Below are positions 1 through 64,000 of a DNA stretch of 64,000 nt, in pieces (within the stretch, counting starts at the first letter, position 1; each line of letters starts with the position of its first letter). The DNA lies in contig CM059436.1 of the NCBI GenBank assembly GCA_030390025.1, forward strand, positions 27,962,001 to 28,026,000, given 5' to 3'. Position numbers and translations under genes: made by a program. Below the pieces are notes generated by a model. It made no database searches. It was given only the letters and a program-made list of their open reading frames with translations, and was not told the DNA's origin. This DNA is from Squalus acanthias. Lineage: Eukaryota.

Positions 1-399
1 TGTTGCACAGCATAAGGGGAGGGGTGACTGAGAAATGTTTTATTAGTTTATGCTACAGTGAGGCACTGGTTCGTGTCTGAGCAGATACAAACTTTGAAAG
101 ACCCTAAAAACAGAGCTATTTTGTGTCACCGTCTTTGCTGCCCAAAAGCCTTTCGTAGTTTCAGTTTAATTATTTCCCAACTTCTATTTAGATAGGATTT
201 AATTCACTTTCAGGATTTCCTCGTGTTATCAGACATGTAAATGCTCGATTTTAGATTATTTAATTTAATCAAAGGTTAGTTAGTCTAATAGAGGAGACTG
301 TAATTATAGGTTTGTGTATTAAATACTATTGCAATGATCATAATTTATTAATAAAATAGCATTTCTGGCTGCTAAATTATGTAAAATGAGTTGTGGGCA

Positions 400-642
400 A
401 ATCAGCAATCTTCTCTGTTTCCTGATTGGCTAAGAGTCAGGAATTGAAAGGAGCACCGCCCCACGTGATCCCAGGTTCGCATATGCTGCGCCCCTGGGAT
501 CCGTGGGCCTCTACACTGCGCACAACTCTGCAGCATTTGAAAGCATCTTCACGAAGGGGGATTCGCACGAGGTAAGTGTGGATTTTGTTCAGATGTCAGT
601 GGCGTACTCCTTAGCTATGCTGCCGACCGTGAATTCAGGGCC
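400..642 (-). mobile_element. End of a Harbinger-type non-autonomous element (same family as 18759-19800, opposite orientation)
   Basis: Reverse complement of 591-642 matches the left TIR region at 18759-18810. CCCACGTGATCCCAGG...CCCCTGGGATC (460-502) matches 18895-18947 inverted. Left boundary not determined. Confidence 0.6.
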
Positions 643-687
643 AATGTTTTTTTCCAGAGTTTGCCAAGAGAAGCTGGAGGAATTATA

Positions 688-1037
688 GAGCTGAATTTTC
701 AGGGCTGAGTGGAAAGGGGGCAGTAACATCCCAAAAATGGTGGGCAATGACCTATCACCCCGTTGTCACCGTCGCTGTGACCAAGGCAATATTCACTGCG
801 GCCTTCCCGGAGTCAGGCAGTAGGTCCATTTAAAAATGGAAATTGGGACCTCCATTGCCATTTTTGGACTGAACTGGCCGGAGCGTGTGCCGCGCATGGT
901 ACAACCAGTATCAGCTGGTGGGCCAGCCGAAGAGGCAACTCCTGATGGTAAGTTCCTCTTTCTTTGGTGTGTTAATGGAAATGGAAATCGGGCAGTTTCT
1001 ATAACAGGTGGCCAATTCAACAAGTTGAAAATCTACC
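688..1037. mobile_element. Degenerate Harbinger-type MITE
   Basis: Imperfect TIRs GAGCTGAATTTTCAG / GTTGAAAATCTACC, in the same GGG...ATTTT style as other MITEs here, with a GC-richer interior. Confidence 0.45.
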
Positions 1038-1381
1038 ATGATCGGGGCAATTGTTAGACCCAAGCCACGCTCCCTCAGTAAAGCAGAAGGTATGAGTTAA
1101 TAAGAGACTCATCTGCTTACCAAAAAGGTGTTGGAGGGAAAAAAAGAGCCTAAACTGTAACAGGGAACTTCACTTTGCATCTAACACTAGATGATCTGGA
1201 AGGGCTTTGTCTGACATTGGGTACCAAATGTGGAAAAGTGTTTCCCCTCCCTTGATGAAAGTTAAAGTCTAATACATCCCACGTCTTCAAGAAGTGAGAA
1301 GCATTTCTCATTATGCACTGAGAAACAGTAAAGTATTTTTCACACGTGCGATATCCACTGCAGATTTAAACATTGTTCTTA

Positions 1382-1992
1382 GTCAGCTGTGGCTCAGTGG
1401 GTAGCACACTCGCCTTTGACTGAGAAGGTTGTGGGTTCAAGTCCCACTCCAGGGACTTGAGCATGTAAATCTAGACTGACACTCCAGTGCAGTGCTGAGG
1501 GAGCACTGCACTGTTGGAGGTGCTGTCTTTCGGATGAGAAGTTAAACCGAGGCCCCGTCTGCTCTTTCACAGTGGACATAAAAGATCCCATGGCACTATT
1601 TTGAAGAAGAGCAGGGGAGTTATCCCTGGTGTCCTGGCCAGTATTTATACCTCAACCAACATAACAAAAAAAACAGATTCGATAGCAAAATACTGCGGAT
1701 GCTGGAAATCTGAAATAACAACAGAAAATGCTGGAAAAACTCAGCAGGCCAGGCAGCATCCGTGGAGAGAGAAAGAGAGTTAACGTTTCAGGTCGATGAC
1801 CTTTCGTCAGATTAAACAGATTATCTGGTCATTATCACATTGCTGTTTGTGGGAGCTTGCTATGAGCAAATAAGCTGCAGTGTTTCCTACATTACAACAG
1901 TGATTACACTCCAAAAGTACTTCATTAGCTGTAAAGCGCTTTGAGACGTCGGTGGTCGTGAAAGGCGCTATATAAATGCAGGTCTTTCTTTC
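1382..1992 (+). mobile_element. tRNA-headed Deu-domain SINE (SacSINE1/AmnSINE-related) with L2-like tail; contains a nested insertion
   Basis: A box TGGCTCAGTGGG (1390-1401) and B box GGTTCAAGTCCC (1434-1445). Deu-like core AAAGATCCCATGGCACTATTTTGAAGAAGAGCAGGGG. Tail AAAGGCGCTATATAAATGCA followed by (CTTT)n, shared with the L2 3' ends in this window. Confidence 0.85.
1680..1813 (-). mobile_element. Short Penelope-like terminal-repeat element with hammerhead core, copy 1
   Basis: Flanked by the 9-bp duplication AAACAGATT (1671-1679, 1814-1822). The - strand reads CTGACGA-A-AGGTC-atc-GACCT-GAAAC-GTT-AACT. Confidence 0.75.
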
Positions 1993-4379
1993 ATCCGGTG
2001 TTTAAAAAAAGTATTCTGCCAAACGGTGGAAGACTTAATTTATCGATTTCTGTTTAGGTGTCTTCCACGCTTCTGATTCACGAGGTCTTCCTTACCCTGT
2101 GGGGGGAAGATCAGCATTGATTTTTATTCCACATTTGCCTCTCATTAAAACCAAACAAAATTATGCAAAACCAAAACACAAGAATTCGCTGCTCGTTTGA
2201 TTTTGAAATCTTCCTGACAAACAGCAGGTGGAGCTGCTGCTTTACTCCGTTCCCATGTTTGAATTTCAGGGAAGATGCAAGAAAGAGAAGTAAAGAAAAA
2301 TGAGCAACAAAAAGAGAGCTGGTGGAGAAAGGCCATCGATCGTGGTTTAGGCTACTCTGTGAAGCCGGATTATTAACGAGAAAATTACACAAACCGGCAA
2401 TGTCTTGGAATGAGAGCCAAAAATGCCATAAATACATGAAGTGATAAGAAGTCATATTTCCCTACGGATGTAAGTAACCAACTATGTATTATGCAAAGTA
2501 CCCGAACTCTAGTTAAATGGCTGCACTATTCACTAGCTTTGCGCTGCACTTTGCTTCACGGGTTAATGTGTACAAAACAATAAGGAATTGCAATATCGTG
2601 TTGTGTCTTAATGTAGAGTGACAGTTTTGGCACTGAATGCAAACTCACCGGAAAACATAGCACAATAATTACAATGCATATGTTTCTTCCGCTGCGATCG
2701 CGGATTACAAAATCGTTAACAAGCATACAGTAACACTTTTAGTAACGTTTTATTTCCCTCGAATTATTAACTAAATTGCCAACCAGAAATAAATTAAACT
2801 TACTTGTTTAAATGTATTCAACTTTTGGGATGGGTATCTTCATCGATAGCTAATCTCCTCCATTGCTGTATTAGGGAAATAAAGTACCAAGGAGTAAATA
2901 TGCTGTTAATTTACAGTTCAGAATAAATTCCCGGGCAGTCTGAAAACCAAACAAATGTCGTTAGCACTATTGTTCACTTTTGAAACCTCACTCCAAACTG
3001 GGAGATGTATCTTGCTTCCGAGCACGCAGCATCACCTGCACATCGTAATGTCATGAAATTGTTTTCTAATTGATTTTTGACATCATATTACTGTTATCAT
3101 TATTTAAAGAAAGCTGACGCCATAAAGGTAACGCCCGAAATGTCTAATTCAATTAAGATCAGAATCTCAAAACCCCAAACTCTAGGCAACGTAATACATT
3201 TCTCAGTTTCAGGAGAGTGGTAAGCAAATGGATGTGCACGATTCCACGCTGGCAATATCCCAGCAAACTATTGCGTCGGGACATTATATTAACCAGACAT
3301 TTGAAAACCTCAATACCAAACATGTGCATAAAGATAATCCACTAAGCAGAAAATACAGTTTAATTTGTTAACGCTTTAGAATGTGTGTGCATACTATATA
3401 TAATGCAAGTTATAGGTATAGCAGATGTATTTTATATTTAATATTCAATACATTTAGCATTTTTGATAACGTTTCAATTACATTTTTTTAATATTTTAAT
3501 TTTCTAGTGCAGAATCCCTACAGATATCTTATAATACAATGAAAAGTAATTTGGAATTTTCTTATTCTGATTCTAAAAAAGTTGGTTTTCTCATACTTGC
3601 CTAATATCTGCTTTTTCTAATTTCCCGTGCCCTGGATAATTACTGAAACTCACCTTTCTTGAGATAGTACCAGCTATCTATCTTAAATTAGTTTAGTTTT
3701 CTACCGTTCTTGACGCAACTCATGTAACCGAATAATGCTAGAAAACTTACGATATTTCATTAAACGTCCACGAATGCCACTTATGTTCATGAGGTAAAGT
3801 GTAAAATGTTCTAATGTGCTTCGGGCTGTGACCTACCTGTTCCGGTTCTAGGTTACCAGTCCATGTTTGGTCCAGAGATAGTGCTTTCCAAATGATAATC
3901 TGATTATCTTTCAGCGTTACCATTTTATGCAGGAGGTTCTGCAATTTTTTAGACTTTTAACACACGGTAATTTCAAATTCTGAATTATTTGCATTAACTA
4001 AACCCAGCCGCGGTTGGCTTTCCCTGGTTCCATTGTTAGGCATCTATTTCCCTTTGGGAGTAAGCATGAGCTCGCTCGAGCAGCTTCTATTAAACGATTC
4101 CACGTCAGACTGCCTCAACACTACATATCTTCATTTTCTGTGACTGGTCATTGATAAATACTTTTCTGAATAGTTCACTACTGTAACCTCTGCCCTGACT
4201 ATTCTCCCTTACTAACCGCAATACAAGACCCGTCCATTCGGACTCGCTTCTGCCTATTAATCGGAAATGAGGCAAATCGAACAAAGGCTAGGTAAAGTCT
4301 TGATCATATTAAATGTACTCTTTCTCTTTGGTGAAAAAAAGTTCAATGTTTAACCCAATCGGTAGGACTGGCATTCGTT

Positions 4380-4550
4380 CCAATAACAACTTGCATTTAT
4401 ATAGCGCCTTTAACATAGTAACACGTCCAAAGGAGCAAAGTCAGATAAACATTGACTCGGAAACAAAGGAGGAGATATTAGGACAGGTGAGCAAAAGCTT
4501 GGTCTAAGAGGTAGGTTTTAAGGAACATCTCAAAGGACGCGAGGTGGGGA
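4380..4550 (-). mobile_element. L2 LINE 3' end fragment
   Basis: ACAACTTGCATTTATATAGCGCCTTTAAC is the reverse complement of the L2 tail at ~14935-14965; the following sequence resembles 57380-57550. Confidence 0.75.
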
Positions 4551-7500
4551 TAGAATGAGGTGAATTATATTACAGATTCGAACAACTGGATAGCTTTAGA
4601 AAGTTAACTGTTTCGCACTCGGCTATTATTATTGCAAGATCACCTGGCCTAACTAGTTTCACTGATTTCCACCCGTCCCGCAAAAGATTTCCCCTCTATT
4701 CTCCCCCTACACGCGCCTGTGTTATTTCAAACACGGGGAGGGGAAAGCACCGTAGTGACAACATGGCACGGAGCACATGGTACATCCTGCTCCGGAATGG
4801 GAATCATCCCAATCTCTGAGACAGATGCGCATCCGCTAAGAAGCTCGAATTTACAAAACACGTACAAATCTATTGAATTGAGATCTTTCGCTGTTTTATT
4901 TTTATTGGCGCAGTTGGGTGAAGACCAAAATGTAAAAACTGAAAAAAATGTGGGTATATATATATATATATGCATATCTTTCAACTTTGGACTTACGTGA
5001 TGGCTGCAGCCATAAATTGGAAGGACAATCGCTTCTACATACCCAGTAGGAAATAGTTTCCTTCAACCTTACTCACACAAATGACCACTCAAATCTCAAA
5101 CACTGACAGAGGAGACTTCTCCCCCGTCAATAGCAATACTTCGTTTTTTTTAAGTATTTATTAAATAGTACGTGGGCAAGAGTCAGTGTTTTCTCCTGAA
5201 CACTAATTTTGTTAACACTAATCAGTAGATGGCATTCCAAAATGAACACGTGGGGGAAAGATTGACTTCCACATAAACTTCCTATTTCTTCCATTTGCTT
5301 ACAAACCATTGTGCAGTGGTGAACACTTGATTTACTTGATGATTCGTGCACAGGTCACTAGAAGTGATAGATCTGGGAGTTGTGTTACCTGAAGTGTCTA
5401 AAGCCTTGAGGGACGGCTCCCATCGTTTTTTCAATGGGGTGCTGTCACACAAGGGATTGGCATTGTGTCCCACCTCGCACACGCCATCTTGAATGTACCA
5501 GGACTATGTGATATCAACATGGATCCCATGTGGGGATTCTATGCAGATCTATTTCAGACTGTTGAGTACACAGGGTGCTTTCTGTCTGCTTCCGGTAAAG
5601 GAAAGTTTAAATAACAGTGCGGTATCCGACATCAGGAATATTCTATTAGAATCTCAGCTGCAAATGACATTTAAAAATAACTTTAAAAATCTCTAACCCT
5701 GGTTTTATTTGTCAAAATAATTTCCATTGCTATTGAATTTAGGTATGCATCCACTTAGTTACAGACCCATGTATCAAATTAACGATATCGCATTAAATAA
5801 AACTAGATCAGAAACAAAATTCATTGAAAATAGTAGTTTGCTGCGCACTTAAATACCCTTCCACATGGGAAGAGTTGATTTTAAAGAACAAGCGGCTGTA
5901 AACATGCGTTTAACTTGCTCTTTTGAGAATGCTTTTGAATAACTGTAGGCGATGGGTTTTGCCTGGTGTGGGATTGTAATTGGTGTGGGATTTTAAGCAT
6001 ATATGGGTGTTTCTTGATGGCTGATGTGCGATCACAATTTCAGTACCTTCTAAAAAAATATTTTTTTTTTTAATTGGGAAACCTGGGAGAAGAGCCAAGT
6101 CTCATATTCCAAGACACCGGTTGAAAGGGGTAAGACAGAAGATGAACTAAGTCAAAAAGTACTGGTCGCCTTTTGTAACACCTTTTGACCGATAATGTTA
6201 CGACCGCGTGAACTTTCAGAACATTCTTCAAAAATGTGGACTTGAGAGATCTGTCCTGGGAAGGGCATTGTGTGTTGGCGGAGAGTGTGCGCATGATCTC
6301 CAGATAACTCTGTCCAAGAATGGACCGACCAGCTTGAATCGACAGGCAGTGATTTGTTGCAAGTCCTTAAGCCCTTGTTAAACAAGCAAACACTTCAATG
6401 GACTGGTATGATGAGAGCATGGTTAATAACAATATTAACCTTAAAATCTACGTGCAGCTTTTTCTCATGATTTGTAATATAGTTAGTGTAAGTCTGGGCT
6501 TCTGAATGTTTCTCTTATGGCCAAAAATTCATCAGCAATTAGCTGAACAAGACCAGCGAAATCGGAAACATGAGAATTTAGACTATGGAATAAACACAGC
6601 GTTTGAACAAATAATAAAAACAATCGACGATGATATGCTCTGAGTCTATTCTGTTCACATTGTTATCTAAAGTGTCATTTGAAAAGTATTTTCCATTTGG
6701 AAATAGGAAAAAGGTGACATCACACTTGTTGGATCTGCTATTGAGCTTTGAGTGGCCAAAGAAAACAGCCCCCATTATAAATTAGGACTGCGCCATCCCA
6801 TTCCTTCTACAGCATATACACCACGTGAAATACTTTAGCTCGGGTCAGATAATGTCGACTCTGAGCCTTTTGTCCCGTTCTCCCATCACTCAGTCATATT
6901 CTTTATGAACCTAGCTAAATGAGTCTCAGCCATCCCAACAACCCCGCGTTATATAGTGCGCTGTGTTTTCTGCTGTGGCTCTGTATTTGTCATATCAGTT
7001 CCCAATTCCCCATGGTAATTAATGATACAAAAAAGTATGAACATTAAAATAATGTTCAAAGCCTCTACCTGACCGACCACCCACTTCTGCGAAAGCGATC
7101 CATGCTTTCACGGTTTTATGAAGCACAGAATAACGCTCCGAGCCACCCAGACACATATAAATACATATGGCAATGGCCGTTAAATGCTCATTTATATCGT
7201 TGAGGAAACTTGAATCGAGATTTGAAACTCCTGTTACCTGTCAGCGGTTTTGCCACGAAGCACCAAACACTTTTATTGTTGGTCCAGTTTCCAGCTCTTT
7301 GGAGTGAGCAGCTGAAAGTAATATGAAATCAACGTTTAGCGCGGCACTGGCAGGCCTCTCCCCCTCTGTACCAGATTGCATAGAGCCAAGTACATTATCT
7401 GTGCAACTGAGGTTCATTTGATGCAATCACATTGTCTCAACGGAAATGCTTGATATCGTGTTTGGGAAGCTGCCTCTCATGTAAGTTTGATGCCGTTCTC

Positions 7501-10500
7501 CATTATGTCCATTTCTGTAAAGTCACGTCTGCCCTGGGTAATGCAGTGGCCTTTCTGGCGCATAAAGCCGTGAAGAGGCAATCTAATGCACAAGTACAAT
7601 GGCAATATTTTTTTCGGGTTGTTCTGTAATAAATCACACCAGCTTCATTACATACTGGAAAAGACAGATGAAAAATGCACCGTGGGTCACTGGACCTTGT
7701 GACCCCCACACCCTACCCCCAGTTATATCGAAGTTCCACAGCGGCAGGGAGGTATGATAATAAATGCTAATTATTCCGGTCCCGATGATCAAAATACAAC
7801 GTTTTCTTTCGGTTTTGATTTATTATTGATACAGCAAATGTAAAAAGGCGCGAATATGTCCCGGTACAGCTATTTTTAAATGTCAATACTCTCTCTTGCT
7901 GTAACTGGTCAGAAATGGTTAGACATCACACAAAACTGTTGATTCTTCTGATGCGAAAAGGCAATAAATTTGGTCTGGATGGTGCCGCCAGGCTTGTTCT
8001 ATTATCTAAAGCCAGATAACTTTCCAGAACCCCAGCCATTAATGAAAAACATCGCACTTCGCACAAGGAAATAAATGCTTTTCATGTGAAACACAGCAAC
8101 GTTCCAATGAGCTAAAAGCTAAACTTTTTTCACCCGGTTTTAATTTGACAACGTTGTAATTCAATCGTTGAAAGTTGTTTCAATGTGTACTGTTGTGTTA
8201 TAACCGAGGGGCCTTGCAACACGAGAGATGGACGAATGGACTTACAATATGAGAAGTGAAATCTGTCATCACGGTCAGTCAGGTTGTCTCTAGGCAAGGC
8301 ACCTCTCCTCTCTCTTAGAGGTGCCTAGTTACAGCAAATAAACAGAACAGCGGCACTCTCTGCCGCTATATGCTTTCAGAAGATAACGAGGTCTTCCACT
8401 CCATTTTATACACGGTTCCAGTTTTTCAAATCTGTTACCGTCATATAAAAATCTCTCTCTCTCTCTCTCGCTGTCCCTCCCGGGATATTAACTTGGAAAC
8501 ACTGGGAAACCAGTACTAGTTCCAGACATTTCCCAGCAGGGACTTGCGAGTGTATACTTTTTTGACAGTTCCCTTAGTTCTAAAATTCATATTTTAACTG
8601 GTATTTGGAGGCCTTTACAGAGCTGATGTTAATTACACTGAAACATAACAATTCAAACTACAGTTACATATCAAATATCTTCCTCCCCTCCCCCGCAACA
8701 GACACCTCCAAGGTTACATGGCATTTATTTTAGTTGAACAGCACAGTGGGGGGTTTGGTGTAATATAATGGAGCTGTGTCTGTTCTCGCAGAGTACATGG
8801 AAAAAACACACAGAAACAACCAGTTACAACCGAACTGAACTCCATACAAGGACTCGATATTAAACATGCTTTAAATAATTACCAATAAAAAATATCTACA
8901 AATGAAAGGTTACTACAGCTCGCGGAGAACACGCAGGTCAAATGATTCCTGCGCTACATTCACACAGCGAGTTCACTGTGGTATTACCTCAGTTCCCCAG
9001 CTAGGGCAAATTGGTTCGAGGTTCATTAACTTGTTAAATTCATCCATTTACATTGCTTGTCCTCTGAGTGCTGAAAGTTTTCCGTTTTTAACGCACGCTC
9101 ACATTTTTTCGCATTTATCTGCGAGAATGATTTTTTTCAAATTTCTAGTTTTCAGTAAAGAAATAGGAAAGTGCACAGATCTAAAAAAAAGTTTATTTCT
9201 TTGGACTTGAATGCCTAATAGCTTTCAGAATGGTGTAACATGTAATTTTATTTTCAGTACAGGACTTCAGAGTGTTAACTACCCACAGCTTAAAAGATGC
9301 CTTTCGCTGCATTCACACAGGCGGCTCACTGCATGAAATTACTTTTTGTTTCCAGGCTAAGGCCGAATTGATTCCAAGTTGCAGAATTAGTGCATATAGA
9401 GTATGGTGCGATTTTTATTTTAAGTTCAAAATGTCGATGACAGAGCTAGATCTAGGGCACAAACAATCGCCTCGATTGTTCACCGAGGAGCCGATTGTAC
9501 CACCCTTCCTCGTTTGTGACACCTTTTCCCACGGGCACCTTTCACAGCAGCCCCAGAAGCCGCTTCTCTTTTGTCCATTTTCTGGCGAGTGTACAATGCG
9601 GAGGGTTAGAGTTACACGAGTTTGTCTGTAATGGATATTTGCCACTGAACCAACTGAATTCCTGGAGATCAGACAGCACTTACATAGCTCGTTCTACCTG
9701 TTTAGCTTGAATTGAAACAAATGAAAGTTTCCCCCCCCCCACCCCTCAGAGAGAACAGGCAGAATTCTTTGTTCTTGCCCGAAGTAGTGTTACAGTAGAA
9801 GTGACGACCTTTTCCAAGCGTGACTCAAGAGGTGACCTGATCTTTCTGGGAAAAGGAGAGCTTCAAAACGCGTTGACTGTGGGCACTCGAAAGTGCAAAT
9901 TCCAGACAAAAGGTTTCATAAAATGCCAGTCAGCCACATCAATATAAACAGAGAAGCCCAAAGTTATTCCAAATATTAGAATATCGCTTTGTTCACTTTA
10001 ATGCACACTTTAGTCCCAATGTCAGAGCGGTTGCCTTTGCAGATCTTTTTTTTTAATCGTCACTTTGCGCAAAAAAAACAAGCATGGGTGATTTAAGGTT
10101 TTACGTGGTCCGAGGAAAACACAGACGTGTATGTGAGTTTAGAAAACATTTGGAATAAAAGGGACTCGCTGCCATTGCCAGACCGCACGGGGCTGGAAAG
10201 GCTACTGAGACCACTTTTCAGGAACTTCTGCTGTGAGATTTAGTGAAAACTTTGTGACAGTGGTCGGTCCTTACGGACCAGAGAAAAGGTCACTTTCGAC
10301 AGGCGACCAAGAACCAAGAAGGCAACTTTGTCAATAAATATCTTGCTCTCCGGCGGAATTGAGTGAGTGCTGAGGGATTCGGTCTCCCTCAGAATTATAG
10401 TTGAACGTCATGTAACACCTGGATTTATGGTTCGCGTTCTTTACAAATAGTGACATATATGGAGATCATTGACACGATGGCTGATTTCAGACACGGAAAG

Positions 10501-10959
10501 ACGCTATTATTATCCGTCGAGTGTGTTTTATCAATTACCGGTACTTCTTGTCACTCGCCGTAGTCTGTTCTGTTAAAATATCCAAAAGTATTTTAAAGTG
10601 TTGCCAGCAACAGTTTAAGGTTACGGCTTGCAAGGACTTTAGCAGGTGAAAAGTGTCAAAAAATGTCACACAGCAGACTCCGGAAATGATTGGACTGTGA
10701 TGCTACAGAATAAACCTTTTACATCTGGTTTGCTAATCTGTTGAACGCATAAAAAACCTGAAAGATGCGGTTCATGTGATATTCTTCATGCTCATGGCGA
10801 GTTTCAACAGTGGATTCTTCACCCGTTATTTTGGACGAGTCTCCGTTTTCTTTATTAAAAGAACAAGTCTCCCATTCTGTCCAGTTGCTGTTATATATTT
10901 GTCATACCTCCGCAATGAAATCATTGTCTGGATTCAAAAATATGATTTTGCCTTAATGC

Positions 10960-11470
10960 TGTGTGTGTGAGAAAGAAAATAAGAAAATGCGTGCACGTGT
11001 GTGAACACGTATGGGACAGAGAGTGTGTGTGAGAGAATGAGTGTGTGTCTGTGTGTATGGGAGAGGAAGTGTGTGAATGAGGGGTGCATTTGTGTGAGAG
11101 AGAATGTATGTGTAAGAGAGAAAAATTGTGAGAGAGAAATGTATGTGTGAGAGAGAAAATGTGTGTGTGAGTGACAATGTGAGAGGGAGTGTATAAGAGA
11201 TATATATAGAGAAAATATGTGTGAGAATGTGTGTTTGATTGAGAAATGTATGTGTGAGAGAGAGAATGTGTGTAAGAGTGAAAATGTATGTGAGAGAGAA
11301 TATGAGAATGTATGTGTGTAAGAGAAATGTGTGTGTGAGATAAACTATGTGAGATAATTAATGTGGGTGCGTGAGAGAGAAATGTATGTATTTGAAGCAG
11401 CGTATTGTATGTGTTTAAGGGAATGTGTATGTATACATGTACGTGTGAGCTTTTAACCCTGGGTGTGTGA
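10960..11470. repeat. Degenerate (GT)/(GA) low-complexity microsatellite tract
   Basis: Interspersed TGTGTG and GAGAGA units over ~500 bp. Similar tracts occur at 18690-18750, 19805-19920 and 21110-21300. Confidence 0.85.
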
Positions 11471-11489
11471 GGCAGAAATACTAAGAGAG

Positions 11490-13418
11490 CAACATAGTAC
11501 CAGTTTCAGGCAGGAGAGGACCCAGGGTTCGAATCCGGCCTCGGATGACTGTCTGTGTGGAGTTTGCACATTCTCCCCGTGTCTGCGTGGGTTTCCTCCG
11601 GGTGCTCCGGTTTCCTCCCACAGTCCAAAGATGTGCGGGTTAGGTTGATTTGGCTATGATAAATTGACCCTTAGTGTTAGGGGGGATTAAATACGTGGGG
11701 TTACGGGGATAGGGTGGGATATGTGTCGGTGCAGGCTCGATGGGCCGAAATGGCCTCTATCTGCACTGTGGGGATTCTGTGATTCTGTGAGGACCTTCCG
11801 TCCATCTAGCTCACTTACACATGGTATTCTCTTGGTGCATTTCTAAACATTCTGAATCTCATTTGTTGGCAGTTTTGAAACCCATCAAGGTTTCTTGTTC
11901 CACCACCCATGCCGGTAATCTGTTCCACATAGTAAAAAAGTTCCTCCTGCATTTCCAATTTTCTTTCATTATCCTTAATTTGTAAATATGACCCCTTGTG
12001 CTTAAATTCTGTATACAGCAAAAATGCTTACTTGGATCCAATTTGTCCAAACCTTTCAAAATTTTAAACACATCTGTAACCTCCCCTTTCAGTATTCTCC
12101 TTTCAAGAGAGAAAAGTCAGAGGGGTAGTCAATCTTTCCTCATGCGTCATTCCCTTAAGTTCTGGGATCAACTGTATAGGTCCCTCTGTACCCCATCCAA
12201 TAACTGAATATCCTTTTGAAATAGTGAGATCAAAACTGTATGCAGTATTCCAGATGTGGTCTCGCCAGGGCCAAATACAGTTTTAAAATGAACTTTCTGG
12301 ATTTAAATGTTTATCCCTTGCTATGCATCTCAACATTCTGGTTTTTTTTACAGTCTAAGAACATTATGCTGATGGTTTTAGTGAGCTGTCCGCTAAAACC
12401 CAAAGATCCCTCTCCTGCTTCAAGTACATTCCCATTTAGCACATAATCCACATCAACCTTTCCTCTGCCAAATCTCATAATCTTACATTTCCCTGTATTA
12501 AAATGATTCTTCCATTTCTCTGCCCACTGATCAAGCTTGTCAAAATTCTTTTGAATGTGTGCGCACTGATTTTCATCATTTGACTCTACTCCCAATTTGG
12601 TATTGTCTGCAAATTTGGACACATTGGACACAATTTTTTCCTCTAAATCATTTACTAAATTATAAACACCCAAATCGATCCAACACTGAACCTTGTGGCA
12701 CTCCACTGGTAATTCCACTCCACTGTGAACCAAATATCTCCCCATGGACTGTTACTCATTGTCTACCAACTAACCATTTGCCAATCTATTTTAATACATT
12801 CTCATCTATCCCATAGTTTTGGACCTTATGTAGTAGCCCATTATGTGGGACAGTATCAAATGCCTTCCTGAAATTCACTATCTCTCCCCTATTTACTAGG
12901 CCTGTCATCTCCTCAAAGAAATCCAGTAAATTATTCAAGCGTGCCCTCCCACTCCTACAACCATGCAGACTGTCTCAGATCAGCTCATGCCTCGCAAGAT
13001 GCTCCCTTATATCATCCTTCATGATTCTTTCAAACACTTTCCGAGCAGTGGAAGTAAGGCTTACAAGTCTATAATGTAATGGCTCATCCCTTTTTGAAGC
13101 TGGGGGGTCACATTTGCTATTTTCCAATCCTTTGGGATTTGGCTTGAGTCCAGTGAACTCTCAAAACTATCCACAAGAAAATTCACAATCATTTGAGACA
13201 ATTTCTTCAGAACCTTGGAATGAAGGTTGTCCATGCAAGGAGCCTTGTGTACCTTGAGCTTTCACAATCTACCAATATATCTACTCCTGCAATTTTTTAT
13301 TTTTTCAGTCTAACTTCACCTTTAAAATGTAACCCTATTTCTGGTATTTCTCTCCCATTTCTTCTCTGAACACTGTTGGAAAATAACAGTCCTGTACTTT
13401 AGCAATTTCTCTGTCTTA
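11490..13418 (-). mobile_element. Old CR1 LINE ORF2 (reverse transcriptase) fragment, interrupted by the V-SINE
   Basis: Broken-frame translations NDLEEKIVSNVSKFADNTKLG (CR1 KFADDTKL motif), FNTGKCKIM, FKILKGLDKLD and RGHIYKL. Confidence 0.85.
11523..11788 (+). mobile_element. 5'-truncated V-SINE (HE1-type) with CR1-derived tail
   Basis: B box GGTTCGAATCC; V-domain TGTGTGGAGTTTGCACATTCTCCCCGTGTCTGCGTGGGTTTCCTCCGGGTGCTCCGGTTTCCTCCCACAGTCCAAAG; tail GGGCCGAAATGGCCT...(GATTCTGT)2; 7-bp duplication GAGGACC at 11516-11522 and 11789-11795. Confidence 0.85.
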
Positions 13419-13750
13419 GGGTAGATACAGAGAACTATTTCCTCTGGTGAGGAAACCCAGAACAAGGGGGCACAATCTTAAAATTACAGCTAGGCCAGTT
13501 AGGAGTGAAATCAGGAAGCATTTTTTCCACACAAAAGATAGTAGAAATCTGGAAATCTCTTTCCCCCAAAAGGCTGTGGATGCTGGGTCAATTCAAATGT
13601 TCAAGACTGAGATGGCTAGGTTTTTATTAGGTAAGGGTATCAAGGGATATGGATCAACGGTGGGTAAATGAAGTTGAGATGAAGATCAGCCATGATCAAT
13701 TGAAACAGAATTGAGGAGCTGAATGGCCTACTCCTGTTCCAATGTTCATA
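13419..13750 (+). mobile_element. CR1 LINE 3' end
   Basis: RTRGHNLKI...RKHFF...FLLGKGIKGYG C-terminus and tail GCTGAATGGCCTACTCCTGTTCC. Confidence 0.85.
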
Positions 13751-13966
13751 TGCTTAAATAGCTCAGGCAAATCACAGCAATGGGACTACCGTTGGGCCAT
13801 TGAAACAAAGGTTCAAGTGCTTGGATAGGTCTGGGGGTACCCTGCAATATGCCCCACTCAACCTATGTTGCAGCAATGTACTGTGCTGCATGTTGCACAA
13901 CATGGCAATACAGGGAGGGTTGCAGTTGGAGGAGGCAGAAGAGTCATCATCTGATGAATCTGTCTG

Positions 13967-14975
13967 CCTATTTCTCATCTACATGCTGCTCTTGGCGACA
14001 TCATCTGAAAACACAGCATCAGTTTCCACATGTACGCTGATGACACCCAGTTCTATGTCACCACCACTTCTCCACGGTGTCTAAATTGTTAGACTGCTTG
14101 TCCGGTATCCAGTTCTGGATGACCAGAAATTTTCTCCAATTAAATATTGGGAAGACTGAAGCCATTGTTTTCGGTCCCTGCCACAAACTCCGTTCGCTAG
14201 CCATTGACTCCATCCCTCACCCTAATATCTATCTGAGGCTGAACCACACTGTTCGCAACCTTGGCGTCATATTTGACCCTGAAATGAGCTTCCGACCACA
14301 TATCTGCCTACTTTCACCTCCGTAATATCACCCATCTCTGCCCTTGTCTCAGCTCATCCGCTGCTGAAACCCTCATCCATGCCTTTGTTAGCTCTAGGCT
14401 TGACTATTCCAACTCACTCCTGGCTGGCCTCCCACATTCTACCCTATGTAAACTTGTGGTCATCCAAAACTCAGCTGCCTGTGTCCTAACTCGCACAAAG
14501 TCCTGTTCACCCATCACCCCTGTGCTCCCTGACCTACATTGGATCCTGGTTAAGCAACGCCTTGATTTCAAAATTCTCATCCTTGTTTTCAAATCCCTCC
14601 ATGGCCTCGCCCCTCCCTATCTCTGTAATCTCCTCCAGCCCCACAACCCCCTGAGATATTTGCGCTCCTCTAATTCTGCCCTCTTGAGTATCCCTGATTA
14701 TAATCGCTCAACCATTGGTGGCCGTGCTTTCTGTTGCCTAGGTCCTAAGCTCTGGGATTCCCTGCCTAATCCTATCCACCTCTCTACCTCTCTTTCCTCC
14801 TTTAAGACACTCCTTAAAACCTACCTCTTTGACCAAGCTTTTGGTCATCTGCCCTAATATCTCCTTATGTGGCTCGGTGTCAAACTTTTTGTCTTATATT
14901 ACTCCTGTGAAGCACCTTGGGACGTTTTACTACGTTAAAGGCGCTATATAAATACAAATTGTTGTTGATGTTGAT
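13967..14975 (+). mobile_element. L2 LINE 3' portion (RT C-terminus and tail)
   Basis: LFLIYML...HMYADDTQ, NFLQLNIGKTEAIVFG, IQNSAA...PITPVLPDLHW...FKILILVFKSLHGLAPPYL...FKTLLKTYLF; tail AAAGGCGCTATATAAATAC followed by (TTG)n. Confidence 0.92.
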
Positions 14976-16355
14976 GAGAAGAAATTGGATTAAGGCGAAG
15001 GAGAAGCAGAAGGAGGGCGAGTACAACCCATTGCAGCCAGAGACGCCAGGGATCAATTGATACAACACCACTTCCAGTGACTTGCTCATTCCCCTCCTCT
15101 GAAAAGTGAAACAAAGCCCCTTTACATTAAAAGACCATGTTACCCCCCTTCACCACTCCCTTAACATTGAAACAATTCAGCCAACTTTTATATGAATAAC
15201 ATACTGACAATGCAGACTTAGAAGCTGCTATGGAAAGGTACTGCAGACCAAACTGCCAAATTTGATAATTAAATTAATACCAAACACAATAATTGCCATG
15301 AATTCATCTCTAACCCAAGTGTCAATGCATAATGCCTTTCTTAAAGTTTTACTAACTCTACTACTCCTACAAGGTGCTCCCCCAAGTGTCAGTTGGCAAA
15401 ATGCTGCTGTTGCTCCTGTTTTGACTCTTTAGATGCTTGTGGCTGATGACTTCTGGGGGCTCAAACCTGTGAGGACCCGGCTGCAGACTGAATCACTTCG
15501 GTTACAGCCAGGGTAGTCTACCTCAGCTGGCTTTCTGGCGTCATGGCAGGTATTAGTTGAGGGGCTGGTGAGGGAGCAGTCGTGCTGACATCCTGAGAGA
15601 GGGCAACACACACCGCTCCAATTGCACCACTGCCACTTCCAAAGGGCTGAGGCTGACCTGTGCCACTGACCTGCAAAAGATTAGACTGCAGAAGATGAGT
15701 TATGCCTTAAAAGCAATTCTATCCAACAGTCCAATTTTCAGCTCAGAGTTTGCATGGCAGCCATTTGAGCTTCTACCAAAGCTGCTATGGCTGGTAACAT
15801 AGATACCTGGTGTGAGAGCCAGGCTGCAGCATCCTTGGAGCTGGTCACATGCTCCAAGGCAGACTGCAGAGTGGTGATGCCGTGCAAGAGGACACCACAC
15901 AAGTTGAAAGTGGATTCCTCCATACTTTCAGCCATGGTGCTGAAACTCCTTGGCAGGCCTTCCAATACCTTGCATAACTGCTTGAGCGAGCCCAGCAGCA
16001 CTTATTTCATAGCTCGGCCCCTGAAATCTGCATCTCTGTCCTCCTCAACAGAGCTGGGAGAGCATCTCGCACTCTGGTGAGCCATCTACTGGGCTACCCC
16101 TGCCACCACTACCTGCTTCTGCTAACTCGTGCTGGGTGCATCACCACCTTTGTGCCTCACTCTCCAACCCAGCTGGGGTGCCAATCTCTGTACTGGTGTT
16201 TGGGAGGGATGGAATGCATGATGTTGCCTCCTCAGAAGGATTGTCCTTCTCGGAGGTGTCTTCTTCTAGAGGCTCTTGCTGCTGAGAAGGACCTGGAGAA
16301 AAGACAAAAGTTGGCCTGGCCCGATGTTGTCAAGCTGGCTGAATGTGCAATTTTC

Positions 16356-17539
16356 TGAGGTATAGGAATAGTGCCCTTAAAATTGCCTGAAGGTTTGCTG
16401 TTGAAATTCATATGAGAAATACCTTGTAAATTGCCTGAGGATGCCCGTACAATATCGAGTTCAGTTGTTGAACTGAGTGCTGGGAAATGAGTAGTTAACA
16501 CAGGCTTCCAAACATTGAATACAGGCTTTTAAGCAATTAAGTCATAATTGGTTAATTATGTTAATTAATTTTCTTAGTCTTTCTGTGTTAATCAGAAGAA
16601 GACTTTTATTTCCTGTATTATTCTTCTGAAAGAACTGCTACCTAGCAGTTGTAAGAGGTATCTGTACTAGTACAAGTTACCTTTAAGAACAGTGTCAGAG
16701 GTTAGAAATTGTGGCTACACTCGGCCATTACAGGCAGAGCTCAGAGTGTCACTTAATTATGAGGAGTCTGAGATTAAGAAAGAGGAGAAGGAAGCCAACT
16801 CAGATATCGTCACTCATGTGTAAGATGGGTTCAGTTGGAACCGAAGATTCAAGTGAAGTGGGTAACCCCACCACGAAGAGGGTCATTGACGCACCACTAC
16901 AGAAGCTAACGCCTGAGCCCTAGGAAATGGAGATTGACCCGACCACGCCACTCATGAGAATGAGGTTTTGTAACATTTGAATGCCAGTAGTCACACACGT
17001 AAGTGTGAGCTATTTGATAGACTGGTTATTCAAAGCTGTTATCTTGTCAGCTCTTAAAGTAATCTCACCAATTTATAACCTCAGACTCTGGTCACTGCTA
17101 TCCTTAATACTCAACATCCATTAGCGCTGATTTACAGTGATACACTGAATTGCCTGTGTAACCTTTGTTACTCAGTTTGTTGAGTAACTCTAGCCATCAA
17201 TGATTTGCTAACTGCTAGGTAATTCTGATTACATTTTGCATGTCTATTAAGTGTTCATGTACTCAACTTTAACTTTAAGTTGTGACTTGAAACTGATAAA
17301 GAGCAATTAGTGCATGACTTGTGGTCTGACTTCTTCCTTTGGAAATGAAGAGTTAATTCACTCACTCAGTATCTTGAGGGTAAACTAATTGAGGGTTAGT
17401 AAATTAAATTCATTTTGTTTATTGTAAGATAGCTCGGTGAGCCGAGAGAGGCATCATTCATTCCTAGACCTATGCTAGGAGGTAAAACACCAGACAGTTC
17501 ATTTGTAAGGAGTTAAAAAAGGGAATTAAGGATTTATCT
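16356..17539. mobile_element. Unclassified ~1.2 kb non-coding insertion, possibly a solo LTR, inside the Harbinger fossil
   Basis: AT-richer block separating Myb-like exon remnants; begins with TG. No clean CA end or TSD found. Confidence 0.3.
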
Positions 17540-18758
17540 GGTTCCTCGGTATATATTCGTAAGGATAGCAAAACCCAGTTTTCTTACAGAGATACATGAA
17601 GAGGTACAGAGACCCTGTTCAGATAGCACCCCCCAAGCCTCAAAATCTTCAATGCAGACAGATCTGGAGGGGTCATTGATCTTGAGAGCTTGGAGCTTCA
17701 GCTCAGAGAGGATCATGATGTTGGTTGTTCCTCCTACATCTTTTAGTAGCAAGCCTTGTGTTGTGTATCAGTTTCTCCTGCAGAAAGAAAGGACGAGAGT
17801 TAGTGCGTGTCTATTGAAAAGGAAAGTGTACATATGTGGGGCTTCTGCATGTTGTGTATATGCTGAGAGGGAAAAGAAGCAAAATGCAAACAGGATGGGG
17901 AGGTGTTGAATGGCAAGCAAGTGGCTGGAGTGTGAAGTGAGGAGGGAGTCATCACAGGAGTTCCTTGTTCTGCAAGAGTCACCATACGAGCACAGAATGC
18001 AGTTAGTAGCTGATGTGAAGGCAACAAGCAAGGGTGAGTGTGTGTTTGGATTGAGAATGAGGGGTGGTATAGTGTGCCCATGTGATGGGTGGTGAAGGTT
18101 GTGATGTAGGAGAGGAATTGTTCAGGGTGCTGGGAGTGGGGAAGGGATGACTGTTGTCAGCTGTTATTGGGAGAGATGGAGAAATGAAGAGCCAGACTCA
18201 CCCTTGCTGCTCTTGTCAGGTCATTGAATGCAGGTCCTGGGAGTGATGCTCCTGGAGCTGACAATCTCAGCCACATCTCTGCAGATGTGGTGAATGTTCA
18301 TTTTTAAACGTTCAAGCCATTGGTGGGGGTGGGGGGGAGAACTTCCCTCCTTGCCCTCACCTCTTTGTCCAGGACTTCCAGGGAGGCTTCAGAAAATCTG
18401 GATGTTTGCTTCCAACTCATTACTGCAGAACATTTTCCAGAAGGGAATGCAACCAACCTGTAAGAGATGCATTCCTGCATTAATTAGGCATGGAGGCCCG
18501 CCGGAAATTACACGCAAAGGTGAGCTTCCCTTTCCCGACACAATTGGATGGAAAACCCGCCTGTCAAATTGAAATGAGGCCTAGGAGTTAAAATGCCCTG
18601 GGTCTGAGATTTAGCCCAGTGAGTGGGTTTTATACCAGCCCTGGCCCCTGTCTGCCCAAACCTCTCTTTGGGTTAAACTTGACCCCAATGTGTGTGTAAG
18701 TGAAAGAGAAAATTTAATGTTTGAGAAAGAATATGTGTGGAAAACATAAAAAGACAGG

Positions 18759-19800
18759 GGTCTGGATTTTGCGGTCGGCGGCGTACCTACAGAGTACGCC
18801 ACCAGCATGTGAATAGAAGGCACACTTTCTTGATGGGGTCCCACCTTCATGGACTTGCCGTTTGATGCAGCATACTAGAGGACAGCGTAATGGCTCACCG
18901 ATCCCAGGGGCACAGCGTGTGCGGAAGCATACCTGGGATCACGTGGGCCTGGTGTTCCAATCAGTGGAAGGGCCGAGTTTCCTCTTAGAGTGTTGACAGA
19001 TATGAGGGAACCATTGCGTCAGGCTTATAGGAGAAAGGAGGGTGCAGACTGGCACCTGACACACTGAATGTTGCATAGTCCACTCACAGAACGGGCACGG
19101 TCAATGACAACAGCACTGTACGGTGACTTTAAAAGCTTTAATGTCAAGAAATATATAGTTAGGTTTAACATTTTGTTCTTTATTTGGGATTTAGTATCGG
19201 TTGAATTCAGTCAGTCACAACCATATGAAATACAGAGAACTGAACAGTGGCTCTCAGATTGCCCCACACAAAAAAACTGGTGAAATGACAGCACCAAGCT
19301 TCAACATCAGGATTTCAATAATATAGAGATTAAATGTGTAGACACCAAAACAAACTAACAAAAATAGCTCTTCACAATTCTACGAAGCTCATGGCTAAAT
19401 TATTCACATGGAGCTCAGGTGCTTCTATCTGTTGTAAATGTTCCAATTTCACTTTTATGTGAGCTAAATAATGTTAAAACATGTCGAATGATGCATTGGA
19501 TCTTTTGAGGTATCCCCTTAGGCTGATGCAAACAAGGCCTATACCTGTTTGCACCAGCCGTAAAATTTTCATACGTAATTGCTGAGCAGTTGGTGGGCAA
19601 TTAGCCCAACTCTGCACCAGCAATGAGGATTTCCCCATCGGTGTGGATCATTTGTCAAGTCGGAACTTGATAGATTGCAAGTTCGGGATTTAGCGCTTGT
19701 GCAAGTGCATGTGGAAATCTCGAACTTGCGGTCCATTTCAAAGACGGTATGACGGCATACTCTGAGAGTACACCATCATACCCACCACAAATTCTGGCTC
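18759..19800. mobile_element. Harbinger-type non-autonomous element (~1.04 kb)
   Basis: Imperfect TIRs GGTCTGGATTTTGC / ACAAATTCTGGCTC with subterminal GTACnnnCAGAGTA(C/T)GCC at both ends. 3-bp duplication AGG (18756-18758, 19801-19803). Splits a GT/GA tract. Confidence 0.7.
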
Positions 19801-19923
19801 AGGATGTTTGTGAGAGAGAGAATGTGTGGGTAGAGAGAGAAAAGAGATAGCCTGTGTGAATGAGAAAGCAAGAGAAAGAGAAAATATATTTGTGAAACAG
19901 AATGTGTGTGGGAGAGAGAAAGC

Positions 19924-21108
19924 GAATCATAGAATCATAGAATGATACAGCACAGACGGTGGCCATTCAGCCCATCGTGCCTATGCCGGTTTTTTGAAAG
20001 AGCTATCCAATTAATCCCACTCTCCTGCCCTTTCCCCATAGCCCAGCAAATTTGTCCTTTTCAAGTATTTATTCAATTCCCTTTTGAAAGTTATTATTGA
20101 ATCTGCTTCCACCACCATTTCAGGCAGTGCATTCCAGATCATAACAACCCGCTGCGTAAAAAAAAAATGTCTTCATGTCGCCTCTGGTTCTTTTGCCAAT
20201 TACCTTACATCTGTGTCCTCTGGTTACTAACCCTTCTGCCACTGGAAACAATTTCTCCTCATTTACTCCATCGAAACCTGTCAAGATTTTGAATACCTCT
20301 ATCAAATCTCCCCTTAACCTTCTCTGCTCTAAAGAGAACAACCCCAGTTTCTCTAGTTTCTCCACGTAACTGAAGTATTTCATCCCTGGTACCATTCTGG
20401 TAAATCTCATCTGAACCCTCTCTAAGTCCTTGATAGTCTTCCTAAAATGTAGTGCCCAGAATTGGCCACAATACTCTGGCTGGGGCCGAACCAGTGTTTT
20501 ATAAAGGTTTAACATAACTTCATTGTTTTTGTATTCTATGCCTCTATTTATAAAGCCAAGGATCCCGTATGCCTTTTTAACAGCCTTCTCAACTTGTCCT
20601 GCCACCTTCAAACATTTGTGTACATACACCCTCAGGTCTCTCTGTCACAGCACCCACTTTAAAATTGTACCCTTTAGTTTATATTGCCTCACCTCATTCT
20701 TCCTACCAAAATGAATTCAGACTTCTCTGCATTAAATGTCATCTTCCATGTGTCTGTCTATGTCCTCCTGAAGTCTATTATTATCCTCCTCACGGTTTAT
20801 TATATTTCTGAGTTTCATCTCATCTGCAAACTTTGAAATTATGCCCTGAATACCCAAGTCCAGTTCGTCAATATATATCAAGAGCAGTGGTCCCAACACT
20901 GACCCCACTGCAAACTTCCCTCCGGTCTGAAAAACAACCGTTCACCACTACTCTCTGCTTTCGGTCCCTTAGCCACTGCCCCTTTAATCCCATGCACTTC
21001 AATTTTGCTAACAAGTCTATTATGTGGTACCTCATCAAACTTTTGGAAGTCCATATACACAACATCAACCGCACTACCCTCATCCACCCTCTCATTTCTT
21101 CATCAAAG
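19924..21108 (-). mobile_element. CR1 LINE 3' portion
   Basis: VDVVYMDFQK...VPHNRL and AYGILGFINRGIEYK...LYKTLVRP...LEQRRLRGDLIEVFKI; terminal (GAATCATA)n repeat at 19924-19942. Confidence 0.93.
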
Positions 21109-23983
21109 AATGTGCCTCTGAAATCAAGAATGAATGTGTGTGAAATCTGTGTGTGAAAGAAAAGGCTTGTGTGAGAGAAAGCAATGTGTGTGTAAGAATG
21201 TGTGTATGTAAAATAAAGCGTGTGCAGGTGTTTGAGAGAGCATGTGCGAAATTGTTAACGGGCGTGTGAGACAGAAAGTGTGAGTGGCCTCGGACATATA
21301 AATGCGAGCGTATCGTGTGCGAGATGGGCACGATGGAAAGGGGAAATATCCCTTACATTACAACAGTAATTACACTTCAAACCTTAATTCATTGGCTGTA
21401 AAGTTGGACGTAAAAGGGCGTCATGTAAATGCAAGTTATTTCTGTATATGCACGAGACCACAGTCAGTGTGTGGGTGTGTAGTGGGCTGAGGAATAGTCT
21501 ATGAATGTATGTGATAGTGTATGAGAGAGATGGTGCTCGCTCGTGTGTGTCTGTGTACGCGGGGTATATTAGTAAATGCAGAGTATTTCTGTTATATCTT
21601 GTAATGTGGTGGTTGTTGCCTATCCTTATGAAAATGTCCTCACTCGTATATTAATCTGTTGTTTTGCATTACCAGTTGATCAGAGCGGAGAACTTGTTAA
21701 ACTGATTTTTTTTCGAACTGTTACCTGCTGTCCCGTATCGCAGTGCAGCTACATCTTTTTAGCAACAAGCTTTTAGCATTAAATGGCTAATTTATAACCA
21801 GTTAAATATGTACATTATTGAAACAGCAAAAGTGTTTAGTGATTGATTGGGACTGGAAAGTGAAGTGCAACAGCTATTTATCAACAAAAGAGTAACTGTT
21901 TCACAGAACGCTGTACCAGCCAGGAAAACAAGTAGATGGAATTGTTTTACAGTCAAGCAGCTGGTCGTTTTTGAATGGTAATTGTTTAACGTTATATTGG
22001 AACAAAATACACTTACTCCTCATTTGGATATTTGGAAACGAGCAGAGTTGGTTCCAATGTAAAGTCGTATAATTAAGCATAAACATTAAAATATAAGTCA
22101 CATGGAATTCGAAATCAAACAATGCACCCGCAATATCGATGGGATCGCTTAATCACAGCTGTCATTATACATTAATACAGTTTTTCATAGATTACCGCAA
22201 CAAATGAGTAACCGGATACTTGTTAAATTCTGACAAGTGAGGGTTATCTTAATGAAATCGTAACGTTCCAATGTTTAATGTGCTGAATATTTATACACCC
22301 TAAAGTCAACTGTGAAATTTATGATCTTCAACCCCCCGAACTGCTCCTGACCTGTGAGGGTGTAAGAACAACATTATCCAACGGTTTACCTTGATAACTG
22401 TCACTTGTCAATAGCAAATCGTCACTGTGGGATTCAGAGCGTGTACAAAGAGAGCTGCAGCTCCGGAGCGTATTTTCACTGTAAATCTGGGTTCGTCTGT
22501 TGCAGCCTCTGCTTTAACACCCACCCCCCCCCCCCTCCCCCACCCACAAACACACACACACTTTCTCAGCAGTTCTGTAAAATGTATTTTTTTAAACTGC
22601 GCTCGCCCGCAGAAAATTCCTCATATTGCAGGGTCACCAGCCCCGTGCAGCAATTCACCTGGGACCAGATGGGAACAGATAAATTCCACAATGTAAGGAC
22701 TAAATTTACATCGTTCTTTTCAAAGGGGTTCGTTTGCCGTTTGACATCTGAAAGGTATTTTGTTAGTTATGAGAATTCAGGCTGCTTTATTTGGGCGTGG
22801 ATGGGGAGGCAGACATTATTGGATAAAGAACAGGCGTTAAATTGTTGCAAAAGAATAATCAGCTTCCTAATGTGTTGATGGACAAAGGTAATGACACACT
22901 GTTTATCCATTATACAGGCAATGCTGGTTAACACTACTGTACTTGTATTATAAAACCACTTATACGCATAGGATAATGTTACTGATCATATTGGTAATAT
23001 AATCGTACCATGTTATTGTAGTATCCTATGAACAAGTAAGAGTTGACTCAGTGACTGATACTCTAGCATATTCCAGTATGGCAAGAGCAGGGGAATACCA
23101 GGGATACCGTGTAGGAACAGAGGTAGGGGAAGAGGTCCATGATTATTCGAGCACAACTACCTTGTATCTGACACATTATTATTCACACAGTATCAACATC
23201 AAACACGGAATTATGAATATAGTGGCTGGACACCGAGTTATTGTAATATTTGCTGACAGAATATACGATGAGGATGTGAGAAAGAAGTGGATGACGGCTC
23301 GCCAACTCGTAGTAAGTCGTGTGACGTTATATACATTTTCTAAAAATGACAAGCCCTAACTTTTCTTGAATTATTATAAAAAAATGATGTGCCTGCATAT
23401 TATCTAAACTTCCTTTCCACCAAGTTAATCATAATTGTTACTTTGCTGGCAAATATTATTGTATATTCATGAAACAGGGTCATTGGAATCAACACGGAAT
23501 GTTTAAAAGTACTACTTTAAGCTTGCACTCTACTGGGCATATATGTTTTCACTCGGAATATATCAAAAGGGTGTGTAAATAAATTAGCCACATAGAGGTA
23601 CCTTTTTATATTGACTTTTTTTGCTAAGAGAAAATGCGAAATCGTTGGATGTACTGCACATGAGACCTGTGGCTGGTATTAGATCACAGACAGGAAGACA
23701 AAGGACAGCTCAAGATCGACATTTACGAAGCAAAAGCAACATGCTACCCAGGCAGTGGAAGAGGAAAGCGCTTCAGTAGAACTATATACTGCTTCAAGTC
23801 AAAAAATAGCTTGTTTCAAAAACGTGATCTAATGACACTAGAAAAGGTGTAGGACGAAGTGGGGAAATAAGTTGAGGGGAAAAACTATGTTTTGGAGAAA
23901 AGCAACAAATAGGTCATAAATATATTGATCTACAGTTTCAACAGACGCGGGTGCTCTTCTCACGAAGAGTAATATTCACAATT

Positions 23984-24087
23984 GGGCTAGAATTGCTCCG
24001 GTGGCAATATGTAGCCACACGGTAAATCCGTCAAAAAAGAACGTGGTTGTGAAGTTGCCATACATAGCAACCAAAATAATTCTTCCC
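23984..24087. repeat. Degenerate palindromic miniature element (copy A)
   Basis: Imperfect inverted ends GGGCTAGAATTGCTCCGGTGGCAAT / ATAGCAACCAAAATAATTCTTCCC. Shares GTAAATCCGT and CTTCCCTAT with 33681-33854. Confidence 0.5.
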
Positions 24088-25419
24088 TATTTGTTAAACA
24101 AGCAATAATTTCATCATAACAGAAGAATCATTCTTTATAATACGTGTAACGGAACATTGGTATATTTTCGCTAAGGATGGAATTTCGCCATATTCAACGT
24201 ATTTAGGGCCAGTGCCCTTTGCCTTCCAAGTATTACTTTCTGAAATGGTGGCGGAGAAATGTCAGTTGTCTGTTACTCGGACTCTTCTGCCAATCTCGAG
24301 ATGAGTTTGTTGAGCATTTTGTTCGGTCACTGGCGATATTGCCACATGAAGGAAGAGGGAAAATGAACGTTGCCATATTTACCTAGCACAACCTGTTGCC
24401 TGATTACAACGTTGCACTGATGGTGCTCATGGAGTAAGATCTGTGGTCTGTAGCATTTTGCTTTCTCGAAGTCGTATGGAGGCTAGAGAGCGAGAATATT
24501 TATGTATAGCTATGTTTCCTTGACAATTCTTTGGTACTTCGAATGAATTACCTTGAGCTGTGATAAATATCATTTCAACCGAAAGAGTAAAATTGAAGAG
24601 GCATATTTATTGCTTCTTCTCGGCAGGTAATAATATCAGAAAGCTACCTGCTGAAAAAGAAATCTGTGAGCAGTTTGCCTTTTAACATATGCTAATTTAA
24701 TTCGTTCAGTTTATGGAGGTTAGCTATTAACACACAAATAAACTCCCCAGTTGTCCCGCCAACAGCAAATCTCCATTTATTAACAAAACGTCTTAATGAG
24801 ACACATCATATCTTGATATTTCTTGTTTCCTTCGTATTTTAGCCAGCAGCAGGTAGTCTCCTGCTATCAGCATCTTTCGACCAAAAAAAACTTTTAACAG
24901 CCTTGTTGTCACTAGACATTGATGCCCTAGCCGCTTCCTGCCAGTTCTAATGACTTAAAACCGTTGGAGTTCTGCATGCTCATGTTTTTCCTATCAGTGG
25001 CGTGCAGGACAGTCATTACCGCGCACCCCCCAAATACACACATTAACACATTTTGTGTTTAAACGTGAGTTAAACACATGTTTTTAATGAAGTCCCCTAA
25101 TTTAAGAAAAAAAACTCCTACGTAGACATTTATTGTTTCCTTATGTACTTTAGCAAGCAGCAACATCATGATATTACTTCCGGCGACAAGGGATTGATAA
25201 CAATCTCTCCAAACTTGTTTTCCTCTGATATGGTATGATAAAAGGGAATTAGTCTAGCAAACAAAATATTGGAGGAGTTGTTTGAAGTTATGAGTTTCGC
25301 TTGAAGTGAAGGCTCCAAGAAAGTGTCAATCCACTTCTGTTTCATCTTTGAAAACATTACACCTATTGTGCATTTCTGGCCTGCATTACCGAAGGGGGAA
25401 AAACACACAGAAAAAAGAG

Positions 25420-25745
25420 ATAAAGGAACTGACACAGAGCCATGGTACCAGAGTTAAGACAAGTAACCCAAAGACTAGTCAAAAATAAGTTTTGAGAAGT
25501 CTTTTAAAGGTGGAGACAGAAGCAAAGAGGTGGAGGGGTTTTGGATGGGGACTCCAGAGAGTAGGGTGAGAGGCTGAAGGCTCACCCATCAGTGGTGGGG
25601 CAAACAGAGGGGATCAAGGGCTAGAGTCAAAGTATCAAAGGGTATCAGAAGGGATGTAAGGCTGAAGGAAGTTAAGGAGACATGGCAGGGTAAGACCATG
25701 CAGGGATTTGAAAACAACAATGAGAATTTTAAATTCAATGTGCTT
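25420..25745 (-). mobile_element. Old L2 LINE fragment
   Basis: GGATTTGAAAACAACAATGAGAATTTTAAA and neighbouring sequence align with the L2 at 57480-57755. Confidence 0.7.
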
Positions 25746-25819
25746 TTATTAATTATTTTGTGCTAATTAGGGTGAAGAATATTAATCCTGGTGAATGGAA
25801 CACTATTCAATTTCAGATA

Positions 25820-26200
25820 TCCAGTGTTAGCATCAAATACTACCTGGTAATGTACAGCAAAGGCTGTAATAGTTACACACATTCTACTATGTCCCAAGGT
25901 ATGTCTTTGTCCTAATCTCAAAGAGCAGTTTTTACTGCCCAGTATACATTGCCATTTACTACACCAGCCATCCTCGGGACATCCTCCCTCGGTGAGATTG
26001 CCAATTCATGGCAGTTTTGTGTTAAAGTTCCTTGCGTGATAGCGACTGGGTTGATAACGCTTACATTAAATTAAAATCCTTACAACTGGGGGGGGGGGGG
26101 AGGAGACAGAGGAGACATTTAATCCATCAGTTTCTGCTGATTGAAACCCAGGTCTAGGGTAGAAGAACAATGTGTTAACTCACTGCCTTACCCAATCTCC
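25820..26200 (-). mobile_element. Highly diverged tRNA-headed SINE (LF-SINE-like)
   Basis: The - strand has tRNA-like A/B boxes near 26195-26140; GCCAAT...CAGTTTTGTG resembles 39080-39112. Confidence 0.4.
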
Positions 26201-26589
26201 TGAACCTTGATTTATATCTTAAACATAACTTCATACTAGAAACAGGATAAATTCCACACACTGCCAAATTTAAGGGACATAAGACAGTCTCAGCCTTAAT
26301 GCATTCTGTGGTTAGTTCACATTGAAGAAAGAAAGCCTGATTTTTCATTGCTGTGCTTTTGTTTTACAACCATTTCTACAGCTCGTTCTCATCATAAAGG
26401 ACAATTTTTCTGATGTCTTTGTGGTGGTCCTTAGCTACTGTGCTCTGCTGTCTGTTCTGGACCCTCTTATCTTTCTATTTGCACAGTGCTTACTTGTCCA
26501 CAGCAAGGTTATTTAATTTGAGTCGTTTTTGCTTTGGCAGTGGGTTTTCTATTATAGCTGTGCTCCAGTATCCAAGGGCTTTGCATAAA

Positions 26590-26745
26590 AAGATTATTTG
26601 GTCATTATCTCATTGCTGTTTGTGGGACCTTGCTGTGTGCAAATTGGCTGCCGCATTTCTTACATTACTTCTAATGTACGTCATTGGCTGTAAAGTACAT
26701 GGGATGTCATGAGAGGAGCTATATAAATGCAAGTCTTTCTTTCAT
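26590..26745 (+). mobile_element. Deu-SINE 3' fragment
   Basis: CATTGCTGTTTGTGGGA...CAAATTGGCTGCC...CTATATAAATGCAAGTCTTTCTT aligns with 1820-1992. Confidence 0.8.
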
Positions 26746-27299
26746 TCTTTTTTATTATTTTATTCACCGTTGCATTCGGTGAGTTACATTTTTTTCTCTC
26801 CAAAGAATAACAAGAAGTTAGAAGCATCTCTGATGATCAGAAATAGGGAAATATTAAGGAGTCAACTAACTGTGCTTTACTCACCATAGCGCAATATCAT
26901 AGAATCTGTAGACAGGCTACCTTCAATATTCCTGTATTTTTCACCCTCAGAGGTCATTCGACCTTCATGTTATGATTTTATGAACAGAAAGACCAGGAAT
27001 AAACCATAGCAAACCTTTAATATTATAGATATTTCCAAAAATGCTCAGCACTTCCAACGGAAAGAGCACATTCATTTAAAGAAATTTAGATTCCCCATTG
27101 ATGTTTTTCCACAAAAATGTAAATATTGTTTCTATCCATGAATGGAATTTGTTTTAGTGCAAAATTTGAGTAGACTATTTCATTCATAGAAAAATCAAAC
27201 TACAAATTGGTGCCAAAACTCAATAACAGTAGGCGAAACAAACCAGGAAATTCCTCCGAGCTGCTCCCGCTCTGCCAGCTTTACATATTGCATTGAAAC

Positions 27300-29230
27300 C
27301 TGTATTGTATATAGTCCTGGGCACTCAATTATAGAAAGGATATACAAACAATGAAAAAGGTACATCTGTTCATAAGGAAGACACCAGGGATGAGGGGGTT
27401 ACAGTTATGAGGAGAGATTTGAGAAGTTAGGGTTTTATTTCACTCGAGCTGAAAGGGTTAAGGGGTGATCTGATAGACGCCTTCAAAGTTATGAAGGGTT
27501 ATAAGATAAATAGTGACAGATTATTCCTCCTGGTCAGCAAGACTGTAACAAGAGGCAGAATTTTAAGATAATCACAAAAAGAATTAAAGAGGAGGTAGAA
27601 AAATATCTTTAAACAGGGGATGGATAGAAGACGAAATTTTTGGCCATAAATTATTGTTAACTTTTTTTCAAACAGATAGTTTCTTGAAAATGAATTGCAT
27701 AGAATTACATAGAATATACAGCACAGAAAGAGGCCATTTGGCTCAATTAGTCTGTGTTGGTGTTTATATTCCACACGAGTCTCCTCCCATTTCATCTACC
27801 TCATCTCAGCCTTTCAGCATATCTTTCTATTCCTTTTTCTCTCATGTACTCGTCTAGTTTCCTTTTGAAAGCATCCAAGCTATTTGCCTCAACCACTTCA
27901 TGTGGTAGTGAGTTCCACATTCTAACCACTCTCTGAGTGAAGAAATTTCTCATTATTTCCCAGTAGGATTTATTGGTAACTCTCTTGTATTTATGGCCCC
28001 TAATTTTGGATTCTCCCACAAGTGGAAACGTTCTCTCCACATCTACCCTGTTCAAGCCATTTATAATTTTAAAGATCTCTATCAGGTCACCTCAAGTCTT
28101 CTTTTTTCTAAAGAAAAAAGCCCCAACCTGTTCAATCTTTCCCGATAGCTGTAATCTCTCAATTCTGGTACCATCCTTGTAAATCTTTTTTGCACTTTCT
28201 CCAGTGCTTCTATGTCCTTTTTATAGTATGGAGACCAGAACTGTGCACAGTACTGTTATTGTGGCCTGACCAGGGTCCTAAACAATTTTAACATAATTTC
28301 ACTACTTTTGAATTCTATACCCCTAGAAATAAATCCCAGTGCTTTGTTAGCATTTGTAATTGCTTTGCTGACCTGCAATGCTGCTTTTAATGATTTGTTC
28401 ACCTCTATCCCTAGATCCCTTTTCTCTTCTACCTGATTCAGTTTTTCTTATTTTCTAAGGTGTAGGTGATGTTTCTATTTTTCTACCAAAGTGCATCACC
28501 TCACATTTATCTATGTTAACATTCACTTGCCACTTAACTGCCCAGTCTGCAAGTTTTCTAATGTCTTCTTGTATTATGTTACATTCTTCCACAGGGTTAG
28601 CTATACCACTCCTCCCTCCCTGCAAATTTTGATATTGAGTTACTTATTCCTAAGTCCAAATCATTAATGTAAATTATGAATAACAGTGGTCCCAGCACTG
28701 ATCCTGTGGAACACCGCTTTCGACCTTCCTCCAATCTGAATAACTGCCCTTTATCCCTCCTCTCTGCTTTCTATTTTTTAGCCAATTGGCTATCCATTCA
28801 GCTATTTATTCCCTGACTCCACATAACCTAACCTTTGTCATGAGCCTACCGTGTGATACATTATCAAAGGCCTTTTGAAAATCCAAGTATACGACATCTA
28901 CCGCATTACCCTTGTCTACTGTATTAAAAGGATCAGAACAAGCAGAGAGTGTTGCATCTTTTAAGAGAAAAGTGGATAAACTTTTGGAGCAGATGAAGAT
29001 ACAGGGCTATCAATAGAGAGCAGAGCAATTAAATTAGTTTCGGATTGCTCGAGCCATTTATAAGATCTGGTACAGACACCATAGCCTTCTCCTGTAAACT
29101 GTACCAAATGCAGTATGGGAGCGAGCCAAAGAGTAGGCTCAGAGTAGGTGGTTCATGTGGAGAAGGATGCTAGTACATACTTGAAGGGATAAATGGCCTG
29201 TTTCCGTGCTGTAACATTCTATGATTCTAT
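27300..29230 (+). mobile_element. Old CR1 3' portion, split by a younger inverted CR1
   Basis: 27300-27650 encodes degenerate YRKDIQ...LRGDLIDAFKVMKG. It resumes at ~28921 (AESVASFKRKVDKL) and ends in TGGCCTGTTTCCGTGCTGTAACATTCTATGATTCTAT. Confidence 0.7.
27695..28920 (-). mobile_element. CR1 LINE 3' portion (nested)
   Basis: RVDVERTFPLVGESKIRGHKYK...RNFFTQRVVRMWNSLP...FKRKLD; 5' break at VDVVYLDFQKAFD; CATAGAATTACATAGAAT terminal repeat. Confidence 0.92.
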
Positions 29231-29267
29231 CCTTCTCTGTATTACCTCTGCAGCTTTAGAAACAATA

Positions 29268-30199
29268 GGGGGTAGAAATTGGTTTAAGCGTGTTTCCAGG
29301 CACAGAATGGGTGCTGCTTTTGGAGCACAGGCCCAGTTACGTCAACATAACTAAGGACCCAAATTAGTCCCCCTTATTAATTTAAATAAAATAGGCGGGC
29401 TGACTCGCAACTCACACTGTTCATTGGGCAGCTCCTCTAATCACGGCATCATATTTCACTCCACCTCCTTCTGCTCCTACTGCAGCACTCTGCACCTGCT
29501 ACTCTCATTATTACTTCCCTCACCTCCTCATACCTCTGTCACCTTTCATACACTAGCAGCACTGTCGGAGAGCATGGAGGAGTCCAGCTCCAACCTGTTT
29601 GCTGTCTTTGTGCATGGCATTGAGACCATGTAGTCAAACATGGAGCGCGTGGTCCACTCTGTGCACCGCAGGGGGACCCACAGTGATGGAGCCTCTGGTG
29701 ACGCCTTTGACAGCACTGATGGAAACTCAAGCTGTTGCCAGCTTGGCTCCAGGGTCCAGCAACTCCTCTGGCTTACAAAGCCTGAAGGAGACTATGGCTA
29801 GGGGTTTTGAGAGACTCCTAACTCCCTGCACTCTATTCTCACCCAGAGCAGTAGGAGTTCTGAGGCTCAACCTCCTGAGATTGGCATTGGGTCCATGGGA
29901 GAGGCACCTGCTGCCCTCTCTCAGGATGATTGCACGCCTGCTCCATCGCCAGCCCCTCAACCAGTACCCTTATTTGTGCCAGACAGCTAGCAGAGTCAGA
30001 CTAACCCTGGCCAAAACCAAGTTCCAGCAGTCTGAAGCCGGGTCCTCAGTGGCCACAGCTCCTCGAGGTAACTTAGCACAGCCATCTCAAGTGCCCTCAG
30101 TGGAGGTTGAGCAGCCTTCCAGCTCCCAAGCTGTAGCCACTGGGGAAGCATCTCATAGGAGCACTAGAATAGGTAGCTGAACACACAAGACAGGCACTA
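29268..30199 (+). mobile_element. Deleted Harbinger derivative carrying a Myb/SANT-gene C-terminal remnant
   Basis: Begins GGGGGTAGAAATT. LSESMEESSSNLFAVFVHGIETM (29560-29630) is homologous to MAESMEESTFNLCGVLLHGITTL in the 15738-16001 remnant. Appears to continue briefly past the MITE at 30894. Confidence 0.55.
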
Positions 30200-30893
30200 G
30201 GGCAAGAATTTTGAAGTTTCTGACCTACCCGGAGTTGGGGGGGCCCGGTAGACCACGTGGGGTTTTAACTCTACAGTGGCGTGTGTCATCATGGACAGGT
30301 TCCCCGCCCGGAAGCCAGCCTGATTGACAGGCTGGCTTCGAGTCGGGAGGGGAACACTGGACAGGAGGCTGCAACAAACAGGTAGGTGCGAGGTCTGATC
30401 CCGGGAGAGGGGGGGGGGGGGGCGGGGTAGGTTACAAGCCCTCGGGGGGGGGGGGGGGTGCGGTCCTATCCCTTCCCCCGGGGCAGGGGGAGTTCGGATT
30501 CCCAACCCTGGTGAGAAGTTTCGATCCGGGGGGGTCGGTTCCCTACCTGGGGGCGGCGGTGCTGGTATTTGTATGGGGTGGGCTGATGGTGGGTGAGCTT
30601 GGGGAGCTGGGAGGAAGCAATCCTGCTCCTACCAGCCCACAAGGATTGCTCCCCGAGTCGATCCTCACCTCGCTTCAGCTATCGGGAATCCCGAGGCCTG
30701 AGATGCACGGCAGGTCAAATCAGAGGCGTCAGTGCCTCATTATCATATTTAAAGTGCCAACCCACCTCCTGGCAGCGGGCTGGCTGCCCGTCCCCATCCC
30801 GCCCTGTTGGAGGCGGGTTGGGGTCGGGATTTAGATTTTTAATACTTTAACTTCCCGCCCCAAGCCACCCGTTTTTCAGGTTAAAATCCCCCC
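30200..30893. mobile_element. GC/CpG-rich Harbinger-type MITE with long G runs
   Basis: Sharp compositional edges; ends GGGCAAGAATTTTGA / TTAAAATCCCCCC; long G homopolymer runs at 30409-30458; CpGs retained. Confidence 0.65.
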
Positions 30894-31549
30894 AGGGTTC
30901 TGTACAAAGATGATTTGTAGATAGGCATCAGTCATGTAGCTATTTGTCAAATCAAGAATGGGGTCCTTTGGAGCTGGGTGAACAGGTTTATTTTTGTAAG
31001 TGTGGTAATGGGGAGCAAATGTGTTTCTTTTCTTATCTACTTGTGGTGGATGAGCAGCAAATTGTCTGTATATTCAATGTATTAGTTTTTAAGTTTTATC
31101 CCAGAGTAACGCCAGGGGAACGCTGCAAATTTAAATGAACAACCCGGCCTCACTGCTTTGTTCTGCCTTCTTCTGAAGCAGCTTTGATCAAGGAGATTAA
31201 TTGAAGGAAACCAGTAAGCAGATGTAGAAAATTAGGGATTATTTAGTCAATGTTCCTTACTGTGCCCAACAGAGGTGATTCGGATGTTCTATGGTGAAAT
31301 CACATGAATGATCCATACATATTACAAATTTAAAAAAATGTTTATTTCAATGCCAGTTAGAATTGTTTATGTCACGAAAAAGATGGGCAACTTTTGTACT
31401 TTGTTATTGGTATGTTGAAGCAGGTGAGCACGAAGCACAACACTGGAGCACTCTCCCCTGACCTCACATTGAGGCTATGTTTGACACAGAGACCAGACCA
31501 CACTTCCCTTTGTTATTATCTGGCTCTGCACTCACGGATGTTCTGGATT

Positions 31550-31760
31550 GCTCGGAGCTGGAATTCCCTACCAGAAACAGTGGTGGAAGCAGAATTCATA
31601 ACAGCTTTTAAAAGGGAGGTTGATAAGTATTTTGAAAAGAAAAAAATAATAATAAAAGGGAATGGGGAAAGGATTGGACACTGGTACTAACCAGATAGTT
31701 CTTTCACCAAGCCAGCACAGGCACCGTGAGCCAAACGCCCTCCTGCACTGCAAAATTCTG
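31550..31760 (+). mobile_element. CR1 3' end fragment
   Basis: WNSLPETVVEAEFITAFKREVDKYF followed by a CR1-type 3' UTR. Confidence 0.8.
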
Positions 31761-31974
31761 GGTCAATAAAAGAGATGTACAGGCATACATTATAATGAGG
31801 CAGCTTTTCCCGCAGAATTGGTGAAATCTCGTGCCACCAAATCATGAATCAAATCTTCAATGATGCTGCAGTGGGCACTAAACTTGTGTGTAATATCAAA
31901 ATATCTTTGTTTCAGTTTGGTGAAGGACGGTGCACAATAACTTCCACAATCTGTTTATCTGACCACTTGTAAGG

Positions 31975-32940
31975 ACTTTCTGTCTCTGAGTCAGAAGGTG
32001 ACGGGGTTCAAGCCCAACTCCAGATAGTCATGGCGAGTGGAGACCAGGGGCTCGATTTTGCCAGGCCCGAGGAGGCGGGAATGGAGGCGTGTGGGGTGTT
32101 AAAATTGCAAAAAATGGCGAGCGGGCCCGACCCCGCCTCCGAGCAATTTTCCCAAATGCGTGGTTTCTGATCCCATCTCCGTCCCGCCTCCAAGAGGCGG
32201 GATAGGCCCTTAAGGCCCTTAACAACCACTTAATTGCCTCTATAATCCCATTTTGAGAGGCCTTTCTGATTTTAACACTTTTCCGACGTGATGCACGCCT
32301 CCTCTGAAACACGACAGTGAAACCTGGTGGAAGCGCACTTGGATTGCTGACTATCAGCTGCAGCTCCACCATTAGGAAGGAGATTTGATCAATCATCATT
32401 CTGGGGGAACTTTTAGCAGTCATAACCATCAATCATCATATCATCATATCATATCATCTCCTCCTCCTCCTCCTCCTCCTCCTCCCTCTCACAGCAAAGG
32501 CCAAAAGCTTTCCAGTCTTTGCAGACTTTAAATGCAGCAACAATGATGACATCATCAGAGGCAACTTTCAGACTGCAAACACTAATTGGGTCATGGGTCC
32601 CCACATGCTGGAACTCAATTGCCCAATTAGGGGAAAATCGAATAATTGTCCCACATCCAATTGGAGTCGGGTGGCTAACACAAAAAGTGGATGACACGAC
32701 CCCAGCCCGCCCCAATGATAAAATCGAGCCCCAGAGCTCTGGTTTGGCCTCGAGTGAAATACTGGTGTCTGATGGGTGTGGGCGCCCACCCTGTCCTCCC
32801 ATGTCGGCTGGCAGAAAGATGGTCAGGTTGCGACCTGCCACGCTGGTAATCAGCATGTGAATCCTTTCACTACTTCACATTATTCTCCAAGGGAAGAGTA
32901 GGAGCTAGGGCAACAACCATCTGTAAACCTGTTAAAACGG
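31975..32940 (+). mobile_element. tRNA-headed SINE (LF-SINE-like), split by a MITE
   Basis: CTCTGAGTCAGAAGGT...GGTTCAAGCCCAACTCCAG head. After the MITE, GAGTGAAAT and CAGAAAGATGGT are shared with the - strand SINE at 38940-39275. Confidence 0.5.
32048..32731. mobile_element. Harbinger-type MITE with perfect 12-bp TIRs
   Basis: GGGCTCGATTTT (32048-32059) / AAAATCGAGCCC (32720-32731); 3-bp duplication CAG (32045-32047, 32732-32734); internal (ATATC)n and (CCT)n at 32430-32490. Confidence 0.88.
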
Positions 32941-33680
32941 GAAACAAATCGACCCTTGCGCACATCAATAGCAGCATTTAACAGCAAATGCAACAACAAG
33001 TTGTATTTATATAGCGTCTTTAACGTCCCAAGGCGCTTAACTGCATTCAGATACCAATGAGTACAATATATCGAGTGTGTTTTGAATTTCTATCAGTTTA
33101 TATTTCCTTTAATTTGTAATAAACTCGGTAGTATTCGGGTAGAACATTTAATCTCTGGCCTGGCATATTGTATTCTGCTGACGACTTCATCACTTTTGCT
33201 CTTAGGAAGCGAATGCTTGTAGCCGTCATGCTCTCTGTCTAAAGTGCCTCACTAGCACCTGGCAATGCATCGCCCACAAGTGCAGGAGATTTCCAGGGTG
33301 ACTGACAGATTGGCTTTCAGCCCAGATTCTGAGACGTCACAGACTCAATTACCATGACACTCTGAAGTTACTACGGGTTAACGGATGGGAAGTGCACTAT
33401 TCACGGACGTGAAAGATTACCACCCTGACAACTGTACCTGCAGTATTTCAAAAGTCGCCTGACTCCTTTTCGAATGAACTTTCAGCATGACACGTGCAGC
33501 AAATTCCCAGCGGTTCTATGGCGATTCCCATTACGTTTCAGCACCATGTGAACGGCCATAAATTCAGTTTGCAGACATCGACTTCATTTACATGTCTGTT
33601 AATTTGGGACACTTCACACAAAATAGTGGTTTTGAGTCTTTCTGACTTAAAAATAATGACCATGACAAAAAACAAAGTGT

Positions 33681-33854
33681 GATTTCCTCTGGTCGCTATG
33701 TGTTCGCGACGTGCACACAGAGTGGGAAGATTTCCTCTGATCGTTATTTCTGGCGAAATAGTAAATCCGTTCTTTTATCATATTTTTACGATTTCGCTCG
33801 GAACAGTGAACGTATGGAATCTTCTCTATGCTAGCGACCAAAGGAAATCTTCCC
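33681..33854. repeat. Nested palindromic miniature element (copy B)
   Basis: GGGAAGATTTCCTCTGATCGTTA (33724-33746) is an inverted match (20/23) to 33832-33854; extra arm at 33681-33698 (17/18); inner arms 33747-33766 / 33784-33803. Confidence 0.7.
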
Positions 33855-34039
33855 TATTATCCTTTATTTTAAATGAATCACATTTTAAACGAGAAATCCT
33901 AGCAACACCTATTGCTAATTACAAACCGGGAATTACTAGCTTTCTGAATAATAATAGTAAGTCCAAATTGTATTCAATAAATAATATTTGAACCATCTGC
34001 AGTTCAATGGGCTTAACATTATTCATTCACTTTATTGTG

Positions 34040-34230
34040 AACTCGCTACCAAATGGAATAGTTGAGGCGACTCGCATAGAGGCATTTCAGGGAAAGCTAG
34101 ATAAGTACATGAGGGAGAAAGGAATAAAAGGACATGATGATAGGGTGAGCTGAAATACGGTGGGAGGAGGCTGGTGTGGAGCCGAATGGGCCGAATGGCC
34201 TGTTTCTGTGTTGTCAAATTCTATGTATTG
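34040..34230 (+). mobile_element. CR1 3' end fragment
   Basis: GAACTCGCTACC...GGGAAAGCTAGATAAGTACATGAGGGAGAAAGGAAT...GGGCCGAATGGCCTGTTTCTGTG. Confidence 0.85.
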
Positions 34231-36041
34231 TTAATCACCAAATAAATAACTGCTAACACAATGTTACACTCATAAGGACTATATTTGGGTACATCTGTAC
34301 CAACAAATCACCGTCTAGGTGGTGGCCGTTTCAATTCTTGATAGTAACTGCTTGTGTTTTGAAATGTTCCCTGATTGCATTTGAAAAAGCGAACTTTGTA
34401 TGTGCGCGAACTGAATTATGGAAAAGACATGTTTAGTTGAAAACGGACTCCTCGACGCAACACACAAGCGAGCCATGGCACTATCCTTCTGATCCTTGAT
34501 TTGAATTTTTACCTGAAATCCAGGTGTTAACCAGAATGACAAGGTTGAAAATAAAGTTAAACTGTTAAAGTACCCAACTGAAGGGAATAATACTCGTTTC
34601 TACCAAAAGCGAATCGTTTCCTGCTTTCTGTTCACTTTATTTGGAAACCACAGATACAGACAGAACATGAATTAGTATGTTTCGCTTGTTGCTCTTTAAA
34701 AGATACAGAATCACAAGTAATACGCTTCCAATGAACCAAATGTCACAGCATAAGCTTTCAATCTTTCCGTATCTCGGGGGTGTTAGACTCCTGCAATGCC
34801 AGCAGATGGCAATATCTAGCATTCCCACTTTTGTTTGGGACGGTTACCTATATGTTCACGTAATAAGGAATGATCTTCATTCCGAAAAAAAATCGGGAAA
34901 AGGTGCTTACTTCTCTTCTGAACAGCAAAGTAGGTCACTTGGCTGTGCTTCAAGTTAATGCAATGAGTTCAATTTCCTATTAATAGAAAAATCAACAACG
35001 CACAAAGTGCAGCAATAATGCATTGAGAAATCAAACACACACTTAACTAAAATCGCGTCCTTGGAGATAAAAAAAAACTGTTAAAAAAACACAACGGATC
35101 AATGCAAAAATAATGTATCAAAGAATGCCCGATCCTTAAACAGCAAGGACAACGCGAGATAAATATATACGCTGTATTGTCCGGAAAATAATTCATGTTG
35201 CTTTCGTTTTCGCCTCTTAATTTTACTTTCCGTAGATATCCATTTGTACGATATGATACCAGAATGAAGTTAAATGAGCTTAATAATATGACACGTCTAA
35301 TAAATAAATTAAATGGGACTAACTAACCAGCTGACAATCCACTGCCTCTTGAGTTGAGTAAGAAACTGAGGTAAACTGACGTTAACAGTCCGCTGGTAAC
35401 TTCATTCCGAGACTCCTCCAGGTGCGGATGTGATTTTTGCACTACTTTGCCGACATCTCTTACATCAATGCTTCCTGCATCCAATGCAGAGTAACTCAGG
35501 TGAGACCGAGGGCTCGGCTATAATGACTGAAAATAACAGCTGTTCGCTACTGGAGATTGAAGATATTCACCAATTTCACTTCACTAACACACAAGAGGGC
35601 TTTGGGAGTCTTGGCTGTGCGCGATCTCATTCCAGTACAGCTTTAACCATTTCCTTAGTTCTTTAACCCACGATAACACCACCAGCAGCAATTACACTAA
35701 AAACACGAGCCTCACTAGGTCGGCTTTTCATCTATTTTGAAGTCTTTATAGTTATTTAAACCGGCAAAAGAAGATCGAGGTGATTCACAACAAGATCTCG
35801 GGTTTAAAAAAAGACTTGTATAAGTTCTGAGAAAGTCTGGAACTGGCTATGACCCGCTTCTGTGATGCCCATGGTCTTGTATGGTTGTACGAAGATTACA
35901 TTTCAAAATATTGCTGATCTTTTAAAAAAATCTCCGTTGCTCTGTTTTGTAATTCTGTTCAAAAGTGCAAATGAAATAAATGTAAACATCTTGATAAGGT
36001 GCGTAAAGTGCGCTGGCGCCTTTTCATATGCCTTACATAAA

Positions 36042-36180
36042 AACATAAGAAATAGGAGCAGGAGTAGGCCATTCGGCCCTTCGAGCCTGCTCCGCCATTC
36101 AATAAGATCATGGCTCATCTTCTACCTCATCTCCACTTTCCTGCACCATCCCCATATCCTTTGATTCCCTTAATATCCAA
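36042..36180 (-). mobile_element. CR1 3' end fragment
   Basis: AACATAAGAAATAGGAGCAGGAGTAGGCCATTCGGCCC, the reverse complement of the tail type seen at 13700-13750. Confidence 0.85.
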
Positions 36181-37754
36181 AAATCAAAAAGGCACTGGTA
36201 TCTTCCTTATACAAATGTAATTGTACTATACGTATGGCCAGGTGATAAGACCCTCTGTAGTTTATGATATATCGGACAATTCAAGTAACATCGCATGTCC
36301 GCGTTGGTGCAGATAACATTGCTTCAACACAGTACGTAACAATCCAAATTAACTATATAATATATATATTTTTCAAATTACAATTTAGAAATGGAATTAT
36401 TTTTCTTTTCTTTTTTCGTCGTTACATGGCGGGGCAGAAGAGCAGAATGGTCCAGAAAGAGAACATCTGCAGCTACTATCTATGCCGATTCGTTTGGCTA
36501 GCAGGAGGCAAATGCAGCAAATTTGTGATGAACGGGCGGGAGACGCTCAAGACATTCTTTCACTCATGGGGATAAGAGTACCGTGTTATGAAGCATTGAT
36601 TTGTTTGAGCCTAAATGTCTAATGATTTTTTAAAAATAAGTTGATCAATTAACCGGATCCCTGGTTCAAATTTTAATTAGGCTTTAGGAGTTAAACACGT
36701 TTTGAATATATCTATCTCTTCAGTTGTATTGGCAAACTTCCATTGTTTCTCCATTCTCAATGAGGAGTTTCCCCTGTAACTTCATAGGTGGGATTCCACC
36801 TGTGTTCTTTGCATTATGTTTTCACTTACGTCATGATCCTATGGAATGGTCCATAGCAAAGGAGCGAGTCGAATTCTGATGTTAAATATGAAGGCGTAGA
36901 TTCAAGACTTTGAACTCATAGACATTTGTGTTTTAATAAGGAGTTAATTAGCTGTAGGAATTTATAAGAATGTAACCGTTACATCTGTGATTTAAGCTAA
37001 TGAATAATTTAAGTGCAACCAAGTAGGTCAGCCAAAATATTATTAATGGTTTATGCATCTTAGCGTTTAGTTGTGAAATTAAACCCTTGTGACTCTGCTC
37101 CTAACTGACTCTTCTTAGATTAAATAACCCCAGAAAAAAACCCATTCCGACTGAAAATGCATTTCTGTTTACATAGCTAGAAAATTAAGTTTACATAAAA
37201 AGTGCTCTTGTAATACATTCAACTATGTTGTTATTGTTGCTGATGTTCCAGTTGCTTATAGGTTTTTTCGAATGCCTGAACAAGCTTATATAAACTTTTT
37301 TTAAATGCGTTTTCAATCCAGAATCGACCGTTCTGTCTGCTTTCACTTAACACCCAACTTAGCTGTCATATGTTGAAAAGTCAACACTCTGGGTTGGTAA
37401 GAAACCAATCTAATTTGATTAAACAATGTGCAGAGGATTGTTTAGGACATTGGGTTTCTTAGCTGAAATATTTGAACGTTCATCAAGTATGCATTATGTG
37501 TTATTGCTGACATTTTATTTGAAGTGTTTTTGAACAGTGTTTTTGTGGAAAGTGGGGTGCTTTGGTGAAATCTACCATAGCCAGCAGCCCATGGAAAGTG
37601 GAGCTAGTGGAGGTATGCTGGCCATTGATCTTCTATTCTGAAAAATACCGTTTCATAACTATGGGTTATGCAAAAACGATCAGGAACATTTATAGTCCTA
37701 TCTGCAGATCAGGTAAGATTTCCCACCAAGCGATCTATAACTTTTTAAGTAAAA

Positions 37755-38370
37755 CTATAACTAATAAATCCAATAAGGAATTCAGGAGCAACTTCTTTAC
37801 CCAAAGATGGTGAGAATGTGGAACTCGCTACCACAAGGAGTAGTTGAGGCAAATAGCATAGATGGATTTAAGGGAAAGCTAGACAAGTACATGAGGGAGA
37901 AAGGAATGCTGACAGGGTTAGAGGAAGTAGGGGGTGAGGAGGCTGGTGTGGAGCATAAACGCCTGTATAGACCAGTTGGGCTGAATGGCCTGTTTCTGTG
38001 CTCTACACTCGATGTACGAAGAGTGCGCACATCAAAAATCTAAATTCTGACAATGTTACATATTTACTGAAATGTCATAAAAGTCTATATACAAATAAAG
38101 TAAAATATAAAGGGGCTAGGAAAGGACAAGATGATGGGATAGGTGGATAGCTCTTTCAGAGAGCCGGCACGGACGTTATGGGCCGGATGGTCTCCTTCTA
38201 TGCTGTAAAATTACGATACTATGAAATATACGATCTTAGTTAGTATAAGTAATCACATACTCCACTATAGAATCATAGAATAGTACAGCACAGATTCGGC
38301 CGATCGAGTCTGCGCCGGCTCTTTCGAAGAGCAAACCAGTTAGTCCCGCTCGCCCGCTCTTTCCCCAACT
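37755..38370. mobile_element. Cluster of three CR1 3' ends (+ 37755-38010, + 38100-38222, - 38268-38370)
   Basis: NKSNKEFRSNFFTQ and VRMWNSLPQGVVEANSIDGFKGKLDKYM; three CR1 tail hairpins. Confidence 0.8.
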
Positions 38371-38939
38371 TATTTTTACAAATCATGACGAATTCGCCAA
38401 GCAAGGGATTTCATTGCTGGGAATTGAACAGTTTCCTATTTTTAATAGCCATTAAACGCTCCCAGGTCAGGTATTAGATAATCCAGGTGGATGGCTAAAT
38501 TATAGATTCAGGAGCAACTCCGCATTTACGCTGCAACTTTAAAATAATCACTCCCAAGCGATTTCTGCCTGGATCCAAGCTAAACTTACTGTGCAAATTG
38601 GGAATCAGGGCCCGATCTGAATCCCGGGGGAAGCAGAGTGAGAACCCCTGGAGTGAGTATTCTCATTACGCTTCGGTTTGACACTGCCTGGAGTGTAAAT
38701 CCAGCGTCGTGACAAGCCTGGTTTACGAAGTGTTCATGAGGTCTTTTGGACCCCGTGGGCACTTTTTAAATCTACCTGACTTCACTTAAACGTTTTAGAG
38801 AGCAGGGATTCTGCCTTGCCCACTCTCTAAACATTTGAAATTCTAACTATTGGGAGAGAGCTTTCTCCAAAACAGGACAGCTAATGCTCCAGCCAGGCAG
38901 GAGCCAAGGAATGTAAACAGGGTTCTATTTGGCTAGAAC

Positions 38940-39275
38940 CCTAATCGCAGCTCCCAGTCTCCGACCGGAAACTGCAATGTAAATGCACCCTTAATCCCAA
39001 TCTCAGTCGAACACCCAACTGCAAAAGCCTGAACGTTTCCATTTATCATATCAACCATCTTTCTGGCCTAAGTAATTTAGCCAATTTAGTGCCAAACATG
39101 GACAGTTTTGTGCTGTGCACCCAAGCCCTTCACAAACTGCTTGAGATATCTGTCCTTTATTTCAGATAGCAGCCTTGCAACCATCAGAGAGTAGACTCAT
39201 TCAACAATATGGCCTTAGTTCGAACCCAGATTGAAGAAGTGAAAGATCAGCGAGTGAACCCAGTGGGGATCCGGT
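38940..39275 (-). mobile_element. Ancient LF-SINE-like element
   Basis: The - strand reads CTTTCAC...CTGGGTTCGAAC (B box)...TCTGATGGTTG...TGAAAT...CACAAAAC...TTGGCACTAAATTGGC, the motif order I recall for LF-SINE. Confidence 0.55.
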
Positions 39276-39511
39276 GACATTGCAACATGTTAATTACAAT
39301 GCTCTGCATGCAATATATGCATTTATAATGGTCAATAACAAGAACTCCTACTTCGATGCTCATCAATAATGAAACAACAGGAACGTGATGGGGATGTCAT
39401 ATAAATGCTTCAGAATTTAAAGTATTGTTACCTCAAATAATAATTTTAAAAATTATAATTAGGGTTGGGTTTCACTGTTGTGCTCCAGCCGAAGTATCAC
39501 TTGCACTCTCA

Positions 39512-39630
39512 CATAGAATTACATAACATTTACAGCACAGAAGCAGGCCATTCGGCCCAACTGGTCTATGCTGGTGTTTATGCTCCACGCGAGCCTCATC
39601 TCACCTTACTTCATCTAACCCTATCAGCAT
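39512..39630 (-). mobile_element. CR1 3' end fragment
   Basis: CATAGAATTACATAACATTTACAGCACAGAAGCAGGCCATTCGGCCCAAC. Confidence 0.8.
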
Positions 39631-42600
39631 AAACTTCTTTAAATGGGTCTGTACTGCAGCAAACATATACCATGGAACAGCAACTGTTAAATTGCATGTA
39701 TTAGAGTGAAATAAATATAAACAGAACAAAAGAAAAATAGATGATTTCATCAGAACTCAGATGATAAACCAATCCATCAATTGTTTCTTTGCTTTAATCC
39801 TAGTAATTGTAAAACATAGAATAGCGACATGCTCTTTTCAATAAAGTGAGGTACACTGCTATTTCTAAAAATAGTGTAATTCAAGGATTAGCCAATTGTG
39901 TAATTGTATTTCTGTGTGTGTGTGTGAGGGGTGTGGGGGGGGGGGCGGGGGGAGAGGATAACATATCATATTATAAATGTATATAACATTAGTAAATGTC
40001 TTTTGCCTTTAAATGCTGAAGGACCTGTCCTGTACTTCTAACATGTTCTGCTTGTATTTCAGGGTGCATTAGCACTGCAGCGAAAGAGAAATCTGGGTAT
40101 CTGGCTACATATCTTCCAGAAGTTAGAAATTTAAGTATTTCGAGAGTGGGAGAGAAGAATCTCTGTTTTCCAAACATTTAAATTAAGGTCAGATAAGTTA
40201 ACAAAATGTCCAGGGTGGCAACGAGGTTTGCACCGCATGGGATTTGCACTCTCCGCCTGTCAAACTAAGGCCAATCCAAAGATTCTCACTCCGTTTCCCA
40301 CCAGAGTCAGATCTGCCCTGACTCCTGATTTACACTGCCTTTATACGACTTCCTTTTCACTTTCCTGTTTCATTATTGATGGACATCGGAATAGTTCTTA
40401 ATATATACTATTATAAATGCATATATTGCATGAAAAGCCAAGTAAGCTGAAATCGCTCCCTTCTACAGTAAAGTTGTACTATAAATGCATCCTTGGATTA
40501 ATAGCATTTGTAATTTTGCTTTTTATTTTTTTTAGTACTTTGCAACTTTGTGCAAATATTCCCGCAAATCTATATACCTGCGCCTATTATCAAATATGCC
40601 TTTCTATTGTGCTATTATTATTTATTAAAGCCATAGAGTTTTTTCAACAACAACGGACATATATCCTACATATATCATACACATATCTTAAGTGCTATAA
40701 ATATGCACAAAGTTGAATTCGCCACTGTTCAATATTTGCACCTCGGAGTTAACCATCAGCACTTTCAGATTCAGAGATTTAAAAAAAGTACCAATAATCT
40801 TATAATTATTGTACTACGTGCTGTTCATTTGGTTAGCATAATTGTCTGAACATGTCTTAAATATTTAGGGTAATGGAATTTACCTAGTTAGTAGCTGGGT
40901 TGCGCTGACTCTCGCGGCATTCTATTTTTACAGTCGTCAACATTTGAATAAACAGACGAGAGTTAATAATGATCACTTGATTATTATTCAGTAACCTCAA
41001 ATAAAAATATAATTATGTAGGAAATAAATAGCAGTTGACTGATTTGTTCAGCATTTTCCGTTTTTATTGCAGATTTCCAACATGTGGAGTCCCCCCCTCT
41101 CCCTCTGGATCTAGTAATCTCCTATTTTCTTCTCGTGAGTTTAGCTATTTTCACACTCAACTTCAAATAGAACGACAATAAGATAACGCGCTATAAACCA
41201 CGAACAGATTACTGAACAGAGGGATGAATCTTTTCAGCGATACACCACGGAGAGCCAGATGTATATAAAAGGTTAAAATAAGTAACGATATAGATATATA
41301 ACGTTATTTATTTTAAACGTGTCTCCTTTTGGTCAGGCCTCCATTACTAGAGGCATATACCGTGGGGCAAACTACTACTTACAATATTGATCTTTATTTA
41401 TGTCTTCAACTGATTTTAAAGGGATGCTCTTTCCTGTGATACATATTCTTACATCTAATTGAATCTAGTAGCTATCGTATTAGTTATATGTTTAAATTCC
41501 TATTGTAACACTTGTCTTATAGGTTACATGCTGTCTGACCCCTAGGTCAAATTCTCAGTCCAGTCACTTAAATTCTGTGCTAAAGTTCAAAGGCACCCCT
41601 CCACAGCTGCGTATTTTCTGTTAGATTTTAACATTCGCATTCAGTCACAAGTGTGCTGGATGTCACGTCAGTCCTCCAAATAAAATAAACCTCTGACCTG
41701 TTATGTACCACTGTTTTCTTCAATTTATCTTTACCGTTGCATTCGATTCAAGGAGTCCTATTTACTTTCCCTTCTCCGGGCGAAGCTGGTCGCTGCGCTT
41801 CGGCCCTTACATGCATCAGCGACTCTTGTGAAAGTTAAACTAGTCAATTTCCAAGGCCAGACTTAAAAGTCAATTATGGTCGAGAGAGCACTGGCACATT
41901 TTGCTCCAACCTTTAAATCTACTACTATGAGGCAGCTTTTCGCATGGACCATATTATAGGTCAAAACAAACGTCTTGTTAATTTTATATACAAAGCACTC
42001 TTATTGGCAAACATAAATGCAAACTAAAGGTAATACCCTTGGAAATATGGTCAACTTTAATGGGAAAACATCGTGTCTCCTATTTAATTAAGTATAATTG
42101 CACGGGAATGCTAGTTTCATTTTCTTGAGTCCTTTTATAGACCTACATTAAAATCGATGCAGAAAATATGGATATAATTTTAATCATTGCTGATTGTATT
42201 GTCTGTTGCACGTTCCTACAGGCATTTCGAGTGTACAGTCAATAATTTTCAATTTATGAAATTGACCTGTAATCTTTAAGTAGGTAGCAGGGAAAGGGAG
42301 CATTTAACAGCATGATAAGATTTCCTTTAAGAAGTGGCTTTGCACGCGCTGGTTTTTAAACATTAAACACCGCTTAACCCTACGAGTTTACTGCTAGATT
42401 TACAACGAGGGAGGAACCAGCGTGGGGGTACTTTTTACAAACTGGTATCGGAGCGACACGATCAAACTTAAAGTTTAGCTTACATGCAGATAAATCAAAC
42501 TTCAAGCTTAACTTCGTCCTCTTTGACTGATCTTGTTTAACAAGTGTAAAATTCAGTTTAAAACCCTATTAAAATGGCCTCTATACCTAAATCCAGGTTT

Positions 42601-42936
42601 GAACATTTATTTAGAATAAACCCAAACACTATTATTTATTTCAACCGTACAAAAAAGTCAATTTAATGACATACCGTCGACAGTATATTATTTCATTAGA
42701 TTTCTGTTAAATAGTTTTACCATCCGAATGACGTGCAAGACTGGTTAACAGTCTAATATAAAATATTGTTACCACTACAACAGAATAAAAGGCAAGATTT
42801 CTTTAATATGACAAAGGAGCTTACTTGAAGTGTTCTCTCGCATGAAAAAAATCGAACCCGAGAAGCTCTCAAAACGTACTAATAAAGCCTGTCAAACTCA
42901 CGTGTCGACATGTTAATCAACCACTGAAATCTTACT

Positions 42937-43095
42937 ACGATAGCAAAATCCCTACGGTCCCTGGCCTTAAATCTATTTGATTTCCGGCTCTTCCCAGTTC
43001 TGATGAAAGGTCTTCGACCTGAAACGTTAACTCTCTTTCTCTCTCCACGGATGCTGCCTGGCCTGCTGAGTTTTTCCAGCGTTTTCTGTTGTTAT
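42937..43095 (+). mobile_element. Short Penelope-like terminal-repeat element with hammerhead core, copy 2
   Basis: Flanked by the 14-bp duplication ACTGAAATCTTACT (42923-42936, 43096-43109). 42999-43095 differs from the reverse complement of copy 1 at only 3 positions. Confidence 0.8.
42996..43032 (+). ncRNA. Minimal type I hammerhead ribozyme motif
   Basis: Stem I AGTT/AACT; core CTGATGA (43000-43006); stem II AGGTC-ttc-GACCT; GAAA (43021-43024); loopless palindromic stem III ACGT; predicted cleavage after GUU (43028). Confidence 0.7.
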
Positions 43096-46069
43096 ACTGA
43101 AATCTTACTGCGTGTTTTAATCTTGATTTATGGGGTTACTTTAATTATTTGCATAATCTTAATTTGTGTCGTGTTAAAAAAAAATTGGTACAGACGAACG
43201 CTGGAAGAGACCACATTTATCTATGACATTTGCGCTGTATTGATTGGAGCGAGTACAGTTTTAGCGATCTGTGAGCTATATTTGTACGGTTGCTCTCTCT
43301 GACTCGCACACAATTAAAAGAAACCAAAATTAACAGAATATTAACCTCACTTGAATGGGTTCACGCAAACTAGTCCAAGTGGGGCGACATCCCCTGGTGC
43401 GATTTAGTAAATGATGTGGATTTAGTAAAGGCAAGGGAATACCAAAACCTCATGGCCCACCTGTAAACTTACCGCCCCCCCCCCCCCCACCCCCCAACCA
43501 AGAAACACAAGCCGTGCAACAGGGAGATTTGTTTTGGTTGTTGTAGGGGCACAATTTGGAAGCGCTCCTTTTCAAGCTGACTTTTTCATTTCTAAATCTT
43601 AAACCAAATAGTGGGCTATTTTCGAGGGACATGCGCAACTCAGCCTGAAGAGCACTTCAGTTGGTTGAGCTTGACAACAATGTCAAAGAGCACTGCATTT
43701 TTAAAGAAGCGAATCCGAGTCATGTAGCGCAGCCACGCGCCCCAAGGCGAGTATAAACTTCACAATGGGAATTGAGAAAATCCTAGCAAACGAGTAAAAA
43801 TCCAACTAAAAGGCGATTTTCCAAATAATTGTGTAAACAAATAACAGTGCAAACCTATAGGGGGCTCTGGCTGTTTGAGTTCATTTTCGAAAGTGGCTGA
43901 ATGTCAACTTGGACAGAAATTCTGCATCTCCAAATAAACGGTCTGCTTCCTTCCTATGCTGAAGATGTGTGATTAACAGTTAGACGTCCAGCCAGAGATT
44001 TTTCCTTCTTCTGTATCTTCCCCCAACCCCCTCGGTTTTACATAAACTTATTGCTGTAGCTTCACGTTACGTAGAGTATTGCAAATCATGATTCTGCTTG
44101 TATAAATCAGTGACCCTCACACACGCAACACATCGCTGTTGCTTTTAACTTGTGTGTGTCAGTTGTCAAGCGGACAATGCACCGACTTCTCTCTTTGTCC
44201 GCGGTGATGGTAAAATCAATGGAAGCCAACTCGTTATTAAATAATGCATGTTTCCCTCTCTAGTCCTTTTTAATTTGGCCCATGAAGTATAAATCAGAGG
44301 AGCTGTCTAACATTTGATTGACACCCTCATGCGTTATTAAATAACTTGGGAAAACTGGTTCTTCTGACTATTTATAACACCGTATTTCCTGTTAGTAGAT
44401 GGACAATACTCTATTTGAAATTACAGTAGGTTATCATATTGTTAATCAACACGTGAATAAATTATAGACTTTGATTATCTAGTATGTGGAAAGCAATATT
44501 TTTCATATGCAACCATTGTAATTAAACGTTTTACTTGCTTACAATGCATAATTGCTGAATTTTAATAGAAGCGTTGCTTCTGTGATAATATGTATTTTTA
44601 TGGCAGTCTCATTAAATTGATTAATCTAAACACTAGTTTATTAAAAATGCATTACCTCTCTCGGCAGCCTGTGTTCTACCAGGTTATTTCGGTCTAAAAT
44701 GGACAATAAATGCAATTCACGTCAAAGTATTAATGTTTTTAAAATACCTTTATGTACTATATTTAGATGCAACTACGCAAGAAAATGCCCCGAAGCACTT
44801 AAAAAAACTCAAAGCAAAATTAATCTCAATTATCTTGCATTTTGCTTCTATTTTATATATAATACTGATCCACATCATAATAAGATTAATGGAACGGGTA
44901 AATATATCAGACTGCTGGGAGAAAATATATTTAATATTCATTCATCGCTACTGTGCATTTACTTTTTAGATAAAGAAGAATATCTATATTAAGTATTTAT
45001 GTAAAAACTACAGTATATAATAAATTCTTCGACACAAAAAGTATTTTGTCTGTGGCGTAAAGCACGATTATTTTAAGGTAAATATTATTCCAAATTAGTC
45101 TAGGTATTAGCATCCAAGCAAATGCTCTGACATACTTCGCAAATCCTGTCAAAGATGGCGAGCGCGACTGCACTAATACAACTTCAACTCAAATTACTTC
45201 CGATTGAGCACGCACAATTAAACACGACTCGCTCTTAATATCAAGGCTCTTCACTTCCCTTTCCCCAAAATAAATACATCTTTCAAATTAAAATAAGAAA
45301 AAAGTTCAACAGAACTGAAAGTAAGAAACATCGCTGTAGTAGAGGATGAGGTAATTGAATATGTTTACTTAACCACAGAAACATTGTATATTTATGAATT
45401 TGTTGCTTCATTGCCCATGTTGCAATACAACACGGGAGTTGGAGTGTTCAGCAGTTAAAGAGTATATAAACATTAAAAACAGCAATACCTTCTACTGAAT
45501 CATAGCATGAGTGAACCAGTAAAGTAACCTAGGCTCGAGGCTACCATGCACGACGACGGTTAGTCTAATAAATGGCACCACTCTCGTCTGCTATTTTGAG
45601 GTAATTTTTATAAAGCGTATCCCGTATATTAGGTTACAGATATGTGATATATAGAGCAGTCGGTTTTCAAGTTGTAATATCCCTTTCAAGCCTGCTCATA
45701 ACCCACCCCCTTCTTATCTGTAACTACGTCACTGTAACCATTTCTTTTCTGTAACACGTTTTTTGTTTTATTGCAGTAGCCTATTTACTGATAAAAAAAT
45801 CGCCTCAGAAACAATTGGGCTACACTCCGATCATGACTGGTAACTGCGTGAACCTTAAAGTGATATAGCATTTCATAATAGACTCTGTAAAATTTAAACA
45901 GAATCGTGGTCATGGAGGATGCCTCGTGATTATTATACCATAACGTTGCTTTAGAACCGAAAGCAGAAAAGATCTATTTTTAACAATGCAAAGATAGTAT
46001 GCAATGACTTCCTGGGACTACGTTATGTCAAAACACCAAACTCGCATAATAGGCTTTCCGAGATGATAG

Positions 46070-46112
46070 TCAGACAGAAAGACAGATAGACATAGACAGA
46101 TAGATAGATAGA
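46070..46112. repeat. (GACA)/(GATA)n microsatellite
   Basis: CAGACAGAAAGACAGATAGACATAGACAGATAGATAGATAGAT. Confidence 0.85.
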
Positions 46113-47381
46113 TTTACAATTGCCACCAGACATCGAAATAAAAGAATTGTCCTAGAGAGCTCAAACCCCAAATTATGTATTGTAAGGGTCTAAGAACAAA
46201 TGGTTGCTGTTACTTATGCTACTTTTATAGTTTTTTTATCCCACGTGTCACATTTGCTGTCGGCTTTATTTGCCCAGTGCAAATTTAAACGTATAATTAG
46301 CTTCATTCGCCATTGCATTTTACTGCAGTGAAAATACTATTGACTATAATACTTTAAACTCAAATTAAGAACCCTCCGCTTACAAGATGCACACAGCGCC
46401 TTCCTTCAATAATACGCAGTATTCTTTATCACCGACCGCGCGTTGCTCAGTACTTTATTGCCAGTGTATGGAGAATAAGAGAAGCCCGATATCGCAGTTT
46501 GTTTTGGCCCACGCGTATATGATCACGTATATCACTTAAGTTACTGCAAGAGGCTTTGGGAATAAAGTTAACTTAAAGAAGGCTTGCATTTCAAGAGGAG
46601 TCAAATGACATTAAAAGCAGTCTGGTCATGCAGCAGTCAGAGTGAACGTGTGTCAGCAATATACTTAACTGAACACTGAAAATTCCGGAATGACCCTGGA
46701 TACCGAACACACACATTAAACTTTTAAGTGTATCTTTCTTTCCGTTTTGTAATTTAAAAACGAGACAATGTTAAAACTAGATTTATATGGCTACACTGTT
46801 ATTTGGGGATATAAAAATAGCTATCATGTGAAAGACATTCGGGGCTACAAGAGCCATCTGTATTTTTGTATAGAACTTAACTTAAATCTGCTTTGTAGCC
46901 GCATAACAGTCAGGAGGGGAGGGGAACTAAATACGTTTTATATTATACTGGCTTAAACAGCAAACGGATTTGTGTGGCTCGTTCTCCCACTTTGGACACT
47001 GATTTGAAGTAAGCAGCAATCATTTTTTAAAGGCCCATTACGTATTTACTTTTTTCTCCAATCTCTTTGTGGTGTATTAAAATTACAACGTCATAATTAG
47101 GCTAAGAATAATTAACTGCAATCCTTACACAAACGCAGTGGTAACTTTAGCATATACCCTACGGTGTGATATTAAAGTGAAGCATATCGCTATAGTAAAG
47201 GCGACAGCTGGAACCGCTGCCATTCATTGTACAACAAGTACATTCTCGCAGTTAATTAAGTATCGTGAAATATAAAACCGTGTTGAAGTCGATATTAAAA
47301 TATATAATTAAGTTGTAGCTAAATATTTGGAGGGGCGGGAGGGAAGAAATCAAACGTTTCAGACTTTAGCTGTGTTCTGTT

Positions 47382-48060
47382 TTTATTATAAAATAAGCAG
47401 GATTTCCCCCCAAAGATTGTAGTCACGTAATATAAACAGTAATAAAACAATTCTTATGCAGCGTGCGAGTATTCCTTCTTCAAGACTGAGATCATTTCTA
47501 ATGCTTGGAGAAATTGCATTATATTTTTACGGATTTTTTTTCAGTCCAATATAGCTGCGATTACACGTTCCACGCATTCTACTACAGGAAAGCCAGCTTT
47601 CTGTACAGTTTTCATCTACATGTAAATGATCTTCCTACAGCGTGTGTTTTTTAATTTTTTTTAGCATATTTTATCAAAACTTAAAATGCTCGTCTTGCAC
47701 GCGATTACAAACCTATTCACTCTTGTAACCTGGATATATAGATATGTGGTGTAATTTTAAGTGGGAGCAAAACTTCGAGATCGTGATTTTGTGACCAGTA
47801 AAATAAAAACTTGTCTGTCTAAACAAAAACATCCTCCATTATATAAAAACCTTAAGACTTTGCTACATCAATCTCTTATGTGTTCTAATACAGTACCTTA
47901 AACCTCGAATAGCTATATCCATCATTCCTTCCCATGGTTGACAAAATATCCACTAAAGTTTTTTTTTATGTACATCGCTTAAATGTCAAGTAAAATATAT
48001 AAAGGATAATCTTGAGAGTGTCTTTAATTGTTCGAAGATAAAAGGAAATTGTTTCGTTTT
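47382..48060 (-). other. SIX2: Predicted SIX2 3' UTR ending near an AATAAA polyadenylation signal
   Basis: First AATAAA I found on the - strand downstream of the stop is at 47387-47382, in AU-rich sequence. The true cleavage site is unknown. Confidence 0.55.
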
Positions 48061-48391
48061 TTACGAGCCAAGGTCAACTAAATTGGATGACATGGGGTTG
48101 AGCATCGAGTCCTGTAATGCATGGTGATGTATAACATCTGAGTTGGGTACTGCAACGGCGCTAGGACCCGGGGGCGCGGACAGGGTGTGCAGTGGCTGCA
48201 GGCTGGTGTTGGAGCTCTGGCCCAGGGATCCCAACAGCAGTGCCGGGCTGCTCGAAGTGTGATCCGGCGTTTGAGATGGAGTCTTTTCCTCGTCCGAGCT
48301 CGCTAACATATTTTTGTTCCCATTCATGGAAGGATTCATTTGGTTGTGGCCGCCGCCTGTGACGTTGGAATTGGAGTTCTCGTTGTTTTCT
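48061..48391 (-). CDS. SIX2: SIX2 coding exon 2 (C-terminal region)
   Basis: Polypyrimidine tract plus ctgcag acceptor ending at 48392. Joins exon 1 in frame (AG|A = Arg) and reads ENNENSNSN...[23 protein letters not shown]...[21 protein letters not shown], closely resembling the SIX2 C-terminus. 560+331 = 891 nt = 296 aa plus stop. Confidence 0.96.
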
Positions 48392-50010
<1,619 letters not shown>

Positions 50011-50109
50011 CTACAGTCGCTACCAGTACTTTTTAGTTGTAGACGCATAAAAAATAATCTTTCTTTCACAGAAGACCCAACATACTGCACTTGAAGACGT
50101 CCAGAGTGC

Positions 50110-50290
50110 TCTCCCTTCGTTTTTAATAATATTATTCTAAGTTGGCATGAATAGTCATTATGTAGGATTTGATTGGTTGGTTATCTGACCTACGGATAGT
50201 GAGGATAAGACAATAGTTAGTCAAATTATTTGCCATGGAGACGCTGTCACTCAAAGTAACCCGATCCCCTTTGAGGTGTCTCCCTTGCTG
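50110..50290 (-). promoter_or_regulatory. SIX2 proximal promoter
   Basis: On the - strand: TATTAAAAA (50128-50120), CCAATC (50176-50171), PBX-MEIS/PREP decamer TGAGTGACAG (50253-50244), SIX/MEF3-like TCGGGTTAC (50264-50256). Two oppositely oriented CTTTGA TCF/LEF cores lie at 50251-50256 and 50269-50274. Confidence 0.65.
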
Positions 50291-53200
50291 AGCTAACAGA
50301 TTGCAGCTCCAGCCCTACCTTGTAATACTGTACCACGTTATGCGATTCCAGCTTGACAATCGAATCGACTGCAGGGAGAACAAGTCCCGCTTTAATTCTC
50401 TTATTACAGACTTATTTTTCTTCTTGTTCTGTTGCTGCCTGGCTGTATATTTATTTGTTTCAGCTGCTTTGACAAGAACCTCGTGGAGCCTCTTCGATGA
50501 TTGACACCGCAGTAAGCCGCACAGGAGAGCGCTTTCTTTTGCGGCAACGATGCCGAAGAACACAAGGGTGGCGCCAGTGATCTGGAAATAACGCGGGGAC
50601 GTGATCGCGGTGGGCTCTGGTATCTGTAGTTACATCTCCGATATTCTGCAATACTTTGACCCTGTTTGTTGAAATACAGCTCCCATAATGCTTTTCTGGG
50701 GGAGGAGAACAATTTTTCATTCGATTGAGGTTGGACAGAACTACTGCATTAATAACCCGGCCATCACCCAGGCATCGCCTCATTATTTTATAGAGAAATA
50801 TGCTAGTATCATAATGCAACTTTAAATAAATTATGGATTTTGAAAACGTGTAATATTACCATCATGCGAACGCGTATAATAATCACAGGTTGGAGTAGTA
50901 TTGGAAGGATGCCTTTATGTAGAAAGTCAGAGGATGGAGATACTATTTTGTTTGCAGACACCTGCATGAATCATTTAGTCAAGAGTTACATTTTGTATGA
51001 TTATTAAATTACAGTTAAACAGCAATACTTTAGCAATGTTAAATGGTTGATGCTATTTTGAGAACCGAAATTTGCAATATGTATGTGATTGTCGTTTTTG
51101 GTGGGAAAGGAGATAAGAGAGCAGAACTGATCAATGTAACATATTGCAAGCTTATTCTTTGAAGCATTTGTATATAATTGTTGGGTTAGCAAGCTTTAAT
51201 TTCATGACACTTGATAACAAAGGGGAGGAAGGGATGGCGATAGTGATGGTGTGTGCTGTGTGTGTGTGTTGGGGAGGGAGGGGGGATGTCGGAATAAGCC
51301 AACAGCTGCTTCTCTTTGCCGGGAGCAATGTTGCAAATCTGCGGTAACCAGTCACAACTTCAGTAAAGACCAGAAAATTGGACCGGCCAAGTGCTTCTCT
51401 ATACTTGTAATCAACTCTTCCAACAACGTGTACGTCAGCAACACTTTGGATCAAAAACAAGGCTAGAATGTACCTATCGAATTAACAAAACAAAGCGTGG
51501 ATCCTTATTCCGACAAGCTTTACTTTCAACGCCGCGACTAAGCCTTGCATTGCAGCTTCTGTATATTTCCCACACGGGAGTGGTTTGTTGCTACATAACG
51601 TTGGTAATATTCTCTCCTACTTAGTAATAGCTGGAAAACCTTGCCTTTCCCGCCCTTTAACAAATAGGATGAGTTGCTCAGAAGAGTTTATCAGAAAACA
51701 AAGGCTTTAACAGCTGTTAGCGAGTTGTCAATTCACTCCACATCCCTACCTTGGGGATCTGTGATAATATAGAAACTTCAACATTACCATACAACTGGGT
51801 TAAAACTGTTCCTGTTTTATTCGAACCTGCATTTTAGTATTTACAAGAGTAAACTATTCCTGAAAAATAACATTTATGTTGTGTTTTTCGAGCACAACAA
51901 ATACATTTTACGCTGTGGTTACAGCTTAATTACCCATATTTATTTAACTTCTGAGTAGAGTGTAAAATCTACCTCACTTATGTTTCCACCACATTTTCCT
52001 CGCTCTCAACTGATCCGCCACATCCTGTTCATTTATCTTCCTTGAATTCGGAAGCTCCTTTCTTCTTATTCCAAATTATTTATTTTTGATTCTTTTAAAA
52101 CGGCACTGGTTTTTTAGGCTTTACAGAAACTCTCCACTATATTTACCAATAATGAGCGGTTGTGCGTTTTAATTTGACGTGATGTAAGATAACATATTAT
52201 TAATCTCCAAAAGTATGCATTTTTGTTATGTTTCAAGTATTCAGTTCATTGATACCTATTTCCACAATCAATACAAGCTATAACTTGTGTGCGATTTTGT
52301 CACATGGAAGAACTAATTCTGGTCTGGTGTGAATTGGGATAGTGCTAAAGTGGGTCGTCCCTTTGCATAGACAATGCTGAAGATTCATTCCGTTATTAAT
52401 ACTCCAAAGACCCGAGGGCAGAATCAAATGATGCGCCTTTTCATGGCAAGTAGAGCTGTAGAATATTTTTGTGTACTTTATGTTTACATATACACAAATA
52501 ATGCACATACATTATTCAACGGATTTAGTCGGCTATTTTGGAAGTACTCAAAGTGTCAGTGTTTTATTCATAGCGAGATCAATTGTACTATAATGGAAGT
52601 CAACATATTTTTTTATCCGGAAGAGAGGGAGAAAAGGAAAGAGCGAGAGAGAATAACAATACGGCTGTTTCCGCATTAGCTCTGTCACTTATACCAATTA
52701 GGTTTGCTTATCAAGAGTTTGGATCTTAAAACAACAACACTAAGGCATATTCACCCTAATTCACTCCATACGCTGGGTTGCTTGTTTCGCCCATAGTGAC
52801 ATAGCACCACTGCAATGAGAAACGCAAAGGAATCAAACAATACTAACAATACAACGGTGGAGTTAATAAAGGGACACATCAGATGTCTAATTATTAGAAA
52901 CTGGGAAATAGAATCCTGGAAATAATTTTTAAAAACTCAAAATATATTTTAAACTGTGATGCAGCTGCAGCCCATGATTCAATATTGTTTCTCAGGGAAC
53001 ACCAATATAGAAAAATTGTTATAGTTATAAAAAAGGAACACATGGAAAATCTCATCGGCGTTCTACCAGCTACGATTTCATTATGATTCAAAGTTAATCC
53101 TCGTCTTTTAGCGGAGAGCAAAATGTAGCTAATAAACAACGATCAGAGAAAACGGAAAGCTTCGGTGGGCAAGCAGCGAATGACAGACTCAATGACGATA

Positions 53201-56200
53201 TAAGAATCAATTTGACAATATTTGTAAACTCCTTCGTGCCAGGGCTGCATATCTGAGAATGGAAAGCTTGAGGGTTCGGCTGAGTCTGACCAGTGATTAG
53301 ACTTGCTGATGAATGGATATCACGTTTCTACTAATGGCTGCCCCGTATTTTGACAACCTCCCACTACTAACCCGAGAAGCTGGTAGGTCGACCGGCCTTA
53401 ATTTGCTTGATTGCTCCAAGATGTCGAAGAAAGCTGAAGTGATAGAAGCGCCTTGCTATTGATATTGGAAAATGACAGACCTATTATTATGTAGTGTAAT
53501 ATTTTCATTTCACGATGTTTCACAATTTCACCAAAATAATATTTTAAAAAGTCTTCAAAACGATATACTTATTTGCTCAATTCATGTCATTACTAATTGA
53601 ATATATTTAAATTTTTAAACTTTAATTAACATATGCGATTAATGTAATTGCAAATGTTCCTTGTTATTACTAAAAGCAAGATCTGCGATTATTTTATAAT
53701 TATTCGCGGCATTGCCTTCTCAGTGGTCAGTATTCCGTCAATGATACTCAAAATAAATACACCATTTAACTTTTACCCCGATCATCATGTACCATTCTCA
53801 TAAACTGTCCGTCTGTTCGGCAGGATTAAAAGCGCGGTAGAAAAATGTAACCTGACGTGCAAATGGGAAGTTCAGAAATTTGCCCATCCAATGTTTCTGT
53901 CAAAATCGACTCTGATTTTAAAGATTTAAAAAAAAATTATTCTGTGCGAAACTTTCTTCCGAACATTAATCTGTCAAATAGAAGCACTGTCCGCCACTGA
54001 CGAAGTGCTGCTTCGCTTGTAATTAAAAATATTAGCCTTCTCTTGTTCGCTATATATATATATATCTTTAAATAACGTAATCGCCCCTGGGCCGGTTTTT
54101 AAGAAGCACACATATACCATCCTAACTCGGGTAAGTCCAGGTTTATTTGTCAACATACCTGATCTGACTGAACCCTGTCGGTCTGACCTCTGATTTGTAA
54201 AACTCCGCTATGACGATGTAAAATACTGAGATTTCTGTCCAGTCCCCCTTTAATTGTGACATAACACTGAAATATATGAAGTGAACTAAAATCCAACAGC
54301 GTGCAGTGAAAATTAGCAGTAACTTTATGCAATTATGGACAGGGACGTATTATGGAAAATTGCTAATTTAAAAATAATTTGATTTATAAATCTGGTTTAA
54401 ATAGGATTTTAAATTCAAGTACAATCCAAGTCCACCTTTAGTGGACCGACAGGAAAGACGGCACTTGCCTGTAGGGCTCAATTCTTTTTAAACTGAAAAA
54501 TAAGATCTACAGAGGTTAATCTTTCAATTTTTACAACATATTTTAAATATTTAACATTTGCTGTATCCATTTTGCACTGTGACAAAACATAACAAATACA
54601 ATGCAAAGAGGTTGTGGCGATATCAATGCTATATAAAAGAGTGTGTGTGGCGGGGCGGGTGGGGGGGGGGAGTGTGATGGGAAGTGTAGAGGAGAAGCTG
54701 CTTCAACTTCACTGTATGTTACGAAACGCAAATCAAATGAAAGGTATAACGGAGTTGAAAACTTTCACAAACACAAAACACGGGAAAGGTGTAAATAATG
54801 AATACAACATCATATGGCTGATTATAACATGTATTTACGTTTGAACGCTTGGAATAGTACAATTACTTGATTTTTAGACATTTACTTTGGAACTAGCACA
54901 ATAAATATAAAACACTGATGTAGTTATGTTTTCATTTCATGACTTAATATTTATGTTTTCTTTTGTAAACTAACACAACGACCTTCTTAATACGTGTTGC
55001 TGGTTTATTCTGTTTCATCGCCATATCATTGTAATCACAAACATGAACATCCTTTATGTTTTTTATGCTGAATGGCTAAATAATACATAGCAAATGAGGC
55101 AATTTCATAATTGAAGAAATTGCTGTTATATATTCTTGCAAACAATAAAAGAGACTTCTAACCCCTAATTAAAATGCAATTTGCTTACAATGTAAAGTGA
55201 TTCATAAGAGTCACTTGGTAGTGGATTGTGATACAGTATAATATTTCCAGCTTTTATCTGAAGCATGGAAATATTCTTACCAACATAAATTTTTTTACTG
55301 ATATCGCCTTACTCTTGTACTGGTTTGCATAAATAAAAGTTATTTTTCATAGCCAAATTATTTTTCTCCATGTTTATGCTTGCTTTGATAATCAGTTTTC
55401 TAAATGCTGGAATATCCACTTTTCTATTTGAAGAAAAGTATTAAAGTATTTTCTTAAAAACATTCCTTTTGTTCATCTGTCCAGGCTTCATTTGATAAAA
55501 TGATATACTCTAGTTATATAAGTTATCAGTTAACAGGTTTTGAATGGATTTCCACCCTCCTGTCTTGCATTTTTGGATACAATGCAATCAAATTGCCCCA
55601 CAGTAAGCCCACTTAAGTGATCTTGCAGTGTTACTAACTATATTGTGTGGGTAAATTATCTGAACTTATGCTTTATTAATGGCTTTTTTTTCTAGTCACG
55701 AGTTAACATGATTTTTGGCACCATTTAAAATAATTTATGTACACTTCAATAGGATAATGGAACCTTTATATTATTTTGAGAGATCAAAGACTCAGTACAT
55801 TTACAATAAATAATAATAATTTCTTCAAACACAATTTACAACACGACACATTCTGAAACACTAAATGGCTAGCAGTTTCACCTATTATTGTTATTATTAT
55901 TTATTGGTTTTGCTGTTATAGTCAATTGAATCCATACTTACTAATGTAAAACAGCTGACCCTGAAGTGTAGTGGAATGTGAAGTACAGATTCAAGCATAT
56001 CTTACTGATCACACCAAGCTTTATTAGTTGAAGGTTATTATCAGGTTATGCTTAACTGAGCTTTGATTAATTCCCACACAGATTTTTCAATTACAATTAA
56101 GAGAAAAAAAGGAGCACGGCATTCAGTAAAGCATAACAATAGGGAAAAATTCAGAAGAAATATTGGGTTTTGCTTGTAAGGAAAATAATTGAAATTGACG

Positions 56201-57369
56201 CGAACGGCTCCATATTTATGAAATATAATCTTGTTCTCTCCTAGCCAGTCTTATGTATATCATATTTAAGGATACCAAGAAAATAATTATGCAAAACGGT
56301 CTAAAACTAAAGGGCCACCTAGGTTTGAAAATTAAAGATGTCACATTAAGAGGCCGAGTAGCCTTAAGCAATAGCATGTTTACTGTTGGGGGAAATGGAG
56401 GGCAGACTAGATGACTGAAGGATCAGCACAAAGTGCAAATCAACCAGTCTTGCTTTCTAATTTCTATTTGGAAATACAGTATGTACATGACCATTCATTG
56501 CTATATAATGTATACTGACTACATTATTTTGTGGTAATCAATGACAGAATTGAAGCTATAGTGATAACATCTGAATTGAGTGCAAACATCATGATGCAAC
56601 AACCACACAAAGTATCCTGCACATTGACATTAATCATAACATTGTCACCAGCAAAAAAGAAATAGCCAAAAAAGTACTATCTCCACTAACATCAGAGTAG
56701 ATATTAAACAAAATAATAGATATGTAATTTCAGGGCCGTAATCCCATCTTGTGGTTCAGTTATAAACTGATGCTTGTGGTGTATGATGCTACCTGAACCC
56801 ATCATTTGAATTATTGCCTTGCAATCACTCCCAGCTATCCATTATGGTCTATTAAATAAGAACGCAGAAATATTTATATTCTGATTCTCCATTGTTTTTT
56901 TAAAGTACCAAAAGCTAAAAACCATTGCTTATACAGCATTTTCTATCATATGAACTTGAATCCAAATTAATATCACACCACAATCACAACATTATTGCTT
57001 TATCATCAGGAGAGCTCAGCTGTCCTCAATTAATAAATGGAGACAATCTGACTCAATCAGCTTCCAGCAGTCAAATGAGGTGTCACTGAATAAACAAGAC
57101 AATATGAAATTGGCCCATAAATGACCATACAACCATTTTATTTATTTAATTTCACTGAATGCATACTTTCAGTACTTAAAAATTATTGCCCCCTCCTTTG
57201 CTGATTTTGGCTCAGAAGCTATAGGATACACAATGGGACTCAGCAGCTTACCAAAAATAAAGAAATCACCAAGTGGCACAAATCCTTATAACTTAGGTGA
57301 TGGGCTATGCTAGTCAACTGACTTTACAGTTTATTTTTTAAGATGTATAACATACAATTTGAATGTAAA

Positions 57370-58715
57370 ACAACAACAACAACTTGTATTTATATAGCAC
57401 CTTTAACATAGTAAAATGTCCCAAGGAGCGTTATCAAACAAAATTGGACACCGAGCAACAGAAGGAGATATTTGGGCAGATTGGTCAAAGAGGTGGGTTT
57501 TTAGGAGGATCTTAAAGGAGGAAGGAGAAGTAGAGAGGTGGAGAGGGTTAGGGACAGGAATTCCAGAGGTTAGGACCTCAGCAGCTGAAGGCACAGCCAC
57601 CAATGGTGGAGTGATTAAAATTGGGGATGCTCAAGAGGCCAGAATTGGAGGAGCGCAGATATCTTGGAGGGTTGTAGGACTGGAGGATATTACAGAGATA
57701 GGGAAGCGCGAGGCCATGGAGGGATTTGAAAACAAGGATGAGAATTTTAAAATCAAGGCGTTGCTTAATCAGGAGCCAACGTAGGTCAGCAAGCACAGGG
57801 GTGATGGGTGAACGGGACTTGGTGCCAGTTAGGACATGGGCAGCAGAGTTTTGGATGACCTCAAGTTTACGGAGGGTAGAACTTGGGAGGCCGGCCAGGA
57901 GTGCATTGGAATAGTCAAGTTTAGATGTAACAAAGGCATGGATGAGGGTTTCAGCAGTAGATGAGCTGAGATAGGGGTGGAGTCGGGTGATGTTATGGAG
58001 GTGGAACTAGGCGGTCTTAGTGATGGTGCAGATATGTGGTCGGAAGCTCATCTCGGGGTCAAATATGACACCAAGGTTGCGAACAGTCTGGTTCAGCCTC
58101 AGACAGTTTCCAGGGAGAGGGATGGAGTTGGTGCTAGGGAATGGAGTTTGTGGCGGGGACCGAAGACAATGGCTTCAGTCTTCCCAATATTTAGCTGAAG
58201 GAAATTTCTGCTCATCCAGTACTCAATGTCGGACAAGCAGCGTGACAAATTTAGAGTGGAGGGGTTGAGAGAGGTGGTGGTGGGTGGCGTCAGCATACAT
58301 GTGGAAACTGACGCTGTGTTTTTAGATGATGTCGCCGAGGGGCAGCATGTAGATGAGAAATAGGAGCGGGCCAAGGATAGATCCCTGGGGACACCAAAAG
58401 CAATAGTGCAGGAGCGGGAATAGAAGCCATTGCAGCTGATTCTCTGGCTACAGTTAGGTAGATAAGAATGGAACCAGGTGAGCGCAGTCTCATCCAGCTA
58501 GACGATGGTGGAGAGGCATTGGAGGAGGATAGTGTGGTTAACTGTGTCAGAGGCTGGAGACAGGTCAAGAAGGACGAGGTGGGATAGTTTACCTTTGTCA
58601 CAGTTACATAGGATGTCATTTGTGACTTTGATAAGAGCCATTTTGGTACTGTGGTAGGGACGAAAACCTGATTGGAGGGATTCAAACATAGAGTTCCAGG
58701 AAAGATAGGCATGGA
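57370..58715 (-). mobile_element. L2 LINE 3' portion (RT domain to tail)
   Basis: FESLQSGFRPYHST...LVLLDLS...DTVNHTILL, FHMYAD, NFLQLNIGKTEAIVFG and FKILILVFKSLHGLA; (CAA)n tail. Same family as 13967-14975. Confidence 0.93.
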
Positions 58716-59229
58716 TACTTAAATGTAGTTTAAGTACTTTGGATGAAAATTTATGACTCTATGTTCTGTGGTGGTCAAGCAGTTGCTATATTGTTATATG
58801 CCAGTAGAATTCCGTAATGCAGTTCAGTAGTGATAAGTGGATGTCAGGGCCTCAGTCTGTATTTGAACAGACTACTTTTCACGTTGGAAATATTCTCCAT
58901 AACGTAGCTGTCAAAGCTTTTTTTTTTGCTGTAAGCTTTCTGGGAAAGGCCAAGAATCTGCAATCAAGATGGAAGCAGAAATAAAGAAGCAGAGAAACAG
59001 GGAGACCAATTAAGAAATGAGTGAGAGAGTTTGAGAACATGAAGAGTGGTTTGCATGTTATGTAATATGACTATAATAAAGAAATTAAGAGTGTTAGGAA
59101 TGATACTATCATTATACATATATACATATCTCAATAGAGATTTTCCCTATTTATTTTTGATAAACACAAAAATATTTTCATTGTTCATTGAGTTAGAACT
59201 TGGAAAGCAAAAATGTAAATTCATCAAGG

Positions 59230-59480
59230 AACAAAGGGAGAGGTTAGGAGAATTTTTAGGAAGTGGATTGTTAGGACAAGCCCTACCAGAAAGAATGGTG
59301 GAAGCAGAATCCATGATAGCTTTTAAAAGGGAAGTGGGTAAGTATCTGCAAAATACATTTTTTTTTAAAAGAGTACAGGGAAAGGGCAGGGAAATATTAC
59401 CAAATACAGTATACAGCCCTTTCATAAAGTCAATGTAGATGTGATGAGCTGAATTACTTCTTTCTGTGCTGTAAAAGTCT
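59230..59480 (+). mobile_element. Old CR1 3' end fragment
   Basis: ALPERMVEAESMIAFKREVGKYL followed by GAGCTGAAT...TTCTGTGCTGTAA. Confidence 0.7.
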
Positions 59481-62400
59481 TAAAAAATGGAATAGGGAAA
59501 ATAGGTCAGTAAAGACAGTTTGGGAGAGAAGAGAAACCCAAAGTGAAAATTTGAAAAAAAAAGGCAGAAAGAAAGAAATAGTGGAGAGGTGGAGCTGGAA
59601 GACTAAAGGTAGATAAGCAAGTTATCTATTTTCTCCCTTTTAGCATTCAGGATAAAACTGGGATCTAGCCATTCAGAACAGGTGCTATATTAATGGTTAA
59701 AGGTAGTGCCAGAATGAAATAAACTGCCACGTTTGGGCCTAGATGTGTGGTAGGAAGTACTAAATCACATCATACTTTAATATAACCAAAAATGGCATCC
59801 TAATCCATAATAACCATCTTTAATGAACTAGACATGATAATCTTCAAAGCATGGCCTTGTTTGGGTACAATGTACTGCTGAGTATAACTAATTAATCTGT
59901 ATATATACTTGTGGATTGTCAAAGAAATGGCATGTTTGTACTGGATATGCTGGCAGCAGAATGAGTATTATTGTAATTCTACCACTAACAATCTACCATA
60001 AAGAAGTACATAAACAACAAATTTTTTAAAAAAAACAAAATAATACTCCTGCTAACCTGCCAAGGACATTTTAAATTCCTGCCCATCTGTAGCCCGACCC
60101 AATTCCACAGGCAACCTCTGCTACAGTGACAGAACTCCAGCTGATTTGGAAGAAAATGCAGCCAGCTGAGTCAGAAGAATGAAGGAACAACTACAAAGAA
60201 AACAAAAACTACTAGTAAAAATTGAAAAAACAAACAAAAATGGTTTTATAACATTGAATCATAACAAAAGTAAAAACAGAGTAACTCTCGTCAAAAACAC
60301 AACTTCTATGATTCATTCTAAAACCCATCTACATAGTTTTGCATCGTGCTACGCAAATTATCCTCTCAAAAATCTACCTCATGATAATAATGGGTCATTA
60401 ATGCTCAAGTAATCACTGCAAATTTATTTTAAGCAGAAAGATGAGTGTTTTATGAGGAGGGCATGACCATATATCACAAATGCCATGAATTGCAAATAAA
60501 CTCACAAAGCAGATTAAATAATCAATATTGTATTTTGTTTAAATACTGCAATAACCTTAATTTCATGATGCAAAGCCATTCTGATGTTTAATTGGAGAAA
60601 TCATATCAAGTGATATTCATTATCTAGGCAGAAACTATTTTAGGTATTTTAACTCAGTACACTAGCAGGAATTGGGTTTGCAGTTCAAAATATATTTACT
60701 GAAGATTTTAAGTCTAAATCCTGCCAAAAAAGTAATTTACTTTGTTGAGACTTACATCTTTAATATTTTTTTGATCATCTTTAAAACATACACTTTTAAT
60801 TTTGTAAGTGGTTTATTCTGAATTTGAAGTCTTCCTAATTAAACATATGTAGGATGACTGGTGCTTTAATGTCTGAAGTGATGCTGATTTTGTGCACTTT
60901 CATTTTTGTTTTTTGCAATTTATTGTATGGGTCTAGTTGTAGATTTTTGTATTCATACATTTCTAATGTCTGCCATAAGTATGCTTTATTAAACATCTCT
61001 AACTTTTGCAAACTAATATTGTTGTAAAATGTTTAACTGCACTAGGAAGAACTGATCTCACCACCTGAAACAAATTCAGGACAGATATTTTGAACCTGTA
61101 TTAGGTAAAAAATACATAAAGGTTTGGCACAAACATTTTCCTACCTCAACTGCATGTATGCTACCTCTTGCACTGTAAGTAAAAAAACAGCAGGTACTGA
61201 TTTCTCCAACTTTACTAAATAAAATTGCCATCATAAAGAACATGATACTTTGTATGATACTGAATGGAAATCAATTACATATTTTTCAATGCCTATGCAT
61301 GGGTTGTTTTCTTCTTGACAATCAACCGTTGTAATAATGTGAGAAGCAATTGCAATTCAACATGTTACAAATAACTGAATTATTCCATAATGGTGATGTG
61401 TTGTCAAAATGGTTTGAACCAAAACCAACTTATAAGCAGTCAACTGTTTGGAAAAGAAAATAAGGAATTAAAAGTTCTAACTCTGTAGGCTTGAATAGCA
61501 TCAGCAGTGCAGATGATCTTGCTTAATTCAATGTGCCATGCAGTGGCCCAGCCTTACCTCCATTCAGCAAAATAATACACAATTAGGGCCATTATTGCAT
61601 GAAACTGTATTTACACTATCACTCTTCAGACTTCCAATTAGCACACACAAACACATTTACGGTAGATAAATCCAAAAAAAGCACACATATCTGTAATTTG
61701 GTCCAATATATGTTTAACAGAATCATAAGTGATTTATAAAGATAGTTCTATTCATTACGATGTAATTATTTTAACTCTGGCTAACCTTTAGCAGCATACC
61801 AACATAATGTACTTTAAAAAAGTTATGCGTTGCAAAGTAATTTCTTTGGGCACATTTGATTTCTCAGTTATTAATGGAACAGTGGAAAAGTGGCGCTGGT
61901 AAGAATGATCTGATATATTGTTCAGCAGCTTTTCAATAATCTTTATTTTCTAGGTTTAACTTTTGTTATGGTTTCCTTCACGTACATGAGACAAGATGAT
62001 GCTAAAAATGAATTACAGCCAGAAGCTGGATATAAATCCCGTGCTAAAATATTAAACCAAAATCGCATTACGATAAACTGACTTAACACTGCCGCTTCTC
62101 CTCGGCACACGTTATACCTTCAGAAAAGCCAATGTTCACATTGCATTCGATTCACTGGAGAGTTACATGAACAAAACATCTGTTTAAAAAAACAAAAAGT
62201 AAGTTTTCCATCAACGGCACTGAATGTGATTTCTCACTATCTTTTAAATGGAAAATGAGGGTGCAACTAGAATGTCCTTTTAAACTTACTCTTTTTAAGA
62301 TGTTTTCACGGGTTCCTTCAGACAAATGAAGAGCTCGGAAGGACAATGCGATGGATGTCACAATTTAGTCCGATTGGTCTGCATCACTCTGCACCAACCA

Positions 62401-63489
62401 CTGCCCACCCTCCCCGCCAAAAATAATTGCTTTCATCAGAGGAAGTATACCCCATGCCGATTGCTTGATATGGTGCGTTTCCCCCCTCCCTCCAAAGAAA
62501 GTTTTACATTGCATCTTGCTTTCCAAAAAAACCGTCCCGTTTTACCTCAATAGCACTTGGAGTTCTCACGCGCTCTCCAGTCAGTGTCCCCACCCCAGGG
62601 CCGCGCGATTCATTCGCCGCCTGTGTTGGCGCGCTCCGGGCGGCGCTGAGATCTGGGCCACACGAGCAGATAGTGCAAGGTCCTGGCAGCAACTCCCCTT
62701 CAATAAACTGGCGCTGAAAACGACACCGCTTGCAGCACCTGTGAGTATTACAAGAACAACAACAACGTGCATTTATATAGCGCCTTTAATATACTGGCAC
62801 TTCAGAGGTCTTTTTTGTGTGTTTTCTTTCAAAAACAAAAGTGTAGTGGCTTTTACTTTCAAATGAGCCAACAAAGAAACGTGTCCTTGCCATTTGATTC
62901 ACATTTGCATTCTGTATTTCTTATGTCTTTTGTTCAGTACTTTTATTCCTTATAAAATCAAAGCGCACTGTCTCCAGGAAAAAAAGTGACTGGCAAGTGA
63001 GCTTTCTCCTTAGCCAGGGAGAAAAGCCCATCTATCTATAAAATTAAACTTATCCTGTCTAATGTGCGGGGGCGGGGCCGGGTCACATCGGAAAGTGTTA
63101 GATGGGCCACATCTTCATAGTGTCACATCGAAAGTGTCACATATCAAAAATAAATCTTGATTGGCCCAAATAATCACTTATCTGTTGTTAGCAATCAAAT
63201 ATTCAATTGACTAAGCGTGAACAAATCAAAATGTAGCAGAAAGTACAGATAAGGAACAACTCACCAGCAGAAAAGTAGAAGTACCCCTCAACGCATCAAT
63301 TAAATTGATCAGATAATTTGTTCAAGCTGAATTCAGCCACATATTTTCTTCTTCACCTGCGTCCATGCATACAATTGAAAACATTTTTAATTATTAACAT
63401 AAAAACTCTGGAAAAAAACACTAAAGGTGCCCATTCAATTAGTTATTTAATGCTTAAAAAGGCCTGAAATTTTCCCCCAAAAGAGGTCC

Positions 63490-64000
63490 AGCCGAGAGCG
63501 AGAGTCCCGTAGGCTGTGTTGCCTGCCCGGTGCCAGGGTTAAGGACATCTCCTCTGGGCTGGAAAGAAACTTGCAGTGGGAGGGGGTGGATCCAGTTGTC
63601 CTGGTCCATGTTGGTACAAATGACGTAGATAGGACAAGGAAGCAGGTTCTGTTAAAGGAGTACGAGCAGCTAGGGGTCAAATTAAAAAACAGAACCTCAA
63701 GGGTAATAATCTCTGGATTATTACCTGAGCCACGAGCGAATTTGGCTAGGACAAATAAAATTAGAGAGTTAAATGAGTGGCTCAAAGACTGGTGTGGGAG
63801 AAATGGGTTTTGCTTCCTGGGACACTGGCACCAGTACTGGGGCAGGAGGGAGCTGTTCCGTTGGGACGGGCTTCACTTGGCCAGTGCTGGGACTAGAGTC
63901 CTGGCAGATCATATAACTAGGGCTGTAGAGAGGGCTTTAAACTAACTAGTGGGGGGGAGGTTCCTAGAGAGAAAATAATAAAAATGACAACAGAGAAGGT
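63490..64000 (+). mobile_element. 5'-truncated CR1 LINE: ORF1 SGNH/GDSL esterase domain, running off the window
   Basis: Uninterrupted frame 63490-63945: CCLPGARVKDI...VVLVHVGTND...VIISGLLP...WDGLHL...RAVERALN*. GxND and DxxH are SGNH blocks typical of CR1 ORF1; the N-terminal GDS block is missing. Confidence 0.9.

What the first reader, a model, noticed from the sequence alone, without database searches (positions are those of the whole stretch)
42937..43109. Young TSD-flanked mini-retroelement carrying an intact minimal hammerhead ribozyme, 5 kb downstream of SIX2
Seen: AGTT-CTGATGA-A-AGGTC-ttc-GACCT-GAAAC-GTT-AACT (42996-43032) contains all hammerhead core nucleotides, a 5-bp stem II, a 4-bp stem I and a loopless palindromic stem III (ACGT). 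It sits in a 159-bp insert between perfect 14-bp duplications. Known: Penelope-like retroelements carry minimal type I hammerheads in their terminal repeats, and the short palindromic stem III is thought to require dimerisation. Inference: this is a recently mobile, non-autonomous, ribozyme-bearing element mobilised by a Penelope-type RT. No such RT is in this window. The class is known, but this family and its activity may be uncharacterised.
Basis: partly seen in the sequence, partly recalled or inferred. Interest (0 to 1): 0.7.

Follow-up and report, generated by a model that had tools for sequence, protein, structure and literature searches.

The report
Stub of intact Penelope jumping gene
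This short insertion is a one-off, two-armed leftover of a very abundant jumping gene of a known class (Penelope-like), whose intact master copies lie elsewhere in the genome; it carries that class's usual miniature RNA motif, which is predicted to cut itself, so the piece is ordinary apart from what its ends suggest about how the class likely copies itself.

Summary
In detail: a 159-bp insert, a perfect 14-bp duplication and a complete minimal hammerhead. The reading 'non-autonomous mini-element' does not hold for this copy. Insert bases 22-159 are 98-99% identical to the end repeat (pLTR) of an autonomous Penelope-like element with an intact 970-aa RT + GIY-YIG frame, present elsewhere as a tandem array. 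Bases 1-13 are that element's last 13 bases, inverted. All 21 two-armed insertions examined carry the full tail on one arm only. No relative starts where this copy starts (0 of 98). A 30-nt ribozyme motif has 26,204 exact matches. Shared variants inside the ribozyme fall only on three tolerant positions. Copies pile up at the ribozyme's first base (34 of 98) and none starts at the cut site, so the copied RNA was probably uncut. The class, tail and ribozyme are published, and this scan reported the same pattern before on other DNA. Cleavage and present activity were not tested.

The parts
42923..42936 (+). left target-site duplication, 14 bp
   Evidence: family median 14 bp
42937..42949 (-). 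13-nt arm: the element's true 3' end (tail), inverted
   Evidence: reverse complement of the last 13 bases of L002, L003, L004 and L015; same build in L008 and L014
42950..42957 (.). 8-nt linker not matched to either arm
   Evidence: origin not determined
42958..43095 (+). 138-nt tail-less pLTR arm (element positions -174..-37, -1 = last base of the element)
   Evidence: 99.3% to L002 and L003; 97.8% to an intact unit
42967..42972 (+). TATA-like TTAAAT, 29 nt before the ribozyme's first base (inferred promoter part)
   Evidence: sequence; consensus recalled; function untested
42994..43000 (+). initiator-like CCAGTTC, A at 42996 = upper edge of the pile-up of copy 5' ends (inferred RNA start)
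   Evidence: consensus recalled; function untested
42996..43032 (+). minimal type I hammerhead, predicted cut after 43028
   Evidence: architecture as in PMC4209133
43003..43095 (+). first 31 codons of the element's RT-endonuclease frame (ATG inside the ribozyme core, 26 nt before the cut)
   Evidence: tblastn 93.5% to residues 1-31 of P0002
43096..43109 (+). right target-site duplication, 14 bp
1680..1811 (-). second copy of the family: single arm from the ribozyme's start to the tail (about -134..-3), 9-nt flanking repeat

Best explanation
The insert is a truncated, two-armed copy of the terminal repeat of an autonomous Penelope-like retroelement that has intact copies in this genome, and it was likely made when the element's RT-endonuclease nicked both target strands about 14 bp apart and primed reverse transcription from each nick at a different fixed site of the element RNA. 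Shown: the parent element, its intact 970-aa frame, the two fixed 3' end points (-1 and about -35), the one-tail-per-insertion rule, the duplication length and the ribozyme sequence. Inferred: one nick started at the tail end and gave only 13 nt, the other started about 36 nt further in and gave 138 nt, and the two cDNAs were joined head to head. The ribozyme is cargo of the repeat, kept under selection in the master lineages. The RNA copied here was uncut, since the copy runs through the predicted cut site. As a lone copy it would be a poor ribozyme, because helix III needs a second copy or protein help (from PMC4209133 and PMC11167929; not tested here).
For: Bases 22-159 match 14 other places at 90-99% that run upstream into an RT + GIY-YIG frame. 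Three head-to-tail 3.2-kb units on contig C4 each hold a stop-free frame, 970 aa from the ATG; two units compared are 99.9% identical. Pfam RVT_1 E=2.4e-5 and GIY-YIG E=6e-4, both under the curated cut-offs. DKG, YIDD, linker CX4CX2C and GIY-YIG/CCHH-type residues are present; 948 homologues at E<=0.001. 3' ends of 98 arms: 37 at -1..-6, 60 at -28..-42, 0 between, 1 at -46. Two-armed insertions: 21 of 21 have the tail on exactly one arm, and the partner ends at -31..-42 in 20 of 21 (binomial p 6e-8 and 2e-6 if arms chose freely). Flanking repeats of 8 nt or more at 40 of 64 arms, median 14, against 5 of 4032 mismatched flank pairs. In 54 arms chosen by a motif outside the ribozyme, variants shared by many copies occur at only 3 of 37 ribozyme columns (N7, loop 2, position 17), all among 6 tolerant ones (p 0.003), and all three change the encoded codon. 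A purified anole PLE protein cuts and extends both strands and has two RT start sites that bound the tail (PMC11167929).
Against: No empty allele was seen, so the duplication is read from sequence alone. 20 of 64 arms had no flanking repeat of 6 nt or more. The 8-nt linker is unexplained. The Pfam hits are below the curated thresholds. No double compensatory change was seen in the stems within this family: only G-U-preserving changes and scattered single or few-copy changes, several of them in core positions (G8 changed in 4 of 54, G16.2 in 3 of 54). The tolerant columns were named from recall, after seeing the table. 32 of 54 arms have ACG instead of ATG in the core, so the start-codon overlap is not fixed in the family. 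The anole study saw no difference in start site between the two strands in vitro, so the one-site-per-strand step is my inference from genomic ends. One partner arm (L105) begins exactly at the cut site.
Confidence: 0.9

Rival explanations
1. The insert is a member of a defined non-autonomous, ribozyme-bearing mini-element (SINE- or retrozyme-like) that is transcribed as a unit and moved in trans by the Penelope RT.
For: It is short, non-coding and flanked by a duplication. A recurrent short class does exist in the family: 34 of 98 arms start at -143..-113, 17 of them at -138..-132, and the window's second copy is of that kind. 58 of 95 copies that run past the tail end only 55-153 nt into the frame, several as small tandem units.
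Against: This copy starts at -174, shared by 0 of 98 arms and 0 of 28; its join has 2 genome-wide matches with different linkers. The short class mixes the same sequence variants as the long copies, and the small tandem units have different deletion joints and none at the cut site. L003, L004 and L005/L006 do begin near -174, but they came from a search seeded with the insert itself.
Confidence: 0.06
2. An older, longer insertion was cut down by deletion or recombination, leaving this remnant.
For: The 8-nt linker could be a repair scar; internal deletions occur in relatives (L015, L105).
Against: Both outer ends sit on the family's two fixed end points and the duplication is perfect; arms as short as 24-41 nt recur in other copies (L091, L129) and 12-13 nt ones in L008 and L014. 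Only the inner joint could have been shortened later.
Confidence: 0.04

Closest known systems
EN+ Penelope-like elements with inverted pLTR and 30-40 bp tail (Craig et al. 2021, PMC8557442; Arkhipova et al. 2013, PMC3846280; passages read)
   Same: Single RT + C-terminal GIY-YIG frame, tandem units, 5'-truncated copies, inverted head-to-head arm, tail at one end only, target-site duplication.
   Different: Duplications here centre on 14 bp (8-10 bp in the rotifer examples read). In this copy the tail-bearing arm is only 13 nt, so the insert looks like a single sense unit.
PAc, Poseidon element of Anolis carolinensis (Frangieh et al. 2024, PMC11167929; parts 1-2 of 4 read)
   Same: Start codon inside the hammerhead with the cut 26 nt downstream; two RT start sites bounding the tail; uncut RNA as the main template.
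   Different: This element has the linker zinc-finger-like motif of the Neptune/Nematis type, which Penelope/Poseidon elements lack; its end points lie about 95 and 129 nt after the ATG.
Minimal hammerheads (min-HHR) of metazoan PLEs, including fish Xena, Poseidon and Neptune (Cervera and De la Pena 2014, PMC4209133; parts 1-2 of 4 read)
   Same: 4-bp helix I, extra base before helix II, G-C pair next to the core, palindromic 15.2-16.2 with no loop 3, mostly lone genomic copies.
   Different: Helix II is 5 bp; at least 26,204 near-identical copies against about 4,000-9,000 variable motifs reported for coelacanth and Xenopus (different counting methods). Sharks were not named in the parts read.
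Non-LTR retrozymes of animals (search listing, and recall)
   Same: Short, non-coding, type I hammerhead.
   Different: Not a tandem ribozyme-to-ribozyme unit; ends are not at the cut site; the sequence is part of a coding element.

Membership tests
EN+ Penelope-like element (parent) | one frame with RT followed by GIY-YIG endonuclease | tested here: met
   970-aa frame; Pfam hits below cut-off; motifs
EN+ Penelope-like element (parent) | tandem or partial-tandem units forming pLTRs | tested here: met
   three 3.2-kb units in tandem; 37 long copies that span the unit junction
EN+ Penelope-like element (parent) | optional 30-40 bp tail, inverted 5'-truncated arm | tested here: met
EN+ Penelope-like element (parent) | hammerhead in the pLTR | tested here: met
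EN+ Penelope-like element (parent) | RT groups with PLE/telomerase RTs in a tree | not tested
   no named reference elements were at hand; the homologues carry no clade names
Neptune clade | CX2-5CxxC linker between RT and endonuclease (shared with Nematis) | tested here: met
   CTRRRCNTC at residues 837-845; feature from PMC8557442
Neptune clade | placement with Neptune rather than Nematis in an RT tree | not tested
   no reference set; 'Neptune-type' is a lead only
Minimal type I hammerhead | all core nucleotides, helices I and II, palindromic 15.2-16.2 | tested here: met
Minimal type I hammerhead | core and stems more constrained than loop across copies | tested here: met
   3 of 3 shared variants at tolerant columns; no double compensatory change within the family
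Minimal type I hammerhead | self-cleavage (as dimer or with protein) | not testable with these tools
   unconstrained folds of monomer and dimer do not give the active fold
Non-autonomous mini-element / retrozyme | many copies with the same two ends and the same internal build | tested here: not met
   0 of 98 share the 5' end; 2 matches of the join, with different linkers
Non-autonomous mini-element / retrozyme | unit ends at the ribozyme cut site | tested here: not met
   0 of 98 arms and 0 of 95 junction copies start at -105..-102; one partner arm outside that set does (L105)

The most novel reading that the evidence does not exclude
The ends of thousands of copies record an undescribed asymmetric step of Penelope-like transposition: the enzyme uses its two RT start sites once each, one per nicked strand, and short copies are run-off cDNAs primed in the 5' repeat of an uncut RNA whose first base is the first base of the ribozyme. 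Long copies that cross a unit junction never stop there (0 of 34, against 34 of 98; Fisher p 8e-6), so they would come from a different, multimeric RNA or from a retrovirus-like strand transfer between repeats. An intact 970-aa Neptune-type element is at hand to test this.
Probability: 0.35. Interest if true: 0.55.

Novelty: new member of a known kind. Interest (0 to 1): 0.25.

Why it matters
As a locus it matters little: it is one of tens of thousands of stubs, and nothing here links it to control of the neighbouring SIX gene. The family is more useful. How Penelope-like elements integrate, and what their ribozyme does, are open questions with one in vitro system (PMC11167929). This genome offers intact, nearly identical tandem units of a different clade type and a large record of insertion ends that gives sharp predictions: one start site per strand, an RNA start at the ribozyme's first base, and uncut templates.

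Tried and rejected
Rfam: no match at gathering score in the window and only a chance microRNA hit near the insert, so Rfam does not vouch for the motif. Folding energies are no better than shuffles, and an unconstrained two-copy fold does not give the active dimer; neither counts for or against cleavage. RNA evidence: all 19 runs listed were assembled contigs, most only guessed to be RNA; laying 4 of them on an intact unit showed cover of the element but no start or end points, so expression and RNA ends stay open. Whether an empty allele exists at this site stays open. Rejected: RT stalling on the ribozyme's structure as the cause of the 5' pile-up, because long copies cross the same sequence without stopping (0 of 34). 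Rejected: a spliced template with a 3' splice site just before the ribozyme (as described for D. virilis Penelope in PMC4209133), because at least 11 short single-arm copies have the target duplication directly next to the start and no shared upstream exon. Rejected: copies made mainly from the cleaved 3' RNA product (0 of 98 at the cut site; 1 partner arm, in line with the background of about 0.1 end per base). Counts used a narrow duplicate filter that merged some distinct copies (92 arms, 84 junction copies); redid the end counts with a wider filter (98 and 95), and the duplication and two-arm tables rest on the 64 arms of the narrower set whose 5' end lay within 600 nt. Three of the 98 arms (L132, L134, L136) share flanks and are probably one segmental duplication. 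Paper searches for this family or for the one-site-per-strand rule each listed one paper; the one was irrelevant on reading passages and the other two were seen only as listings. Repbase and Dfam could not be searched, so the family may already be catalogued. No supplements were read; those of PMC4209133 and PMC11167929 may bear on shark motifs and on end mapping.

Full report
Observation. A loose core pattern is common by chance. A full descriptor gives 2 hits in the window against 0.05 per shuffle. Rfam does not detect the motif, and folding energy is uninformative. A SIX-family homeobox gene ends about 4.95 kb away on the minus strand; the name SIX2 is recalled, not tested.

Parent element. 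A genome search with the insert returned 14 other places, matching from base 22-25 onward at 90-99%. Several run upstream for more than 1.2 kb into a frame with RT and GIY-YIG motifs. A probe from that frame had 2366 first-look candidates, with the 40 scored at 98-100%. On contig C4 three 3.2-kb units stand head to tail, each with a stop-free frame of 970 aa from an ATG that lies inside the hammerhead core, 26 nt before the predicted cut. The same geometry is described for the anole element PAc (PMC11167929). The protein has DKG, YIDD, a CX4CX2C linker and GIY-YIG residues, which fits the Neptune/Nematis type (PMC8557442). The closest named homologue is a shark protein at 72% identity. Exact 30-32-nt motifs of the repeat have 26,204 and 21,049 matches, controls 0.

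Anatomy of this copy. Counting the element's last base as -1, bases 42958-43095 are -174..-37. Bases 42937-42949 are the reverse complement of -13..-1, and 8 bases between them match neither arm. To see whether this is typical I took the first 100 listed places of a motif that lies 3' of the cut site (first 15 Mb of contig C1; loci). Of 98 distinct arms, 37 end at -1..-6, 60 at -28..-42, none between, and one at -46. This is the known optional tail (PMC8557442, PMC3846280). Of 21 head-to-head insertions, all have the tail on exactly one arm, and the partner ends at -31..-42 in 20. Flanking repeats of 8 nt or more were found at 40 of 64 arms, median 14, against 5 of 4032 control pairs. The window copy is this two-armed build with a very short tail arm; L008, L014, L091 and L129 are similar. 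Its 5' end is not a family boundary: 0 of 98 and 0 of 28 arms start there, and the join has 2 matches in the genome, with different linkers.

The ribozyme. In 54 arms selected without regard to the ribozyme, variants shared by many copies fall on only three of its 37 columns: N7, one loop-2 base and position 17. All three change the encoded codon, while third codon positions in stems and core carry no such shared variant (G16.2 differs in 3 of 54), so the constraint looks like RNA structure rather than protein (p 0.003 for 3 of 3 among 6 tolerant columns; tolerant columns named from recall and after the fact). Scattered changes do hit the core, mostly at CpG sites, as expected after insertion. 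A second, unrelated repeat family in the fetched loci has the same core with different, still paired stems. Cleavage was not tested. Published minimal hammerheads cleave weakly and only as multimers (PMC4209133) or with protein (PMC11167929).

Mechanism. Shown: two fixed 3' end points, one tail per two-armed insertion, duplications near 14 bp, and copies that run through the cut site. Inferred: staggered nicks on both strands, each priming at one of two internal RT start sites on uncut RNA, with the two cDNAs joined head to head. The anole protein does nick and extend both strands and has two start sites, but it showed no strand preference in vitro, so the asymmetry is my inference. 5' ends pile up at -143..-113 (34 of 98; 17 at -138..-132), against 4 in -112..-84 and 12 in -250..-144, and none lies at the cut site. 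One partner arm outside that set does start at the cut site (L105). The upper edge of the pile-up coincides with an initiator-like sequence, with a TATA-like sequence 29 nt before it (consensus recalled; D. virilis Penelope has an internal promoter, PMC2377424 passages). Long copies that cross a unit junction never stop there (0 of 34), which argues against stalling on RNA structure and for an RNA 5' end. It leaves unexplained why no full-length copy begins at that base.

Comparison and novelty. Every structural feature is described for endonuclease-bearing Penelope-like elements. My paper searches found no description of this family or of the one-site-per-strand rule, but the library lacks most subscription papers, and Repbase and Dfam were not searchable. 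The scan's own notes, looked up after my analysis, hold 239 findings with these words in at least 21 genomes and 393 in this genome; several report the same fixed start and the long-plus-short pairing, and one reports arms starting at the cut site. They are unchecked leads, not support.

Verdict. The feature is real and explained: a one-off stub of an abundant autonomous Penelope-like element, a new member of a known kind. Interest 0.25, carried by the intact master copies and the end statistics, not by this locus.

Noticed in passing
window 1680-1811 (-): Second stub of the same family, running from the ribozyme's start to the tail, with a 9-nt flanking repeat; it sits inside another dispersed repeat.
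   Followed up: yes
L211/L212 (G000:C4, about 15.715-15.726 Mb): Three head-to-tail units of 3198-3199 bp, each with a stop-free 970-aa frame, preceded by a partial unit; a candidate source locus.
   Followed up: partly
L185, L186, L190, L191, L262, L274, L281, L282, L302, L304: Small tandem units of about 260-390 bp made of the repeat plus 55-153 nt of the frame's start, each with its own deletion joint; 58 of 95 junction-spanning copies end in that 55-153 nt zone, a third class of 3' ends that is unexplained.
   Followed up: partly
L015:110-200, L053, L083, L187, L202: A second repeat family with a minimal hammerhead: same core, different paired stems and a different palindrome at helix III; no copy found in the window.
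   Followed up: partly
L105: One inverted partner arm begins exactly at the predicted cut site, the only such case seen.
   Followed up: yes
window 32028-32874: GC-richer stretch with several overlapping open frames of 134-144 aa that look like a degraded coding sequence; not identified.
   Followed up: no
L100, L101, L103, L143, L160, L168, L178: In many short two-armed copies both arms end inside the ribozyme, often at its stems, which could supply the base pairing for the head-to-head joint.
   Followed up: no
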